Below, in pieces: positions 1 through 64,000 of a stretch of DNA of 64,000 nucleotides; within the stretch, counting starts at the first letter, position 1, and each line of letters starts with the position of its first letter. The stretch is taken from positions 26,955 through 90,954 of IMG/VR virus record IMGVR_UViG_3300024518_000876; one strand, given 5' to 3'. Made by a program: the position numbers and the translations under genes. Source of the stretch: a virus. The notes below the pieces were generated by a model, which was not told where the DNA came from, made no database searches, and saw only the letters and a program-made list of their open reading frames with translations.

Positions 1-186
1 TCTTAATGGATTCACATCTGCACCACCTGGAATTATTAATGCATCGCAAGAATCAACAATATCTTGTGGGTCATCTTGTGGTGTAACCAGTCTAGGAATT
101 CCAAATAATCCTACAAAATTCATGTAAGCTAATGATTGTCCTACTTTACCATTAAAACTGTCTGCGTATATTGCTATTCTTTTCAT
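1..186 (-). CDS. Partial (N-terminal 62 aa) class I glutamine amidotransferase / peptidase C26 (PuuD-like) protein, runs off the window edge
   Basis: Manual translation MKRIAIYADSFNGKVGQSLAYMNFVGLFGIPRLVTPQDDPQDIVDSCDALIIPGGADVNPLR; DALIIPGGADVNP matches the peptidase C26 DGLLLxGGxDVDP motif. Confidence 0.75.
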   Translation of the reverse strand, partial: MKRIAIYADSFNGKVGQSLAYMNFVGLFGIPRLVTPQDDPQDIVDSCDALIIPGGADVNPLR

Positions 187-203
187 CTTTATTATTTTAT
201 TAT

Positions 204-690
204 ATTAATTTTAATTGTTTAACTTTTTCTACTAATTCTTTTCTTTAATAGAATCTTTTGCTTGTTTTATTATAGCTTTAACTCTTTCTAACTTAGATTT
301 TGCAGAATTAAGTTCTCTTTGGCATCTATCTACTCTGCTTACTACTAGTAATTCTTGTTGTCTATAAAATTCAATTTTAGCCTTATCCTTATTAGTATAA
401 TAGTTACCTTCTATGAAATCCTGTAATCCAGATTCATACTCATAATCATACATTAATCCTATAAATCTAAATTGACCTTTCTTTTCGCCTACTAAAACTT
501 CTACTCTGCCACAAGCACCTATATCATAAACAGCTTTTAAACAATATTGATTATGGTCTTCAAATTCTCTAATACTAGTAACTTTATGTTCTATAATATC
601 CATATTGCATGGATGCCATAGTTTGTCTCCTATTCTTAATTTCTCCATATCAAATTAATTTTAATTGTTTAACTTTTTCTATTAATTCTT
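204..690. repeat. 37-bp direct repeat (36/37 identical), copies at 204-240 and 654-690
   Basis: attaattttaattgtttaactttttcta(c/t)taattctt read directly at both positions; period 450 bp. Confidence 0.95.
232..648 (-). CDS. Hypothetical protein with C-terminal coiled coil, flanked by a 37-bp direct repeat
   Basis: 138-aa ORF with AT-rich leader; repeat copies at 204-240 and 654-690. Confidence 0.75.
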   Translation of the reverse strand: MEKLRIGDKLWHPCNMDIIEHKVTSIREFEDHNQYCLKAVYDIGACGRVEVLVGEKKGQFRFIGLMYDYEYESGLQDFIEGNYYTNKDKAKIEFYRQQELLVVSRVDRCQRELNSAKSKLERVKAIIKQAKDSIKEKN

Positions 691-1462
691 CTATGCTACC
701 CTCATTGTTGAGGACAGCATCAAACTCATAATCATCTAAAGCTGTTTCTGAAGGATGTTCTTGAAAGTTATCTTCGTCAAAAGACCATTTTTGAAGTGTT
801 TCAGACCACCTGAAACCTTCATTTATTGCTTCTTCTGAAAAATCATCATCAATATCCTCGTACCCCATGCCAGTTAACATCTCTAAAGCATCTTTATCAG
901 TATGTTTGTATTCTAATTCTGAATCTCTATTAACCCTAATAACAATACCTCCTCTATCTTTAATAGCTTGAGCCTCATTAGGGAATCTAACATCTGTTAT
1001 TATCCAATTAGGATAAAATTCTTTTGAATCATGTATATAACCTTTTATACCATTGTTTTCATAATAATTTGAAATTAATTTTACATTAGTTTTTTTATAA
1101 TCTACAAACAAAGCATTTACAAAATAATCAGAATGTATAGCTCTACAGGTGTCACCTCTTTTAAGCAAGAAATCTCTTCTACTAATACCTAAAGATGGCA
1201 TTACTTCATCTCTATAACTTCTATCTCCTGTTTCCCATTCTTTTACAGAAAATTCATTTGGAAAGTCATACTCACACCCACCTTTAAGTTTATCTGCATA
1301 CTTTTTGATTTGGTAATCAAATCCTGTAATGTTTGCACCATTTATATAGTCTATTATTTGTTTATCAGAATCTATACCTTGGTTTAACATTTGTAATATC
1401 TTACCTACAGTATCTTTACCTGAACCTATTTTTCCTGATATTCCTATTAAATTATTTTTCAT
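650..1462 (-). CDS. Deoxynucleoside monophosphate kinase-like P-loop protein
   Basis: N-terminal GISGKIGSGKDT P-loop; IITDVRFPNEAQAIKDRGGIVIRVNR and HPSETALD motifs typical of phage dNMP kinases. Confidence 0.85.
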   Translation of the reverse strand: MKNNLIGISGKIGSGKDTVGKILQMLNQGIDSDKQIIDYINGANITGFDYQIKKYADKLKGGCEYDFPNEFSVKEWETGDRSYRDEVMPSLGISRRDFLLKRGDTCRAIHSDYFVNALFVDYKKTNVKLISNYYENNGIKGYIHDSKEFYPNWIITDVRFPNEAQAIKDRGGIVIRVNRDSELEYKHTDKDALEMLTGMGYEDIDDDFSEEAINEGFRWSETLQKWSFDEDNFQEHPSETALDDYEFDAVLNNEGSIEELIEKVKQLKLI

Positions 1463-1976
1463 CTAACAGCTCTTTTAATGTTCTAGGCGTGTACTCTACT
1501 TGTTCACATGATACACAAATGTACCTCTTGTCATCAACTAGACCAAACCATTTCTTTACTTTATACTCATGGATATGTCCATGAATATTAATATTTATTC
1601 TACCTCTACCAAATTCTCTAGTATGTATCGGCGCGTGTGTAAGAAAGGCTGTTAGCTTTTCAGTTCTAAATCTTTTCTTTAACATACCTAAAACTCCATC
1701 TACATGCTCTAATAGAGTCGGTACATGTTGTCTTTTGTCATGGTTTCCTAGTATTACGTAAATTTTACCATTTAGTTTACTTAAAATAGGATATACAGCA
1801 GATTTTTCCATACTTACATCTCCTAGTATATAAGTAGTATCGTTTTTACCTACAGTAGTATTCCATTTTTTTACTATAAATGCATCTTGTTCTGATGCAT
1901 CTCTAAAACCTCTGTGTTTAGCCATGTTTTCATGCCCAAAATGGAGATCTGCAATAAATCTTGTTGTGTTACTCAT
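1452..1976 (-). CDS. Calcineurin-like metallophosphoesterase
   Basis: DLHFGH, LGD, GNHD, THAP and HGHIH metal-binding motifs in the canonical order. Confidence 0.9.
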   Translation of the reverse strand: MSNTTRFIADLHFGHENMAKHRGFRDASEQDAFIVKKWNTTVGKNDTTYILGDVSMEKSAVYPILSKLNGKIYVILGNHDKRQHVPTLLEHVDGVLGMLKKRFRTEKLTAFLTHAPIHTREFGRGRININIHGHIHEYKVKKWFGLVDDKRYICVSCEQVEYTPRTLKELLDEK

Positions 1977-4238
1977 TTCCTCTTATTTTATTAATAAATT
2001 TAGTTACTCCTTTTAAAGCGGCAGCATCTTTAGGTTTAGGTAATTCTTTAAAATAGTTCACTGCACCATCAAAGTACAATGGACATATAGTACCACCCCC
2101 ACCTTCTCTACCACCTAGTATCTCTAGAAACCTAATATTATCTTTAAAATACTTAATGTCATAACCTTTATAATCTGGTATTTCATGCCTATAAGGACTA
2201 AATAATCCTAATATGACATTAGCATCCCTCTGAGTACTTTTGTTGTCACCTAAGCCATCCATTGTAGGTTTTAACCTGTTGGCTTTAGCATTTTCAACAC
2301 TTTCTTGAGCTGATGCTTGTTGTTGTATAGCTACTGGTATGTAATTATACATATTTCTTAATTTTACAAAATAATCTGAAGATAATTTACTTATACAATC
2401 ACGTAAGTTAAGTCGTTTGCCTTCTAAGCTTTCAGTACTTAATAAACCTATATGATCTACAATACACATTACGTATTCTTCTGGATTATTTGGTTCATAG
2501 TAATCAAACAATTCTGTGTCTTTACCATGAATTTTTACAGTTTTATAAATTTTAGTACCATGCGTTTCTGCATAGCCCCTCATAAATTTATATATACCTG
2601 TAGGATTTCTAATATCATCAATAAATGTAACTATTTTTTCTACCTGTTTAAAATACTCTTCATATTTTAAGATAAGTTCTAATTTATCTTTTGATAATAC
2701 TTTATCTGCTTTAGTACTCCTTAAATCTTTAGGTGCAATTCTCACACCTTCTTTAATATAAAGTAAATTACTAAAAGCAGATCTCATCTTCTCTTCTTTA
2801 GACATTTCTAAAGAGAAATAAAAGATTTTTAATTTAATATTTAATTTCTTATCTAACACTTGTTGTATAGCATTATATAAGAATAACCAATCAGTTATTT
2901 GCGTTTTCAGCGTTTGTTACTACAAAATTATAAATTTAAAAAGGAATACATTCGTCGCGTTGTAATTCCTCTTGTAAAGCAGCTAGTTGTTCAGTAAGTC
3001 TTTCTTTTTTTAATCCTATATATGACATTACTGTAAAAAAGTCAAACTCATCGGCGTAACTAATATTATTTCTAACAATATAATCATTGTAGTCATAAAA
3101 AAGATAATCTACTAATACTCTACGCTGAGGTTCTTCGCTAAGTCTGTGTTTTGTAGTTCTCCAACCATTTGTATGAAATACTATTTTACGTACATCAGGA
3201 CAATATATAAGCATTTTTCCTGTTTGTTTCAATCCAATAATACTATAAATCACTCTTAGTAATTGTTGTGGAGAAACATTTTCAAAATAAGTGTTACTGA
3301 TTTTTAATAAATCACCAAAAGATCTTGCTTTACCCGCTTTACATTGCATTCTTTTTAAATGGTAGTTTTTTGCAGAGTAGGTAGGAGGAAACTGTGTCCA
3401 ACCTTCTACTTCTCTATTATAAAGAGCAGTTATAAAAGTTTTTAAGTTTGCCCTATCTTCTTCGCTAGGCAAATCTGCCGGTCTAATATATATTTTTTCC
3501 ATTTTTATTTTTTATAATTTTGTGATTAAGTCATTTCTGCTTAATTCTACATGTCACCATGTAGCTCGGACTATCTCATCAACCTATTCCAATATGCATC
3601 ATCTTTTATACCATTACAATCTGTACAGACGTCAATAGTTTTAAACCCATAATGAGGGTCTTTACATACACATTTTGATTTTATAGGTTGCTCCTTGTTA
3701 GTCTCTACACCGTTTTGTTCAAATAGTTCATAAATTAAATTAGAAGCTCTAACACATAAATCAGGACTTGCTCCATAATATTTTGCATTAGCTAATTCTA
3801 ATGTAATTTCATCTACTTCTTTCTCAATTGACGGCACGGGATTGTCTTTAAGCTTAACAATTTTGTTAGCTACTCTAGTAGCTTCATCTACCTTAGATGC
3901 TTCTGTCATTCTAGTACAGTTGTCTAAGGACTGTTTAATAATTTCATAAACTTCTGTCATTTTGTTCGTATTAAAGGGTTTCCCCGTTAGCTATTATTTT
4001 AATAACCCCCTTGTTAGGGATTCAGAGTTTTCTGTACATATCTCTACATACAGGGGCAAATTCTACCCACTTTACTGTTGGCTGTTATTAGATAGTATTT
4101 ACCTTGTTCTATACCTGGAATTTCATTCTCAAATCTAGGTAATCCCCAAGGTAAGCAGTTGATTTTACCAGAAAGGATTCGTTCCCTTCTTTCTATCAAA
4201 TCATCATACACTCTATTAAATAAACTATTTTCCTTCAT
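1969..4238 (-). CDS. dnaB: DnaB-like (SF4) replicative helicase, spliced: exon 1 4238-4065, exon 2 2907-1969 (about 370 aa)
   Basis: Joining GGT(4067-4065) to AAA(2907-2905) restores Walker A ...YLITANSKVG|KTQITDW... in frame with FYFSLEMS, CIVDHIGLL (Walker B) and QRDANVILGL; both ORF-track fragments join in frame. Confidence 0.9.
2936..3502 (-). CDS. Intron-encoded protein of unknown function (188 aa), looped out of the P9 extension
   Basis: ORF lies wholly inside the intron, enclosed by a perfect 13-bp stem (3511-3523 with 2922-2934); no LAGLIDADG, GIY-YIG or HNH motif seen by eye. Confidence 0.8.
   Translation of the reverse strand: MEKIYIRPADLPSEEDRANLKTFITALYNREVEGWTQFPPTYSAKNYHLKRMQCKAGKARSFGDLLKISNTYFENVSPQQLLRVIYSIIGLKQTGKMLIYCPDVRKIVFHTNGWRTTKHRLSEEPQRRVLVDYLFYDYNDYIVRNNISYADEFDFFTVMSYIGLKKERLTEQLAALQEELQRDECIPF
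3571..3960 (-). CDS. Putative intron-encoded protein (129 aa) overlapping the ribozyme core, with C-terminal CxC...CxxC
   Basis: 390-nt open frame in AT-rich DNA with an A-rich leader (AACAAAATG); the stop codon UAG is the 3' strand of P7. Confidence 0.55.
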   Translation of the reverse strand: MTEVYEIIKQSLDNCTRMTEASKVDEATRVANKIVKLKDNPVPSIEKEVDEITLELANAKYYGASPDLCVRASNLIYELFEQNGVETNKEQPIKSKCVCKDPHYGFKTIDVCTDCNGIKDDAYWNRLMR

Positions 4239-4255
4239 ATTATTTGTTTTTTAAA

Positions 4256-4852
4256 CTAGCTTACTTCACTAGTCCAGTCATCATCTGTAATTTCTATATC
4301 TATTTCTTCTATAAATGCAGATAATCTAGATGATTCTTCTTTACCTTCTTTTTTAAATATGAAATAATCAGCACGCTGTAAATATCTATAACTTCCATTA
4401 AATGTCTTAATATAAATATCACATGCTTTTAGTATATCTTCAAAGGTGTATTCTGGATTTTCTGCAATCCATCTTTTTAGCTTGTCTGTACAAGCTTGTT
4501 TTGCTCCCATAGCTCCGGGAGCGAGCCCTTTCCATTTATTTCTAAATGTTTGAACATTACCTTCTAACATATTATTCACATGTCTTGCACTTACTTTCTT
4601 TACGAGTTTTTCATCTGCAGGAGGACATTGTGATTCCATGTCTTCTAATAATTGTTCACTTTTTTCACGAAGTAACATTTGTACTTCATTATTTTCTGTA
4701 TAAATTTTAATAAACTGTTTTGCTTGTAATCCTTTGTAAGTGTTACTTACATCATCATACTTTAATTCAGGATATTTAATTTTATACAAACATAACACTT
4801 CATTTATAGAAAGGTCTAAATCTTCAATATATTTTATATTAATACTTAGCAT
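4256..4852 (-). CDS. Putative replication initiator / helicase loader-like protein
   Basis: Lies directly upstream of the helicase; helical C-terminal domain with YLQRADYFIFK and an acidic tail, resembling the conserved crAss-like gene at this position (recalled, not searched). Confidence 0.5.
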   Translation of the reverse strand: MLSINIKYIEDLDLSINEVLCLYKIKYPELKYDDVSNTYKGLQAKQFIKIYTENNEVQMLLREKSEQLLEDMESQCPPADEKLVKKVSARHVNNMLEGNVQTFRNKWKGLAPGAMGAKQACTDKLKRWIAENPEYTFEDILKACDIYIKTFNGSYRYLQRADYFIFKKEGKEESSRLSAFIEEIDIEITDDDWTSEVS

Positions 4853-4875
4853 TCTAATCTCTCTTCATTTTTCTA

Positions 4876-5091
4876 TTAGTATACAAAGTTAGATAATCCG
4901 TATGAAATGAATCTTTCAGCTATAGTAAAGTCTTCCTCTATGTTAAGGTAGTCTACTATATTACTGATTCTTATTTCCATTCCTAACGTTTCTTCTATCT
5001 TCTCTTGTATTTCTAATGGGTTTGTTAAATTATATGCGTCTACAACTAAGTCAATAGCTATAGATACATCTGTTTCAATTTTTGTAGGCAT
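4876..5091 (-). CDS. Hypothetical protein
   Basis: 71-aa ORF filling the gap between the polymerase and the next gene. Confidence 0.65.
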   Translation of the reverse strand: MPTKIETDVSIAIDLVVDAYNLTNPLEIQEKIEETLGMEIRISNIVDYLNIEEDFTIAERFISYGLSNFVY

Positions 5092-5101
5092 ATTATCTAG
5101 A

Positions 5102-7039
5102 TTAATGTTCCCAGAATGTAGTTACTACTGCATCTGCTTTTAGTGGAACTATTTTACACCATTTTTTACCAGCTTCTTCCATTGCTTCTTCTAAAGCTCT
5201 AGCAGCTGTTTCTGCGTACTTTTCTTTTACTTCTACATTGATTTCATCATGCACTAAGTTAGTAACTGCTACTATCTCTGTCATGTTATTATCTAGAATC
5301 CATTTTCTATAATAAATTGCAGCTAATTTAGTAATACTACCTGCTTCTCCTTGAATAGGAAAGTTTAACGCTGCTCTTTCTACAGAACCTCTTTCTTTAC
5401 CATTACTAGGTTTTGCAAAGAAATTTTTTCTCCTAGTTAAAGGGTCAATTAATATATAACCTTTTCTTAAAGTTTCTTTTTGAACTTTCTTAAAATAATT
5501 CTTAAGTCCTGGAAATGCTTTAAAATAAGAGGTATATACAAAATTACCTTCTTCTTCAGAAATACCTAGGTTCTTAGCAATAGTAAAACCTGTGCCACCA
5601 TAGTTAATAGCAAAACCTGCTGCTTTAGCAATTTGCCTTTTATCTTTATGATATTTTTTAATATCCGCTAATGATACATCTGCTAATTCTGGGTATATCT
5701 TGGATGCAATATAACTATGCATATCTCCTAAACCTTGTTCATAGAAATATAACAAATCTTTGTCTGCAGACTTATTAGCTAGTATTATTTGCTCTTGTCC
5801 GGAATAATCCGCATTAACAATTTTGTACCCATCTGGACAACTAAATGCGCTTCTAAATCCATGTACAGCAGGTATATTCTGCAAGTTAGGTCCACTACTG
5901 CTTATCCTACCTGTATTTAATATCTGTCTGTAATTACTATGTAATCTTTTAGTAATTGGATTTATATGCTTAAAGAACTGTTCACCAAATGTAGTACAAG
6001 CTTGTTCAGTTTCTTTTAATTTCAGATAAACACCTATTATTTCTTTGTTTAAATCAGTTGTATCTTTATTAAAAGTTTTCAATGAAGCTGCCAGTACTTT
6101 ACCATTAACTGTATAAGCTAATTTATTAGTAGTTTTAGAGACTTCTCTTGGACATACATCTAAGAACCTAAAGAACTCAATTACTTGTTTAGAACTTGAC
6201 CATTGAATAGTACATTTCTTGTCAGTACTAAACAAATCTAATTGTTTATCTACAAATTGTGACTTAGAGAAATATTTAAAAATATACTTATCTAATTCTA
6301 CTTTTAAGTTATCATATACAATTTTATTATCATTGTATGTATTTAACCAAATAGATGTATCAAAGTGCATACCTTTGTACTCCATATCTCCTACACATAG
6401 TAGAAATAACATCTCTAATTTAAAGCACTGTAGTAAATCTTTTCTAGCTAGACTTACTAATTGTTTTTTTCTAATCTTTAATGGATACAAAATGTCTTCT
6501 GCACCATATTTAATCTGTTTAACATTGAACTGTTTGTCTTTTATATTTAAGAACTCTAATCTAGTGTCCTTATCTACTTGAACATTTAAATACCTTAAAT
6601 TTAAGGCTTTTAAGCTAGCATCAATGTTAAACCCATTAAATAAGATTTGTTCTGAAATCATTGTGTCATACACATTACATAACCTGATTCCTTCATTATG
6701 TAATATATGTACATATTCAAACTTAATATTTTGACCTACGACGATTATATCTGGTGAAGTTAATATACCCAACAATGGACTAATATCTACTTCTCTATAA
6801 TCAATCACAAATTGAGCATTCTCATCCCCTATTTGTAACATAACAATGTTAGTTACATAAGGATCTAATCCTTCTTTGGGATAGATACCTCCAAATTTGC
6901 GCGTGGTCTCAATATCTAAGCTGACTACTTCTTTATCTTTAAGATAATTGACACAGTAGTCTAATGAACACGATTTTATATCCTCTACTTCATAACTATT
7001 AGCTACAAAATAAATGTTTAACTCATCTTCTTCATTCAA
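5102..7039 (-). CDS. polA: Family A DNA polymerase with 3'-5' exonuclease domain
   Basis: Exo I DIET; TGRISSSGPNLQNIP; motif A ADYSGQEQIILA; motif B RQIAKAAGFAINYG; NFPIQG; motif C VHDEI. Confidence 0.95.
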   Translation of the reverse strand: MNEEDELNIYFVANSYEVEDIKSCSLDYCVNYLKDKEVVSLDIETTRKFGGIYPKEGLDPYVTNIVMLQIGDENAQFVIDYREVDISPLLGILTSPDIIVVGQNIKFEYVHILHNEGIRLCNVYDTMISEQILFNGFNIDASLKALNLRYLNVQVDKDTRLEFLNIKDKQFNVKQIKYGAEDILYPLKIRKKQLVSLARKDLLQCFKLEMLFLLCVGDMEYKGMHFDTSIWLNTYNDNKIVYDNLKVELDKYIFKYFSKSQFVDKQLDLFSTDKKCTIQWSSSKQVIEFFRFLDVCPREVSKTTNKLAYTVNGKVLAASLKTFNKDTTDLNKEIIGVYLKLKETEQACTTFGEQFFKHINPITKRLHSNYRQILNTGRISSSGPNLQNIPAVHGFRSAFSCPDGYKIVNADYSGQEQIILANKSADKDLLYFYEQGLGDMHSYIASKIYPELADVSLADIKKYHKDKRQIAKAAGFAINYGGTGFTIAKNLGISEEEGNFVYTSYFKAFPGLKNYFKKVQKETLRKGYILIDPLTRRKNFFAKPSNGKERGSVERAALNFPIQGEAGSITKLAAIYYRKWILDNNMTEIVAVTNLVHDEINVEVKEKYAETAARALEEAMEEAGKKWCKIVPLKADAVVTTFWEH

Positions 7040-7053
7040 TCTCCTTCATTATT

Positions 7054-7084
7054 AAAAACCCTTGAATATCAATGATAGTCAAGG
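7054..7084 (-). terminator. Intrinsic terminator upstream of the polymerase gene
   Basis: Minus strand CCTTGA-CTATCATTGATAT-TCAAGG followed by GTTTTT. Confidence 0.65.
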
Positions 7085-7109
7085 ATTACATTCTCAAATT
7101 GATCTAGGT

Positions 7110-7469
7110 TTATCCTACAAATTCTTGCAATTGTGTTTCAAAATATTTTATAGATTCATCAGTGGCTTCTAAAGTTTCTTCTGCTGCCTCTAAAGCTTCT
7201 TGTGCACGTACTATACTTTTTATATATAGTTCAGCATCAGTAATATTTACTGTAGGGAATTTAGCATCAGATAATGCTTCTTTTTTATTCTCTACATCAA
7301 TTTCAGCTTTTACTAACGCACCTTCTAAAGCTGAAATCTGTCCTTTAGTTGCTGATATTGCTAATCTAGCATTTCTAGATGCAATTGCTTTGTCTTTATC
7401 GCCAGTTAATTTAGCCATAACTGTTTCAATAAATAATTTACCTTCTTTTACTACTGTTGACTTTGCCAT
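7110..7469 (-). CDS. Hypothetical coiled-coil protein
   Basis: 119-aa Ala/Glu-rich heptad ORF. Confidence 0.75.
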   Translation of the reverse strand: MAKSTVVKEGKLFIETVMAKLTGDKDKAIASRNARLAISATKGQISALEGALVKAEIDVENKKEALSDAKFPTVNITDAELYIKSIVRAQEALEAAEETLEATDESIKYFETQLQEFVG

Positions 7470-7470
7470 T

Positions 7471-8190
7471 TTATTTTATTATTAATTTTATTTTAGTTTT
7501 AGCTCTTTTCTTTAACACCTGAGCTTTTTGGTGTAATTTTTTATTATTATTTATAATAAAATCTACATTCTCTACCACTCTATCTGCGGAACACATATAC
7601 CTTTCATTTTCACTACGTTGTCCAGGTACATAATGATTTAGAGGCACAAATCCTTTCTTGATTCTTTTTAGACTTATACCAATATCTACTTCTGAAGCAC
7701 AACACGGTCCTCCATTAGTCTTATAAGCTATTACTTCAGCTTCAGAAGCAGGTCTAGTATCTTCTAAGTTAATTGTAGGTACTCCATTTTGAATACCAAT
7801 GTTATCCTTATACACTTGTAAATAATAATGATCTCGCCTCACCTGGTAAATATAATTAGAATTAAAACTTGTAACTCTTAGATTATTTTTAGTAATTACT
7901 ACATAATGATTTGCTGTAAAGTTTCTTCTTCCACTTGTATTTAAACTTGAGTGTAACGCAGCTGTAGCTGTAAAGTCTATAAAACTATCTAAAAGACCTG
8001 CTTCACCTCTATAAACATAACTATTAGACGACCTACCATCTATAGTTATTATCTGACCAGGTTGAAACCATGTTTCACAACCTGTTACCCATACGTATCT
8101 TTCTATTCCATTTGCAAATATTATATTAGATCCTTGTCCCGGAGTAATATCATTTCGTATCACTACTCTATCTCCTACATTAAACCTCAT
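7471..8190 (-). CDS. Hypothetical phage protein
   Basis: 239-aa ORF; phage-typical MRFNVGDRVVIR start. Confidence 0.7.
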   Translation of the reverse strand: MRFNVGDRVVIRNDITPGQGSNIIFANGIERYVWVTGCETWFQPGQIITIDGRSSNSYVYRGEAGLLDSFIDFTATAALHSSLNTSGRRNFTANHYVVITKNNLRVTSFNSNYIYQVRRDHYYLQVYKDNIGIQNGVPTINLEDTRPASEAEVIAYKTNGGPCCASEVDIGISLKRIKKGFVPLNHYVPGQRSENERYMCSADRVVENVDFIINNNKKLHQKAQVLKKRAKTKIKLIIK

Positions 8191-8191
8191 A

Positions 8192-8512
8192 CTAACCTAT
8201 TTCAAAGTATAAAGCTTGTAAATCATTTTGCATAGCAACAATGTTACTATATATTTGACCAACAGTTAGTCTTTTTTTACCATAAGCATCATAGAAACCT
8301 AACTTATTGCAGTTTACTTTTCTAATACTTTCATCTGCGTAATGAAAAGTTAAAATAACGTTATTTAGTTCGGCATCCTCCATTCTTTTAATGCCATTAA
8401 TAAATGTTGCATTTTTACTTTTTAACGCATTGTTCTTTTTTTTAGCAGCTGTTCTGCTTGCACTGAAGTTACTTTTGTTCACTTTTTGTGCGGGTTGTTT
8501 AGTTGTTTTCAT
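8192..8512 (-). CDS. Hypothetical basic protein
   Basis: 106-aa ORF abutting its neighbours. Confidence 0.65.
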   Translation of the reverse strand: MKTTKQPAQKVNKSNFSASRTAAKKKNNALKSKNATFINGIKRMEDAELNNVILTFHYADESIRKVNCNKLGFYDAYGKKRLTVGQIYSNIVAMQNDLQALYFEIG

Positions 8513-8847
8513 GTTAAATAATTTTGCTCAATTCTTATACACTCTGCTATCACATTATAACAAAATATTTCAAATTCAGTTAAATCTGACCCTTCATCGT
8601 TAATTCCACTATCTTCAAATAATGGATAACTTTTTGAGTACTCTCCTTTAATTTGTGCTTCAGGAAACATTAAATATATCTCAGATAAATATTTTAAAAC
8701 GTAACCTACTAGATGTTCACTACTCCAGTATTTCCAAGTACTATTATTATTATTGGCTTCAATCCATATAGCGAAGTCTTTAGTTAATTCTGGAGCATCT
8801 TCTTGTAAGCATGTAAATAAAATAGAGTTTTTTGTCGCATTACTCAT
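8509..8847 (-). CDS. Hypothetical protein (likely start MSNATK at 8847)
   Basis: The ORF-track start at 8895 lies inside the tmRNA T-arm; the ATG at 8847 has an AT-rich leader. Confidence 0.65.
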   Translation of the reverse strand: MSNATKNSILFTCLQEDAPELTKDFAIWIEANNNNSTWKYWSSEHLVGYVLKYLSEIYLMFPEAQIKGEYSKSYPLFEDSGINDEGSDLTEFEIFCYNVIAECIRIEQNYLT

Positions 8848-8861
8848 ATTAATTTGTTTAG

Positions 8862-15766: not shown

Positions 15767-15907
15767 TTAAAATATGTTTTTACTAAACGCTTCGTCCACA
15801 ATTAATATGTATTGTAATCTACATAAACTATTCGTTTGCTCCACTTGTATATAAATATACGTGTTTAGTGTCAAAACCTTTTATGACACATATTTTAGTA
15901 ATTAAGT

Positions 15908-15949
15908 AAAAAGAATAGGTAGGTTAATTACTCCTACCTATATCAATTA
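15908..15949 (-). terminator. Intrinsic terminator directly after the first early gene (copy 1 of a twin)
   Basis: Minus strand ATAGGTAGG-AGTAATTAA-CCTACCTAT then TCTTTTT, immediately after the stop at 15950. Confidence 0.8.
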
Positions 15950-16417
15950 CTAAGCCTCTACACCAGGTGCTTCTGCTTTAACAGTCTTAAATCTGTTGTT
16001 AGCAACGGCTTTCTTAACTGTATTAACTTGCATTTTACGTGCAACAATAATGTCAATACCGTCTAGATTAACGTGGTCAACAAATTCAACAGTAGCTGTA
16101 GCTAATGAGCCAACAAGTTCTTTAGCCTCTTCAACTGATAAGTTGATAGTAAAGTTCTCATTAGTTGCACCTTGAGCGTCACCTGCCTCTAATAATCCCA
16201 TAGCCTTGTCTGCATGGTATGAAGACATAGCTTGTAAGTTTACAATAGCATATCTGTCTCCTGACTTTTTCCACGTATGTGGTGTAACCTTGTCTTTCTT
16301 GAAGAAAGATATGTTACCAATTCTGATTCCTGAGTATACACCTGCTTCTGTGATTTCAGGTCTACTGCTTAAGATTTGTGTAGCTCTGTCGATAGTTAAT
16401 TCGCGTCTCTTTTCCAT
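15950..16417 (-). CDS. First leftward (early) gene, hypothetical protein
   Basis: 155-aa ORF with its own terminator. Confidence 0.8.
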   Translation of the reverse strand: MEKRRELTIDRATQILSSRPEITEAGVYSGIRIGNISFFKKDKVTPHTWKKSGDRYAIVNLQAMSSYHADKAMGLLEAGDAQGATNENFTINLSVEEAKELVGSLATATVEFVDHVNLDGIDIIVARKMQVNTVKKAVANNRFKTVKAEAPGVEA

Positions 16418-16628
16418 AATAGTACTGGACAGTTTAAGTATGTCACTCTGTTAGATTGTTAAAATACAGTTACCTTGCTTTAGATACAAAGTAACCACGG
16501 GAATTTCCCAAACTCTTAGAAGCGTGGTATGCCCCAACCAAGCGAAGCGCAGGGGGGCTGAATCTTAGTTATATCACACACTCATCAATAAAAGTTTTTT
16601 AAAAATTACCAAAAAAAATTTAAAATAA

Positions 16629-16660
16629 TTAGGATATGTCATAAATAAGTTGTACCTTTG
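16629..16660 (+). promoter_or_regulatory. Bacteroidota primary-sigma promoter (-33/-7)
   Basis: TTAG-N20-TACCTTTG at the head of the rightward arm. Confidence 0.7.
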
Positions 16661-16768
16661 TGGAGTTATTAATAACAAAGCTACTATGAATTGTGGTCCA
16701 AACGTTTCTGGGAATGGTGGTTTTATAAAGGAGGAAAACCCTCTTTAGCAGTAAATAAATATAAATAT

Positions 16769-17218
16769 ATGAAAAATAAATATTACACACCAACAATAGA
16801 AGAATTTCATGTAGGGTTTGAGTTTGAAGTAAACTACACAGATGAAGGATGGGTAAAAGAAATCTTTTGTAGTGGAAAAGGAAGAAACATTGATAGTGTA
16901 TCTAAATTAAAAGCGTTTCTAGGGAGGGCTAAATTTGAAGAAGCTTATAGAGTCAAATACCTAGACAGAGAAGATATAGAAAGTTTAGGGTTTGTCGGAA
17001 GAAATCCCGAAAGGAATAATAAGTCTTCTGATTATTTTAAAATGAAAGCTCCTGGTACAATAAGTTATTGGACTGAAATAGATTTAGATTTTAGATGGGG
17101 ATTTAAAGATGTAAGTATAAGAGGTGTTAGAGGTAATGAAGATGATTATTTGTTCAGAGGAACAATCAAAAACAAATCAGAACTAAAAAAATTATTAAAA
17201 ATGTTAAATATATTATAA
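16769..17218 (+). CDS. Hypothetical phage protein (likely start MKNKYYTP at 16769)
   Basis: YYTPTIEEFHVGFEFE and VKYLDREDIESLGF are phage-typical segments; AT-rich leader. Confidence 0.75.
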   Translation: MKNKYYTPTIEEFHVGFEFEVNYTDEGWVKEIFCSGKGRNIDSVSKLKAFLGRAKFEEAYRVKYLDREDIESLGFVGRNPERNNKSSDYFKMKAPGTISYWTEIDLDFRWGFKDVSIRGVRGNEDDYLFRGTIKNKSELKKLLKMLNIL

Positions 17219-17223
17219 TATTA

Positions 17224-17255
17224 TTTGGTTATTAAAAATAATTGTCGTACCTTTG
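17224..17255 (+). promoter_or_regulatory. Bacteroidota primary-sigma promoter
   Basis: TTTG-N20-TACCTTTG, 4 nt before the ATG at 17260. Confidence 0.8.
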
Positions 17256-17259
17256 TACT

Positions 17260-17460
17260 ATGAAAAATTATAAAGAACTACTTAAAGAGCTGAAGACAGG
17301 ACAGCATGATATATTCAATCAACCTGAAACAAGTAAGTATATACTAAAGACTCCAAAAGGAATAGAGTATGCTTTAACAAGAAATACAGAAGAGATTAGT
17401 ATTATATATATAGATAGGAGAAAAAGATTAAGATTAACAAATACTTTAAAATTTAATTAA
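17260..17460 (+). CDS. Hypothetical protein
   Basis: In-frame ATG at 17260 after the promoter. Confidence 0.6.
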   Translation: MKNYKELLKELKTGQHDIFNQPETSKYILKTPKGIEYALTRNTEEISIIYIDRRKRLRLTNTLKFN

Positions 17461-17618
17461 TGGTTAGTTTAGAAATAACGTCAAGTGGAGATGATATATT
17501 AGTAGGGTTTCAGCATATACATGAAGATGCTACAGAATTAGATCCTTCTTTCAGTATGTTATCTATAGGATTTTTATTTTTTACTGTATCAATAATATTT
17601 ATAGACGCAAAAGATGAA
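17460..17618 (+). CDS. Small protein with C-terminal TM segment and basic tail (52 aa), not in the ORF track
   Basis: Manual translation MVSLEITSSGDDILVGFQHIHEDATELDPSFSMLSIGFLFFTVSIIFYRRKR*; start overlaps the upstream TAA. Confidence 0.55.
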
Positions 17619-17647
17619 TAATTATATATATTTTAACGAAGAGTGGA

Positions 17648-17947
17648 ATGATGGGAAAGATAGAGAAACTGATAAAGAATAAAGTATTTAGGATATACGA
17701 TGAGATAACAGAGTTAATCCCATCAGTTAATGGTAGATTAGGAAATGAAGACATGATAGACGTAGCAGCACTGGGAAGTATCCAAAGAGCTACGCGTAGT
17801 CTTACAGCCTTTGTAGATATAGATGAAGGATTACCTGAAGACAACCATACGCCTGTTAAATTGAAAACAGATTTAATAGTGATGAGAACTAGTGCTTATG
17901 AACAATTATTAAAACAAATACAGATATTAGAGAATGGGAATAAATAG
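17648..17947 (+). CDS. Hypothetical protein
   Basis: 99-aa ORF in the co-oriented operon. Confidence 0.65.
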   Translation: MMGKIEKLIKNKVFRIYDEITELIPSVNGRLGNEDMIDVAALGSIQRATRSLTAFVDIDEGLPEDNHTPVKLKTDLIVMRTSAYEQLLKQIQILENGNK

Positions 17948-18176
17948 ACAAGGTAAGAGAGTAGAAAGAAGAAAGAAATTAAAAGAAGTTAAACAACATA
18001 AACAAGCTTTCTTTGAAAAATTAAAGGAATTAGAAAGAGTAGCAGAGTTATTAAAGGAGGAAGAGGTAACAGAAGACAACTTAGTAGAAAAGGTAGCTAT
18101 CTACTCAGATATTACCATAGGATCATTAGAGAAGTTAGTATTAAAAGGTAAATTAAAATTAGGAGCAGATGTATAA
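17934..18176 (+). CDS. Hypothetical protein
   Basis: 80-aa ORF overlapping its neighbours. Confidence 0.65.
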   Translation: MGINRQGKRVERRKKLKEVKQHKQAFFEKLKELERVAELLKEEEVTEDNLVEKVAIYSDITIGSLEKLVLKGKLKLGADV

Positions 18177-18738
18177 AAAAATAATAGCAAGTATAGTAAT
18201 AGGGTGTGTATTATTAGTAGTAGTCCCTAAAGTTAATAAAGTTATTTATAATGAATTACCTCCTAAGTCTTATTACAAGACTAGATTATTAGAGAGGGGT
18301 GTATTAGTATTACGTAAACCTATAGGTAAAGATACTACAGCAGTTATGGTAGATATAGCACTTGTACCAATAGTGGATAAGTTCTTAACAGAAGCAGACA
18401 GCCAAGGTGCAGATCTTAGTAACCTAACTAAGTTAGATTTTATAGGTTATGATTACCTACCAATAAATAAAGGATTGCTAGGGTTTCAACAAACTATGTT
18501 AGGAAGTAAAGATTATATAGTTATTAACTCTCATGCAGTAATGGATAAAAGAAAACTAGAAGTAGTAGTATACCATGAGATAATGCATCAATTAAGAGAA
18601 GATAGCTTTCACTGTGTAAGTGACACCTGTTCTTTAATTATGTCGCCTTTTCTTACAGATAGAATTATAGACAGTATAAGTAAAGATAGAGACAATCAAG
18701 TTAAATTACTATTTAAAGCAATAAAGAAATGCGATTAG
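18169..18738 (+). CDS. Membrane-anchored zincin-like metallopeptidase
   Basis: N-terminal TM segment; VYHEIMHQL (HExxH) followed by H and a downstream IMSP Met-turn-like segment. Confidence 0.6.
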   Translation: MYKKIIASIVIGCVLLVVVPKVNKVIYNELPPKSYYKTRLLERGVLVLRKPIGKDTTAVMVDIALVPIVDKFLTEADSQGADLSNLTKLDFIGYDYLPINKGLLGFQQTMLGSKDYIVINSHAVMDKRKLEVVVYHEIMHQLREDSFHCVSDTCSLIMSPFLTDRIIDSISKDRDNQVKLLFKAIKKCD

Positions 18739-19037
18739 ACCAGATAACAATAAAGAATATAAAATCATTTCTAGAAGGTAATTTTAAGTTTTATTTATTT
18801 AAACTTATTAAATCTCCTGCTTACATTACGGAACAATACTTATATAGACTAAGTTTATGTAAAAAAGATTGCATACCTAATAAAAAATGTGTATATTGCG
18901 GATGTCCACCAATTAAGAAAGCTTTTGTTAAGCAATCTTGTAATAAAGGTAAAAGGTTTCCAGACTTATTAACTGAGAACCAGTGGAAAGTATATAAAGA
19001 AAAAAACAATATAAGCGTAGAAGAAGATGGAGAATAA
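18729..19037 (+). CDS. Cys-rich putative Zn-binding protein
   Basis: CKKDC...CVYCGCP...SCN. Confidence 0.7.
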   Translation: MRLDQITIKNIKSFLEGNFKFYLFKLIKSPAYITEQYLYRLSLCKKDCIPNKKCVYCGCPPIKKAFVKQSCNKGKRFPDLLTENQWKVYKEKNNISVEEDGE

Positions 19038-19266
19038 TTATATTATAAAGAAAGATACAATACAAGAAGCAATAGATGATACAGTATTATGGGAACAAAG
19101 AATAGCGAAGTTTCAAGAACTTAAGCCTGATTATAACTGTGAAATAAAAATAAAGAAAAACAGTGACACGGAACAGAAATGGGAACTGCACGCTAAAATA
19201 TGGAAAGATGAACAAGTTAACTATAAGAGAACTACAGAAATTATTAACACATTTGCAGCATTATAA
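19027..19266 (+). CDS. Hypothetical protein
   Basis: 79-aa ORF in the operon. Confidence 0.6.
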   Translation: MENNYIIKKDTIQEAIDDTVLWEQRIAKFQELKPDYNCEIKIKKNSDTEQKWELHAKIWKDEQVNYKRTTEIINTFAAL

Positions 19267-19270
19267 TAAT

Positions 19271-19519
19271 ATGGCACCATTTCCTCCATATGACACTGAT
19301 TATGTAAAGGAAGTAGAAAAAACAATAGAAAAGATGAAAGATAGTAAAAATAATTATGATGAACTACCAGTAGTATGTTGCAAACACTGCAAAAGCCTAC
19401 ATGTAAGCGTAGATGATGAGATGAATGACATATGTAATAGATGTGGATCAGTAAACGAATTAGAGACTTTAGAAGATATTAAAGCGTACCAGAAAAAGTA
19501 CGGAGATATCTGGAAGTAG
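19271..19519 (+). CDS. Zinc-ribbon protein (likely start MAPFPP at 19271)
   Basis: CKHCKSL...CNRCGS. Confidence 0.7.
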   Translation: MAPFPPYDTDYVKEVEKTIEKMKDSKNNYDELPVVCCKHCKSLHVSVDDEMNDICNRCGSVNELETLEDIKAYQKKYGDIWK

Positions 19520-19520
19520 T

Positions 19521-19823
19521 ATGATGTTCATAGCGTATGTAGATTTATATGAGACTATTATGGATGAAGAGACTAATGAAATGTTTCAACAGTTATCTCA
19601 ATCTAATTGTACAATGCCACTAGAATTAAACGCAAATGAGATACTTACAGTATCACCAATGATTACAGCTAAAGGTAAGTTCTTCAAAAACGTTACTAAA
19701 TTAACAGATAGATATGGTAATTCATATAAAGTATTAGGAAATTATAAAGATATTATTAATAAGAAAGATGATAAATCAAAAAACAAGATAGGATATACAA
19801 ATTATGGGAAAACAACCAATTAA
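19521..19823 (+). CDS. Hypothetical protein
   Basis: 100-aa ORF in the operon. Confidence 0.65.
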   Translation: MMFIAYVDLYETIMDEETNEMFQQLSQSNCTMPLELNANEILTVSPMITAKGKFFKNVTKLTDRYGNSYKVLGNYKDIINKKDDKSKNKIGYTNYGKTTN

Positions 19824-20505
19824 ATTCAATATACCTCTGTCCACAGAACAGAAAGAAGCTAAAGCAGCTATTTTAACTACAGATGTTAACTTTTTATTAG
19901 GGGGAGAAGGTTCAGGTAAAACAATGTTATCAGTAAACACAGCATTAGACTTATTCTTCAGAAAAGACACACATTATGATAAAATTATAATTACAAGACC
20001 AGCTGTAGCAACTGAAGACTTTGGTTATCTTCCCGGAGATATGAATGATAAGCTAGGACCTTACTTAGCGCCTATATATGAAACAATTACAGACATATAC
20101 GGTAATACAGATGTAAAAAAGAATAAGATTGCTAGACACTTTGAAAATAACGAAATTAGGATACTTCCTATAGCATTTACAAGAGGAGTTACTTATAGTA
20201 ATGCTATTGTAATTGTAGATGAGTTTCAAAACTGTACGCAACACCAAATGGAGATGATTATAGGTAGACTAGGTAAATCTTCTAAGTTAATCTTTGCAGG
20301 TTCTAAGGTTCAAATTGATTTACCTAGAAAAAGCAGCAGTGCAGTACATAGTGTATCAAAATTAGAGACTAATGAGTATACTTATATAAAAGAGTTACAA
20401 AGTAATCACCGACATGCTGCAGTAGTATCTATTTTAGATACATTAAGAAAAAAAGAAGAACAATATGAAGAACGGAAAGATAGCGAACATAAATACGTCA
20501 ATTAA
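19804..20505 (+). CDS. phoH: PhoH-like ATPase
   Basis: GGEGSGKT, IITRPAV, GYLPGD, AFTRGVTY, VDEFQN, GRLGKSSKLIFAG, QIDL and RH motifs. Confidence 0.92.
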   Translation: MGKQPIKFNIPLSTEQKEAKAAILTTDVNFLLGGEGSGKTMLSVNTALDLFFRKDTHYDKIIITRPAVATEDFGYLPGDMNDKLGPYLAPIYETITDIYGNTDVKKNKIARHFENNEIRILPIAFTRGVTYSNAIVIVDEFQNCTQHQMEMIIGRLGKSSKLIFAGSKVQIDLPRKSSSAVHSVSKLETNEYTYIKELQSNHRHAAVVSILDTLRKKEEQYEERKDSEHKYVN

Positions 20506-20848
20506 GAACTTATTTTTTAAATGGTTAGATATAACTAAACCTTTTCATAAACTAACTCCACAACAACAAAAAGTATTAGCGTTAATTCTCTATTACAATC
20601 ATATTTATAAAAAAGAAGTTAGTAATGATGCACTTAGATGGAAACTGGTGTTTAGTTATGATACAAGAATGGTTATAAAAGAAGAATTAGAGTTAAAAGA
20701 AGGTGGGTTTTTAAATATATTAACTAAGTTAAGAAAAAAGAATATTATAAAGAATAATAAAGTAGTTAGTACTTACATACCTGAAATTGAACTAGGTTCT
20801 AAGATATTTAAGGTTATATTCAACTTTAAAATAACAGACGATGCATAA
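20465..20848 (+). CDS. Putative winged-helix DNA-binding protein
   Basis: LTPQQQKVLALILY...ILTKLRKKNII pattern; conserved position before the packaging genes in crAss-like phages (recalled). Confidence 0.45.
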   Translation: MKNGKIANINTSIKNLFFKWLDITKPFHKLTPQQQKVLALILYYNHIYKKEVSNDALRWKLVFSYDTRMVIKEELELKEGGFLNILTKLRKKNIIKNNKVVSTYIPEIELGSKIFKVIFNFKITDDA

Positions 20849-21131
20849 TGATATAAAAATAAAAGCATTAATGCACAGAGTAGGGCTTCTAACTGGATTA
20901 CCTGATGCAGAAGTAGAAAATATTATAAATTCACAGTATGCCTTTATAAAAAGCACAATTGAAGATATAAATTTTAAAGAAGTAAAAACAAAAGAGGAAT
21001 TAGACGCAGTAAAAACTAATTTTGTATTAAAATACTTAGGTAAGCTTTATACAAACTTTAATACCTTACAAAATATTAATAATAAACGCAAAATTGCAAA
21101 AAAAAGAAATAAAACAAATGGGAGCAAATAA
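20841..21131 (+). CDS. HU/IHF-like DNA-binding protein (tentative)
   Basis: Helical N-terminus (LPDAEVENIINSQYAFIK) plus NFVLKYLGKLY strand, like crAss IHF-like proteins. Confidence 0.5.
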   Translation: MHNDIKIKALMHRVGLLTGLPDAEVENIINSQYAFIKSTIEDINFKEVKTKEELDAVKTNFVLKYLGKLYTNFNTLQNINNKRKIAKKRNKTNGSK

Positions 21132-21477
21132 AAATTACACAGTAGATACAATTAAAGAATTAGTTAAGGATTTTCCTTTAGAACCAATGTTTACACGAGT
21201 TATTGTAACTTTAAACCAAGTAACAGAGGAAGGAGACTTAATTTTATCTTCAAATGCACTAGATGAAGAACAATTTGTAGTAGCTGTAGGTGATACAGCG
21301 CAAGTTAAACCAGGACAGAAAATTTTGTTAGATTTACCTAAATTAACTAAGAAAGTACCAGATCCTAATAATAGTCATACTCCAATTGAGCAAATATTCA
21401 TAGAAACTTTAACTGTGGATGAGGTAGTATATGGAATTATATATGATAACCAGATTAAATGTAAATTTACTAACTAA
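21118..21477 (+). CDS. groES: GroES/Cpn10-like co-chaperonin
   Basis: LEPMFTRVIVTL, GDLILSSNA, FVVAVG and VKPGQKILL align by eye with GroES IRPLHDRVIVKR, GGIVLTGSA, EVLAVG and VKVGDIVIF. Confidence 0.6.
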   Translation: MGANKNYTVDTIKELVKDFPLEPMFTRVIVTLNQVTEEGDLILSSNALDEEQFVVAVGDTAQVKPGQKILLDLPKLTKKVPDPNNSHTPIEQIFIETLTVDEVVYGIIYDNQIKCKFTN

Positions 21478-22034
21478 TGAAGTTATTTGAAGTAAAACAA
21501 TGGCAGCTCCAAGTTAAAGAAGAAGCTTGGGGCTACAAGCCGTTTAAAAAACTATTAACTCGTGATAAATCTAAAGATAAAGATAAAGCTTTAAATGAAA
21601 TGTTTTTTATATGGAATTATTGTGATATTAAGTCAGATTATATGCATATGACTGACCTAAAGATAAGAGAAGAGCAGATAAAAAAAGATATAGGACTTCC
21701 TGCTAAATGGAAGATAGATAGTGACGTACAAGCAGCAATTGAGTTATATGAGAGAAGTAGTATAACTGTTGTGGAACAATTATACAGAAGAACGTTAGAA
21801 GCAGCTTCGGCTATAGGAGATTACTTAGGGAACACTAAAGAATTACTAGCAGAAAGAGATGTACAAGGTAAAGTAGTAACTGATATAGCTAAAATAACTG
21901 CATCTGTACAAAAAGTTCCTAAATTAATGTCAGACTTAAAGGCTGCGTATACAGAAGTAGTTAAAGAACAAGAAGATAAGGATAATAGACAAAAAGGAAG
22001 TAAAACATTTAATACATTTGAAGATGGACTATAA
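21477..22034 (+). CDS. Conserved crAss-like protein, candidate terminase small subunit
   Basis: All-helical 185 aa; position upstream of TerL. Confidence 0.45.
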   Translation: MKLFEVKQWQLQVKEEAWGYKPFKKLLTRDKSKDKDKALNEMFFIWNYCDIKSDYMHMTDLKIREEQIKKDIGLPAKWKIDSDVQAAIELYERSSITVVEQLYRRTLEAASAIGDYLGNTKELLAERDVQGKVVTDIAKITASVQKVPKLMSDLKAAYTEVVKEQEDKDNRQKGSKTFNTFEDGL

Positions 22035-23508
22035 ACATAAAGATATAACCTTAAAAGAAGAAGCTACTAATAAGATTGTAGCAGGTATTAATAAACTTTG
22101 TGACGCAGTTAAGATTACTATGGGTCCTGCAGGTAAAACAGTAATATTGTTAGATGAGATTACTAGAAAACCATATGCAACTAAAGATGGAGTGTCAGTA
22201 GCTAAATACATAGAGTTACAAGACCCTATAGAAGAATTTGGGAGTAAACTAGCCAAGGAAGCAGCTATTAAGACCGCAGAACTTGCTGGAGATGGTACTA
22301 CTACTGCTACTGTACTTATACAAGCATTTATTAAGGAAGGGTTAGCGTATTTGAAAAATGGAGGTACATATAATGAATTAAAAAGATCTTATGGAAACTT
22401 GATACCTTTAATTACTAAAAAGATTAAACAAAATGCGTCCCCATTAACTAAAAAGAATGTTAAAGCTATTGCTACTACTTCATCTAATAATGATATACCT
22501 ACTGCAGAGTTAATAACTAAAGCTTATAAGTATTCTAAAATAGTTATGGTAGAAGAAGGGTATTCAGACGAAGATGAGATAGAAAAAGTAGAAGGAGTAG
22601 TGTACCCTGTTACCTATATGAATAAATTATTTATAAATAACGAAAGTACACAAAGTAGCAAGTTAGATAATCCATTAGTACTATTAATAGATGGTAAAAT
22701 AACATCATGTGATAATATTAAAGACATATTAATACATGCCAACAAGAATCAACAAGGTTTAGTCATAATCGCAGAGCATATTGACACTGCACCACTAGAA
22801 ATATTAGCAGAAAACGTAGAAGTACGTGCCTTAGAGATATTACCTATAAAAACACCTGGGGTAGGTAAATATAGAGCAGAATACATAAAGGATATAGCTA
22901 AATTTACATCAGCTACCCCTGTTAAGAAATTAAATACACAAGTAGATATAAAAGTATTAGGTAGGTTAAAGTTTATAGAAGCAACAATATCTGATACTAC
23001 ATTACTACCGGCAACTGATGTTTATTACACAGAGCACATTAAGAATTTAAGTACGTTGTATGCAGAAGGAGATTTAGATGCATATTCTAAAAATATATTA
23101 GGAGAACGTATTAAAAACTTAAATGCTAAGACATCTATTATAAAAGTAGGCGGTAAATCAGATATAGAGAGAAAAGAGAAATATGATAGAATAGAAGATG
23201 CGGTTTTAGCTATTAACGCTGCGAAAGAAGAAGGAATTGTTACAGGTGGAGGAGTAATGCTATATAGTATAGCAAATGAGTTAATAGATGAGTACACTAG
23301 AATGATGTCAGATTACGCAGTACTAACAGCTATAAAAGCACCTTTTACAGTAATACAAGAAAATGGAGTAGACTACGCAGATGTAATAAGTACTGAAGCA
23401 GTAGACCCTGCTAAGGTGACGCGATGTGCTGTTGAAAATGCTGCATCTATCGCATTAACAGTACTAGGAACACAAGGGGTAGTATTACCTAGAGAATTAT
23501 GGAGTTAA
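22018..23508 (+). CDS. groEL: Phage-encoded GroEL-like chaperonin (496 aa)
   Basis: TMGPAGKTV, TKDGVSVAK, AGDGTTTATVL, IKVGG, RIEDA, EEGIVTGGG and DPAKVTRCAVENAASIA. Confidence 0.95.
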   Translation: MKMDYKHKDITLKEEATNKIVAGINKLCDAVKITMGPAGKTVILLDEITRKPYATKDGVSVAKYIELQDPIEEFGSKLAKEAAIKTAELAGDGTTTATVLIQAFIKEGLAYLKNGGTYNELKRSYGNLIPLITKKIKQNASPLTKKNVKAIATTSSNNDIPTAELITKAYKYSKIVMVEEGYSDEDEIEKVEGVVYPVTYMNKLFINNESTQSSKLDNPLVLLIDGKITSCDNIKDILIHANKNQQGLVIIAEHIDTAPLEILAENVEVRALEILPIKTPGVGKYRAEYIKDIAKFTSATPVKKLNTQVDIKVLGRLKFIEATISDTTLLPATDVYYTEHIKNLSTLYAEGDLDAYSKNILGERIKNLNAKTSIIKVGGKSDIERKEKYDRIEDAVLAINAAKEEGIVTGGGVMLYSIANELIDEYTRMMSDYAVLTAIKAPFTVIQENGVDYADVISTEAVDPAKVTRCAVENAASIALTVLGTQGVVLPRELWS

Positions 23509-25799
23509 AAATGAACAAGTTCCAATCACCTCTGTCAGATGAGTTAAAAGAAAACTTACCTAAAGAGGTGTGGGAAGATATAGTAGAATATATCGCGACT
23601 GTTCCAATGATTAAGAACTTAATTGCAGACGAATCTGTAAGAGGGTTTGCAAAAGATCGTCCTAGAAATGAAAGTGGTAAAATTGTAGTAGATGTTACAA
23701 AGCCACATATATTAGAGGATATGGACTTCTTTAGGCAACGTGCTTTATTTTATGAAAGTACTTGTCCAGATAAAGAGCGCCTAGAAGGCGGTAGGTACAC
23801 TAATCTTCCTGTTAACTCTAACCCTAAGTCAGAATACGCTGATTTTTGGAGAGAGGAGTTACGTAGGTGGAAAGAAGGACTTGTAAGAGAGTCAGATGGA
23901 GAATGGATACCTGGTCAGCTATATTTTTATTGGAACTTCTCACCTATTTGGTTGGTAGAGAAAGTTAAGGGAGATAAGTCTACAAGTAAGAAGTCTAAAG
24001 GTAAAAGGATGAGAAAATTCCCTAAACCTTGGTTAGGTGACTATTTGTTTTATCATTATATGGAACAAGGTCGGACTAATGGGCAACACGGTAAGTTATT
24101 AAAGACAAGAGGGGTTGGGTTCTCATTTAAAATGGGATCTATATCTCCTTGTAACATGTATACATATACAGGGTCAGGAAATCCTAATTTTCACTTAGCA
24201 TCTGATAAAACATTCCTTACAGGTGATAAAGGGGTATTTGGAAAGGTATTAGATGTACTGGATTGGATTGCAGATACTACTCCATTACCTAAGTTACGTA
24301 TTCTTGATAGTAAAAGAGCTATGGAGATTCAACTTGGGTATATGGATGAATATGGTGTCAGAAAGGGAATATTATCTTCTGTATTTGGTATATCTTTAAA
24401 AGATAATCCAGATAAAGCTAGGGGTATTCGTGGACCACTTATTCACTATGAAGAGGATGGATTATTTCCTAATCTTGAAAAAGCATGGGGTGTAAATAGA
24501 AAAGCCGTGGAGGATGGAGATGTAGCCTTTGGATATATGTTAGCAGGTGGAACTGGAGGAACAGAAGGAGCTTCTTTTGAAGGATCTGAAAAGTTATTCT
24601 ATAGACCAGGTGCGTACAACATTTATGGTGTACCTAACGTATATGATAGAAATGTAAACGGAGATACACTTTGTGGATTCTTCTGGGGAGGATATTTAAA
24701 TAGAAATGGGTGTTATGACGAAGATTTGGGAGAACCTGATGTTATTAAAGCTTTGACAGAGATATTGTTAGATAGACATGAAGTTAAGTATAACTCGTCT
24801 GATCCATCTGCATTAACTCAAAAGAAAGCAGAGGAACCTATTACTCCACAAGAGGCAGTAATGCGTACAGAAGGGACAGTATTTCCTGTAGCAGATTTAA
24901 AAGAGTATTTAGAAACTATTGCACCAAGAAAAGAGATATTTTTATCTGAACATTACGTAGGTGATTTAGTGTATGATGCGCAAGGAAAAGTAGTATGGAA
25001 ACCTAATTTAGATAAGTATCCATTAAGAAGTTATGATAATACTTCAGGTGACAGAACTGGTGCATTAGAGATATTTGAGATGCCTAGGAAAAATAATGCA
25101 GGTGAAATACCACCAGGTAGATATATTGCAGGTATTGACCCTATTGACGCAGATGCAGGGCAATCTTTATTTTCTATATTAGTTATGGATACATTTACAG
25201 ATAGGATTGTAGCAGAGTACTCGGGACGACCTAGGACAGCAAATGAGGCGTATGAGATAGCACTTCGTACGTTAATGTTTTATAATGCTCAAGCGAATTA
25301 CGAAAGTAACTTAAAAGGGCTCTTTTCTTATTTTAGTAATAAGAACAAGTTACACTACTTATGTGATACTCCACAAGTACTTAGGGATATGGAAATGATT
25401 AAAGCCACTAACCAGTATGGTAACAGAGCTAAAGGTACACATGCAAATCCTAAGCTAAATTCATGGGGTAGAATACTACAAGCAGATTGGCAAATTAGTA
25501 AAGCCTATTCTACTGACCCGGATGATCAGAGGTTAAATTTACACAGGTTGAGGTCATTAGCTTATATAGAAGAATGTATTTACTGGAACGCAGATGGAAA
25601 CTTTGATAGAGTATCTGCAGGTATACTTTTATTTATATTAAGAGAAGATAGAGTAAGATTAACGGAGACTGTTAAAGCTAACTTAGATAAACGAACAAGT
25701 AAAGTAGCAAATGATGCTTATTTTGCAAGAAATTACAAGAAAAAAGATGGATATAGCCAGTTGGCAAGGAATTTAAATAAAGGTTTTAAGTTTGAATAG
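23499..25799 (+). CDS. terL: Terminase large subunit
   Basis: LLKTRGVGFSFK Walker A region, YEEDG Walker B, GGTGG, nuclease AGIDPID and FDRVSA; lies upstream of the portal. Confidence 0.9.
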   Translation: MELKMNKFQSPLSDELKENLPKEVWEDIVEYIATVPMIKNLIADESVRGFAKDRPRNESGKIVVDVTKPHILEDMDFFRQRALFYESTCPDKERLEGGRYTNLPVNSNPKSEYADFWREELRRWKEGLVRESDGEWIPGQLYFYWNFSPIWLVEKVKGDKSTSKKSKGKRMRKFPKPWLGDYLFYHYMEQGRTNGQHGKLLKTRGVGFSFKMGSISPCNMYTYTGSGNPNFHLASDKTFLTGDKGVFGKVLDVLDWIADTTPLPKLRILDSKRAMEIQLGYMDEYGVRKGILSSVFGISLKDNPDKARGIRGPLIHYEEDGLFPNLEKAWGVNRKAVEDGDVAFGYMLAGGTGGTEGASFEGSEKLFYRPGAYNIYGVPNVYDRNVNGDTLCGFFWGGYLNRNGCYDEDLGEPDVIKALTEILLDRHEVKYNSSDPSALTQKKAEEPITPQEAVMRTEGTVFPVADLKEYLETIAPRKEIFLSEHYVGDLVYDAQGKVVWKPNLDKYPLRSYDNTSGDRTGALEIFEMPRKNNAGEIPPGRYIAGIDPIDADAGQSLFSILVMDTFTDRIVAEYSGRPRTANEAYEIALRTLMFYNAQANYESNLKGLFSYFSNKNKLHYLCDTPQVLRDMEMIKATNQYGNRAKGTHANPKLNSWGRILQADWQISKAYSTDPDDQRLNLHRLRSLAYIEECIYWNADGNFDRVSAGILLFILREDRVRLTETVKANLDKRTSKVANDAYFARNYKKKDGYSQLARNLNKGFKFE

Positions 25800-25829
25800 C
25801 TATATGTAAGCAATACTAATTTAGCATAT

Positions 25830-25860
25830 AATCTCATATGATTAGGTTTTATATGAGATT
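25830..25860. promoter_or_regulatory. 10-bp inverted repeat between terminase and portal
   Basis: AATCTCATAT-N11-ATATGAGATT. Confidence 0.35.
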
Positions 25861-25894
25861 TGTGTTATATTACATAGTTAATAAAAAATATAAA

Positions 25895-28297
25895 ATGGGA
25901 AGAATTAATAATTCAGGACAACCTCCACAAAGGTTGGCATATAAAAGTAAGACTAAAAAGTGGCGTAAAGATAACGTAGAATTTGCAGATAAACATAGTT
26001 TTTATCATAGTGAAAGTGTACGCCAAACTTTAAAAAATAAAATAGTTAACCTCAATTTATACAATGGAATTGTGGATGTGCAAGATATGACACATGTAGT
26101 TAACCCACATAGTATAGAAGCTGACTTTGTACCAGATAATATACCTCATCATCCAATAGCTGTACCTAAAATAGATTTACTAGTAGGAGAACAAGCTAAA
26201 AGAAGGTTTGATTGGTCTGTTATAGTAACTAATTCAGATGCTATTAGTAAAAAAGAAGAAGATAAAAAGAAAATGCTTCAAGGTAAAATTACTGAATTTT
26301 TACAAAGTAATTATGAAAATGAAGAACTAGAAGCCAAAATGAAAGGTTTGCAAAAATACATGAAGTATGAATGGCAAGACTTACGTGAAAGAATGGCTAA
26401 CCAAATTTTAAAGCATTATTGGGCAGAGCAGAACTTTTCTAAGATGTTTACTAATGGGTTTAAGAATGCTTTGATAATGGCAGAAGAAACTTACCAAGTA
26501 GGTGTAGAACACGGCGAACCTTTTGCTAAAATGCTAAACCCATTAAAAGTACATGCGGTAAGAAGCGGAAATTCAGATAAAATAGAAGATTCTAATATTA
26601 TAATAGTAGAAGACCACTGGAGTACAGGAAAAATCATAGATGTGTACCACGATGAGTTAAAACCATCAGATGTAGATAAAATAATGGAATATACTACTAC
26701 TTCCGGTAGTGGAAGTTACGACGATGATGATAGTAACCATACTTTGTTAAGAGATGGAGCAGATGAGTTAATAGGTTCTTATTTAAATATAGCAGAGCTA
26801 AATGGACATTACTTTTCATCTGATTACACAGATACAGATGGTAATATGAGAGTATTACAAGTATTTTGGAAAAGTCTTAAAAAAATTAAAAAAGTAAAGT
26901 ATTATGATGAAAGTGGAGAAGTACAATATAAAATACGTTCTGAAGAATATATAGAAGATAAAGATTTAGGAGAAGAGTCTACTTCTTTATGGGTTAATGA
27001 ATGGTGGGAAGGTACTATGATTGGAAAAGATATTTTCTTAAATATGAAACCTCGTAGTATTCAATACAATAAAATAAATAATCCTTCTTATTGTCATCCG
27101 GGCATAATTGGACAAATATATAACACTAATCAAGGTAGAGCTATATCCTTAATGGATAGAATGAAAAACTATCAGTATTTATATGATGCAGTTTGGGACA
27201 GATTAAATAAAGCTATTGCTAGTAATCATGGTAAAATTCTTGAATTAGATATAGCTAAAATACCAGAAAACTGGGAAATTGATAAATGGTTACACTTTGC
27301 AGTAGTAAATAAAATTGCAGTAATGGATTCTTTTAAAGAAGGTAATCATGGGGCAGCTACTGGTAAACTTGCAGGATCTATGAATACTGTAGGGGGGAGA
27401 GCTATTGATTTAGATACTGGTAATTACATACAACAGCACCAACAGCTTTTGGAGTTTATTAAAAATGAAATGGGTGAAATAGCTGGAGTATCTGCACAAA
27501 GACAAGGACAAATCTCAAATAGAGAAACTGTAGGAGGTGTAGAAAGATCAGTTAATCAGTCATCTCATATTACAGAGTATTGGTTTTTACAACATGAGTC
27601 TGTTAAGGTAAGAGTACTATCTGCTTTTTTAGAAACAGCTAAGTTTGCTTTAAAAGGAAAAAACAAAAAAGCACAGTACATATTAGATGACCAATCTATC
27701 GCTATGTTAGAGATGGATGGAAATCAATTTGCTGAGTGTGATTATGGTTTAGTTGTGACTAATAGTACTAAGACAATGGAGTTAGAACAGATGTTAAAAC
27801 AATCTGCACAAGCATTTATGCAAAATGGAGGTTCTATGTCTGTACTAATGGATATTATGTTTGCACCATCATTAATGGATATGCGTCGCAAGTTAGAAAC
27901 TGCAGAAGAAGAAGCACATCAAAGATCTCAAGAAGCTCAACAAGCACAAGCTAAACAAGCTGAAGCTCAGATGCAAGCTCAAATGCAAGCAGAACAAGCT
28001 AAGATGCAGTTGGAACAAGCTAAGTTACAATTAGATGAAGCTAATAACATTAGAGACAATGAGACTAGGATTAGAATGAAAGAAATGGATGTTATGAATA
28101 GTGGAGAAGAAGTAGAAGCAACTGAAGCACCATTAGATAGAGAGAAGTTTGAGAATGATAAAAACAATTTTAATCAAGAGTTAGAGCTAAAGAAAGAAAA
28201 ACAAAGAGACGATAGAAAAAAACAACAAGATGATGTAAAGTTAAAAGAAAAAGCATTAACTGTGCAAAAACAAAGTAAACAAAATAGCAATAGCTAA
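25895..28297 (+). CDS. Portal protein (likely start MGRINN at 25895)
   Basis: About 800 aa after TerL; NEWWEG, AGVSAQRQGQI and ETVGGVERSV segments and a Q/A-rich coiled-coil tail as in crAss-like portals (recalled). Confidence 0.82.
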   Translation: MGRINNSGQPPQRLAYKSKTKKWRKDNVEFADKHSFYHSESVRQTLKNKIVNLNLYNGIVDVQDMTHVVNPHSIEADFVPDNIPHHPIAVPKIDLLVGEQAKRRFDWSVIVTNSDAISKKEEDKKKMLQGKITEFLQSNYENEELEAKMKGLQKYMKYEWQDLRERMANQILKHYWAEQNFSKMFTNGFKNALIMAEETYQVGVEHGEPFAKMLNPLKVHAVRSGNSDKIEDSNIIIVEDHWSTGKIIDVYHDELKPSDVDKIMEYTTTSGSGSYDDDDSNHTLLRDGADELIGSYLNIAELNGHYFSSDYTDTDGNMRVLQVFWKSLKKIKKVKYYDESGEVQYKIRSEEYIEDKDLGEESTSLWVNEWWEGTMIGKDIFLNMKPRSIQYNKINNPSYCHPGIIGQIYNTNQGRAISLMDRMKNYQYLYDAVWDRLNKAIASNHGKILELDIAKIPENWEIDKWLHFAVVNKIAVMDSFKEGNHGAATGKLAGSMNTVGGRAIDLDTGNYIQQHQQLLEFIKNEMGEIAGVSAQRQGQISNRETVGGVERSVNQSSHITEYWFLQHESVKVRVLSAFLETAKFALKGKNKKAQYILDDQSIAMLEMDGNQFAECDYGLVVTNSTKTMELEQMLKQSAQAFMQNGGSMSVLMDIMFAPSLMDMRRKLETAEEEAHQRSQEAQQAQAKQAEAQMQAQMQAEQAKMQLEQAKLQLDEANNIRDNETRIRMKEMDVMNSGEEVEATEAPLDREKFENDKNNFNQELELKKEKQRDDRKKQQDDVKLKEKALTVQKQSKQNSNS

Positions 28298-28330
28298 TAG
28301 AAGTATAACTGCAGTTAATATAAAATATCA

Positions 28331-28361
28331 TTGACTTTAAGGATAAAAAAGTATATATTTG
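28331..28361 (+). promoter_or_regulatory. Bacteroidota-type promoter for the capsid operon
   Basis: TTGA-N19-TATATTTG before the ATG at 28382. Confidence 0.65.
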
Positions 28362-28381
28362 CTAATATTAAATAAAAAATA

Positions 28382-29488
28382 ATGGGAGAAGAAGAAAATT
28401 TAGGCATGGACCTCTTTGGTTCAGGCGAAAATCTAGAATTAAATCTAGGGAGTACACCTGAAGACTTCACAGGAAGTTTTGAGATAGGTGACGAAAATGA
28501 AAATGATAATTCTGGTGAGGATGCAGCTAATGCTGCTCCAGAGAACGTAGCTGGAGAAGAAGACTCAAATGGAGATAATGGTCCTGACGCAGATAATGAC
28601 GCAGACAATACTACTTCTCCCAGCATGTATTCTTCCTTTGCTAACTTACTGCATGAGGAAGGACTGTTATCTGATTTGGAGTCTAATACAGAAATAAAAA
28701 GTGTAGATGATTTAAAAGCTTTAGTTGAAGCAGAAATTTCTAAAAAAGTAGAAGAAAGATATAGTCCAGAAGAATTGGAAGATATAAAAGCCTTAAGAAA
28801 TGGAGTAACTAGAGAACAATTAGCAGAGCACCACAAAGTGCAAAATCAATTAGATTCTATAGGACAAGAGCATATAGAGAACAATGGTGAATTAAGAAAA
28901 CAACTAATTTATCAAAACTATATTAATCAAGGTCTTTCTGAAGATAAAGCAGCTAGTCTAGTAAACAGAAGTGTAGATTCTAAGTATGACACAGAAGATG
29001 CAATTGATGCGTTAAATAGTTTAAAACAACATCAATCTTATAAATTACAAGCACAACAAGAACAATTAAAAATTGATGCAGCTAATGCGCAAGCCGCGTA
29101 TGAGGCAGAGCAAACAAAGTTAAAAGATTCTATCTATGCAAAAGAGGAAGTAATAAAGGGACAACCTTTTACTAAAGTACTTAAAGATAGAGTTTATAAC
29201 AGCATGACAAATGTTATAGGAAATTCTCCAGAAGGAAATCCTGAAAATGCCCTGATGAAAGATCGCAGGGAAAACCCTATAGAGTTTGATTCCAAACTTT
29301 ACTACCTATATGAATTAACAAAAGGATTTAAAGACTTTAGTGTCTTAAATAAAAAAGCAACAAGTTCTGCAGCAAATGAACTGGAACAAGCTTTAAGGTC
29401 TAGTAATTTTATAGAAGAAAGTGGAATGCCTAACTATCTACAAGATAATGATAGTTATGACGGTATAGGAGATGAATTTGTATTTTAA
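28382..29488 (+). CDS. Acidic scaffold-like head protein
   Basis: Very D/E/N-rich; lies between portal and MCP. Confidence 0.6.
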   Translation: MGEEENLGMDLFGSGENLELNLGSTPEDFTGSFEIGDENENDNSGEDAANAAPENVAGEEDSNGDNGPDADNDADNTTSPSMYSSFANLLHEEGLLSDLESNTEIKSVDDLKALVEAEISKKVEERYSPEELEDIKALRNGVTREQLAEHHKVQNQLDSIGQEHIENNGELRKQLIYQNYINQGLSEDKAASLVNRSVDSKYDTEDAIDALNSLKQHQSYKLQAQQEQLKIDAANAQAAYEAEQTKLKDSIYAKEEVIKGQPFTKVLKDRVYNSMTNVIGNSPEGNPENALMKDRRENPIEFDSKLYYLYELTKGFKDFSVLNKKATSSAANELEQALRSSNFIEESGMPNYLQDNDSYDGIGDEFVF

Positions 29489-29518
29489 TAAGTATATAAT
29501 AAATAAGTAAAATAAATT

Positions 29519-31021
29519 ATGAGTGTAGGAAAATTTGTAATGACTAAGGGAAAAGCCTGGTCAGGATTAACATTAAAGAACCATATTGGTGCTATTTTTG
29601 GAAGTAGACCACAATTGGTTTCTAAACTGACAACTGTTCTATTGCAACAGTCAGGTATGAAGAACTTAGATACAATGTTATCTATGTTCCCAGAAAAAAC
29701 ATTAGAAACATCTGATGATTTTGTATGGAAGTTGGTAGGAAGTGACGAAAGAAACATTCCATTAGTAGAAGCACGTTATAACGGTGCAGTAGTTGTAGAG
29801 GCTGATTCTAATATTGGACAAGGTCGTAGTAACTTTGAATTAGTATTTGGTGAAAAATGGTTTACTGATGTGCATATTATTGCAGGTAACAGACCAGATG
29901 TGTACCAAGTACGTATATTAGATGAACCACGTGAAGAGGGTGGTAACTACGTTTACACTTGTGAAGTGTGGGGTGGTCAAGAGTCATTAGCAGGTATCCC
30001 TGGAGATGAACTTGTAAGAGGCGTAAGATTCTCTATTGAATCTGCTTACGTTGAAGATGAACTTTCTACAAGAGGTGCAGGAATACAATTTACTTCTCCT
30101 TACTTAATGAGAAATAGTATGTCTACATTAAGAGTAGAGCATAAAGTATCTGGAGCTATGATTGACTGTAAAATTGAACCAGTTTATCATACAGGAATTG
30201 AAACTAGAGACCCTAACTCAGGTAAGGTGCATAGATCAATGACATGGATGCAAGAAGTTTACTGGCAGTTTGAAAAGTCATTATCTAGATTAAAGTCTCG
30301 TACTTGTATGTTTGGTAAGACTAACCGTGATGAAAATGGTAGATTCTTAAACAAAGGTAAATCAAATATTGAAATCAAAGCAGGTTCTGGAATTAGAGAG
30401 CAAATGGAAGTGTCTAACACTGTACATTATAATACATTCTCTATTAGATTACTAGAAGATATGCTTTATGAGCTATCTGAAGGAAAATTAGATTTCTCTG
30501 AACGTAAGTTTGTATTATACACAGGTGAAAGAGGAGCTGCTCAGTTCCATAGAGCTGTTACAGCTGAAGCATCTGGATGGTCTAACTTAACTAATACTAA
30601 CCCATCTACTTATCAGAAAACTACTTCTAAATTGCATACAAATGCATTTAAAGCTGGATTCCAGTTTACTGAATGGTTAGCACCTAACAACGTACATATT
30701 GTACTTAATGTTGACCCAGCATACGATGATAAAGTAAGAAATAAAATTATTCATCCAGATGGAGGTGTAGCAGAGTCATACAGATATGACATTTTCTACA
30801 TGGGATCTATGGAAGAGCCAAACATTCAAAAAGTTAAGGTTCGTGGAAATGATGAACTAAGAGGATACCAAGCAGGTATTAGAGATCCTTTTACAGGACG
30901 TAAAGGTGGTAGAATGGAAAGAATGGAAGATTCTGCAACTATTACTGCAATGATAGAAATCGGAGCATTAGTTAAAGATCCTTCTAGAACTGCGACATTA
31001 AAACCGTCTATCTTAGGATAA
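29519..31021 (+). CDS. Major capsid protein
   Basis: 500 aa; position after portal and scaffold; KFVLYTGERG and GFQFTEW segments like crAss MCP (recalled); strong terminator follows. Confidence 0.82.
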   Translation: MSVGKFVMTKGKAWSGLTLKNHIGAIFGSRPQLVSKLTTVLLQQSGMKNLDTMLSMFPEKTLETSDDFVWKLVGSDERNIPLVEARYNGAVVVEADSNIGQGRSNFELVFGEKWFTDVHIIAGNRPDVYQVRILDEPREEGGNYVYTCEVWGGQESLAGIPGDELVRGVRFSIESAYVEDELSTRGAGIQFTSPYLMRNSMSTLRVEHKVSGAMIDCKIEPVYHTGIETRDPNSGKVHRSMTWMQEVYWQFEKSLSRLKSRTCMFGKTNRDENGRFLNKGKSNIEIKAGSGIREQMEVSNTVHYNTFSIRLLEDMLYELSEGKLDFSERKFVLYTGERGAAQFHRAVTAEASGWSNLTNTNPSTYQKTTSKLHTNAFKAGFQFTEWLAPNNVHIVLNVDPAYDDKVRNKIIHPDGGVAESYRYDIFYMGSMEEPNIQKVKVRGNDELRGYQAGIRDPFTGRKGGRMERMEDSATITAMIEIGALVKDPSRTATLKPSILG

Positions 31022-31035
31022 TATTTAAAGGGCTT

Positions 31036-31070
31036 TAAGAGGTGAGCCGCAATCACCTCTTATTTTTATT
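31036..31070 (+). terminator. Intrinsic terminator after MCP
   Basis: TAAGAGGTGA-GCCGCAA-TCACCTCTTA then TTTTTATT. Confidence 0.8.
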
Positions 31071-31090
31071 AAGGAAGAAAAAAAATTAAA

Positions 31091-31951
31091 ATGGGAGAAA
31101 CAAAAGAAGTAGGTACATTTAAGTTACCTAAAAGAAGAGTAGTAGTAAAATACATTAAGAGAAAAAGAGGAATGGCAGCAGGTGAACACATCACTGAAGA
31201 CCACGTAATATCCGGAGGGATGCTTACTAACTCTACTAGAAAGTTTCAAGCGCCTTTGCTTAGAAACGGATCAATTGCCAATGTTTTAACAGATGAAGAA
31301 AAGAAATTTTTAGAACAAGTAACAAGTTTAAACTTATCTACGTATGGTTCATTCTGGAAAGAGCAATTTGTAACTCTTAGAAAAGAAGACAATTCATTTG
31401 ACTTATCAAATCCAATAGATTACATTTCTGTAAAAATTTTAGAAAGCTGTAAAGCATTAATAGCTCCTAATTGGGACGCTAGAAATAAAAAATTAACTTA
31501 TCAATTTGTCATCACTGAACCAGGTGCTGAAATGAGAGAAGTTAAGAAAAAATATGATGCTAAAAAAGAAGCATTTAAAATGTACGGTAAGATTGAAGAA
31601 GACAAAGCGCAATTACTAGGTATTTTAAAAATACTTGAAAAGAAACCTATCTCAGCTAATTCTGACTTAGAGTGGGTACAAGGTAAAGTAGAAGGTATTA
31701 TTGATGATACCCCTAAAAGATTTGTAGAGTTAATTAAGAACCCTGCGTATCATACTATGTTATTATTAAACAAAGGATTAGATGCAGGTGTAATACAAAG
31801 ACAAGGAAATAAATACGCAACTACTGATGGATTAGATTTAGCAGATGTAGGAGAAATTGCAACTTTTGATGTAGCAATTAGGTATTTAGATGACCCTAAA
31901 AATCAAGAAGTCAGAACATTAATAGAAGCAAAGATTAATAACGCAGACTAA
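31091..31951 (+). CDS. Conserved crAss-like virion/assembly protein
   Basis: 286 aa directly after MCP. Confidence 0.6.
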   Translation: MGETKEVGTFKLPKRRVVVKYIKRKRGMAAGEHITEDHVISGGMLTNSTRKFQAPLLRNGSIANVLTDEEKKFLEQVTSLNLSTYGSFWKEQFVTLRKEDNSFDLSNPIDYISVKILESCKALIAPNWDARNKKLTYQFVITEPGAEMREVKKKYDAKKEAFKMYGKIEEDKAQLLGILKILEKKPISANSDLEWVQGKVEGIIDDTPKRFVELIKNPAYHTMLLLNKGLDAGVIQRQGNKYATTDGLDLADVGEIATFDVAIRYLDDPKNQEVRTLIEAKINNAD

Positions 31952-31953
31952 TT

Positions 31954-32700
31954 ATGAATATAGTAGAATTTAGTAACGAATTTGATATTCTCTATGATAA
32001 TATAGCCACAAAAGGTGCTCCTGGTATAGACCAATATGAAAAATCTGTATATCTTACAACTGCTCAATTAGAGATAGTTAAAAACTATTACGACCCAAGA
32101 AGTAATAGGAAACAAGTAGGATTTGAAAGATCAGAAAAAAGAAGAGTAGACCTTAAGGAATTAATTAGAAATTACAAATCAACTGTAACTATAGATTCTA
32201 CAGACAATATATCACCAGATTCACAATTCTTCAGAATCCCAAGTGATACGTTCTTAATCATTCAAGAACAAGCAAGCCTCATCTCTGAGGATGAATGCCT
32301 AAATGGTAAGGTCGTAAGAGTAGACCCCCAAACCTACGATGAATATAATATACAAAAAGATAATCCTTTCAGACAGCCAGATGCTAATTTTATCTGGCGG
32401 TTGGATTATTATAGTCAATTAGGAGGCACTAAAAATGTAGAACTTATATCTCCATACAATATTCAAACATACCAAATTAGATATATTAGATTTCCAGAAC
32501 CTATTATCCTCACTGACTTAAATGACGGAGAGTTTATAGGAATGGATTTATCTATAGACGGTAAGGTTACATCCCAAACTTGCAAATTAAACGTAGAAAT
32601 ACATAGAGAAGTATTAAATAGAGCTGTAGAGCTAGCAGTTAGGGATTATAGAGAGAATAGTTTACAAAGTAAAATTCAAACCAATAATAGAAACGAGTAA
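31954..32700 (+). CDS. Head-tail connector / ring protein
   Basis: EFSNEFDILYDNI, EKSVYLTTAQ, Y.IRYIRFPEPIIL and HREVLNRAVELA pattern typical of crAss ring proteins (recalled). Confidence 0.6.
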   Translation: MNIVEFSNEFDILYDNIATKGAPGIDQYEKSVYLTTAQLEIVKNYYDPRSNRKQVGFERSEKRRVDLKELIRNYKSTVTIDSTDNISPDSQFFRIPSDTFLIIQEQASLISEDECLNGKVVRVDPQTYDEYNIQKDNPFRQPDANFIWRLDYYSQLGGTKNVELISPYNIQTYQIRYIRFPEPIILTDLNDGEFIGMDLSIDGKVTSQTCKLNVEIHREVLNRAVELAVRDYRENSLQSKIQTNNRNE

Positions 32701-32726
32701 TAATAAATAAATTAAAATAAATAAAC

Positions 32727-33746
32727 ATGAGTGTATTTGGACCGAATCAGGTAGAAGAACTAATAATTGTAAATGGTAATGCAGCTGCAGAAGCAGATGT
32801 ACCAAGTTTTATTGCTAACGCAGTTAGTGGTGATGCTCAATTACTAGGTAAAGATGGTGGAGCATTAGGATTAAACAAGCCTTTTTATGCTTTACAAAAG
32901 ACAGCAGGTAATGCTGCAAGAGGATTAGATTATGAATTTTCAGATGGAGTTAGCCCTAGGTTAATAGAAAGTGTACGAGCAGTTGCTTATTCTGAAGAAA
33001 TAGGAAAAAAAGTATTAGTAAGAGGATTTGGAGGAAACGTAATTCAAAACGCAACTTATGAAGTATTCATTCGTATTTATAATGACGGTGGAGCACTATC
33101 TACAGAAAACTTTAGATTTATCTATGGTAATTTTGTTACTGATGTAAACTTTGTTGGAACAGCAGAAGATATAGTAGATGGAATTATTGATAGTATGAAT
33201 AAGTCGTTACGATTAAGTTACACTGATTCAGGAGCTTTTTCAGTAACTAAATCAGCTATTCCGTTAGGTATAGAAATTGAAGGATTAATTCAACCTACGG
33301 ATCGTTCTAAAATTACAGGAAGACCAATTGAATTTGATGTACAAGTAACTGTAAAAGATAACTGTAACACTTTAAATTGTTCAACACCTGCAGTTTACAA
33401 CTTCTTAGAAAAAGATATTCTTTCAGAAGTATTTCCAGGAACAGGAACAGGTAAAATTGTAGGAAACTTAGAATGGTTTACTAAAGGTTACAAATATGAG
33501 CCTTACAGAGAATCAGCTTATCCTGCAAACTTTAATACTCCGTATTACGCAGATCTAAATGGTGAGTATAATATGATTCATATTACTTACTTTGATGAGC
33601 GTAAATATACAAATGTTGAAAGACAGTATAGAGTATTAACTATAGCAGTAGGAGACGATGCTGCATTTGCAAAAGTAAATGCTATTTTAGCAGATATTAG
33701 AATTGCATCTGGACTTACCACTGCAGAGTTACCAGATTTAGCATAA
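32727..33746 (+). CDS. Structural protein, probably auxiliary capsid protein
   Basis: 339 aa, beta-rich; followed by a strong terminator. Confidence 0.5.
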   Translation: MSVFGPNQVEELIIVNGNAAAEADVPSFIANAVSGDAQLLGKDGGALGLNKPFYALQKTAGNAARGLDYEFSDGVSPRLIESVRAVAYSEEIGKKVLVRGFGGNVIQNATYEVFIRIYNDGGALSTENFRFIYGNFVTDVNFVGTAEDIVDGIIDSMNKSLRLSYTDSGAFSVTKSAIPLGIEIEGLIQPTDRSKITGRPIEFDVQVTVKDNCNTLNCSTPAVYNFLEKDILSEVFPGTGTGKIVGNLEWFTKGYKYEPYRESAYPANFNTPYYADLNGEYNMIHITYFDERKYTNVERQYRVLTIAVGDDAAFAKVNAILADIRIASGLTTAELPDLA

Positions 33747-33768
33747 TTATTAATTAACTTATAACACC

Positions 33769-33806
33769 AAAAAGGGTTGAGTCATTCTTGATTCTACCCT
33801 TTTTTT
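33769..33806 (+). terminator. Intrinsic terminator (A-tract/U-tract, possibly bidirectional)
   Basis: AAAAAGGGT...ACCCTTTTTTT. Confidence 0.75.
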
Positions 33807-33818
33807 ATATACAATAAT

Positions 33819-34457
33819 ATGATATACGTAAATATATTTAATATTACGCCAGATCAAAAAACCATTCAAGTATCAGTAGAAACTAAAGTTGGATTTAATA
33901 TTACTTCTTTAAAGTTTTGGAACCAAGATACTTATAAAGATGAAACTTTAGCAGTAGACTTAGAGTATAAACTTCAGCAAATAAATAATAAAGAAGTTTT
34001 TCTAATTGAAGCAGAGGAATTAGGAGGAATAGATATTTTTTCAGGTATTTACTTTTTAGAAATAGAAAGTGACACCCCTGCAGAAGAATGTGCAACATGT
34101 ACAAATCCTACTATAGCTGTAACAGCTAATTTTACAAATATTCAAAATTGTATTTTAAATGATGTATTAAACTTATCAGTTTGTGACGGAGATATATTTA
34201 CAGATACAAATTGTAATGGAAATAAAGGAGTAAGTATTATAAACAAAAGCCTATTGTTAGATGCACTATGCGCAGCATTAACAGCAGGATATTACGAAGA
34301 AGCTATAGATATATATGGCTCTTTACTTAAAATGTGCAAAATAGATACTAATTGTCCAGAATGTAATACATGTGATACATGTGGAAACATAGGTGAAAAT
34401 TCACCTTTAGCAGGATTAGGTTATGGAACATTAGGAAACACTTTAATACTAGCATAA
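33819..34457 (+). CDS. Cys-rich putative tail hub/adaptor protein
   Basis: 212 aa with CATC and CPECNTCDTC; heads the tail-fibre operon. Confidence 0.55.
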   Translation: MIYVNIFNITPDQKTIQVSVETKVGFNITSLKFWNQDTYKDETLAVDLEYKLQQINNKEVFLIEAEELGGIDIFSGIYFLEIESDTPAEECATCTNPTIAVTANFTNIQNCILNDVLNLSVCDGDIFTDTNCNGNKGVSIINKSLLLDALCAALTAGYYEEAIDIYGSLLKMCKIDTNCPECNTCDTCGNIGENSPLAGLGYGTLGNTLILA

Positions 34458-35116
34458 TGAGTTATAAAAATTCTATAAAAGTACTATTGGGTACTACATT
34501 AAAGCAATTAAAAACGGCTAGGCTAACTGGGAATCTCTGTATGACAGAATTGTACTTATTAAATATAATTAATAAATTTATTTATGATTGTACGTCTTGT
34601 CCTATAGACTCTGAAATATTAAAGAAATTAAAAAAGTTAGCAAGAGATTTACAAAACAAAACTTCTTATATATGTAATATACGAAGTGCACCTGAAAATA
34701 ATATTTTCAAATATAAAAATAAAAACATTAATAATTTTTTTGGAGAAATGGCTACATTTAATATAAACACAGACGCAGAACAAAATTTACCTCCTAGTGA
34801 AGTAGGAGATGGACAGCGAACTACCCCATACAATACAGCAATAGTATTTACTAGAGCTGATTTTACTACTAACACTACTCCACCTTACGCAGATCCAGAA
34901 GGGGATGCAGCAGGTTTGTTAAAGATACTTGCGTTACCTTCTACAGGGGAACTTAGGTTAAATGGTGTATTAGTAGGCTTAAATCAAATTATAGGATTTG
35001 GAGACATTGACAATGGATTATTTACATTTGTACCTGCACCAAACTTGACTACTGCTCAAACCGGGCAATTCTCATTTGCTATTGCAGATACAGGGTCTAA
35101 TATATTTACATCATAA
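34457..35116 (+). CDS. Putative tail protein with cadherin/Ig-like C-terminal domain
   Basis: PPYADPEGD...LKILALPSTGELRLNG...FTFVP...FSFAIAD resembles Ig/cadherin-like repeats. Confidence 0.55.
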   Translation: MSYKNSIKVLLGTTLKQLKTARLTGNLCMTELYLLNIINKFIYDCTSCPIDSEILKKLKKLARDLQNKTSYICNIRSAPENNIFKYKNKNINNFFGEMATFNINTDAEQNLPPSEVGDGQRTTPYNTAIVFTRADFTTNTTPPYADPEGDAAGLLKILALPSTGELRLNGVLVGLNQIIGFGDIDNGLFTFVPAPNLTTAQTGQFSFAIADTGSNIFTS

Positions 35117-35418
35117 TGGCAAATTTTGACTTAACTATAGACGGTCCTACTTTACCTTCTGCACAAGAAGATTTTTATAGCATTCCTCCTAATACTACAA
35201 TCATATTTAATGTTTTAACAAATGATTTTTTAGGGCAGCAACCTACTTCTTTAAGTTTAGATGTACTACCTGCAGAAGGAACAGCTACTGTAATAAACGG
35301 AGACTCTATAGAATATGTGTGTAATCCAGGTTATACGGGTGGAGATAGTCTTTATTATAAAATAACTGATACGAACTTAGACTTTTCTGTAGCAAAAGTC
35401 AATATAACAATAGGATAA
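35116..35418 (+). CDS. Single Ig-like (Big_9 / cadherin-like) domain protein
   Basis: AQEDFY...FNVLTND...GTATV...IEYV.NPGYTGGDSLYY.ITD pattern. Confidence 0.65.
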   Translation: MANFDLTIDGPTLPSAQEDFYSIPPNTTIIFNVLTNDFLGQQPTSLSLDVLPAEGTATVINGDSIEYVCNPGYTGGDSLYYKITDTNLDFSVAKVNITIG

Positions 35419-35419
35419 T

Positions 35420-37534
35420 ATGGCAGCACCAATAGATTGCAATACACTTGCACAAGTAGCATTAGAGCTACAAATGAAATTTGAAAACTGTACTGCTCTG
35501 AATGCAGATGATTTAGATCTTTTAGTAGATTTAATTATGTCTGTAGGTGAATGTATAACTGCAGGACAATTTAATCAAAATAATATTTTAGAACAAGTTA
35601 ATTTAACTCCATACATAAATACAAATATTAAAACTGTTTCTGATAGAGTTAATGAATTACCTTTATTTACTATTAATGAAGATAGAATTTACTTTTTTAA
35701 TAATCAAGAAATAGATGATAGCTCTGTAGAAAGTGAAGTATTATACGCTTTTAAATTAGGTAAGGGTGTTTATGGAGTAGGTAGTCCTACAACTTTAACT
35801 GACTTAGATTTTATAAAACTATCTAGTGATGTACAAGGAGCATTAGCAACATTAATTACTAATATAGGATTTTCTGGGTTAGAAGTTTACAAAGGCTATA
35901 ATACTGTTACAGCTAAACACGAAATTAAAAGAATAACTAATCCACCTACAGGTGCATCTTTTTTATATAATAACCCGTTAGCACCTGATAACATCTCTCA
36001 AAGAGGATTAACTTCTACTGACTTAGATATAAATGAGTTAGATGGAATTGTACAGGTAGATACTTCTACAATAAATGAAAATGTAGGAGGTAAAGTTGAA
36101 GTTTACAAAGGGTACAGTAATAGTAATAAACATGAGTTTAGAACTTTAGAATCTACTGACAATAGTGTTGAAATAGTTAATGATTCTGACAAAATAGACT
36201 TTAAAGTTTACAACCCAGTAATTAACGTAGGGGCATTTAAAGTTTTAGACATAGGGGCAGGAAACGTAGGAGATACCTTTCAAGTAGCAGGTGATATAAC
36301 AGCAGCAGAAATCACTCTTGTTGAAAATAGTAATCAAACAGAAGTACTTGTTACTCTTAATAATCCAATGCTTAACTCTAATTATTTTGTAAGAGTACAT
36401 TTTCAATCACTAGATACAAGTACTACATCTGATAGTGAAAGATTTAGTTATAAACCTATAACAAGAGATCATACAACAAATGCTTTTAAAATAGGATTAG
36501 CAAAAGAAAACAGTGTAGTAGGTACACAAGAATATTTAGTAGTTGTAGAAGTAGTACAAGGCTTTTTTGTATTTGGTACTCCACCTGCACGATTTCAAAT
36601 AGCAGAAGGAGAATGTGATAATTTTGATCCAAACACAGTAGTATGGACAGATATATACACAGATGATGCACCTAACTTACAAAATGGAGATATAATATAC
36701 ACAGATGAGCTTGAAACAGTTCCTTTTGATGGACAAAACTTAAGTTATAGAATTAGACAAAATCCTAACGTAGGAAACCCTTTTATAATAGATGTAGAGT
36801 TTAGTGTAAGTAATTTAGGAGTAGTGACTTTACTAAGTAACTGTGGAGCACCTGCTGTACAATACCAAATTGCATCAGGTGACTGTAGTGATAACATTTT
36901 TTTACTTAATTGGTCAGACACTTATATCACAAGAAATGGGGTTCAATTAACTAACGAACTACCTGAAGTAGGAGATATTGCATATACAGACGCAAGTCTT
37001 ACTACACCTGTACCTAGTTATAGATTTTGTAGAATAAGAGTAGCTACAACTATTGTAGGAAACCCAATTCCTGTATTTTTAACATTTGCCTATCAATTTA
37101 ATACAGCTTTAGCAGGGGCAGGTGAAATAGCTCTTTCTACTGATTGTGGAACTATTACTCCACCAACAGGAACACTTGTTATAAACTCTAGTGTACCTGA
37201 TGGCAGTGGTAACGGTACTATAGATGTAGACTTTGGAGAACCTAATGAATTTTTAAATTTAAACTTTGGTCTTATATTTGATAATGTATTTAATTTTAAC
37301 GCTTTGTCAATAACTGGAGCAGGATTAATTCTTAGTGGAGCTTTAACAGAACAAAATAATACAGAGTCAGGAACAATACAGTTAGATTCAAATGGAGAAG
37401 CAACTTTAATTTACAATGGGCAACCTACTAATTTAAGTGGAGTAGGATGTAGTGTGCTTATAACTTCTAGAACTTCTACTCAACCTGTTCCTACAAATGG
37501 AGATCAACAGACAATAATAAACTTTAATAACTAA
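35420..37534 (+). CDS. Tail fibre / appendage protein with internal repeats
   Basis: 704 aa; EVYKGY...KHE twice and QIA.G.C...GDI.YTD twice; N-terminal module shared with the next gene. Confidence 0.6.
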   Translation: MAAPIDCNTLAQVALELQMKFENCTALNADDLDLLVDLIMSVGECITAGQFNQNNILEQVNLTPYINTNIKTVSDRVNELPLFTINEDRIYFFNNQEIDDSSVESEVLYAFKLGKGVYGVGSPTTLTDLDFIKLSSDVQGALATLITNIGFSGLEVYKGYNTVTAKHEIKRITNPPTGASFLYNNPLAPDNISQRGLTSTDLDINELDGIVQVDTSTINENVGGKVEVYKGYSNSNKHEFRTLESTDNSVEIVNDSDKIDFKVYNPVINVGAFKVLDIGAGNVGDTFQVAGDITAAEITLVENSNQTEVLVTLNNPMLNSNYFVRVHFQSLDTSTTSDSERFSYKPITRDHTTNAFKIGLAKENSVVGTQEYLVVVEVVQGFFVFGTPPARFQIAEGECDNFDPNTVVWTDIYTDDAPNLQNGDIIYTDELETVPFDGQNLSYRIRQNPNVGNPFIIDVEFSVSNLGVVTLLSNCGAPAVQYQIASGDCSDNIFLLNWSDTYITRNGVQLTNELPEVGDIAYTDASLTTPVPSYRFCRIRVATTIVGNPIPVFLTFAYQFNTALAGAGEIALSTDCGTITPPTGTLVINSSVPDGSGNGTIDVDFGEPNEFLNLNFGLIFDNVFNFNALSITGAGLILSGALTEQNNTESGTIQLDSNGEATLIYNGQPTNLSGVGCSVLITSRTSTQPVPTNGDQQTIINFNN

Positions 37535-37535
37535 T

Positions 37536-39842
37536 ATGTGTAATAATAATTGTAATGGAAATTGTAACTGTAATAATAGTTACAATTTTTCAAGTGCGTG
37601 TAACCCTTGTGCAAACGGGGGTACTACACCGCCAGATACTCCAAATCTTTTAGACTGTAATACATTAGAAGATACTATGGAAACTTTGAAACGTAAATTT
37701 AAATCTTGTGCAGTGCTAGAAGCTGCAGATTTAGACTTATTAGTAGATGTTATTTATTCTGTAAAAGAATGTCCAAATCAATCTGAAGAATTGTTAAATA
37801 ATATAGTTATTAACTTCTCATTACCAGATGTTACGGATGAGTTAGAAATAACTTCACAAATTAATATTTTACCTACTTTTGAAGTAGATGAAACTAATAT
37901 TGCTTTTTTTAATGTAAAAGTAGGAGATGTAGAGTCTGTGTATGTATTAAAACCTGGAAAAGGTATTTATGGCTTATCTGGAGATGTTTTATTATCTCCC
38001 GGAGATGTTTACAAAATATCGGGACAAGCTCAAGCAACTAACACTGTAGAAGGCACTTGGCAAGAATTAGAAGCCCTTAGAAGTAACAATGAACTTATCA
38101 TTGGTAATACGTACATTTTAACAGACTATCAAACTCAATATATTATTGAAGGTACTGATAGTGCGGATAAAGAAGATATACTAGAAGTAACAGGTACTGC
38201 GTCAGGGTATGCTAGGTTTGACTGTGTAGATGAAAGTATAATAAATAGTAATGGTGACACTGCTTTTGTTGAAGAACTTCCTGTAGGTTACACAGGACCA
38301 TTAGTTGTTGGAGATTTACTTACTGTAAACGCATATTTTAACTGTGCTTTTATTAGGTTTACCCCTAGTTTAACTACTACCGGTGTAAAAATAAAAGTTG
38401 TACAGGCTAGATACCCAAATGTACCTACTGATACTTTATTATTAGATGATTTTGGGAAACCAATATTAAAACCCGGAGGAGTACTAAATACAGATGTACA
38501 TGATGGTACGCCTTATTTAAAAATGAGTGCGGTAGATAACCCTATTGTTCCTACAGAAAGAATAGCTTTAAAGGCTATAAACTCAAATACTTTTTCTATA
38601 GATGCAGAGAGCCTTACTTATGTAGGGGACACTTTAAAATATGATTTTGAAGATATAAATTTAGAAGATGGTAATGGTAATTCAACAGGTCTTTTTAGGA
38701 GAGGGTTTATTAATAAAAGAACTAATTTAGAAGATACGGTTTCTGTAGATAAAGATTGGAGAGTACAAAGATACAGAAGATATAAAATAGATCAAGCTAA
38801 TTTTAATTTAATATCTCATCAGCAAAGTCAAAGTGGAGGTTCTGTTGCTTTATATAACTATAATAGCAATAATAGTTTTGCACCTGCGAACACAATAAAT
38901 GAAGAACATAAATATATAGCTAGATTTCCTTTTGAGTTAGGTTATTACATAGATTTTACAAAAATAAATGACAATCCATTTTTAAGTGGAGGTCCAGGTT
39001 TAAATCCTTCAACAGGACTTAATTTTCCTTCAGGAGCAAATGTTAAAGTAGATTTAGAAATACCTTTTGCAGACTTACAAGAATGTAAAGACTTTTTTAT
39101 ATTTCCAATAGAGAATAATGATAAGACATTACTTACTACTAAATTTAAAGTAGGTAACTTAGAGAATACAATTTTTAGATTAAACTCTCAAACTTTTGGT
39201 AATACTGAACCTATTTTTGTTGAAGTAGTTAAAAGACTTTCTAACTCTTCTATGATGTCAGGAACTAATGTAGTAGCAAGTATAAGTAATTTAGATAAAA
39301 TAATTACTTTAGATAGGTATTATGTTATCCATAATAGCTCTACAGATATGGTAGGGTTTACATCTTTTGCTTATGGGAGTATACAAAACAATGGTGTTAT
39401 TCAAGATGTTTTTATAGGGTCGGATGCAAACTCCAGTACGCCTTTAAATGTTTTTAACGAAACAAAAATTACTCAAGGAGCAGAATTATTTTATACGATG
39501 ATAGGGGGTAAAAGACCACAAAACTTTGAAATAAAAGCTAAGATGTCTCATTGTCTTATACGTATGGAAAATTCTTTATCAACTGTTATAGATGGTTTAA
39601 TGTTCTTGACTACTTTTGTTTCTAATAACGCAACTAATACGGTAAACTCAGGATATACGGTAACTTTAAATACTTACGCACAGCAAATACCTGGAAAAGG
39701 AGATAATGGATTTCAATATGTATTTAACTTACTTCCTAGCAATGCTTTTTTAAATAATGATAATTTTAATAAAGAAATTGTTTATAATAATGTAGATGCA
39801 AATCAAAACATAAGTTTAATAACAGAAGTAATACCAACATAA
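37536..39842 (+). CDS. Tail fibre / spike protein
   Basis: 768 aa; Cys/Asn-rich start; LIIGNTYILTDYQT and RGFINKRT segments; beta-helix-like C-terminus. Confidence 0.6.
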   Translation: MCNNNCNGNCNCNNSYNFSSACNPCANGGTTPPDTPNLLDCNTLEDTMETLKRKFKSCAVLEAADLDLLVDVIYSVKECPNQSEELLNNIVINFSLPDVTDELEITSQINILPTFEVDETNIAFFNVKVGDVESVYVLKPGKGIYGLSGDVLLSPGDVYKISGQAQATNTVEGTWQELEALRSNNELIIGNTYILTDYQTQYIIEGTDSADKEDILEVTGTASGYARFDCVDESIINSNGDTAFVEELPVGYTGPLVVGDLLTVNAYFNCAFIRFTPSLTTTGVKIKVVQARYPNVPTDTLLLDDFGKPILKPGGVLNTDVHDGTPYLKMSAVDNPIVPTERIALKAINSNTFSIDAESLTYVGDTLKYDFEDINLEDGNGNSTGLFRRGFINKRTNLEDTVSVDKDWRVQRYRRYKIDQANFNLISHQQSQSGGSVALYNYNSNNSFAPANTINEEHKYIARFPFELGYYIDFTKINDNPFLSGGPGLNPSTGLNFPSGANVKVDLEIPFADLQECKDFFIFPIENNDKTLLTTKFKVGNLENTIFRLNSQTFGNTEPIFVEVVKRLSNSSMMSGTNVVASISNLDKIITLDRYYVIHNSSTDMVGFTSFAYGSIQNNGVIQDVFIGSDANSSTPLNVFNETKITQGAELFYTMIGGKRPQNFEIKAKMSHCLIRMENSLSTVIDGLMFLTTFVSNNATNTVNSGYTVTLNTYAQQIPGKGDNGFQYVFNLLPSNAFLNNDNFNKEIVYNNVDANQNISLITEVIPT

Positions 39843-39843
39843 T

Positions 39844-40512
39844 ATGGCACTAGAAAAATTATACAATGTAACGTATCAAGGCAATCTAGCAGACTTACCA
39901 GCTACTCTTCCAGGAGGGAGTCTTTTTATAGCTAAAGATACTAAAGATGCGTATGGATATGATGAAAATAACTTACCTTTTTTAATAAATGATGAAGAAT
40001 GTAATTGTCAAAATGAAATAGATGATTTATCTGCACAAATTTCTGAAGGGTTTAACGCTACGAATCAATCAATAGCAATCTTACAACAAGATTATTCACA
40101 GACTAAGAATAGAGCTGCAGGAATAAGAGAAGCTAATGGGAACTTTAGACAACCTATGTTTACTAGGGGGGACCAGTCTTATGGGGTTGAGTATGCTTTT
40201 GGTGGAGATGTTTTTACTAGGAGGTATGAAATTACACTTACAGGTACACAAGTTCAAACTATTACAGAACCTTTTAACTTTACTTTTACTAATATACTAG
40301 AAGTAAAGGTACCTAAAATTTTAGATGCTGGAGGAGTTTCAGTTTACGACTCTATATTAAGTTTTGAAAGAGCACTTGGAATTGCTGCAAAAGTTAAAAT
40401 TACTTTGTCAGTGTTAACTCAAAAAGCACCAGGAATAGTAATTAATAGTGATGGAGTTAGTAACTATAGTGGAGAAAAGTTATATGTAGATGTCTTCTAT
40501 ACTAAACCATAA
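39844..40512 (+). CDS. Putative tail-associated protein
   Basis: 222 aa with a short coiled coil; tail operon context. Confidence 0.5.
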   Translation: MALEKLYNVTYQGNLADLPATLPGGSLFIAKDTKDAYGYDENNLPFLINDEECNCQNEIDDLSAQISEGFNATNQSIAILQQDYSQTKNRAAGIREANGNFRQPMFTRGDQSYGVEYAFGGDVFTRRYEITLTGTQVQTITEPFNFTFTNILEVKVPKILDAGGVSVYDSILSFERALGIAAKVKITLSVLTQKAPGIVINSDGVSNYSGEKLYVDVFYTKP

Positions 40513-40876
40513 AGATAAGTTTGTTAAATTTTACTTATCTTACCATAATGTAGATATTAATAAACTTAAAGGAGATGTCTTGTATTTAGGTATGGGAACT
40601 GCATATTGTGCAAGACATCAACCTAATTTAGTTACTAGTACTACATTTGTAGAATTAGATAAAGAAGTTATAAAAGCTTCACATAAAAATAAAGATTGGG
40701 TAGTACATAATGAAGATATATATAGATTTAAAACAGATAAAAAGTTTGATTATATATTTATAAATATATTTTATCAGTGGACCCCTAAAGAAGAGTTACA
40801 AGAGTTAATAAACAAGTACAGTAGTAATCTAAAAACTAAAGGAGAGTTTCTGTACCTCAATAAATTATTTAATTAA
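40490..40876 (+). CDS. Small class I SAM-dependent methyltransferase-like protein
   Basis: VLYLGMGTAY (motif I), FVELDKEVI (motif II), EDIYRF and KFDYIFINI. Confidence 0.65.
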   Translation: MSSILNHKDKFVKFYLSYHNVDINKLKGDVLYLGMGTAYCARHQPNLVTSTTFVELDKEVIKASHKNKDWVVHNEDIYRFKTDKKFDYIFINIFYQWTPKEELQELINKYSSNLKTKGEFLYLNKLFN

Positions 40877-40878
40877 TT

Positions 40879-41316
40879 ATGGCAAAAATAATAAGTACAA
40901 AAAAATTAAAGTATGATGCTAGAGACACTAGTAAAGAAGGAATTATTGAATTAGAAGTAGTAGGCTTTAAATATCTATTAAATAATCAATACTTAGTAAC
41001 TATTAGAGACACAGTAATTACAGAAGAGATTATAACTATTCCTGCGCAACCTTCTTTAAGTGGGATACCAGGTGAACCGGATATACCTAGTTATACTGAG
41101 ACTAAAGAAGTACGTACTGCAATAAAATTAAGAGATAAGCTTTATAACAAATTAGAAATAGATCAGTTATTTAGTTCACTCAATAAAAGTATAGAACAAA
41201 ATGATTCTTTTACTGAAAAGTTTGAACTGTTAATAAAAGAGTCTATATTAGTAATCACACAACTAGATCCAATATACGGAAGTACTTCTTCTGATTGGGA
41301 AATTAAAAATATATAA
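40879..41316 (+). CDS. Hypothetical protein
   Basis: 145-aa ORF in the tail operon. Confidence 0.6.
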   Translation: MAKIISTKKLKYDARDTSKEGIIELEVVGFKYLLNNQYLVTIRDTVITEEIITIPAQPSLSGIPGEPDIPSYTETKEVRTAIKLRDKLYNKLEIDQLFSSLNKSIEQNDSFTEKFELLIKESILVITQLDPIYGSTSSDWEIKNI

Positions 41317-41318
41317 AT

Positions 41319-42173
41319 ATGTATACAATAGTAGCATCTTCTTCTGGTAAAGGTTTTGTATTAAATAATGCAGCTCCACGAAGTAAAAGTGACCAATATG
41401 AGATAATAAAACAAGGTAATAAATTAGGAATAAGAGAATTAGTGTCTAATGAGTTCTTAGCATCTCCTTTACTGTTTTCAGAATGGAATAATGGAGCTTT
41501 TGCAGATATACAAGCGGCTTTAGATGCACTAGAATCTTTAATATTTCCAGATCCTTCAGGTGGCGGTGGAAGTGGAGGAGATGCTTCGGCTGCTAATCAG
41601 TTAACTCAAATTGCAGAATTACAAGAATTAGTCACATTAATGACTGATTTATATGCAGAGCAGAGAGTTGATTTTGAATTAAAAGCAGTAGAGGATAGTA
41701 ATGGAGACGTATTTTTATTAAGAATTACATTTAATGAGTTAACTGGTACTTATGGCATTGACTACATAGATGCACAAGGTAATCCTGCTACACCTGTAGG
41801 AACTACTAGTTTTTTAAATCCTAATGCTATTTTAGTAACTTTAAATGATAATATTTTACAACTAACAGATGTAGTGGATTTATTAACTGGAAGTTTGTAC
41901 ACTAGTGGTTCAGTACTTAGTACTAATGATACTTTTACTAGAGTACAAGATAAAATAGTAGATTTAACATCTCTAAATGAGTTTAAAGAAATTACTTTAA
42001 TATTTCATGGGGCAGGTGGAGTCTATAATGGTATTAATGTATATGATGGTAGAGTTTACACTTTTAAAGTAGAAAATGGTTTTATATTAAATAATGATAT
42101 AGTTACTATTCCTACAACTACAAGTCCAGTAACAGGTTTACTTGGAATAGAAATAATGTATTTAGGAAAATAA
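41319..42173 (+). CDS. Putative structural protein
   Basis: 284 aa with a GGGGSGGDASAANQ linker. Confidence 0.5.
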   Translation: MYTIVASSSGKGFVLNNAAPRSKSDQYEIIKQGNKLGIRELVSNEFLASPLLFSEWNNGAFADIQAALDALESLIFPDPSGGGGSGGDASAANQLTQIAELQELVTLMTDLYAEQRVDFELKAVEDSNGDVFLLRITFNELTGTYGIDYIDAQGNPATPVGTTSFLNPNAILVTLNDNILQLTDVVDLLTGSLYTSGSVLSTNDTFTRVQDKIVDLTSLNEFKEITLIFHGAGGVYNGINVYDGRVYTFKVENGFILNNDIVTIPTTTSPVTGLLGIEIMYLGK

Positions 42174-42177
42174 TATT

Positions 42178-43932
42178 ATGAATAGATTTTTAAGAATATT
42201 TACTGACGCTCTTTCTGTATTTTTTAACAATACAGGAAGTAGCTTTAGTACTAATAATATACAAGACGTTATAACTGAAATAGATACTATATTACAAAGT
42301 AAGGCAGATGTAGGTAGTAATGTTAGTGATTTTAATAATGATGCAGGTTATATAACACTAGCAGATGTCCCTTCAAGTAATGACGTACAATCAATTACTG
42401 GGGACGGAGTAGATAACACAGATCCACAAAATCCTATATTATCTTTTCCTAATGCGGATCAAGTAGATGACAGTTCAACAGTTAAAAAGTTTATAACACA
42501 AGCTGAATTAAATTTAATTGTTACTAATACTAATAACATAGTACAAAATACTACTGATATTCAAGATGCAGAAGTTATTATAACTCAAAATACTAATGAT
42601 ATATTAAATAATTCTTCTGATATTCAAGATTTGCAATCTAATAAAGGAGACATGTTTAAAGCCATATATGATACTAATGATGAAGGTATTGTAGATAAAG
42701 CACAAAGTATAGTTTATAAGGCTCAACTTAATCAAGCAGTAGTAAAAGGTAATCTTGTTTACGCAATAGATAGGAATCTTGCGACTGGTAATCCAATAGT
42801 AGGGTTAGCAGATAATACCGTAAGTTTTGCAGATAAAACTGTAGGAATGGCTGTAACAAATGGAGTACCAGGGCAAGTAATTGAAATACTTAAAAATGGA
42901 GTTATTGAAAGTATAGATACTTCTTTATTCGCGGTAGGTGAAACTGTATTTTTATCAACTTTTGGAACATTTGATCAAATAAGTAATATAACTAGTGGCT
43001 CATTTACACCTATAGGGTTTGTAATAAAGAGTAATTTTACTAACGGAAGTTTAATTGTAGACACTAGTGCAACAGAAAGTATAAATACAAACAACACTCT
43101 TAACGAGTCTACTGTTACAGGTAGGACAGTTACAGATGCATTAGATAATTTAAACTCTAGTCCAAATGGAGTACAGTCTGTTACAGGAGATGGTGTAAAT
43201 AATGTTGACCCATTAAATCCGGTATTAACTTTTCCAGATGCAGATGAAGTAGATGATACTACTACTGTTAATAAATTTGTTAGTTTAGCTGAAAGACAGT
43301 TAATACAGACTAACGCAACCACTATTAACTCAAATACTTCTAGGATTAGTACGTTAGAACAGGAGGTATTAGATTTAGACGCAAATAAGGTAGAAAGTGT
43401 AACAGGTACTAGAGTAGATAATTCAGACCCTTTAAATCCTATTATTAATTTACCAAAATATGTATCTTTACAGGCAGGTTTAACTAGACCTGGGCAAAGT
43501 ACAATACCTTTAGCAAATCAACAAGCTAATACGTACGAAGAGTATTTAAAATTAGATTATCCTTGTACTATTACAGATAATTATTTTATATCTATAGCTT
43601 TTCAATGGTCTTCAAATGTAAGTAATACCAATACCTTATTTAGATTAGCATTAACAGATGGCACAGTGACTCAGTTTCAAGAAGTTAGAATTGAATCAAA
43701 AGATACTGGAGGTACAGGTGAAGTAGTGAATGTTATTGAGAATGGATTAATAGTAGGAAATGTTAACACAGGTACAGATATACGAGAACAAGAATATTTC
43801 CCTGTAGATGTGATATTAGACGCAGGAAAAATATACTCAGTATCACTAGAGTTTGCTCACGAAAGTACAGGGTCAGAGGTTACAGTGTACAGTGCCACAA
43901 TACGATTAGAACAAAAAACACAAAACCCATAA
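42178..43932 (+). CDS. Tail-fibre-like protein with three VQS(V/I)TG..VDN.DP.NP repeats
   Basis: 584 aa with a coiled coil and repeats read directly from the translation. Confidence 0.6.
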   Translation: MNRFLRIFTDALSVFFNNTGSSFSTNNIQDVITEIDTILQSKADVGSNVSDFNNDAGYITLADVPSSNDVQSITGDGVDNTDPQNPILSFPNADQVDDSSTVKKFITQAELNLIVTNTNNIVQNTTDIQDAEVIITQNTNDILNNSSDIQDLQSNKGDMFKAIYDTNDEGIVDKAQSIVYKAQLNQAVVKGNLVYAIDRNLATGNPIVGLADNTVSFADKTVGMAVTNGVPGQVIEILKNGVIESIDTSLFAVGETVFLSTFGTFDQISNITSGSFTPIGFVIKSNFTNGSLIVDTSATESINTNNTLNESTVTGRTVTDALDNLNSSPNGVQSVTGDGVNNVDPLNPVLTFPDADEVDDTTTVNKFVSLAERQLIQTNATTINSNTSRISTLEQEVLDLDANKVESVTGTRVDNSDPLNPIINLPKYVSLQAGLTRPGQSTIPLANQQANTYEEYLKLDYPCTITDNYFISIAFQWSSNVSNTNTLFRLALTDGTVTQFQEVRIESKDTGGTGEVVNVIENGLIVGNVNTGTDIREQEYFPVDVILDAGKIYSVSLEFAHESTGSEVTVYSATIRLEQKTQNP

Positions 43933-43934
43933 AT

Positions 43935-44387
43935 ATGAAAATTTTTAGATATAAAAAGTATGACTTTGAAAGAGGTTTACTACCATTAGGGTACGAAAAT
44001 AAACCAAAAGAAGTATACGCATTAGAAGCACCAGATGATGATTATGAATTAGTAACTGATCAAACTTATTTAGATAATTTTGTAGCAGAAAAGTATGAAA
44101 TAAATGAATCAGAGGGCAGGAAATATAAAAATTTACTTAGTGCAAAAATTAGTAACTTAACGTCTATGGGAATTATAAGTGTAACAGAAGCAGAAACTTA
44201 CGGAAAACTTACTGCAAAAGTTAGAGCTTTTTTAACAGAAGGGTATTGGCATAGCGCGTACTATGAACACATTAAAATAATACCAGACTTTACTTTAGAG
44301 GCATTACATTTAGAAATAAAGACTTATATAAAAGAATATGTAAACGCTAAATACCCTTCACAATTTAATATAAGTGATGGAAGCTAG
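43935..44387 (+). CDS. Hypothetical protein
   Basis: 150-aa ORF after the fibre gene. Confidence 0.55.
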   Translation: MKIFRYKKYDFERGLLPLGYENKPKEVYALEAPDDDYELVTDQTYLDNFVAEKYEINESEGRKYKNLLSAKISNLTSMGIISVTEAETYGKLTAKVRAFLTEGYWHSAYYEHIKIIPDFTLEALHLEIKTYIKEYVNAKYPSQFNISDGS

Positions 44388-44604
44388 TGATTTAAAAGTT
44401 GAATTTGCTAAATTAATTATGAAACATGGTGCAGCACTAACTTTAGCCGTAGCCATAATTATACTATTACAAGTAAAAGAAGCAAACCAAGATAAGATAT
44501 ATTTAGATACAATCCATTTACTTCGTGAAGATAAAGAAAGGCTTCACAATGAGAATAAAGAATTACAAGAAAAATTAATAGATAGTTATAAACATAAAAA
44601 TTAA
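44374..44604 (+). CDS. Small TM plus coiled-coil protein (lysis-cassette candidate)
   Basis: AALTLAVAIIILL TM segment then heptads. Confidence 0.5.
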   Translation: MMEASDLKVEFAKLIMKHGAALTLAVAIIILLQVKEANQDKIYLDTIHLLREDKERLHNENKELQEKLIDSYKHKN

Positions 44605-44612
44605 TTATAAGA

Positions 44613-44909
44613 ATGAATACATTAAATGATTTTATTTCATTGGGGTCTTTAGCCACCATAATTGGAGTTTTAATAAAAGGGTATAATTTTACACAAAAAC
44701 AAGCTAGAGAGGATGAGTCTATAAAAAACAGATTAGCAAATTTAGAACTTATGAAGACAGAGTTAAAAGAGGATTTGAAAGATTTTAAATTAAAGTATGA
44801 TTCAGAAAATAGGTTAATATTTGATAAAATGGATAAAAACTCAGAAGCTATAAATAATAAAATTGATGAGTTAAAAGATTTATTATTTAACCTAGTAAAA
44901 GATAAGTAA
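44613..44909 (+). CDS. Small TM plus coiled-coil protein (holin-like candidate)
   Basis: ISLGSLATIIGVLI TM segment then heptads. Confidence 0.5.
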   Translation: MNTLNDFISLGSLATIIGVLIKGYNFTQKQAREDESIKNRLANLELMKTELKEDLKDFKLKYDSENRLIFDKMDKNSEAINNKIDELKDLLFNLVKDK

Positions 44910-45337
44910 TGATATACACTTTAAATAATATAAGAAGGGAATGTAAAAAACAGTACCCTCTATTAGATAGGCAGATTTTTGAACCTGAAAATAAATGGGA
45001 TACATATATAATAGAAAAAGCTTTAACTTTTAAATTATCTAATGGGGATTTACTAGCAATAGAAAAAGGATTTATATGGGATAAAAGCTCTGTACCAAAA
45101 TTATTGCATTGGTTATTTGCCCCTACTGGTAAATTTGAAATAGCTGCACTTATACACGATAAAATATATAAAGATTTAAAAGAAAAGTATTCTAGAGAGT
45201 TTGCAGATAAAGAAATGTACAAATGGTCAAAAGCCTTACAAGGAACTAGAAAAGCTAGTTTTAGAAACTTTGATAACAAATTTAGATATAAGGGTGTTAG
45301 AGTTGTTGGATGGTTAGCTTGGCAAGATATAATATAA
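44909..45337 (+). CDS. DUF1353-like protein
   Basis: GFIWDKSSVPKLL...AALIHDKIY...ADKEM pattern. Confidence 0.7.
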   Translation: MIYTLNNIRRECKKQYPLLDRQIFEPENKWDTYIIEKALTFKLSNGDLLAIEKGFIWDKSSVPKLLHWLFAPTGKFEIAALIHDKIYKDLKEKYSREFADKEMYKWSKALQGTRKASFRNFDNKFRYKGVRVVGWLAWQDII

Positions 45338-45338
45338 T

Positions 45339-45782
45339 ATGGAATTAAAAGTAATAAGATATAATAAGGAAGCAGACTACACAGATGGTCTGCTTTTTAT
45401 AGATAATAAATTTGAATGCTTTACACTAGAAGATGAAGCTAGAGAAATAAAAGTTAAAGGAGAAACTTGTATTCCAGATGGAACGTACAAAGTTACTTTA
45501 AGAACTGAAGGAGGATTTAATAATAGATATACTTCTAAATTTGGAGCAGACTTTCACAAAGGAATGCTATGGGTTAGAGATGTACCAAATTTTGAATACA
45601 TACTAATACACATAGGTAACACAGATAAAGATACTGCAGGGTGTTTATTAGTAGGTTCAACTGCAGACAAAGACAAAGGATTCATAGGAGCATCTACAGG
45701 TGCATATAAAACTATGTATAAAAAAGTATTGAAAGCTTTAGAAAACAAAGAAGAAGTTAAAATAACTTATACAACATTATAA
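45339..45782 (+). CDS. DUF5675-family protein (putative lysis enzyme)
   Basis: FECFTLED, CIPDGTYKV, VPNFEYILIHIGN and DTAGCLLVG. Confidence 0.8.
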   Translation: MELKVIRYNKEADYTDGLLFIDNKFECFTLEDEAREIKVKGETCIPDGTYKVTLRTEGGFNNRYTSKFGADFHKGMLWVRDVPNFEYILIHIGNTDKDTAGCLLVGSTADKDKGFIGASTGAYKTMYKKVLKALENKEEVKITYTTL

Positions 45783-46255
45783 TGGGAGATAAAAAGAAAA
45801 CTTATAAAGAATTAAATGGTACTACACGTGTAGGTGATTTTTTACGTTCAATAAATAAGTCGGATGTATTAGGAAAAATAGTAGGAGTAGCAGGTGAATT
45901 AGCTACAGGCGATTTAATGGGAGCTATTGGAGCTTTAACTAAATCTAAAGAACTAACACCTGAAGATAAAGAACACGCTTTAAAACTGCTAGAAATGGAT
46001 ATACAAGAGTCTAAAGACATTACTAAACGGTGGGAAAGTGACATGCACTCTGACAGTTGGTTAAGTAAAAATGTAAGACCTTTAGCTATTTGTTTCTTAA
46101 CAGTTGTAACTATGATATTTGTAGCATTAGATAGTTCTACTAATTTTGAAGTTGATGAAGTATGGGTAGACTTACTTAAAACTCTTTTAGTTACTACATA
46201 TTTAGCTTACTTTGGAAGTAGAGGAGTAGAAAAGTATAAAAAAATATCTAAGTAA
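45782..46255 (+). CDS. Holin-like protein (3TM holin family)
   Basis: RWESDMHSDSWLSKNVRPL followed by two TM segments and YFGSRG. Confidence 0.75.
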   Translation: MGDKKKTYKELNGTTRVGDFLRSINKSDVLGKIVGVAGELATGDLMGAIGALTKSKELTPEDKEHALKLLEMDIQESKDITKRWESDMHSDSWLSKNVRPLAICFLTVVTMIFVALDSSTNFEVDEVWVDLLKTLLVTTYLAYFGSRGVEKYKKISK

Positions 46256-46287
46256 TTTGGAATTTAAGTAAAAATGTTGTATCTTTG
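46256..46287 (+). promoter_or_regulatory. Bacteroidota primary-sigma promoter
   Basis: TTTG-N20-TATCTTTG before the ATG at 46307. Confidence 0.8.
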
Positions 46288-46306
46288 TATAAATTTAAAA
46301 AAACAT

Positions 46307-47236
46307 ATGAATAAAACAGAGATAAAAAGATTTTTACATACAAAGAAAGGATATTTAAAAGAAGGACATAAAAGACTTCATAAGGTATTATCTAAAAAAG
46401 GATACGCAGTTGGTTTAGCTGATTGTAAACAAGCGTTAAAAGAGGCTAGAAAAGAAGATAAGATAGGTGTAGTTGAAACAGGTAAACCTGCTAGAGTACT
46501 AATATATGATATAGAGACATCTTACAACATTGGAAAGTTTTGGAGAGCTGGTTATAATATGACTATACAACCAGGGGATATTATACATGAAAGAGCTATT
46601 ATATGTATATCATATAAATGGACTGATGAAACTCAAGTTTATAATTTAGTATGGGATGAAAATCAATGTGATAAGTTTCTCTTAGAACAATTTATTCCTG
46701 TATTAAATGAAGCTGACATGATAGTAGCACACAATGGAGATAGATATGATTTAAAATTCATTAAGACTAGAGCTTTAAAACATAGATTACAAATGCTAGT
46801 TAACTATAAACAGTTTGACACTCTTAAAGTAGCTAAAGCTAAGTTCATGTTTAATTCTAATAAATTAGATTATATTAGTAAGTTTTTAGGAGCTGAAGGA
46901 AAGATTAGGACTGAAATGAAACTATGGGATGATATTATCCTTAGAAAATGTCCTAAAGCTTTAGATAAAATGTTAGAGTACTGTGATGAAGATGTAAGAC
47001 AACTAGAAGTTGTGTATGACGCATTAGTTTCATGGGATAATCCAAGATTCCATTTAGGAGTAATGAATGGAGGACCTAAAGACACTTCTCCAATAACAGG
47101 AGGTAAGAACCTTGAATTAGTTAAAACAATAACTACTAATAGAGGAGGACTTAAAAGAATTATGCGAGATCTAACATGTGACAGATTATTTGAAATGTCA
47201 GAAAGTAATTACAAAAAATACTTAATAAAAAAATAA
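46307..47236 (+). CDS. DnaQ/RNase H-like (DEDD) 3'-5' exonuclease
   Basis: YDIET, HNGDRYDLKFI, KLDYISKFLG and YCDEDV. Confidence 0.85.
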   Translation: MNKTEIKRFLHTKKGYLKEGHKRLHKVLSKKGYAVGLADCKQALKEARKEDKIGVVETGKPARVLIYDIETSYNIGKFWRAGYNMTIQPGDIIHERAIICISYKWTDETQVYNLVWDENQCDKFLLEQFIPVLNEADMIVAHNGDRYDLKFIKTRALKHRLQMLVNYKQFDTLKVAKAKFMFNSNKLDYISKFLGAEGKIRTEMKLWDDIILRKCPKALDKMLEYCDEDVRQLEVVYDALVSWDNPRFHLGVMNGGPKDTSPITGGKNLELVKTITTNRGGLKRIMRDLTCDRLFEMSESNYKKYLIKK

Positions 47237-47250
47237 TAACTATGAATATA

Positions 47251-47291
47251 CCCTGCTTGCCTCTACATTATGCACACTAGCAGGGTTTTTT
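47251..47291 (+). terminator. Intrinsic terminator after the exonuclease gene
   Basis: CCCTGCT...AGCAGGG then TTTTTT. Confidence 0.7.
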
Positions 47292-47310
47292 CTGTTTACA
47301 CAATAAATAA

Positions 47311-47994
47311 ATGAAACTTAACAAATTAATTTACGACGTAAGAGAAGCTACTAAAGAATATATGGATGATACAGAAGTATCTAATAGATATATAGCCTAC
47401 CTCTTAAATATTAAAAGATCTAAGTATCTTAGACAAGAGCTTAATAACATGCAACGTACTACAGATAGTACAACTATACAGACACTTACAGTTAAGTTAG
47501 AAGAAGTAGACAGTTCAGATTGTGGGTTACAAGGAGTATGTGAAAAGATTATGAGAAGTTGTAAAAAACTACCAGACCCTTTAGCTTTACATACTAAAAA
47601 TGGTATTACTAGAGTAGCTTCTTTAAATAAGATGTCTAAACCATTTAATTTTGTAACTAGAGAAAAAGTAATCTATGCCCAAGACGCTCCATTTCCTAAC
47701 TCTATTTATACATTTCTACATGATGATGGTTACTTATACGTAACAAGTCAAAACAACGCTATAAACCTCTTAGAATGTATTTCTGTTACAGGTGTATGGG
47801 AAGACCCTACGGATTTAAGTAGATTCTCTGTATGTTGTTCTTGTGAAGAAAACAATTCTGCTTGTTATAATGAAGACTCTGAATACCCAATACAACCTCA
47901 TTTAATAGATGGTATTCGTAGAGAAGTTATAGCAGAAATATTACAAATGAAACAAATACCAGAAGATAAAGAAAATAATGGAGAAGATCAGTAG
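47311..47994 (+). CDS. Tail ring protein
   Basis: LIYDVRE, VTGVWEDP and YPIQPHL segments like crAss ring proteins (recalled). Confidence 0.6.
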   Translation: MKLNKLIYDVREATKEYMDDTEVSNRYIAYLLNIKRSKYLRQELNNMQRTTDSTTIQTLTVKLEEVDSSDCGLQGVCEKIMRSCKKLPDPLALHTKNGITRVASLNKMSKPFNFVTREKVIYAQDAPFPNSIYTFLHDDGYLYVTSQNNAINLLECISVTGVWEDPTDLSRFSVCCSCEENNSACYNEDSEYPIQPHLIDGIRREVIAEILQMKQIPEDKENNGEDQ

Positions 47995-48499
47995 AGGGGC
48001 TAAAAAAATACAAGGACATTATGGTATGAAAGATTACTATAAACATTATAAAAAAACAACAGAGAAACCTGTTAATGCAATTAAATACAATAAAGTAATA
48101 AGTCTTTTTAATAAAGAACTAGTAGAGTTGATGTTAAATGAAAATGTAGAGTATAACCTGCCTTCACTAGGACTAAACTTAAGTATTAGGAAAGATAAAA
48201 GAGTACCTAAAATAGTTAATGGTAAATTGGTTAATAACTCCCCAGTTGATTGGGTAACTACTAAACAGCTTTGGGATAGAAATGAAGAAGCTAAAAATAA
48301 TAAAGTCTTAGTAAGATATTTAAATAATCATACTTCCGGGTACGTATTTAGAATATATCTTAAAAAATTTGGGGCTAAACTTAAAAATAGAACAGTTTAT
48401 AAATATAAACCTGCTAGAAGTTTTCAAAGAGCATTAGGAGCAAGAATAAAGGATTTAACAAAAGATAAGTTTGAAAGCTTTCTTTTATATAATAAATAA
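47978..48499 (+). CDS. HU/IHF-like protein
   Basis: Basic; YNLPSLGLNLSI...VDWVTT...NNHTSGYVF; position between ring and tubular genes as in crAss-like phages. Confidence 0.55.
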   Translation: MEKISRGAKKIQGHYGMKDYYKHYKKTTEKPVNAIKYNKVISLFNKELVELMLNENVEYNLPSLGLNLSIRKDKRVPKIVNGKLVNNSPVDWVTTKQLWDRNEEAKNNKVLVRYLNNHTSGYVFRIYLKKFGAKLKNRTVYKYKPARSFQRALGARIKDLTKDKFESFLLYNK

Positions 48500-48505
48500 T
48501 ATAAT

Positions 48506-49255
48506 ATGTATAACGGTAAAACCATAAGTCTAGGTGCAATCATCTGGAAAGTATTTAAAAATAAATTAATAACTGACTTATCATATGATGATGCAGCAGA
48601 ATACGCATTAGAGTTTATAAGATTAGTAGGTGCCCCATTAGCTTTTGTTAATGAAGTAGAGACAATTAAAGTAGCAAATTATAAAGCAGCTTTACCTACT
48701 AATTTAATAACTATTAGAGGTATTAAAATGTTAGAAGACAGTAATAGAGAAAGTGAGTATATAGATGGAAATTTTAATGGGCAAGTTGCATTAAGATACG
48801 CAACAGATATATATCATCAAGGACTAGCATGTGAAAATAAGGAAAATGAAAATTATGCATCAGAGTATACTTATGAGGTACAAAAAGGAATAATCTTTAC
48901 TTCATTTGAAAATGGAACAGTACAAATTTCTTATAAAGGTATAGGGGTAGACTCAGAAGGATATCCTTTAATTCCTGACAACGAAAAGTTTACTATGGGA
49001 CTAGAATACTACATTTCTCATAGGTATTTAGAAGGGTTATGGGCTATGGGTAAAATAAGTGATAAAGTATTTAATTACTACGAGCAAAAAAGACATTGGT
49101 ACTTAGGAGCAGCTAATTCTTCTATGCAAATGCAAAATATAGATCAATTAGAGTCCACTATGAATGGGTTAAATAGAATAGTCCGTAGAGACAATGCACA
49201 TGAAACCTTTTTTAGAGATTGGGGTAGAAAAGAAAAAATTAAAAAATATCACTAA
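48506..49255 (+). CDS. Tail tubular / ring protein
   Basis: YKAALPTNL, IFTSFENGTVQISYKGI and GYPLIPDN. Confidence 0.65.
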   Translation: MYNGKTISLGAIIWKVFKNKLITDLSYDDAAEYALEFIRLVGAPLAFVNEVETIKVANYKAALPTNLITIRGIKMLEDSNRESEYIDGNFNGQVALRYATDIYHQGLACENKENENYASEYTYEVQKGIIFTSFENGTVQISYKGIGVDSEGYPLIPDNEKFTMGLEYYISHRYLEGLWAMGKISDKVFNYYEQKRHWYLGAANSSMQMQNIDQLESTMNGLNRIVRRDNAHETFFRDWGRKEKIKKYH

Positions 49256-52200
49256 TGGTAAAAAAAGTACAATATACATATAAAGGATTGAATCAGGATG
49301 TTACTAAAAGTAAGCATCCTTTTCAGTTTTATTATAATGCTAAAAATATTAGAATTGTAACTACTGATACACAGTCTACAGGATCTGTTTCTAATGAAAA
49401 AGGACAAGAACAAATAATAGATTTACCTACTCTTTGTATTGACGTAGTTAACAAAGTAATCAATTATGGAGGTAAGTCTCTTCCTTTTGATAATCAAGAA
49501 ATTATAGATCAAATTAATGATGTACCTAGTCCAGGATGTGAAGATTCTTCTGTTCTACCAGTTTGTTCTGAAGATCAACTTATTTTAGGATACGCATTAA
49601 CTAGAAATAGTATTGTGTTATTTTCTACAGATACAAAAGGATTTGATTGTATCTGGGAAGTTAAAGAAATATTAAATGATAACTACGACTTAGAATTGTT
49701 GTATTGTAGGAATTTAGGGTTTTCTATTAATAACCCAATTCAAGCGTTATTTAATTATGAAAATGAGGTAATACAAAAAGTTTATTGGGTAGATGGAAAG
49801 AATCAGTTGAGGTTTTTAAATATTCGTCAAAGTATTGAAAATGGAGATTTAGAGAACTTAATTGACTTACGTTCTTCTACTATTAATATTACAGGTGATT
49901 ATGCATTAAGCCAACCTACAATCTTTCAAATTACTCAAGGTGGCGGACATACAGCAGGTATGATTCAATATGCTTATAACTTATATAAACTAAATGGCTC
50001 ACAAACCACCATTTCCCCTGTAAGTGAAATAGTTCCATTAGATTTTGGTACTCCTGGAGGTGGAGAAGTTAATGAAATAGTAGGTGCAGCTCCTACCGTT
50101 AAAATAACTAATATAGATGAAAACTATACTAATATTAGAATTTATGCAATTAAATATACTGCTTTAAATGAAGTACCTTCAATAGGTTTAATCTACGATC
50201 AAGAAATAGATAATTATGAAGAAGTTTTATATTTTGACAACGCATCAGTTATAAATACTATTTCTCTTGAAGAGTTTTTATTTCTAGGAAGCAATGTGTT
50301 TATTCCTCAACATATACAAACTAAAGATAGTAGATTATTTGCAGCTAATTTAACTGATAAAGCATTTGATTTAGAAATAGATTGCAGGTCGTATTCTTTT
50401 AACAGTTCAGGACAATCTACAGTAAGAGATGCAGATGGTGCGCTTTTTCCAATTGAACCATTAAATAATTATAACTTACCCCCAAAAAATGCAGCTATAA
50501 ATGACAACTACAATGTGTTTATCTACCAATCTGATGGTAGTACATTAGGAGGAGAAGGTAGATATATAAAATATGAAATATTACAGAAAGCGGTAGCTCA
50601 ATGTAAAGATGGAGAAAAAAATACAAGAGTATTTAAAGATAGAGAGATTTACAGGATAGGGATAGAATTTTATAATGGACTAGGGCAAAAAACAGCTGTA
50701 AAATGGATGGCAGATTTAAAAGCTCCTACAGGTAATTTAGAAGATAGATTAAATACTTTAAATGTAACTTTAAAACCTGAGTTTTTTACCTATATAAATT
50801 CATTATGTTTAAATGATGAAAGTAAACCTGTAGGTTATAAAGTAGTTAGAGCAGACAGAGAAGCAAATGATAGAACGATTCTTTGTCAAGGGGCTATGAC
50901 TTCTATGATATGTCAAACTGTAGATGATCCTTCAAATTTTAATAAATGGAAAAATATTGAAAATAGAAGAGAAGAGTCCAAAAAAGTTGTAAAGAAGCCA
51001 ATTATTACATCTAGAGATCTAAATAATAGTGGTATTCTTTCAGAGATGAATCACTTACTGCATATGAATGAAAATCCTAATGTGTCAGATGACAGTCAAG
51101 AGATATTTAGAGAAAGTGCTACAGATTTTAAAAGACAGCAAACTTGGCAATTTAATCAAATGTTTCAACTATATAGTCCTGAAGTTTTATTCTCTACTGG
51201 ACTTACTTTTACACCTGGATTAAAATTTAGAGTAAATGGAATTGCTAATAAGTCTCAGATTAATCTATGGACTAAAGGAATTTTAACTAGAGATGAGTCA
51301 GTTTATAGGGAAGAAAAGTTTCCAAATAGAATTCAGTTTAGTAGAGGGGATGGATTAGGACAGTATGGTTGGATTGGTCCAGGTAGGGATGAAGATGGTC
51401 CTACAAGAATGAATTTTAAACAACTGTATCACCAATGTGAAACTTTTACACCTGCATCTAGCTCTATAGGATACTCTATATATGGAAGCCCTGAAATCAC
51501 TGAAAGAGGACAAGGAATAACTAATTATTTTAATGACACAGAGTATCAATATAGTAATAGTTTAGAATCTTTTCTTACAGATGCTAAAAAATGGACAGGA
51601 GATAGTGATAAAAATGAACCCCCTATAGAGACAATTAATAGTTGGGGAGCCAAATGTTTAACTATAGTAGAAGGATCTGATACAGATGCTTTTGAAGATA
51701 GACAAACTTTAGAAAAAATATGGAATGATTCCCAAACAGGTGTACTAAGAGGACTTGTAATTGCAGAAGTAACTTACCCAGATGATTATGTTTACAATAG
51801 TAATATATATGGTGGAAATAGTTTTGAAGCTAAAAGTAGAACTAATTACATACAAATTGGAGAGTACCAAACTTTAGACAACCCTACTGTACAAATAGAC
51901 TCTCCTGGAGATACTTACGTTCAAATATTTAGAGTAGCTAGATTAGCTAAAACTGATACTAAAGTTATTTCTGATAGGGCATACCAATTGACTGATACAC
52001 TATCATTTAAAGTAGAAACAACTGTTAATTTATTAAACAGACAAGATTTATCTTTAAAATCATGGGAAACTAAAAATCAATATAGATATGATGAATATCA
52101 TAAATATAATAATATATACTCTCAACAGTCTACTTTAATTCAGAATCAAGCATTAGATTTTAAATTTAAAAAAGTAGATGCGTTTGATACAAGAGTAATA

Positions 52201-53238
52201 GCTTCTAAAAGTAAGATACCAGGTGAAGTTATAGATAGTTTCACTGATTTTCTAGATAATGAAATAATAGATCTAGATGGTAAATATGGAGCTATTAATA
52301 ATATAGTAAACTTTAAAGATGAGTTGTTTGCTATGCAAGATACTGGAATATCTAAATTAATAATTAATCCTAGAGTTCAAGTTCAAGGAAATGATGGATT
52401 ATCTCTAGAACTAGGTAGAGGAGCAGTACTGTATGATTATCAATACTTAACTACAACTTCAGGTACTTTAAATAAATGGGCAGTAGTAGTTTCACCAACA
52501 GGTTTTTATTACTTAGATTTAATAAATAAAACTTGGAATAAATCAAATGGTGGAAGTATATTAGAATTAAGTGATACAGCAGGTTTACATGCTTTTTTTA
52601 ATAATAATTTAAATTTTAATGAATTAAGTATTAATAACCCATTGTTAAAAACTGGCGCATCTGCTGGATATGATTTACTTAATAATACAGCATACTTAAC
52701 TTTGTTACAAAAAGATAATAATCAAACTATAAACTTTAATGAGATGTCAAACTCTTTTGAAAGTTTCCATGATTATCATCCTAGTATATATATGAATAAA
52801 GGACATAAGTTATATTCTACTGCACCTAACTTAAATGAGGTATGGGAGCATGACAAAGGTCCGTATCAAACATTTTATGGGGAATACTTCCCTAGTTTTA
52901 TTACTTTACAAGTTAATCCAGAATCTAACTTAGATTGTGTGTTTAATAATATAGAGTATAAATCTGAAATGTACTTAGATGATGTAGATCAACCTGAAGC
53001 TACTTTAAGTCATATTACAGCTTGGAATGAGTACCAGAGGACAAATAGACTTCCATTAGTATTGGGTCGTAATAAGAACCTTAGAAGAAAGTTTAGAAAC
53101 TGGCAAGCTCAAATTCCTAGACAAGCAGGTTCAAGAGATAGAATTAGGAATCCTTGGATATTTTTGAAACTGGAATTAGATAGGAAAGATAATTTAAAAA
53201 TGATATTACATGATATAATTATACATTATAGTATATAG
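49255..53238 (+). CDS. Tail stabilisation / muzzle protein (P22 gp10-like)
   Basis: 1327 aa, beta-propeller-like; KGLNQD start, DLDGKYGAINNI and RIRNPWIFLKL end. Confidence 0.75.
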   Translation: MVKKVQYTYKGLNQDVTKSKHPFQFYYNAKNIRIVTTDTQSTGSVSNEKGQEQIIDLPTLCIDVVNKVINYGGKSLPFDNQEIIDQINDVPSPGCEDSSVLPVCSEDQLILGYALTRNSIVLFSTDTKGFDCIWEVKEILNDNYDLELLYCRNLGFSINNPIQALFNYENEVIQKVYWVDGKNQLRFLNIRQSIENGDLENLIDLRSSTINITGDYALSQPTIFQITQGGGHTAGMIQYAYNLYKLNGSQTTISPVSEIVPLDFGTPGGGEVNEIVGAAPTVKITNIDENYTNIRIYAIKYTALNEVPSIGLIYDQEIDNYEEVLYFDNASVINTISLEEFLFLGSNVFIPQHIQTKDSRLFAANLTDKAFDLEIDCRSYSFNSSGQSTVRDADGALFPIEPLNNYNLPPKNAAINDNYNVFIYQSDGSTLGGEGRYIKYEILQKAVAQCKDGEKNTRVFKDREIYRIGIEFYNGLGQKTAVKWMADLKAPTGNLEDRLNTLNVTLKPEFFTYINSLCLNDESKPVGYKVVRADREANDRTILCQGAMTSMICQTVDDPSNFNKWKNIENRREESKKVVKKPIITSRDLNNSGILSEMNHLLHMNENPNVSDDSQEIFRESATDFKRQQTWQFNQMFQLYSPEVLFSTGLTFTPGLKFRVNGIANKSQINLWTKGILTRDESVYREEKFPNRIQFSRGDGLGQYGWIGPGRDEDGPTRMNFKQLYHQCETFTPASSSIGYSIYGSPEITERGQGITNYFNDTEYQYSNSLESFLTDAKKWTGDSDKNEPPIETINSWGAKCLTIVEGSDTDAFEDRQTLEKIWNDSQTGVLRGLVIAEVTYPDDYVYNSNIYGGNSFEAKSRTNYIQIGEYQTLDNPTVQIDSPGDTYVQIFRVARLAKTDTKVISDRAYQLTDTLSFKVETTVNLLNRQDLSLKSWETKNQYRYDEYHKYNNIYSQQSTLIQNQALDFKFKKVDAFDTRVIASKSKIPGEVIDSFTDFLDNEIIDLDGKYGAINNIVNFKDELFAMQDTGISKLIINPRVQVQGNDGLSLELGRGAVLYDYQYLTTTSGTLNKWAVVVSPTGFYYLDLINKTWNKSNGGSILELSDTAGLHAFFNNNLNFNELSINNPLLKTGASAGYDLLNNTAYLTLLQKDNNQTINFNEMSNSFESFHDYHPSIYMNKGHKLYSTAPNLNEVWEHDKGPYQTFYGEYFPSFITLQVNPESNLDCVFNNIEYKSEMYLDDVDQPEATLSHITAWNEYQRTNRLPLVLGRNKNLRRKFRNWQAQIPRQAGSRDRIRNPWIFLKLELDRKDNLKMILHDIIIHYSI

Positions 53239-53285
53239 TAATTATAAACTATAACTTTATTAATTATAAAATATGTAAGCTTATA

Positions 53286-53317
53286 TTTGGTATATTAAGC
53301 AAAATACCTTATATTTG
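53286..53317 (+). promoter_or_regulatory. Bacteroidota primary-sigma promoter for the cargo/RNAP operon
   Basis: TTTG-N20-TATATTTG before the ATG at 53339. Confidence 0.8.
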
Positions 53318-53338
53318 TAAAATTATAATAAATTTTAA

Positions 53339-54292
53339 ATGGAATTAGACAAATTAATAAATATGCTTATTAAGGAAAAAGGTGGTACTAGAAGACAGTA
53401 TCACCTTTTAATGGATAAGATAAGTAACCATGAATCTAAAGGTAAAATAGATGTAGCACAAATAGGGGGAGGACCAGGTAGAGGACTCTTTCAATTTGAA
53501 ATAGGTAATAATAAAGGAGCTAAAACAGCTGCAAATAGACTAACAACATATCTTAAAGCTAAAAGTAAACCTATACCTACATGGTTATCTGACATAAATA
53601 AAAATAAATCTGTAGATGCTTCAAAATTAAATGCAGCTCAACAAAAAATGTTATTTTTAGGAAATATGAGAGAGCACCCTAAAGCTAACTTTAGCAAAGT
53701 ATGGGATGGAAAAGAATCTGTTACAGACTTTTGGCAAAAGTATCATTGGGCAGGAGATAAAAAAGATAAAATTAAGAGAAGAAATAGTTTTGAGAATAGC
53801 TTGAAAGAGTTTAAAGAACCTACTTATGATTTTGAAAACGTAGCTCCTCCAGTACCATATTGGAAAAAATTTCTTCCTGAACAAAGCCCATTACCTCAAC
53901 CTGTTGCAGAAGTACCTAGTACTGCTCCAAACAATCAAGGGTACGGTTTAAACTTAGATCAATTTGATTTAGGAGCTAATAGAATGGTAAATCAAACACC
54001 AGAGCAAAGTGAAGACCCTAATCAGTTAACTAACAAAAGGTTATCTGCAGAAGAAATGGGTTTTATGCAAAATAGTAATGTAGCTGCAATGGGTGGTTAC
54101 ACAGAAGGAGGAGAGTCTGAAGATGGTAAGTTTAATAGCTTTAACAACGGAGGAACACACGAAGCAAATCCTCATGGAGGTATACCTTTAGGAACAGGTA
54201 GTAATGGTAAAATGAATACAGTAGAAGAAGGTGAAACATCCTTTGAATTTAAAGAAGGTAAGTTTATCTTTTCAAACAGAATAAAAATATAA
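53339..54292 (+). CDS. Virion cargo protein with N-terminal lysozyme/transglycosylase-like domain
   Basis: ISNHESKG...GRGLFQF (catalytic E plus GLxQ motif); C-terminal GGTHEANPHGGIPLG...VEEGE motif of crAss cargo proteins (recalled). Confidence 0.6.
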   Translation: MELDKLINMLIKEKGGTRRQYHLLMDKISNHESKGKIDVAQIGGGPGRGLFQFEIGNNKGAKTAANRLTTYLKAKSKPIPTWLSDINKNKSVDASKLNAAQQKMLFLGNMREHPKANFSKVWDGKESVTDFWQKYHWAGDKKDKIKRRNSFENSLKEFKEPTYDFENVAPPVPYWKKFLPEQSPLPQPVAEVPSTAPNNQGYGLNLDQFDLGANRMVNQTPEQSEDPNQLTNKRLSAEEMGFMQNSNVAAMGGYTEGGESEDGKFNSFNNGGTHEANPHGGIPLGTGSNGKMNTVEEGETSFEFKEGKFIFSNRIKI

Positions 54293-54294
54293 CA

Positions 54295-56484
54295 ATGGAC
54301 ATAGTAAATCAATTTAAATTACCTAAGTATATAAAAGGTAAATCATTCTCAGAAGCATCTCAAATGTTACAAGATAAAATAAGAGATAAAGAAACTTTAG
54401 AAGAAATGATGGGTAGACTTAGGGATGCACAAGAATACAGTAAACAAATGCAGGAAGCACAGGAAGCTCAGGCAAACCCTGAGATGGCTCAACAGCAGAT
54501 GGGTGAACAAATGCCTCCAGAAATGATGCAAGGTCAAGGAGGACAACCTCAAATGGATCCTGCAATGATGGAACAGATGATGGCGCAACAACAAGGTGGA
54601 CAACAACAAATGGCTATGGGCGGAATGTTAAATATGGGACCTGGTGAACCTATAGAAAATGAAATAATGACAGCTACTGGTAAAGGTGATCAAACTGCTT
54701 TAAAGAAGGCTTCTGCTAAATTAAACATGAAACCTATAGACAACACTCCAACGAGGCAAGCCTTATACAATAAAGTACAAGCTAATAATGGATCTTTTGA
54801 CCCTAAGTTATCTTATATTAATAGAGATATTGGACACACGTTTAAGCCATTAGAAAAACATACCTTAATGCAGGCTAAGATTGATAGAATGAATGATCCT
54901 ACTAAAAGTAAACCAATGCAACTTAAATTAGATAGAGACGCTGCTATTTATAAACAACAAATGGGTAGAAAAGCCTATGTTGCAGATAATATGATGAACA
55001 ACGTTTCAACAGAAGAAGCAGAGCGTAGAGCTGCTATGGGAAATGAATTTAAAATGGGTGGTTACTCTAAATCTAATGACTACTTTTTAGGTGGTTTATT
55101 TGGAGGAGACAAAGCTCAAGATGCTGCAGGTATGGCAGGCAATGCTTCTGAAGGAGCAGCGGCTGGAGGAGCTGGTGGACCTGGTCCAGGAGGGTATATG
55201 AAAGCTGCAAATACTGCAATGGATTTTGGTATGGAAGCTTTTGGTAAAACTAAAGAAGAGGATATGAATAATATATCTGCTATGGAAAGTCAAGGTGGGG
55301 CAACTGTTGGCGGAGCTATGAAAGGAGCGCAAGCTGGAATGGCGTTTGGACCTTGGGGAGCCGCTGTAGGTGGAGTATTAGGTGGTGCAGCAGGATTGAT
55401 AGGTTCTGGTAAAAGAAATAGTGAAAGAGTACAAGCAGAAGGTAGAAAAACTGGTTCTAATTTTAGAAAAGCAAATGAGATGTATGCTAAAGGAGGATAT
55501 ATGAAACCTTCTACTAATAAGTATGCAGATGGAGATTATTTAGATTTAAGTTTTTTAAATACTCCTGCACAAAACATAGCAAATGCTGCAACAGGTGTTA
55601 CACCTATAATGGCAGATAATAACCAAGCTGCAATTGCACCAAATAGTATGTATGGTAAAGATCCTTCCGGTGACTTTATGAAACAATCTACTATGTATAA
55701 AGGTAACTTGTATGATAATGGAACCTTAAACTCTGATTATACAGTAGGAGATGCAGATTTAAATGGGTTTAATGATGCTGAAGAAGCTAAGTTTGGAGAC
55801 AAAAAACCAAATACTTCTAAAAGTAAACAATCTAAAAGTGACAGAAATGAAAAAATAAGTAATGCTGCTATTGCAGCAGGAAGATTAGCACCTGCAGCTA
55901 TGAACCTTTTTCAGTTAAATAAGATGAAGAGTCCAGAAGTTGAAAAATATGACAGACTAGATCAAGTTTACAAACCTCAATTTCAAGATGAGAGAAGAAT
56001 GCTTAATGCAATAGATGAAGGGTTTAATCCTGATTTGTTAACTGAAGGGGCAGGAGGTTCGTTAGGTAGATTTGCAAGTGGAGCTACTGCAATGAATTTA
56101 GCTAAAATGAAAGCTAAGTCAGCCGGAGCAAGTGCAGCTTCTAAACAAAAAGCAGATGAACTAACTAAAAAACAAGCATTTGATAAAGATACAGCAATGA
56201 GAAATGCTGCTACACAAAGAGCTGAGACTGTAGCTAATGCTCAAAATAGAGGCGCAGCTGCTACTAATAAATCTAAATTCTTATCGCAAATAGGTACAGA
56301 TGTAGGAAATATAAGTAAAGAAGCATTATTTAAAAAGCAAGCTAAAGAAATGTACGGTTATAGTTTTGATGGAAAATACTTTGTAAATTCTGATGGAGAT
56401 AAAAAAACAGTAGAAGAGATGGCAAAGATGAATAAAAGCAATGGTAGTATGTTTGGTGGTTACTTAAATAAGAAAAAGAAATAA
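54295..56484 (+). CDS. Ejected cargo protein with Q/M-rich segment and glycine-zipper TM region
   Basis: GAQAGMAFGPWGAAVGGVLGGAAGLIG; low-complexity Q/M tract. Confidence 0.65.
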   Translation: MDIVNQFKLPKYIKGKSFSEASQMLQDKIRDKETLEEMMGRLRDAQEYSKQMQEAQEAQANPEMAQQQMGEQMPPEMMQGQGGQPQMDPAMMEQMMAQQQGGQQQMAMGGMLNMGPGEPIENEIMTATGKGDQTALKKASAKLNMKPIDNTPTRQALYNKVQANNGSFDPKLSYINRDIGHTFKPLEKHTLMQAKIDRMNDPTKSKPMQLKLDRDAAIYKQQMGRKAYVADNMMNNVSTEEAERRAAMGNEFKMGGYSKSNDYFLGGLFGGDKAQDAAGMAGNASEGAAAGGAGGPGPGGYMKAANTAMDFGMEAFGKTKEEDMNNISAMESQGGATVGGAMKGAQAGMAFGPWGAAVGGVLGGAAGLIGSGKRNSERVQAEGRKTGSNFRKANEMYAKGGYMKPSTNKYADGDYLDLSFLNTPAQNIANAATGVTPIMADNNQAAIAPNSMYGKDPSGDFMKQSTMYKGNLYDNGTLNSDYTVGDADLNGFNDAEEAKFGDKKPNTSKSKQSKSDRNEKISNAAIAAGRLAPAAMNLFQLNKMKSPEVEKYDRLDQVYKPQFQDERRMLNAIDEGFNPDLLTEGAGGSLGRFASGATAMNLAKMKAKSAGASAASKQKADELTKKQAFDKDTAMRNAATQRAETVANAQNRGAAATNKSKFLSQIGTDVGNISKEALFKKQAKEMYGYSFDGKYFVNSDGDKKTVEEMAKMNKSNGSMFGGYLNKKKK

Positions 56485-56486
56485 TT

Positions 56487-59027
56487 ATGAATAGATTTAC
56501 AAATTTAACTCCTTCTCAGTTTGATCCATTAAGTTGGGAAGAAGTTGCTAGAGTACCTTTACATAAAAGAACTCAACATACTGCAGCAGAAACAGCTAAA
56601 GCTGAATTAGAGACAGCTGCTGCACAATTAGATTCATTACCTGTACATGACAAAAGGGCTAGAGAAATTCAAGATTATTATAGAGATAGATTAGGAGATA
56701 TGTCCAGTAAACTAGCAAGTGAAGGAATTAATCAAAATACTACTCAAGAAGTATTAAAATTAAACTCACAGTTTAAACAAGACTTTTCTCCCCTAGGAGA
56801 TGCAGGTAAAATTATGGCAGCAAAAACTGCTTTTAACGCAAATAAGCAAGATTTTTATGGACAAGGCTATAAAGCAGGACATAGTGGGGAATATTTAGAT
56901 AATAAATGGAGTAGATTTGCTGAAGATTACGCTAATAAGTACGGAGATAATCAAGTTATAGAAGATATAGGTTCATTAGGTGTTGGGAAATACTATGATG
57001 TAGATAAAACTATAACAGATGAAATGCAGCAAGTAGGTAAAATTATGGAAGATAATGATATACAAGGAGACTACAAAATAGCTTTCCCTGGTGGAGTACC
57101 AGTCTTACAAAGTGTAACTAATTCAGGAAAAACTATAAGTAATTTACCTCAGCTTCAACAAAAATTAAAAGATTTATATGATAGATTTACCAATGAAGAA
57201 TATGAAAGTGGTAGATTTGCATCAGATTCAGGTTTTACATCAGAAGCAATTCAAAGAAAACTAAATAATGCATTAGGTGCTTATTTAAATAGTGCAGAAA
57301 CTACAGGTAGAAGAGTAAGTATTCAAAATATTCCTACTGATAAATCAGGTAAAGGAAGAAGTGGTTCAGGAAAAACTTCTAATGATGACGTATACACAAG
57401 TACTGGAGCTGACAATCTTCCAAATGCAACTACTCCTGCAGATGTTAGAAAAGGAGCAGACGAGTTAATGGATTCTACTGACCCTATTAAACAAGCACAT
57501 GGTAGAAATATTAAGGCTAATTTAGAGGCAATTGAAAATGATCATTATGCGCAAGATCCTTACGCTATAAAAGCAAATGAATTACTAGTAGGAAATGATA
57601 ATAACCCAGGATTGCAAAGTACATATTTAAATGTAGAAAAGCAAATTTTAGGTAAAAAATATCCAATTACTTATAGAGATGGAGTAGTTTCTGATTCTAA
57701 ATCAGCAGAGTTAGCACCTTCAAAAATGTTAATGACTCCTGAAGAAATAAATACAGCTGTATCTGATTCTAATAGATTTAATACTTTAAATGATGCAGTA
57801 GCTCCATTTATGGATGTATTTAGTAAGGACGATCCGGCTACAGGAGAAGTTGTTATATACAAAAAAGACCCTACAGATACATCATGGACAGGTTCAGTTA
57901 AAAAAGCATTTAACCAAGTTGCTAAATTTGAAGTAGCAAGAGTGTCTAAAGAAGAAGTAGAAAAGATTAGATTACATCAAGAGCAAGTTAAATTATCAGA
58001 AGAAGCTTTAAATAAAAAAGTAGAGTATGATAAACAAATACAATTAAATTACCATCTTAATCCAGAAAAAACTGCAGATTTAGGAGCAATACAAAAGAAA
58101 TCATTTAATTACCTTAAAAATGGATTTACTAATAACTTACCTTTAAAAGAAGTGAGTATAAAAGAAATAGATGAAAATGGTAAAACAGATGACTCAGAAA
58201 TCTTTACAGGAGACAGTACAAGTAAAATTAAAGAAGAAATACTTAACCTTATGACTCCTGAAAACACAATACTTAAAGGAATGAGTTTAAATGGTTCTTA
58301 TTCTAAGAATGACCCTGTTGCTTCTTATGAAATTACTATTCCAGGAGAGGACGGTAAGAAAAAAGTGTATAATATAGAACTTAGTTTAAATGATTATAAG
58401 ACTCAAACACCGGGAGGTACATTAGATGTATCCAGTTCTGCAGGAGAAATAATAAGTCTTTACAAAGAATATGGAGGTGTTAAAGGTGCAGGTGTAGCTA
58501 AAAGAGCACAGCAGCAAATTGACTACAGTAATATATCTATGCCTACTTTTAGTAAAAATTATGATAACTCTCAACAATTAGTTAATAGTGGATTAGTAAC
58601 TCCAAACTTAAAAAATGCAACTGGGTCACAAAAATTTGATTTTGATTTAATAGATGGAAAAGTTGGACTAGTTTATCAAAGTGAACAAATAGCAAATGTT
58701 GCTGAAGGAGAAGCTAGATTTAAAAATAAACCATTAACTTGGAATACTATATTACTTGGAGATTCTAATACAAAAGATGAAAATGTAAATTTAGTACAAA
58801 TGCCGAAGACTAAAGAAAAGATACAAAGTCTTCCTCCACAATTAACTAGTAAACTAGTAGACCAAATATGTAAAAATGCTAATGTGCCTAAAGCAAACTT
58901 TAATAGTATACCAGAAGAAAAGGTAGATAGTATATTAAATGAAATACTTAGCTCAGAACAAGGTGGTAACTACCCTATAACAGCTGATTCTCATTATGAT
59001 TTACTAGATTTAATAAAACAAATATAA
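56487..59027 (+). CDS. Large cargo/ejection protein
   Basis: 846 aa; position in the crAss-like cargo cluster. Confidence 0.55.
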   Translation: MNRFTNLTPSQFDPLSWEEVARVPLHKRTQHTAAETAKAELETAAAQLDSLPVHDKRAREIQDYYRDRLGDMSSKLASEGINQNTTQEVLKLNSQFKQDFSPLGDAGKIMAAKTAFNANKQDFYGQGYKAGHSGEYLDNKWSRFAEDYANKYGDNQVIEDIGSLGVGKYYDVDKTITDEMQQVGKIMEDNDIQGDYKIAFPGGVPVLQSVTNSGKTISNLPQLQQKLKDLYDRFTNEEYESGRFASDSGFTSEAIQRKLNNALGAYLNSAETTGRRVSIQNIPTDKSGKGRSGSGKTSNDDVYTSTGADNLPNATTPADVRKGADELMDSTDPIKQAHGRNIKANLEAIENDHYAQDPYAIKANELLVGNDNNPGLQSTYLNVEKQILGKKYPITYRDGVVSDSKSAELAPSKMLMTPEEINTAVSDSNRFNTLNDAVAPFMDVFSKDDPATGEVVIYKKDPTDTSWTGSVKKAFNQVAKFEVARVSKEEVEKIRLHQEQVKLSEEALNKKVEYDKQIQLNYHLNPEKTADLGAIQKKSFNYLKNGFTNNLPLKEVSIKEIDENGKTDDSEIFTGDSTSKIKEEILNLMTPENTILKGMSLNGSYSKNDPVASYEITIPGEDGKKKVYNIELSLNDYKTQTPGGTLDVSSSAGEIISLYKEYGGVKGAGVAKRAQQQIDYSNISMPTFSKNYDNSQQLVNSGLVTPNLKNATGSQKFDFDLIDGKVGLVYQSEQIANVAEGEARFKNKPLTWNTILLGDSNTKDENVNLVQMPKTKEKIQSLPPQLTSKLVDQICKNANVPKANFNSIPEEKVDSILNEILSSEQGGNYPITADSHYDLLDLIKQI

Positions 59028-59028
59028 T

Positions 59029-62000
59029 ATGAGTTTAAAACAAACTTTAATTGATAACAGTAACTACCCTCCATTAGAAGATAATGGGGGGATTAAGGGT
59101 TATTTAGCTAATTTTGCAAATGACACTGGTTACGATGATATGGTAACTCAATATGCTAATGATGTAACAGCAGATCAAAGCGATTTAAAATTTACTGGAT
59201 ATACTAAAGATAGAGACTACTTACTTGAAGATGCTTCAGATTTTGGTTATGATGATTTAATTGAGTTTAAAGCACAGAATCAATCTAACTGGGCTAAGAG
59301 AGGTAGAGGATTAGCACGATTAGGATTTAAAACTGCTATGAATATATTAGAGATGCCAGGAATAGCTTTTGGAGCAGCTGAGGCAGCTATGACAGGGGAT
59401 CCTTATGCATTAATTAATAATGGATGGTCTAATGCTATTAAATCTGCAAATGAGTGGTTTGATGAAGAAGTAGCACCTGTGTATGTAAAAAAAGCAGTAA
59501 GAGATGGTAACTTGTGGGACAACATTAAATCAGTAGATTTCTGGGCTACAGAAGGTGCTGATGGTCTTGCATTTGCTTTATCTGCATTAGTACCTGGAGC
59601 AGCCGTAAAAGGTCTTAAATTAGGTTCTAAAGTGGCAAATGGGTTAGCTAAGAGTAAAGGTGCTAAGTATTTACAGAAAGTAGATGATAAAATATCTAAA
59701 ATGATGAATACAGGTGGAGTAGCAGATACAACAGATATTGCTGCAGCTACCGCATTTAATACTATTTATGAAGCAGGTATGGAGGCTCAAATGGGTATGG
59801 ATTCTTATAAGACTAAATTAGCAGATATGTTTGCTAATAATGAGATTACTCAAGATGATTATGCAGCTTTAAGTGATAAGACTGGTAGTGTGGGGGCGAA
59901 TATATTTGCAGCTAATGCTGCTTTATTATTAGGACCAAATGCTATGATGTCTAAATCTTTATTTGGAAAAGCTATGCCTAAAAAGCAACTAGGTAAATTT
60001 AAAAGAGTAGATGGTAAATACGTACCAGAAGCAAATCAATTATCTAAAAAACAAAAAGCTTTAAAAGGTATAAAAGATGGTGCAGCTCTTATTGGAAAGT
60101 CTACTGTATCTGAAGGATTTGTAGAAGAAGCAGGTCAAATGGTAGCTGAAAAATTTAATGTAGAGGGAACTATCCAAGATTATTTAGGAGAAGAGTCTAA
60201 AAGTTTAACTGAATTGTACGCAGATGTGGTAAATTCTACAGAGGGACAAAAAGCTATTATGCTAGGTGGAGTTTTTGGTACAGGAATGACTGCAGTTGGG
60301 GATATTAAAAATAGAAAACCTACTAAAGAAAGAAATCAAAACTTAGCTGATATGATGTCTAGAGGTGCTAATTTAATGGATGTATCTATTAATGGAGTAT
60401 ATAAGACAGATGAACAAGGTAACATAGAGTTTGATAAAGGTAAACCTGTTGTAGACCAAGCAAAGCTTGCTAATTTTGGTAGTGAAATGGAGTTTGTTGA
60501 ATCTATAAACAATGCAAAAGAGGATATAGTTGAGCAAGTAAGTAAAGGAGAGATGACTATTTCTGAAGCAGCTGCTAATACAGAGATGTTAGACGAAACT
60601 TTAAGAAAGCAAGCATTATTATCTTTTGTACATGCACAAGATGAGGGATTAGAAGTATTAGAAAACTACCTAGAAAATGGGTCTGGTATAGAATCACTAT
60701 ACGCTGCTGAACTTGAAACTAATCCTGAATTTGATATTAAAGGAGCTAAACAAAAACTTAAAGGTGAATTAATTGCGGAAGCTACATCTTTACAAAAAGA
60801 TTTAAAGTATGCACAAGATTACATGCACTTTGATAATCAATTAGATGTAAAACAAAGTGACCCTCACTATGGACAGTATATGTCTAAATTACATCAAGAT
60901 TACACTATTGCAAATTCTAACGTAAGACTAGCTCAATCTAAAATAAATGAGTTAAATTCAGCTAAAGATAAGTACCAAGTAGTAGATTATGAGACTTTAG
61001 ATAATAAAGGACTGTTTATGGACAACATAGATAGGGAAATAGCTACTTATGAGCGTACTAAAGAAGCACTAGAAACTAAAATAAAATCTTATGTAGACCC
61101 TGCAGTACAGAAAAAAGCCTATGAAGCTTACAGTAAGCAACAAACAGAATTAGAGAATGTAAATGAAGAAGCTAAAGATTTAGATAAAACATTAACTGAT
61201 ATAGATAATGCTACTAGTAGAACAGAAGTAGAAGAAGTTATAGCTACATCTGGATTAACTACGCCAGTTAAAAAAGAAGCAATAGAAAAGAAAAGAGTTG
61301 AGAAAGAAAAAATGTTTGATACTCAAAGAGCAAAAGTAGCAAAAAAAATTAATGAAGATGCTGAAAAAGAAGAAGTCATTAATGTAGCAGCACAAATAGC
61401 ACATAATGATGCTTTAGATTATATTAGAGATAACTTTAATGAGGGAGAGATTATTCCTTTACCAGAAGATATAGATACAGATATGCCACTAGAAAGTTAT
61501 TTACAAATAACTAAGTTTAATCAAGATGGTTCAATTGCTTTTTTAGATGTTGATACTAATTTAATTGAAATATTTATTCCAAAAGTAATTAAATCTACTA
61601 TTGTAGAAGCAATTCCTACTGAAACTGAAGGAGTAGAGTTAGTTAATAGTGATATTATTAATGAAGAAACTGTTAAGAAAACTGATACTTCAGTTGAAAC
61701 TGACCCTAAAATAGCTAGTGCAGGTGTAGGAACATCCGAAGGATATCTTGAATATTTTCAACTAAATGGGCAAGATAAAAAAGGTACTCCGGTACAATTT
61801 GCTATATTAGATCCAGGAGGAATTACAAAAGATACTCCTGCATTTGTTAGGGATATGATTACTAAGTCCAAAAAGGCTATTGATATATATAACCAACTTT
61901 TAGCAGGTAAAGCTCTTACAGAAGCACAAGAAGATTTATTCACAGGTTATTTTCCTTTACAAGTAAATGTAACTGGTACAAACCATAGTTCTTTTATTCA

Positions 62001-63264
62001 TGCAGAGTTTAGAAATAATAAAAGTAAACCTGAGCAAAAAATAAGAAGACAAATTTTAAATGTATTAAAAGCAGAAGTAGCTAAAGGCAACCCTGTTAAA
62101 ATTACAGATTTAAGTACTACTATATTAAATCAAGGTAAAGGTAAATTAAGTTTAGAAGAAAAGAAAGGAGTTTACAATAGTCTTAATGATTTAAAAAATA
62201 TTCAAGACCAAGGTGGACTAGAAAATCTTGAATTTGGTATTCTTAATGATGTAGGTATTTTAGTAAATCCGTATGATAAAGAAAGTATTAAAGGAAGTAC
62301 TGTATTTAACCCTGATTGGAGAGGAGCAGTATTTGTTATGATAAATAGAGATAGTACAGGTGAAAAGTTTCCTCTACATGTTAATATTAGTAGAATATCA
62401 GAACAACATGCCAGTTCTTTATATGACTTAGGGTTAGATGTTATTAACAATTCAACTGTCACTAATAACACTAGACTTAGTGATATGGATAATTTTGATA
62501 GGTACTCTACTGAATTTGCAGAGGAATTAGAATTAATGGTTAACTTAGGTAAAAGAACAGTAGATGAAATTACTGTAAATGACTTGACAAGATTTATGTA
62601 TTTTACAGGGTCTGCGTCTCCAAAATCTAAGTTACAAATAAACAACGACTCACTAGTATTTGGGTCTACTGAAATAAAAGCAGGAGAAGAAGTAACTTCT
62701 TTAGATAAAGATGAATTTGTAGATTGGGTAACTAATAATAAAAATAGAAATATTAATGGTAAATCTTTAAGTAATTCAAAATATAGAAAATATATTATAG
62801 ATAATAAAGTATTATTTTCTAATGCTAAAGCCAATGTACCATTGTTTTCTCAAGACACTGATTTATTCTTAGATGTTAATGTTAAGTATAACAAACCAAC
62901 ACAACAGCCAACACAACAAAGTGGAGCTGTTACTAAAAATAATGAAGATTCTACTAGGAATTCTCAAGAAAAAGTCGTAACTTTGCAGAAACAAACTAAA
63001 AAAGAAGTGACTACAAAGAGAAAGAAAAAGACTAAAAAGTTTAAGAGTGGATTAAGTGGTATCACTGTACCAGGAGTTAAAAATACTACAGCAGAAACAA
63101 CTACTAACAGTAGTACACCAGTTCCAGGAGAACAAACTACTTCTACTGAGAAACCAGAAGAAATATGTAATGGTGATGGAGAAGTAATGGGTAGTATGAG
63201 TACAAGTTTAAAGGGTGCAAAACCTGCTAAACCAAGTAATAGATTTAATAAATTTAAAAAATAA
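59029..63264 (+). CDS. Large cargo/ejection protein (1411 aa) of the RNAP-associated cluster
   Basis: Hydrophobic Gly/Ala segments, EGFVEEAGQ motif, long coiled coils. Confidence 0.55.
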   Translation: MSLKQTLIDNSNYPPLEDNGGIKGYLANFANDTGYDDMVTQYANDVTADQSDLKFTGYTKDRDYLLEDASDFGYDDLIEFKAQNQSNWAKRGRGLARLGFKTAMNILEMPGIAFGAAEAAMTGDPYALINNGWSNAIKSANEWFDEEVAPVYVKKAVRDGNLWDNIKSVDFWATEGADGLAFALSALVPGAAVKGLKLGSKVANGLAKSKGAKYLQKVDDKISKMMNTGGVADTTDIAAATAFNTIYEAGMEAQMGMDSYKTKLADMFANNEITQDDYAALSDKTGSVGANIFAANAALLLGPNAMMSKSLFGKAMPKKQLGKFKRVDGKYVPEANQLSKKQKALKGIKDGAALIGKSTVSEGFVEEAGQMVAEKFNVEGTIQDYLGEESKSLTELYADVVNSTEGQKAIMLGGVFGTGMTAVGDIKNRKPTKERNQNLADMMSRGANLMDVSINGVYKTDEQGNIEFDKGKPVVDQAKLANFGSEMEFVESINNAKEDIVEQVSKGEMTISEAAANTEMLDETLRKQALLSFVHAQDEGLEVLENYLENGSGIESLYAAELETNPEFDIKGAKQKLKGELIAEATSLQKDLKYAQDYMHFDNQLDVKQSDPHYGQYMSKLHQDYTIANSNVRLAQSKINELNSAKDKYQVVDYETLDNKGLFMDNIDREIATYERTKEALETKIKSYVDPAVQKKAYEAYSKQQTELENVNEEAKDLDKTLTDIDNATSRTEVEEVIATSGLTTPVKKEAIEKKRVEKEKMFDTQRAKVAKKINEDAEKEEVINVAAQIAHNDALDYIRDNFNEGEIIPLPEDIDTDMPLESYLQITKFNQDGSIAFLDVDTNLIEIFIPKVIKSTIVEAIPTETEGVELVNSDIINEETVKKTDTSVETDPKIASAGVGTSEGYLEYFQLNGQDKKGTPVQFAILDPGGITKDTPAFVRDMITKSKKAIDIYNQLLAGKALTEAQEDLFTGYFPLQVNVTGTNHSSFIHAEFRNNKSKPEQKIRRQILNVLKAEVAKGNPVKITDLSTTILNQGKGKLSLEEKKGVYNSLNDLKNIQDQGGLENLEFGILNDVGILVNPYDKESIKGSTVFNPDWRGAVFVMINRDSTGEKFPLHVNISRISEQHASSLYDLGLDVINNSTVTNNTRLSDMDNFDRYSTEFAEELELMVNLGKRTVDEITVNDLTRFMYFTGSASPKSKLQINNDSLVFGSTEIKAGEEVTSLDKDEFVDWVTNNKNRNINGKSLSNSKYRKYIIDNKVLFSNAKANVPLFSQDTDLFLDVNVKYNKPTQQPTQQSGAVTKNNEDSTRNSQEKVVTLQKQTKKEVTTKRKKKTKKFKSGLSGITVPGVKNTTAETTTNSSTPVPGEQTTSTEKPEEICNGDGEVMGSMSTSLKGAKPAKPSNRFNKFKK

Positions 63265-63266
63265 AT

Positions 63267-64000
63267 ATGGCGTGTAAAGTAATATTTAAGCCAAATGGGA
63301 AAAAAATAGCTAGCAGTATCTTGGTTGACCAGGTTACTGCTATTGCTAATAAATATCCCCATTTAGTTTTAAAACAATTTAATGAGGCTAATCCAGAATT
63401 AGAAATAGAGAGCATATCAGAAATAACTGAAGACATTCAAGATGTAGTTATAGAAGATATGTTATCTTATTTTAGGAGTCCTTACTTCATTAGAAATTTT
63501 GGAGAATGGGAAGTAGAAGGTAGTAATATACCAGAAGACTTTGTTAATGAAAAAGGCGAGCCTAATTTATTAATAGATCCTAACAATGGTAAATCTTACC
63601 ATAAAAGTAAATTTGGAGAAAAGATTTATTTTCCAATGGAGCAGAATGGGTTAAACTCTATTCCTGGATTTAATAACTCTCGTATAGGTAAAGCTGTACA
63701 AGTATTAGGTAAGAAATTTTTTATGCGTAATTTTAACTTAGATTATAGCGATTTAAGTTTTGTTACTGAAAAAGATTTTGAATCTGAAGTAAGAGATATT
63801 ATTGTAGAAAAAATTAATGAAGAACTAGCAGAAGATCCAGAAAGTGTAACTGCATATGATTTAGAGCAATCTTTAAATTATATGAACGAATGGACTGAAT
63901 TGTTACAGACTTATTTTAAATCAATCGGGTTTAAAGTAGAAGATAAAGTAGATGAAGATACTGATGAAGAAGTAGGAGGTAGTGAAGAATTAATTAAACA
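63267..64000 (+). CDS. Partial giant protein, probably the virion RNA polymerase or an adjacent giant cargo protein
   Basis: Manual translation is open to the window end (MACKVIFKPNG...RSPYFIRNFGEWE...NEKGEP...); no catalytic motif within the window. Confidence 0.5.
   Translation, partial: MACKVIFKPNGKKIASSILVDQVTAIANKYPHLVLKQFNEANPELEIESISEITEDIQDVVIEDMLSYFRSPYFIRNFGEWEVEGSNIPEDFVNEKGEPNLLIDPNNGKSYHKSKFGEKIYFPMEQNGLNSIPGFNNSRIGKAVQVLGKKFFMRNFNLDYSDLSFVTEKDFESEVRDIIVEKINEELAEDPESVTAYDLEQSLNYMNEWTELLQTYFKSIGFKVEDKVDEDTDEEVGGSEELIK

Follow-up and report, generated by a model that had tools for sequence, protein, structure and literature searches.

Group I introns are excised by an established two-step pathway initiated by guanosine, with cuts after a U in helix P1 and after a terminal G, and mobile group I introns typically carry ORFs encoding homing endonucleases. 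Introns of subgroup IA2, such as those resembling T4 td, possess the extra hairpins P7.1 and P7.2 between P7 and P3'. Group I introns have already been published from crAss-like phages, where they lie in core genes for replication and structure (Yutin et al., 2021; PMC7886860). Those introns were found via endonuclease domains and belonged to the Delta and Zeta groups of the human gut; DnaB is not among the genes listed (Yutin et al., 2021; PMC7886860). The P-loop of DnaB is an insertion site of another kind of element, since DnaB inteins occupy insertion point b within it (Novikova et al., 2016; PMC4760082).

The stretch of DNA analyzed here (the window) comprises 64,000 nt, positions 26,955 to 90,954 of the IMG/VR virus record IMGVR_UViG_3300024518_000876, which is rated 100% complete. 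This crAss-like phage is marine and related to Cellulophaga phage phi14:2. Its DnaB-like replicative helicase is encoded on the minus strand, as are all features described below, and is broken between GGU (Gly58, 4067-4065) and AAA (Lys59, 2907-2905). Helicase exon 1 (4065..4238) has 58 codons and ends with ...ITANSKVG, encoded at its 3' end by ...AAC AGU AAA GUG GGU (N S K V G); it is colinear with intron-less homologues. Exon 2 (1969..2907) has 312 codons and starts with KTQITDW..., the first codons being AAA ACG CAA AUA ACU (K T Q I T). The DnaB-like helicase phrog_19 matched both exons in the PHROG search, and PF03796 (DnaB_C) was found on intron-less homologues sharing 63-68% identity.

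With tblastn, about 35 related contigs were found to have an unbroken helicase gene, and in about 25 others the gene is broken at residue 58/59. A homing target in the intron-less allele would lie around AAAGTGGGT^AAAAC. Excision of 4064-2908 restored ...ANSKVG|KTQITDW..., colinear residue by residue with more than 20 intron-less homologues, and the conceptually spliced helicase reads ANSKVGKT, in accordance with the Walker A motif GxxxxGK[ST] of the RecA-type ATPase domain. Both exons are open frames without frameshift, with 60-73% identity to the uninterrupted homologues. The intact exons and the complete record argue against a dead helicase gene. The segment from 4064 to 2908 is very probably a group I intron that separates the Gly codon from the Lys codon in the helicase Walker A motif (AnsKvG|KT). 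A sequence-only reading of this DNA had placed such an intron there, which is now borne out by the precise split, the colinearity of the homologues, covarying helices and the RF00028 match of a homologue inserted at the same site. Its coordinates (2908-4064, 1157 nt) and its split NSKVG|KTQ agreed exactly with the sequence.

The intron (2908..4064, 1157 nt) begins after U(-1), and its last base is the terminal (omega) G at 2908; its removal restores the reading frame. At the end of P1, the U preceding the 5' splice site is in a U.G wobble with the internal guide sequence UUUGCCC (4054..4060). P1 has 4 bp, in which the exon sequence GGGU (4068-4065) forms the 5' strand and pairs with GCCC (4057-4054). 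A possible P10 pairs UUU (4060-4058) with AAA of exon 2 (2907-2905). In one relative (L023), the exon change GUG to GUU was matched by a compensating guide change from GCCC to GCCAA. The 3' tail of the intron (2908..2921) is AGUAACAAACGCUG, ending in the terminal G, and most related introns end in ...AACAAAAUUG. The predicted spliced junction is GUGGGU|AAAACG, and a form also covering phi14:2 would be ...AAAGUGGGU|AAA(A/U)C....

An in-frame UAG (4044..4046) is located inside P2, 7 codons past the 5' splice site, and the ORF of exon 1 read into the intron ends with ...VGRICPCM*. Because of this stop, unspliced RNA would yield a 64-residue peptide only. Since the P-loop is cut between G and K and exon 1 runs into this early stop, a functional helicase requires splicing, and the same two observations uphold the earlier claim that helicase activity depends on it. 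That splicing also times the onset of replication is speculation. Other kinds of intervening element were considered: an intein was ruled out by the in-frame stops, a group II intron by the lack of a reverse transcriptase and of a matching structure, and translational bypass by the length of 1157 nt, which is far too long.

The position of the break, between G and K of the P-loop, leaves neither helicase fragment with a complete nucleotide-binding loop. This argues against a gene in pieces, in which the fragments would be translated apart and then assemble, and the intervening DNA would consist of free-standing mobile genes. A split gene of this kind has a precedent in nrdA of phage Aeh1, which is split by a homing endonuclease. 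Two ORFs do lie between the fragments, relatives of one of them (ORF2) occur free-standing, phi14:2 is annotated in this manner, and translation of a C-terminal fragment could begin at a GTG at 2859; however, the ORF from this GTG would be without KTQITDWLFLYNAIQQ, and the arrangement leaves unexplained why the non-coding parts fold into a group I core that covaries and is bounded exactly by U and G. We consider this arrangement extremely improbable compared with a spliced group I intron.

All elements named in the sequence-only reading, namely P1 with its U-G pair, P10, P2, P4-P5, P7, P8, P9 and the terminal G, were located in the window. The P2 hairpin (4032..4053) is formed by CUGUAUG...UGUACAG, and every relative carries a hairpin of other sequence at this position, its loop usually being GUAA. 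P3 consists of 4 bp between CUCU (4024..4027) and GGAG (3691..3694). It was paired in all eight loci compared, with five pair combinations including CUCA/UGAG, UUCC/GGAA, UUCA/UGAA and CUCA/UGGG. Two additional hairpins between P3 and P4 (3990..4019), CCCUaacaAGGG and GUUAUU..AAUAGC, were predicted by a ViennaRNA fold of bases 1-110, and the second of them holds an ORF in relatives. These approximately 30 nt occupy an unusual position for a group I intron, the canonical J3/4 being 3 nt long.

The 5' strand of P4, ACGGGG (3982..3987), is followed by J4/5 (AAA) and the 5' strand of P5, CUUUAA (3976-3971). The opposite side (3836..3851) comprises the P5 3' strand UUAAAG (3851-3846), J5/4 (ACAA) and the P4 3' strand UCCCGU (3841-3836). 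P4 showed a compensatory change in relatives (ACGGUG/UACCGU, G-C to U-A) and agreed with the Rfam P4 consensus in the alignment of the compact intron L009. In P6 (3709..3835), GCCGU (3835-3831) pairs with ACGGU (3713-3709) and encloses an insertion of about 117 nt. The 5' strand of P7, GAGACUA (3699..3705), lies within the J6/7-P7 consensus GGUGUAGAGACUA and pairs with UAGUCC (3573-3568). A compensatory change to GACUG/CAGUC (A-U to G-C) was found in two relatives (L001 and L022), the Rfam consensus being AGACUA/UAGUC. The Rfam alignment of L009 excludes AGUCCGAG as a P7 5' strand with P3', since it places AGACUA as P7 5' and UAGUC as P7 3'. Only the 4-nt ACAA separates P7 (3705-3699) from P3' (3694-3691), which does not fit subgroup IA2; in the L009 subfamily, 35 nt are inserted at this point.

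P8 (3582..3688), aligned as such by RF00028, pairs ACCUAU (3688-3683) with AUAGGU (3587-3582) around a 95-nt loop, and its stem varies among relatives as ACCUUUUU/AAAAAGGU, ACCUAGUA/UAUUAGGU and GCCUAA/UUAGGU. J8/7 and the P7 3' strand (3568..3581) read UGAUGAGAUAGUCC, in agreement with the Rfam consensus UgAAGAUAUAGUC. The junctions characteristic of the core are thus all present: an A-rich J4/5 (AAA after P4), the J6/7-P7 segment GGUGUAGAGACUA (..AGACUA) and the J8/7-P7' segment UGAUGAGAUAGUCC (..GAUAUAGUC). The P9 hairpin (3547..3564), CUACAUG-GUGA-CAUGUAG, displayed a compensatory change from U-A to C-G. P9.1 (3525..3546) has a covarying stem with five pairs changed on both sides among eight sequences, and its 9-nt loop CAGAAAUGA (3539-3531) is invariant; RNAalifold on P9 and P9.1 together gave six pairs with both sides changed. 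P9.2 (2922..3523) is closed by a perfect 13-bp stem, ACAAAAUUAUAAA (3523-3511) with UUUAUAAUUUUGU (2934-2922), and ORF2 fills its loop. Overall, P3, P4, P7, P8, P9 and P9.1 were paired in the window and showed compensatory changes among about 18 homologous introns, in keeping with a group I core, in which the P3/P7 pseudoknot links the P3-P8 and P4-P6 domains. The segments AACGGGGAAA, GACAAUCCCGUGCC, GGUGUAGAGACUA and GAGAUAGUCC were common to the window, L009 and 17 other introns.

The gathering score of RF00028 is 50 bits, and the compact intron at the same site (L009:4229-4447) matched the model over its full length (67.1 bits, E 3.7e-17). In the more distant helicase of L069, a short intron placed about 6 nt upstream matched with 37.4 bits (E 2.8e-8). 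The window intron gave a partial match, covering the P8-J8/7-P7'-P9 part (3746-3547), with 30.9 bits (E 4.8e-6) in a 586-nt scan only. Rfam at the gathering threshold found no match in the window or in 14 loci, an evalue-mode scan of 1.6 kb left the intron without a match, and the genome-level RF00028 search found none. The shortfall of the window intron tracks the ORF-sized insertions that expand P5, P6, P8 and P9.2; as L009 reached 67 bits when scanned alone, the Rfam misses probably represent an artefact of filtering and insertions. The covariance-model check proposed with the sequence-only reading gave a partial, sub-threshold match for the window intron and a full-length one for a homologue, while scans of the window at the gathering threshold stayed empty. 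Taking a missing covariance-model hit as refutation would have misled for this intron.

The sub-threshold score, the large peripheral insertions, the atypical P3-P4 spacer and the lack of a recognisable endonuclease could also be read as signs of a decayed, non-splicing group I intron in a helicase pseudogene, with replication carried out by a host or other helicase. This reading is very unlikely, because all core junctions and helices are intact and agree with the covarying relatives, the exon frames have stayed open, and about 25 related contigs retain an interruption at the same helicase site. The low score is itself explained by insertions in loops, where functional introns hold ORFs. From the roughly 25 contigs with an insertion at this site, 19 were extracted; related introns carry LAGLIDADG_2 endonuclease ORFs (3e-34). 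A motif scan of the whole 103.5-kb genome found no further intron of this family. The features that speak against a splicing group I intron are the sub-threshold Rfam score, the 4-bp P1 and P3, the P3-P4 spacer of about 30 nt, the frame crossing the core and the lack of a known homing-endonuclease domain in the window copy. The intron is a platform for mobile elements with expanded peripheral loops.

ORF1 (3571..3960, 129 codons) runs from the P5 insert through P4', P6, P7, P3' and P8 into P7'. Its frame was kept open in eight of ten relatives. The codon test against L005 gave a pN/pS of 0.84 and thus failed to demonstrate purifying selection on the protein, in spite of the open frame. Translation of ORF1, if real, would compete with ribozyme folding. 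Compact relatives such as L009 do not have ORF1.

ORF2 (2936..3502, 188 aa) belongs to an uncharacterised family with the motif RSFxDL ... YCPDxxKxV. It had no match in Pfam, PHROGs or the PDB sequence profiles. An AF2 model (pLDDT 86.5) has an N-terminal half that looks winged-helix-like, and fold searches returned weak winged-helix matches only (best Z 5.3). Searches of ESM Atlas, Foldseek (PDB, AFDB, BFVD) and VIA-align revealed no nuclease or other specific family, and the one uncharacterised protein matched was from phi14:2 (BFVD E 4e-5). Neither a profile match nor a match to the catalytic fold was obtained for LAGLIDADG, GIY-YIG, HNH, His-Cys, PD-(D/E)xK or EDxHD, the fold matches being weak. 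The invariant residues of the family are R60, S61 and C101, with no acidic residue among them. Homologues of ORF2 occur in related introns and also free-standing beside intron-less helicases; ORF2 behaves as a mobile gene. It is a likely candidate for the mobility or DNA-targeting factor.

These ORFs bear on whether the intron would need help. The short P1 and P3, the expanded J3/4 and the long loop insertions, together with a core-crossing frame open in most relatives and a modeled ORF2 fold of a nucleic-acid-binding type without nuclease motif, would suit a group I-derived intron that is not truly self-splicing and depends on a maturase (ORF1 or ORF2) or a host factor. An almost neutrally evolving ORF1 protein would be odd for a maturase, and the compact relatives have no ORF1; we regard the dependence as rather unlikely. 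It is a variant of the main explanation and not a true alternative to it.

Judging from its sequence, the group I intron probably splices autocatalytically and efficiently. The helicase pre-mRNA would adopt the P1-P10 architecture, and free guanosine bound in P7 would attack the phosphodiester after U(-1), at the U.G wobble of P1 (GGGU/GCCC). Held in place by the guide, the released 5' exon would then attack after the terminal G (2908), with the short P10 (UUU/AAA) aligning exon 2. Ligation would re-form GGU-AAA, hence the P-loop A-N-S-K-V-G-K-T and a full helicase of about 370 aa. Four marine metatranscriptome runs provided only assembled contigs of related strains, none of which links exon 1 to exon 2, and some of which run unspliced over the exon 1-intron boundary. 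Such contigs are uninformative on splicing, because DNA or precursor RNA may be present in the libraries and rare forms are lost from assembled contigs.

The window intron is a real but rather ordinary addition to a known kind of mobile element, and the two passenger ORFs that it carries are unusual. It suggests a correction of gene models, in that the helicase of the window phage, of phi14:2 and of the roughly 25 related contigs would be one spliced gene and not a truncated DnaB with hypothetical proteins. ORF-laden introns of this type escape both standard Rfam scans and searches for endonuclease domains, and therefore the intron load of marine crAss-like phages is probably underestimated. 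The passenger ORFs offer testable leads on intron movement and on the coexistence of translation and ribozyme folding. We tentatively raise a broader possibility, in which the approximately 13 nt encoding the helicase P-loop form a hot spot for multiple introns among marine crAss-like phages, with three insertion positions including, in relatives, two full group I introns and a 9-nt micro-exon between them. The window lineage would then be a cargo platform whose different loops hold as many as four or five ORFs and whose ribozyme core is crossed by an open frame, and the winged-helix family of ORF2 would represent a novel class of proteins for intron mobility or homing.

Among known systems, the T4 td and nrdD (sunY)-type introns and their relatives in Staphylococcus, Bacillus, Vibrio and Acinetobacter phages share with the window the U.G splice site and the terminal G. 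Their P4, J8/7 and P7 sequences are the same, as is the P9 hairpin with its GUGA loop, and they likewise have an ORF in a peripheral loop, an insertion at a highly conserved codon of a DNA-metabolism gene and an in-frame stop soon after the 5' splice site. The P7'-P9 segment of the window shared 81-91% identity over 35-44 nt with many phage genomes, and the match in T4T was within nrdD, a known intron-bearing gene. The window differs in its host gene, a replicative helicase, and in its phage, which is marine and crAss-like. It also has two hairpins between P3 and P4. The absence of P7.1/P7.2 sets it apart from canonical IA2 introns. Furthermore, it holds two ORFs instead of one, neither a known endonuclease and one overlapping the catalytic core.

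The introns of Yutin et al. (2021) come from the same viral order and are the same kind of element, but the window intron belongs to a marine relative of phi14:2 and has no recognisable endonuclease domain; it would be missed by an approach based on such domains. DnaB inteins splice as protein, whereas the frame in the window is closed by stop codons and thus requires splicing at the RNA level. Inteins are known to prefer the DnaB P-loop, and the intron adds a counterpart at the level of RNA. A further related system is phi14:2 (NC_021806). Its record leaves the intron unannotated, treating the ORFs as individual genes and calling the helicase a C-terminal fragment. The helicase intron of phi14:2, between g024 and g029, is inserted at the same site (ANSKVG|KSQ) with the same core sequences as in the window. 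It has a length of 2616 nt and carries four ORFs (g025-g028) in different loops, g027 being the homologue of ORF1.

Every gene in the intron's part of the window lies on the minus strand. The first helicase frame (4238-4044) encodes MKENSLF...GKYYLITANSKVG, followed by seven extra codons (RICPCM) and UAG, and the second is open from 2907 to 1969, its product beginning KTQITDWLFLY.... Both pieces matched phrog_19, the PHROG family of DnaB-like replicative helicases, and joining them at 4065|2907 gives A-N-S-K-V-G-K-T, the Walker A motif, as the sequence-only reading had proposed. The intervening segment that it had delimited (4064-2908, 1157 nt) was confirmed in the sequence to be preceded by U and to end in G. 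The closest named relative of the window phage is Cellulophaga phage phi14:2 (Crassvirales, Steigviridae). The 103.5-kb virus record containing the window is rated complete, and seawater metagenomes hold DNA identical to that of the window. A phage-encoded tmRNA was also detected at 8859-9236 (minus strand; RF00023, 58.2 bits, E 3e-20).

The helicase was compared with 80 related helicase loci taken from IMG/VR. By tblastn, it aligned unbroken over its full length in about 35 of the 80, while in about 25 the alignment was split at residue 58/59, the two parts lying 0.76-4.1 kb apart. Across ...SKVG^KTQITDW..., the spliced window sequence was codon-for-codon colinear with more than 20 genes that lack the interruption. 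The interruption is thus exact and polymorphic among relatives. The phi14:2 helicase (NC_021806, 1141-3756) has the same break and the same intron, with 2616 nt between the exons harboring four ORFs (g025-g028); in its RefSeq annotation, g024 (exon 1) is labelled hypothetical and g029 (exon 2) a truncated 'DnaB'.

The insert in the window is a group I intron. Neither the window nor 14 related loci gave an intron hit in default Rfam scans, so the covariance-model match expected by the sequence-only reading was obtained only when stretches were rescored alone, and for the window itself below the RF00028 gathering score of 50 bits: positions 3746-3547 scored 30.9 bits (E 4.8e-6), the aligned part being P8, J8/7, P7' and P9. 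At the window's insertion site, a related locus (L009:4229-4447) has a compact insertion that matched the full RF00028 model with 67.1 bits (E 3.7e-17); in the distant homologue L069, an insertion of ~260 nt lying about 6 nt upstream scored 37.4 bits. The L009 intron was overlooked by the default filters despite its 67 bits; AT-rich introns with large insertions systematically escape default Rfam scanning. Helix names were taken from the L009 alignment, whose sequence blocks recur in the window as well as in 17 other introns inserted at this position. Relative to L009, the window intron is enlarged by two hairpins (30 nt) separating P3 from P4, by about 119 nt within P5 and by about 117 nt within P6, and it has a P8 loop of 95 nt and a P9.2 loop of 576 nt; these insertions account for its low score. 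The expanded loops are the places where relatives hold whole ORFs. A P3-P4 spacer of this kind is unusual among group I introns.

On the minus strand, P1 pairs 4068-4065 with 4057-4054 and P10 pairs 4060-4058 with 2907-2905. They are followed by the P2 hairpin (4053-4032), P3 (4027-4024 with 3694-3691), P4 (3987-3982 with 3841-3836), P5 (3976-3971 with 3851-3846), P6 (3835-3831 with 3713-3709), P7 (3705-3699 with 3573-3568), P8 (3688-3683 with 3587-3582), the P9 (3564-3547) and P9.1 (3546-3525) hairpins, P9.2 (3523-3511 with 2934-2922) and a 3' tail (2921-2908) whose last base is the terminal G. P3 pairing was kept in all eight loci in five combinations (CUCU/GGAG, CUCA/UGAG, UUCC/GGAA, UUCA/UGAA and CUCA/UGGG). 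P4 alternates between ACGGGG/UCCCGU and ACGGUG/UACCGU, P7 between GACUA/UAGUC and GACUG/CAGUC, and the P8 stem has numerous variants. In P9 and P9.1, six pairs were changed on both sides (RNAalifold). The 9-nt P9.1 loop CAGAAAUGA (3531-3539, minus strand) was invariant in 11 introns within a freely covarying stem, which suggests a putative tertiary contact or protein-binding site.

Modelled on established group I chemistry, we infer that guanosine would attack directly after U(-1), which forms the wobble pair of P1, and that the 5' exon would then attack after the terminal G, with exon 2 aligned by P10, restoring GGU-AAA. Since ribosomes on unspliced RNA would halt at the UAG at 4046-4044, within P2, a helicase bearing the P-loop would come from spliced mRNA only. 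Spliced RNA was not found in public data, a result uninformative on splicing.

Other insertions were observed in the same helicase. In ten related loci (L006, 2297-2607; L007, L014, L015, L016, L023, L030, L044, L045 and L049), a second group I intron follows AGT of Ser55, which places it 9 nt upstream of the site used in the window; the L006 copy (2298-2546) scored 99.5 bits against RF00028 (E 8e-27). The two introns thus enclose a micro-exon of 9 nt, AAAGUGGGU, encoding Lys-Val-Gly. In L032 (3290-5000), an intron interrupts the Val57 codon after GU, 4 nt upstream of the site in the window, so that a stretch of about 13 nt coding for Walker A has three insertion positions. Further kb-sized breaks in L057 (~residue 93), L063 (~residue 162), L064 (~residue 256), L061 (residue 279/280) and L083 are probably additional introns or inteins.

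ORF1 (3960-3571, minus strand, 129 codons) spans the P5 insert, P4', P6, P7, P3' and P8 and ends in P7'; its motifs 'DNPVPS', 'NGVET' and 'NKEQP' are RNA core sequences translated as codons. Its frame was stop-free over 57-89 codons in eight of ten relatives, compared with 4-8 and 8-18 stops in the other frames, and many copies are closely preceded by an ATG and have a Cys-rich segment where the frame crosses the P8 loop. The frame thus seems to be kept open among relatives. However, pN/pS was 0.84 (against the related locus L005) and compact relatives lack the ORF, so a conserved protein is not demonstrated.

ORF2 (3502-2936, minus strand, 188 aa) takes up exactly the loop of P9.2, whose 13-bp stem is perfectly paired. 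It had no match in Pfam, PHROG or PDB sequences; four close homologues were found in a large protein database, and the helicase loci from IMG/VR added about 18 divergent ones. Some occupy the same intron position and others different loops, two occur within one intron in L016 and L030, and free-standing copies lie directly upstream of intron-less helicases (L029:4323-4751, L020:832-1245 and L025:3199-3603). R60, S61 and C101 are invariant. An AlphaFold2 model from the homologue alignment was confident (pLDDT 86.5, pTM 0.84) and matched only winged-helix DNA-binding domains, weakly (best Z 5.3), and one uncharacterised phi14:2 protein; sequence and fold searches recognised no nuclease. By these features ORF2 resembles a mobile gene in its behaviour and looks like a DNA-binding protein. 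The number of ORFs in a single intron of this lineage reaches four or five, and the majority of these ORFs have no Pfam family. LAGLIDADG_2 endonuclease ORFs are present in relatives of the window intron (3e-34 and 1.3e-18), and those in other loops of the lineage were located at L008:3801-4421, L015:3761-4381 and L057:2639-3259.

In a non-exhaustive literature search, no description of a group I intron in a phage helicase Walker A motif was found, and DnaB is absent from the genes given in a paper on group I introns of crAss-like phages (PMC7886860). The DnaB P-loop is a known intein target (PMC4760082). The free-standing ORF2 homologues beside the helicase resemble in arrangement free-standing homing endonucleases adjoining their target gene. 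The P7'-P9 segment of the window shares 81-91% identity over 35-44 nt with many phage genomes, including T4T (within nrdD) and Staphylococcus, Bacillus, Vibrio and Acinetobacter phages.

Follow-up and report, generated by a model that had tools for sequence, protein, structure and literature searches.

An open reading frame interleaved with the catalytic core of a group I intron in the helicase gene of a marine crAss-like phage

The interrupted helicase gene and its ribozyme

The window, the whole 64,000-nt stretch of viral DNA analysed here, carries the DnaB-like helicase gene of a marine crAss-like phage, in which the Walker A codons are interrupted by an insert; the whole locus lies on the minus strand (Table 1). 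Joined in frame, the two exons give a 371-aa helicase that is gapless at the junction against the uninterrupted crAss001 gp85 (ANSKVG/KTQ vs ANQKVGKSK). The insert has the splice-site marks of a group I intron, a U before the 5΄ splice site and a G (G2908) at its end, and we found one copy of it in the phage genome. Judged from these features and from the core described below, the insert is a group I intron, and by its class it would be self-splicing. An intein was dismissed because the frame of exon 1 meets a UAG (4046-4044) 18 nt into the intron, inside P2, and translational bypass was dismissed because the splice-site pairings and the covariation of the core account for the gap. The exon-exon joint was not seen for the region 2400-4500 in contigs of four marine metatranscriptome runs, in which we did find relatives with exon 1 joined to the intron and with L6 or L8 swapped; since DNA carry-over is possible in RNA libraries, these contigs are uninformative on splicing or translation.

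Table 1. Coordinates of the helicase exons, the intron elements and the threaded open reading frame (positions in the window)
Feature	Positions	Strand	Basis and remarks
Helicase exon 1	4065..4238	-	58 codons, ends ...ITANSKVG; ORF list, PHROG 19 DnaB-like match, colinear with crAss001 gp85
Last base of exon 1 (U4065)	4065	-	pairs as U.G in P1
Group I intron	2908..4064	-	1157 nt, last base G2908; sequence, covariation, junction compared with intron-less homologue
Helicase exon 2	1969..2907	-	begins KTQITDW...; ORF list, PHROG match, crAss001 comparison
Internal guide sequence GCCC	4054..4057	-	P1 with exon GGGU 4068-4065
P2 hairpin	4032..4053	-	homologues have covarying stems and a GUAA loop
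P3 5΄ strand CUCU	4024..4027	-	covaries with GGAG 3694-3691 (CG/UA/UG, UA/AU, AU/CG/UG), 21 sequences
Two extra hairpins between P3 5΄ strand and P4	3989..4019	-	by eye from covarying stems of homologues, no formal count
P4 5΄ strand ACGGGG (element P)	3982..3987	-	covaries with 3841-3836, 36 sequences
P5 5΄ strand CUUUAA	3971..3976	-	partner UUAAAG 3851-3846
L5	3852..3970	-	119 nt; AUG 3960-3958 and first 36 codons, helical N-terminal module
P5 3΄ (3851-3846), J5/4, P4 3΄ (element Q, 3841-3836), P6 5΄ (3835-3831)	3831..3851	-	codons LKDNPVP; DNPVP at P4 3΄
L6	3714..3830	-	117 nt = 39 codons; predicted alpha-hairpin module
P6 3΄ (3713-3709), J6/7, P7 5΄ (element R, 3703-3699), P3 3΄ (3694-3691), P8 5΄ (3689-3684)	3684..3713	-	codons NGVETNKEQP; GVET at P7 5΄
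L8	3587..3683	-	97 nt; Cys4 module CxC-x13-CxxC, encodes CVC...CTDC
P8 3΄ UAGGUU (3586-3581), J8/7 GAUGAGA, P7 3΄ UAGUC (3573-3569)	3569..3586	-	P7 and P8 covariation
P9 (GUGA loop) and P9.1 (conserved loop CAGAAAUGA)	3524..3564	-	element coordinates
13-bp stem 3523-3511 / 2934-2922	2922..3523	-	loops out passenger ORF 3502-2936, 188 aa
129-codon ORF	3571..3960	-	ORF list, frame conservation, codon usage, dN/dS, shuffles

The core order P3-P4-P5-P6-P7-P3΄-P8-P7΄ is present, and compensatory changes occur in P1/guide, P3, P4, P7 and P8 across 21-38 homologous introns, with formal counts for the last four. Exon and guide also vary in concert in four other host-gene contexts, including GGAU/GUCC, GGCGU/GCGCC and CCGU/GCGG, and the compensatory pairs of P4 include ACGAGG/UCUCGU (twice), ACGGCG/CGCCGU and ACGGUG/UACCGU. 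The homologues also have P5 pairs that covary by eye (CCAUUA/UAAUGG, UCAAU/GUUGA), and the P6 pairing varies between G.U and G-C only. The two extra hairpins between P3 and P4 occupy an unusual position, which relatives use as a site for cargo insertion. The Rfam group I model (RF00028) gave no match in the window even at E<=10, and none at the gathering score in 11 homologous loci, a miss plausibly explained by the extra hairpins together with the expansion of L5, L6 and L8 by inserts of 97-119 nt. The passenger ORF looped out by the 13-bp stem has no family match in Pfam or PHROGs, and no similarity to g028, which lies at the same position in phage phi14:2.

An open frame through the catalytic core

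The 129-codon ORF runs from an AUG in L5 through P5΄, P4΄, P6, L6, P6΄, P7, P3΄, P8, L8 and P8΄, and its stop codon (UAG 3573-3571) is formed by the first three bases of the 3΄ strand of P7. The original prediction, made from the letters alone, had traced an ORF starting between P and Q and reading through Q, R, P3 and both strands of P8 to the UAG of P7; the element coordinates confirm every detail of this path, and the sequence likewise confirms the A-rich leader upstream of the AUG (uaauacgaacaaaAUG), the CVC...CTDC encoded in L8 and the statement that the expanded L5, L6 and L8 loops keep the frame open. The nearest in-frame codon upstream that ends the frame is a UAG. The two other frames of the stretch hold 14 and 24 stops. 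A chance ORF was rejected on the conservation of the frame described below and on shuffling of the sequence: stop-free runs in the 541-nt core reach up to 139 codons, a length attained by 0 of 5000 dinucleotide shuffles (mean 43, maximum 105). The codon-usage score of the ORF, -3.73 per codon, is that of the phage genes (-3.62 +/- 0.14) and not of the off-frames (-4.74 and -5.25), and the same is seen for the L5 part taken separately (-3.69, against -4.78 and -5.43). Read as codons, the core helices give two linker peptides that hardly vary, K-D-N-P-V-P-S-(I/L)-D and (L)-Q-N-G-V-E-T-N-K-E-Q-P.

The original prediction had also named a check, that homologous introns should keep the frame open and vary in loop length by multiples of three, and this was carried out on homologues collected by DNA anchors, that is, independently of frame. 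The distance from Q to R, which ranges from 27 to 195 nt and falls into at least 14 length classes, is a multiple of three in 39/39 homologues, and the interval is stop-free in the ORF frame in 38/39, the other frames having 1-11 stops. Of 26 homologues with L8 loops of 40-300 nt, 25 keep L8 open in the ORF frame; for the two other frames the figures are 5 and 2. The ORF extends to P8΄/P7΄ in 27 of 33 homologues, and in 21 of the 33 it stops on the UAG of P8΄. Some distant introns with the common P4 motif and a different P6 are out of frame and have stops (L113, L128); the P4-anchored scan returned for the most part other sequences, with few usable as an outgroup.

A profile search with Q...R recovered 270 protein clusters (50% identity) at E<=1e-3. 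The start lies 4-10 residues ahead of DNPVPS in about half of the family members, the AUG being conserved in position, just upstream of the 3΄ strand of P5, and 62 of 141 family tails contain at least four cysteines. In the minimal relative L094 the ORF is a 26-residue peptide made of core codons only, with no loop module. The threaded ORF was also found in introns of a SNF2/DEAD-type helicase gene, a ribonucleotide reductase gene, a second helicase site and a primase-like gene, so it is a property of the intron family rather than a control of the helicase, and the idea of a switch specific to the helicase was abandoned for that reason. The modules do not track the insertion site: introns at the helicase site have at least five different L8 tails, and the L5 module is nearly unchanged in relatives with different L6 and L8. 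The family includes N-terminal cargo fusions (GNAT, FGE-sulfatase), and some relatives carry, from their sequence, LAGLIDADG-like genes in L8 or P9; the threaded ORF is present with or without another gene in the intron.

Selection on the protein differs between its parts. For the L8 Cys4 module dN/dS is 0.15 when pooled (0.08-0.38 pairwise), while the two other frames give 1.37 and 1.33, and its cysteines are invariant in five relatives. For L6 the pooled value of 0.44 points to weak constraint (other frames 0.56 and 0.83), and a value of about 1.06 is obtained when the window is compared with its closest relative in L6. The L6-coded part is modelled by AlphaFold as an alpha-hairpin with good confidence (pLDDT 87-93 over two helices), and a Foldseek search of the 61-residue model against the PDB gave no match at E<=0.001; the model of the whole 129-aa protein is poor (pLDDT 55). 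The Cys4 part has no Pfam match, and for it AlphaFold is unreliable and the ESM Atlas leads, some of them to Zn_Ribbon families, are all sub-threshold; a search with the Cys4 tail found copies only in these introns. The complete ORF gave nothing above noise in Pfam and PHROGs, and no tblastn match in GenBank phages. Among 112 family members there is no nuclease family and no known DNA-binding module. The loops fold somewhat better than shuffled sequences (z -2.0 to -2.3), which points to RNA-level constraint alongside coding. A non-nuclease protein dual-coded with the core, as originally predicted, is thus supported by the maintenance of the frame, by purifying selection on L8 in the ORF frame only and by the lack of nuclease families among the 112 members.

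A proposed gene interleaved with a ribozyme and its alternatives

We propose, with a probability of about 0.78 and on sequence-based grounds, that the ORF genuinely codes for a protein and is interleaved with the group I ribozyme. In this layout the frame begins at a single AUG in L5, the linker codons come from P5 3΄ and P4 3΄, both strands of P6, P7, P3΄ and P8, and each expanded loop encodes one protein module, namely a helical N-terminal segment from L5, an alpha-hairpin from L6 and, from L8, a CxC...CxxC knuckle that is probably metal-binding; the stops of P8΄/J8-7/P7΄ end the frame. Introns appear to have traded loops through recombination at their conserved helices, and such exchange would generate mosaic proteins. 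The geometry implies that a ribosome on the ORF must unwind P5, P4, P6, P7, P3 and P8, so that one RNA molecule could not be translated and catalytically folded simultaneously, and the ORF is most likely translated from the excised intron or from a fraction of the precursors. Translation through the core should antagonise splicing, and this cost counts against the gene reading. As a guess, the product may be a small nucleic-acid- or metal-binding accessory protein serving the intron, in splicing or mobility, or the phage. Members of the L094 type encode only the core-codon peptide, and hence no protein function can hold for the family as a whole.

A broader interpretation, which we offer tentatively and consider rather doubtful, is that the core acts as an expression scaffold, in which the AUG in L5 and the stop at P8΄/P7΄ stay constant and any in-frame insert in L5, L6 or L8 becomes part of one mosaic protein, the helices doubling as linker codons and recombination joints, and in which the passage of the ribosome ties output to the folding or splicing state, as a chaperone or a timer. 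If so, this would be a natural protein-module shuffling system built on a catalytic RNA.

It could also be that the transit of the ribosome, and not the protein, is what has been selected: with an ORF from L5 to the end of the core, a passing ribosome could strip the core and set it anew, and so either prevent misfolding in the manner of a chaperone or delay or time splicing, the timing switch of the original prediction being one form of this idea; the peptides would be largely incidental. This would agree with L094, which keeps the AUG and the open frame with core codons alone, with the conserved place of the AUG, with the weak amino-acid constraint on L6 and with a stop that falls at P8΄/J8-7/P7΄. 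The last point loses its force because the conserved sequence there has stops in all three frames, so that the position is automatic and no evidence of design. The strong frame-specific purifying selection on the Cys4 module with its invariant cysteines, the recurrence of cysteine-rich tails in the family and the confident alpha-hairpin predicted for L6 all argue for a selected protein, and we regard transit as an unlikely explanation.

Two further alternatives appear less probable still. Classical core creep would make the ORF a remnant, or a DNA-binding part, of a homing endonuclease gene that extended from a loop into the core, its product assisting homing alongside a nuclease encoded elsewhere in the intron. 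Overlap of ORF and core is documented for endonuclease genes of mobile group I introns, among them I-TevI in T4 td, whose zinc-finger DNA-binding domain overlaps the td core, and the Synechococcus lividus LSU intron, and in the listed bacterial and phage examples 9-81 nt of overlap are found where a loop-borne endonuclease gene ends (Edgell, Chalamcharla and Belfort 2011, PMC3073962). The many Cys-rich tails of the family and the LAGLIDADG-like genes in L8 or P9 of relatives would be in keeping with such an origin. The present ORF, however, overlaps the whole core, has an AUG of its own in L5 and lacks a loop-borne parent gene from which it could have extended, and in minimal relatives it contains core codons only; for these reasons core creep, which the original prediction had brought in as the established precedent, fits poorly. 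It is rendered improbable also by the absence of nuclease and known DNA-binding modules from the 112 members, by the presence of the ORF regardless of other genes in the intron and by modules that do not follow the insertion site. Finally, the open frame might be an untranslated by-product, kept by chance, through recent common ancestry or under RNA constraint alone, as the folding of the loops and the conservation of Q and R as RNA could suggest. RNA constraints have no three-base periodicity, and in-frame lengths throughout so many length classes, almost without stops in an AT-rich background, would be unexpected under this explanation, as would third-position-biased substitutions and phage-like codon usage; moreover, the frame is not kept in relatives beyond the subfamily. 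We consider a by-product very improbable.

Comparison with known systems

Studies of bacterial group I introns maintain that splicing requires ribosomes to stay out of the core: the exon frame is stopped early, passenger genes lie in peripheral loops and their start sites are often sequestered. The rule of a ribosome-free core would be broken by the present family, in at least 39 DNA-sampled introns and 270 protein clusters, by an ORF with its own start that runs through nearly every catalytic helix. We found no published description of an ORF threaded through the core in the about 39 related phage introns. If translated, this ORF would offer a tractable natural case of one sequence selected both as ribozyme and as protein, would show group I introns carrying cargo other than endonucleases, and would raise the question of how a single molecule accommodates both translation and RNA catalysis.

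As in core creep, codons here double as ribozyme helices under a dual constraint of protein and catalytic RNA. The family differs in that every core strand from P5΄ to P7΄ is overlapped, by an ORF with an AUG of its own in L5 and without a nuclease, across a whole family with swappable modules. Intron-encoded LAGLIDADG and GIY-YIG endonuclease or maturase genes that are read from the exon resemble it in that ribosomes cross the core to reach the coding part; in our case a UAG ends the exon frame after 18 nt of intron, and a separate start codon within the ribozyme opens an ORF whose predicted products are small non-nuclease mosaics. With the group I introns in DNA-metabolism genes of phages (T4 td, nrdB and nrdD, SPO1, Twort, and crAss-like phages, PMC7886860) the intron has in common that it interrupts a conserved replication gene at a catalytic motif, that the exon frame stops early and that a passenger gene is looped out of P9. 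In those introns, however, a single peripheral loop holds all or nearly all of the passenger gene, whereas the present family, in addition to its threaded ORF, has two extra hairpins between P3 and P4 and is missed by the Rfam group I model.

The closest parallel in a cultured phage is provided by Cellulophaga phage phi14:2, which has a homologous intron at the same helicase site, not annotated as an intron in its record. Its gene g027 (YP_008242251.2, hypothetical protein; 5838-6065 of locus L001) reads Q and R in the same frame and ends at the UAG of P8΄. The phi14:2 intron differs from that of the window in its length of about 2.7 kb, in its three further ORFs and in L6 and L8 modules that are unrelated in sequence. 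Since this cultured relative has the same arrangement, the question is testable at the bench.

Organization of the host gene and the intron

The window is part of a crAss-like phage record from sea water, complete at 103.5 kb; among named phages, its nearest relative is Cellulophaga phage phi14:2. Its DnaB-like helicase gene is in two parts, and the helicase, the intron and the ORF all lie on the minus strand (see table). Joining the exons yields a 371-aa protein, and its alignment with gp85 of Bacteroides phage crAss001, an uninterrupted helicase, has no gap at the junction (ANSKVG/KTQITD versus ANQKVGKSKLAD). A homologous intron of ~2.7 kb occupies the identical helicase site in phi14:2. There (NC_021806; locus L001, 3995-7720) the intron contains four ORFs, g025-g028, and the annotation gives g024 (exon 1) as hypothetical and g029 alone as DnaB, with no intron marked. 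The host genes of other homologous introns include an SNF2/DEAD-type helicase, a ribonucleotide reductase, a second helicase site and a primase-like gene. Since homologues occupy several different host genes, the intron is a member of a mobile intron family and not a feature of the helicase, and the putative timing switch proposed in the original prediction cannot be specific to helicase production.

Because an Rfam search of the window and of the homologues gave no match, the group I structure of the intron was tested by comparison of homologues, obtained from the phi14:2 intron, from a viral-contig scan with a 15-mer of core element R and from a scan with a 16-mer of element Q; together, these sources provided ~39 distinct homologous introns. 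In addition to the pairings listed in the table, covarying stems were found for P2, P5, P9 and P9.1.

Features of the intron and its surroundings (window positions)
Feature	Position	Strand	Description
Helicase exon 1	4238-4065	-	58 codons, C-terminal end ...ITANSKVG
Intron	4064-2908	-	1157 nt, U before 5' end, last base G
Helicase exon 2	2907-1969	-	N-terminal start KTQITDW...
Threaded ORF	3960-3571	-	129 codons
Two extra hairpins	3989-4019	-	between P3 5' strand and P4
P9.1 hairpin	3524-3545	-	9-nt loop CAGAAAUGA
Passenger ORF	2936-3502	-	188 aa; 13-bp stem 3523-3511 / 2934-2922
tmRNA gene	8859-9236	-	full length, elsewhere in the phage genome; Rfam RF00023, 58 bits, E 3e-20
P1			guide covaries with exon across host genes: GGGU/GCCC, GGAU/GUCC, GGCGU/GCGCC, CCGU/GCGG
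P3			covariation at 3/4 positions: CG/UA/UG; UA/AU; AU/CG/UG
P4			covariation: ACGGGG/UCCCGU, ACGAGG/UCUCGU, ACGGCG/CGCCGU, ACGGUG/UACCGU
P7			covariation: GACUA/UAGUC, GACUG/CAGUC (10 sequences), GGCCA/UGGUC, GACUU/AAGUC
P8			covariation: AACCUA/UAGGUU, UACCUG/CAGGUA, AUCUUA/UAAGAU, AUCCUG/UAGGAU

Group I introns normally have a short joining segment alone between the P3 5' strand and P4. The two extra hairpins are in an unusual position there, and in relatives (loci L004, L070, L001) whole cargo genes lie inside the loop of the second (or first) hairpin. In P9.1 the stems covary among homologues and the loop is invariant; it is probably a tertiary-contact partner. The passenger ORF, looped out of the P9 region by its stem, has no match in Pfam or PHROG and no similarity to phi14:2 g028, which occupies the equivalent position.

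The reading frame through the core and its conservation

Mapping of the element coordinates bore out the route originally described for the ORF. From an AUG inside L5 it reads P5', J5/4 and P4' (codons LKDNPVP), crosses P6, L6 (117 nt) and P6', and continues through J6/7, P7, P3' and P8 (NGVETNKEQP) into L8 (97 nt), which encodes CVC...CTDC; P8' and J8/7 are read next, and the stop is the UAG at the beginning of the P7 3' strand. The two alternative frames of this stretch contain 14 and 24 stops. The longest open run in the core is 139 codons, and none of 5000 dinucleotide shuffles gave one as long (mean 43, maximum 105).

The test proposed with the original prediction was whether homologous introns keep the frame, with loop lengths changing in threes. 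In homologues picked by DNA anchors blind to frame this held true: the Q-to-R distance, which spans 27-195 nt in at least 14 length classes, is a multiple of three in 39/39, and the ORF frame contains no stop in 38 of them, with 1-11 stops in the alternative frames. Of 26 L8 loops with lengths of 40-300 nt, the ORF frame stays open in 25, compared with 5 and 2 for the alternative frames. The ORF reaches P8'/J8/7/P7' in 27 of 33 homologues, ending at the UAG of P8' in 21 of these; termination here is automatic, as the conserved UAGGUUGAUGAGAUAG contains a stop in all three frames. All complete homologues have an in-frame AUG upstream of Q, often 5-9 codons before it and directly 5' of the P5 3' strand, even when L5 carries a separate cargo gene. 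Some distant introns with the P4 motif but a different P6 (L113, L128) are out of frame, with stops, and serve as a small natural control.

In the compact introns L113, L128 and L109 the AGCUAACGGGGAAA (P4/J4-5) and GUAGAGACU (P7) motifs are present, but P6 differs and the threaded ORF is absent; these introns could be used as an outgroup to date when the ORF arose. In loci L079 and L059 the small ORF ends a few codons past NGVET, and LAGLIDADG-like genes (e.g. ...GMVLGDSYI...) are inserted in L8, downstream of R.

Selection and probable exchange of modules

The L8 module of the window is common to four relatives whose L5 and L6 differ, and at least this module is under selection as protein: pairwise dN/dS is 0.08-0.38, the pooled value is 0.15 in the ORF frame versus 1.37 and 1.33 in the alternative frames, and the cysteines are invariant. 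L6 is held open, but its sequence is weakly constrained, with a pooled dN/dS over eight independent pairs of 0.44 versus 0.56 and 0.83, and ~1.06 between the window and its closest L6 relative. All three loop parts have the codon usage of the phage's long genes in frame, not out of frame. AlphaFold, run with 33 family sequences, predicts a confident alpha-hairpin for the L6-coded part (pLDDT 87-93), flanked by disordered linkers coded by the core; the model of the full-length protein is poor. As RNA, L5, L6 and L8 fold slightly better than shuffles (z ~ -2), which fits loops that close on themselves while coding.

Independent assortment of the L5, L6 and L8 parts is evident in an alignment of database relatives: the first 38 residues of the window protein recur almost unchanged beside several unrelated L6 segments, and elsewhere its Cys4 tail is combined with unrelated L5 and L6. 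Contigs from RNA libraries include natural variants in which the replacement of L6 or L8 coincides exactly with the boundaries of P6 and P8. From these two observations we infer that the conserved core helices act as recombination joints. In runs X19-X21, environmental contigs ~95% identical to the window change to unrelated sequence precisely where the P8 5' strand lies (3684) or have L6 replaced between 3718 and 3827, a natural swapping of modules at the helices.

Nature of the product and relation to known systems

A Q...R profile matched 270 clusters (50% identity, E<=1e-3) among 1.84 billion representatives. The typical member reads M-x(4-7)-[DG]NPVPS[LI]D-x(35-50)-LQNGVET[ND]KEQP, followed by a tail of 20-70 residues, and 62 of 141 tails have at least four cysteines; minimal members (locus L094) consist of 26 residues, core codons only. 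In a few members a GNAT or FGE-sulfatase domain precedes the DNPVPS...NGVET reading as an in-frame fusion, and such introns therefore carry an L5 enzyme cargo read through into the core; examples are the proteins P0030 (216 aa) and P0079 (339 aa) and the 1228-1431 region of L014. A Pfam search of 112 members found no nuclease domain.

Together with frame conservation and L8 selection, this supports the original proposal of a non-nuclease protein dual-coded with the ribozyme, a reading that comparative sequence evidence supports well. From the geometry, a ribosome on the ORF would have to melt P5, P4, P6, P7, P3 and P8, so translation and catalysis would exclude each other on one molecule; the template would most likely be the intron after its excision, or some of the precursors. 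Ribosome transit might itself be what matters, as a chaperone or timer, and the minimal members and the weak constraint on L6 point that way, but transit leaves the selection on L8 unexplained and we consider it rather improbable. As to the function of the dual-coded protein, our guess is that it is a small accessory protein, binding metal or nucleic acid, that serves the intron or the phage.

In organelles, reading through core sequence is seen in endonuclease/maturase ORFs that are fused to the exon upstream (PMC8393795), and in a genomic study of crAss-like phages introns are mentioned solely via their endonuclease domains (PMC7886860). In our literature search, no ORF was described that is free-standing, encodes no nuclease, threads the whole core and is conserved across a phage intron family. 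Overlap between ORF and core as such is already known: a paper on core creep lists overlaps of 9-81 nt for endonuclease genes of bacterial and phage introns (PMC3073962); in contrast, the ORF described here is free-standing, does not encode a nuclease and threads the whole core.
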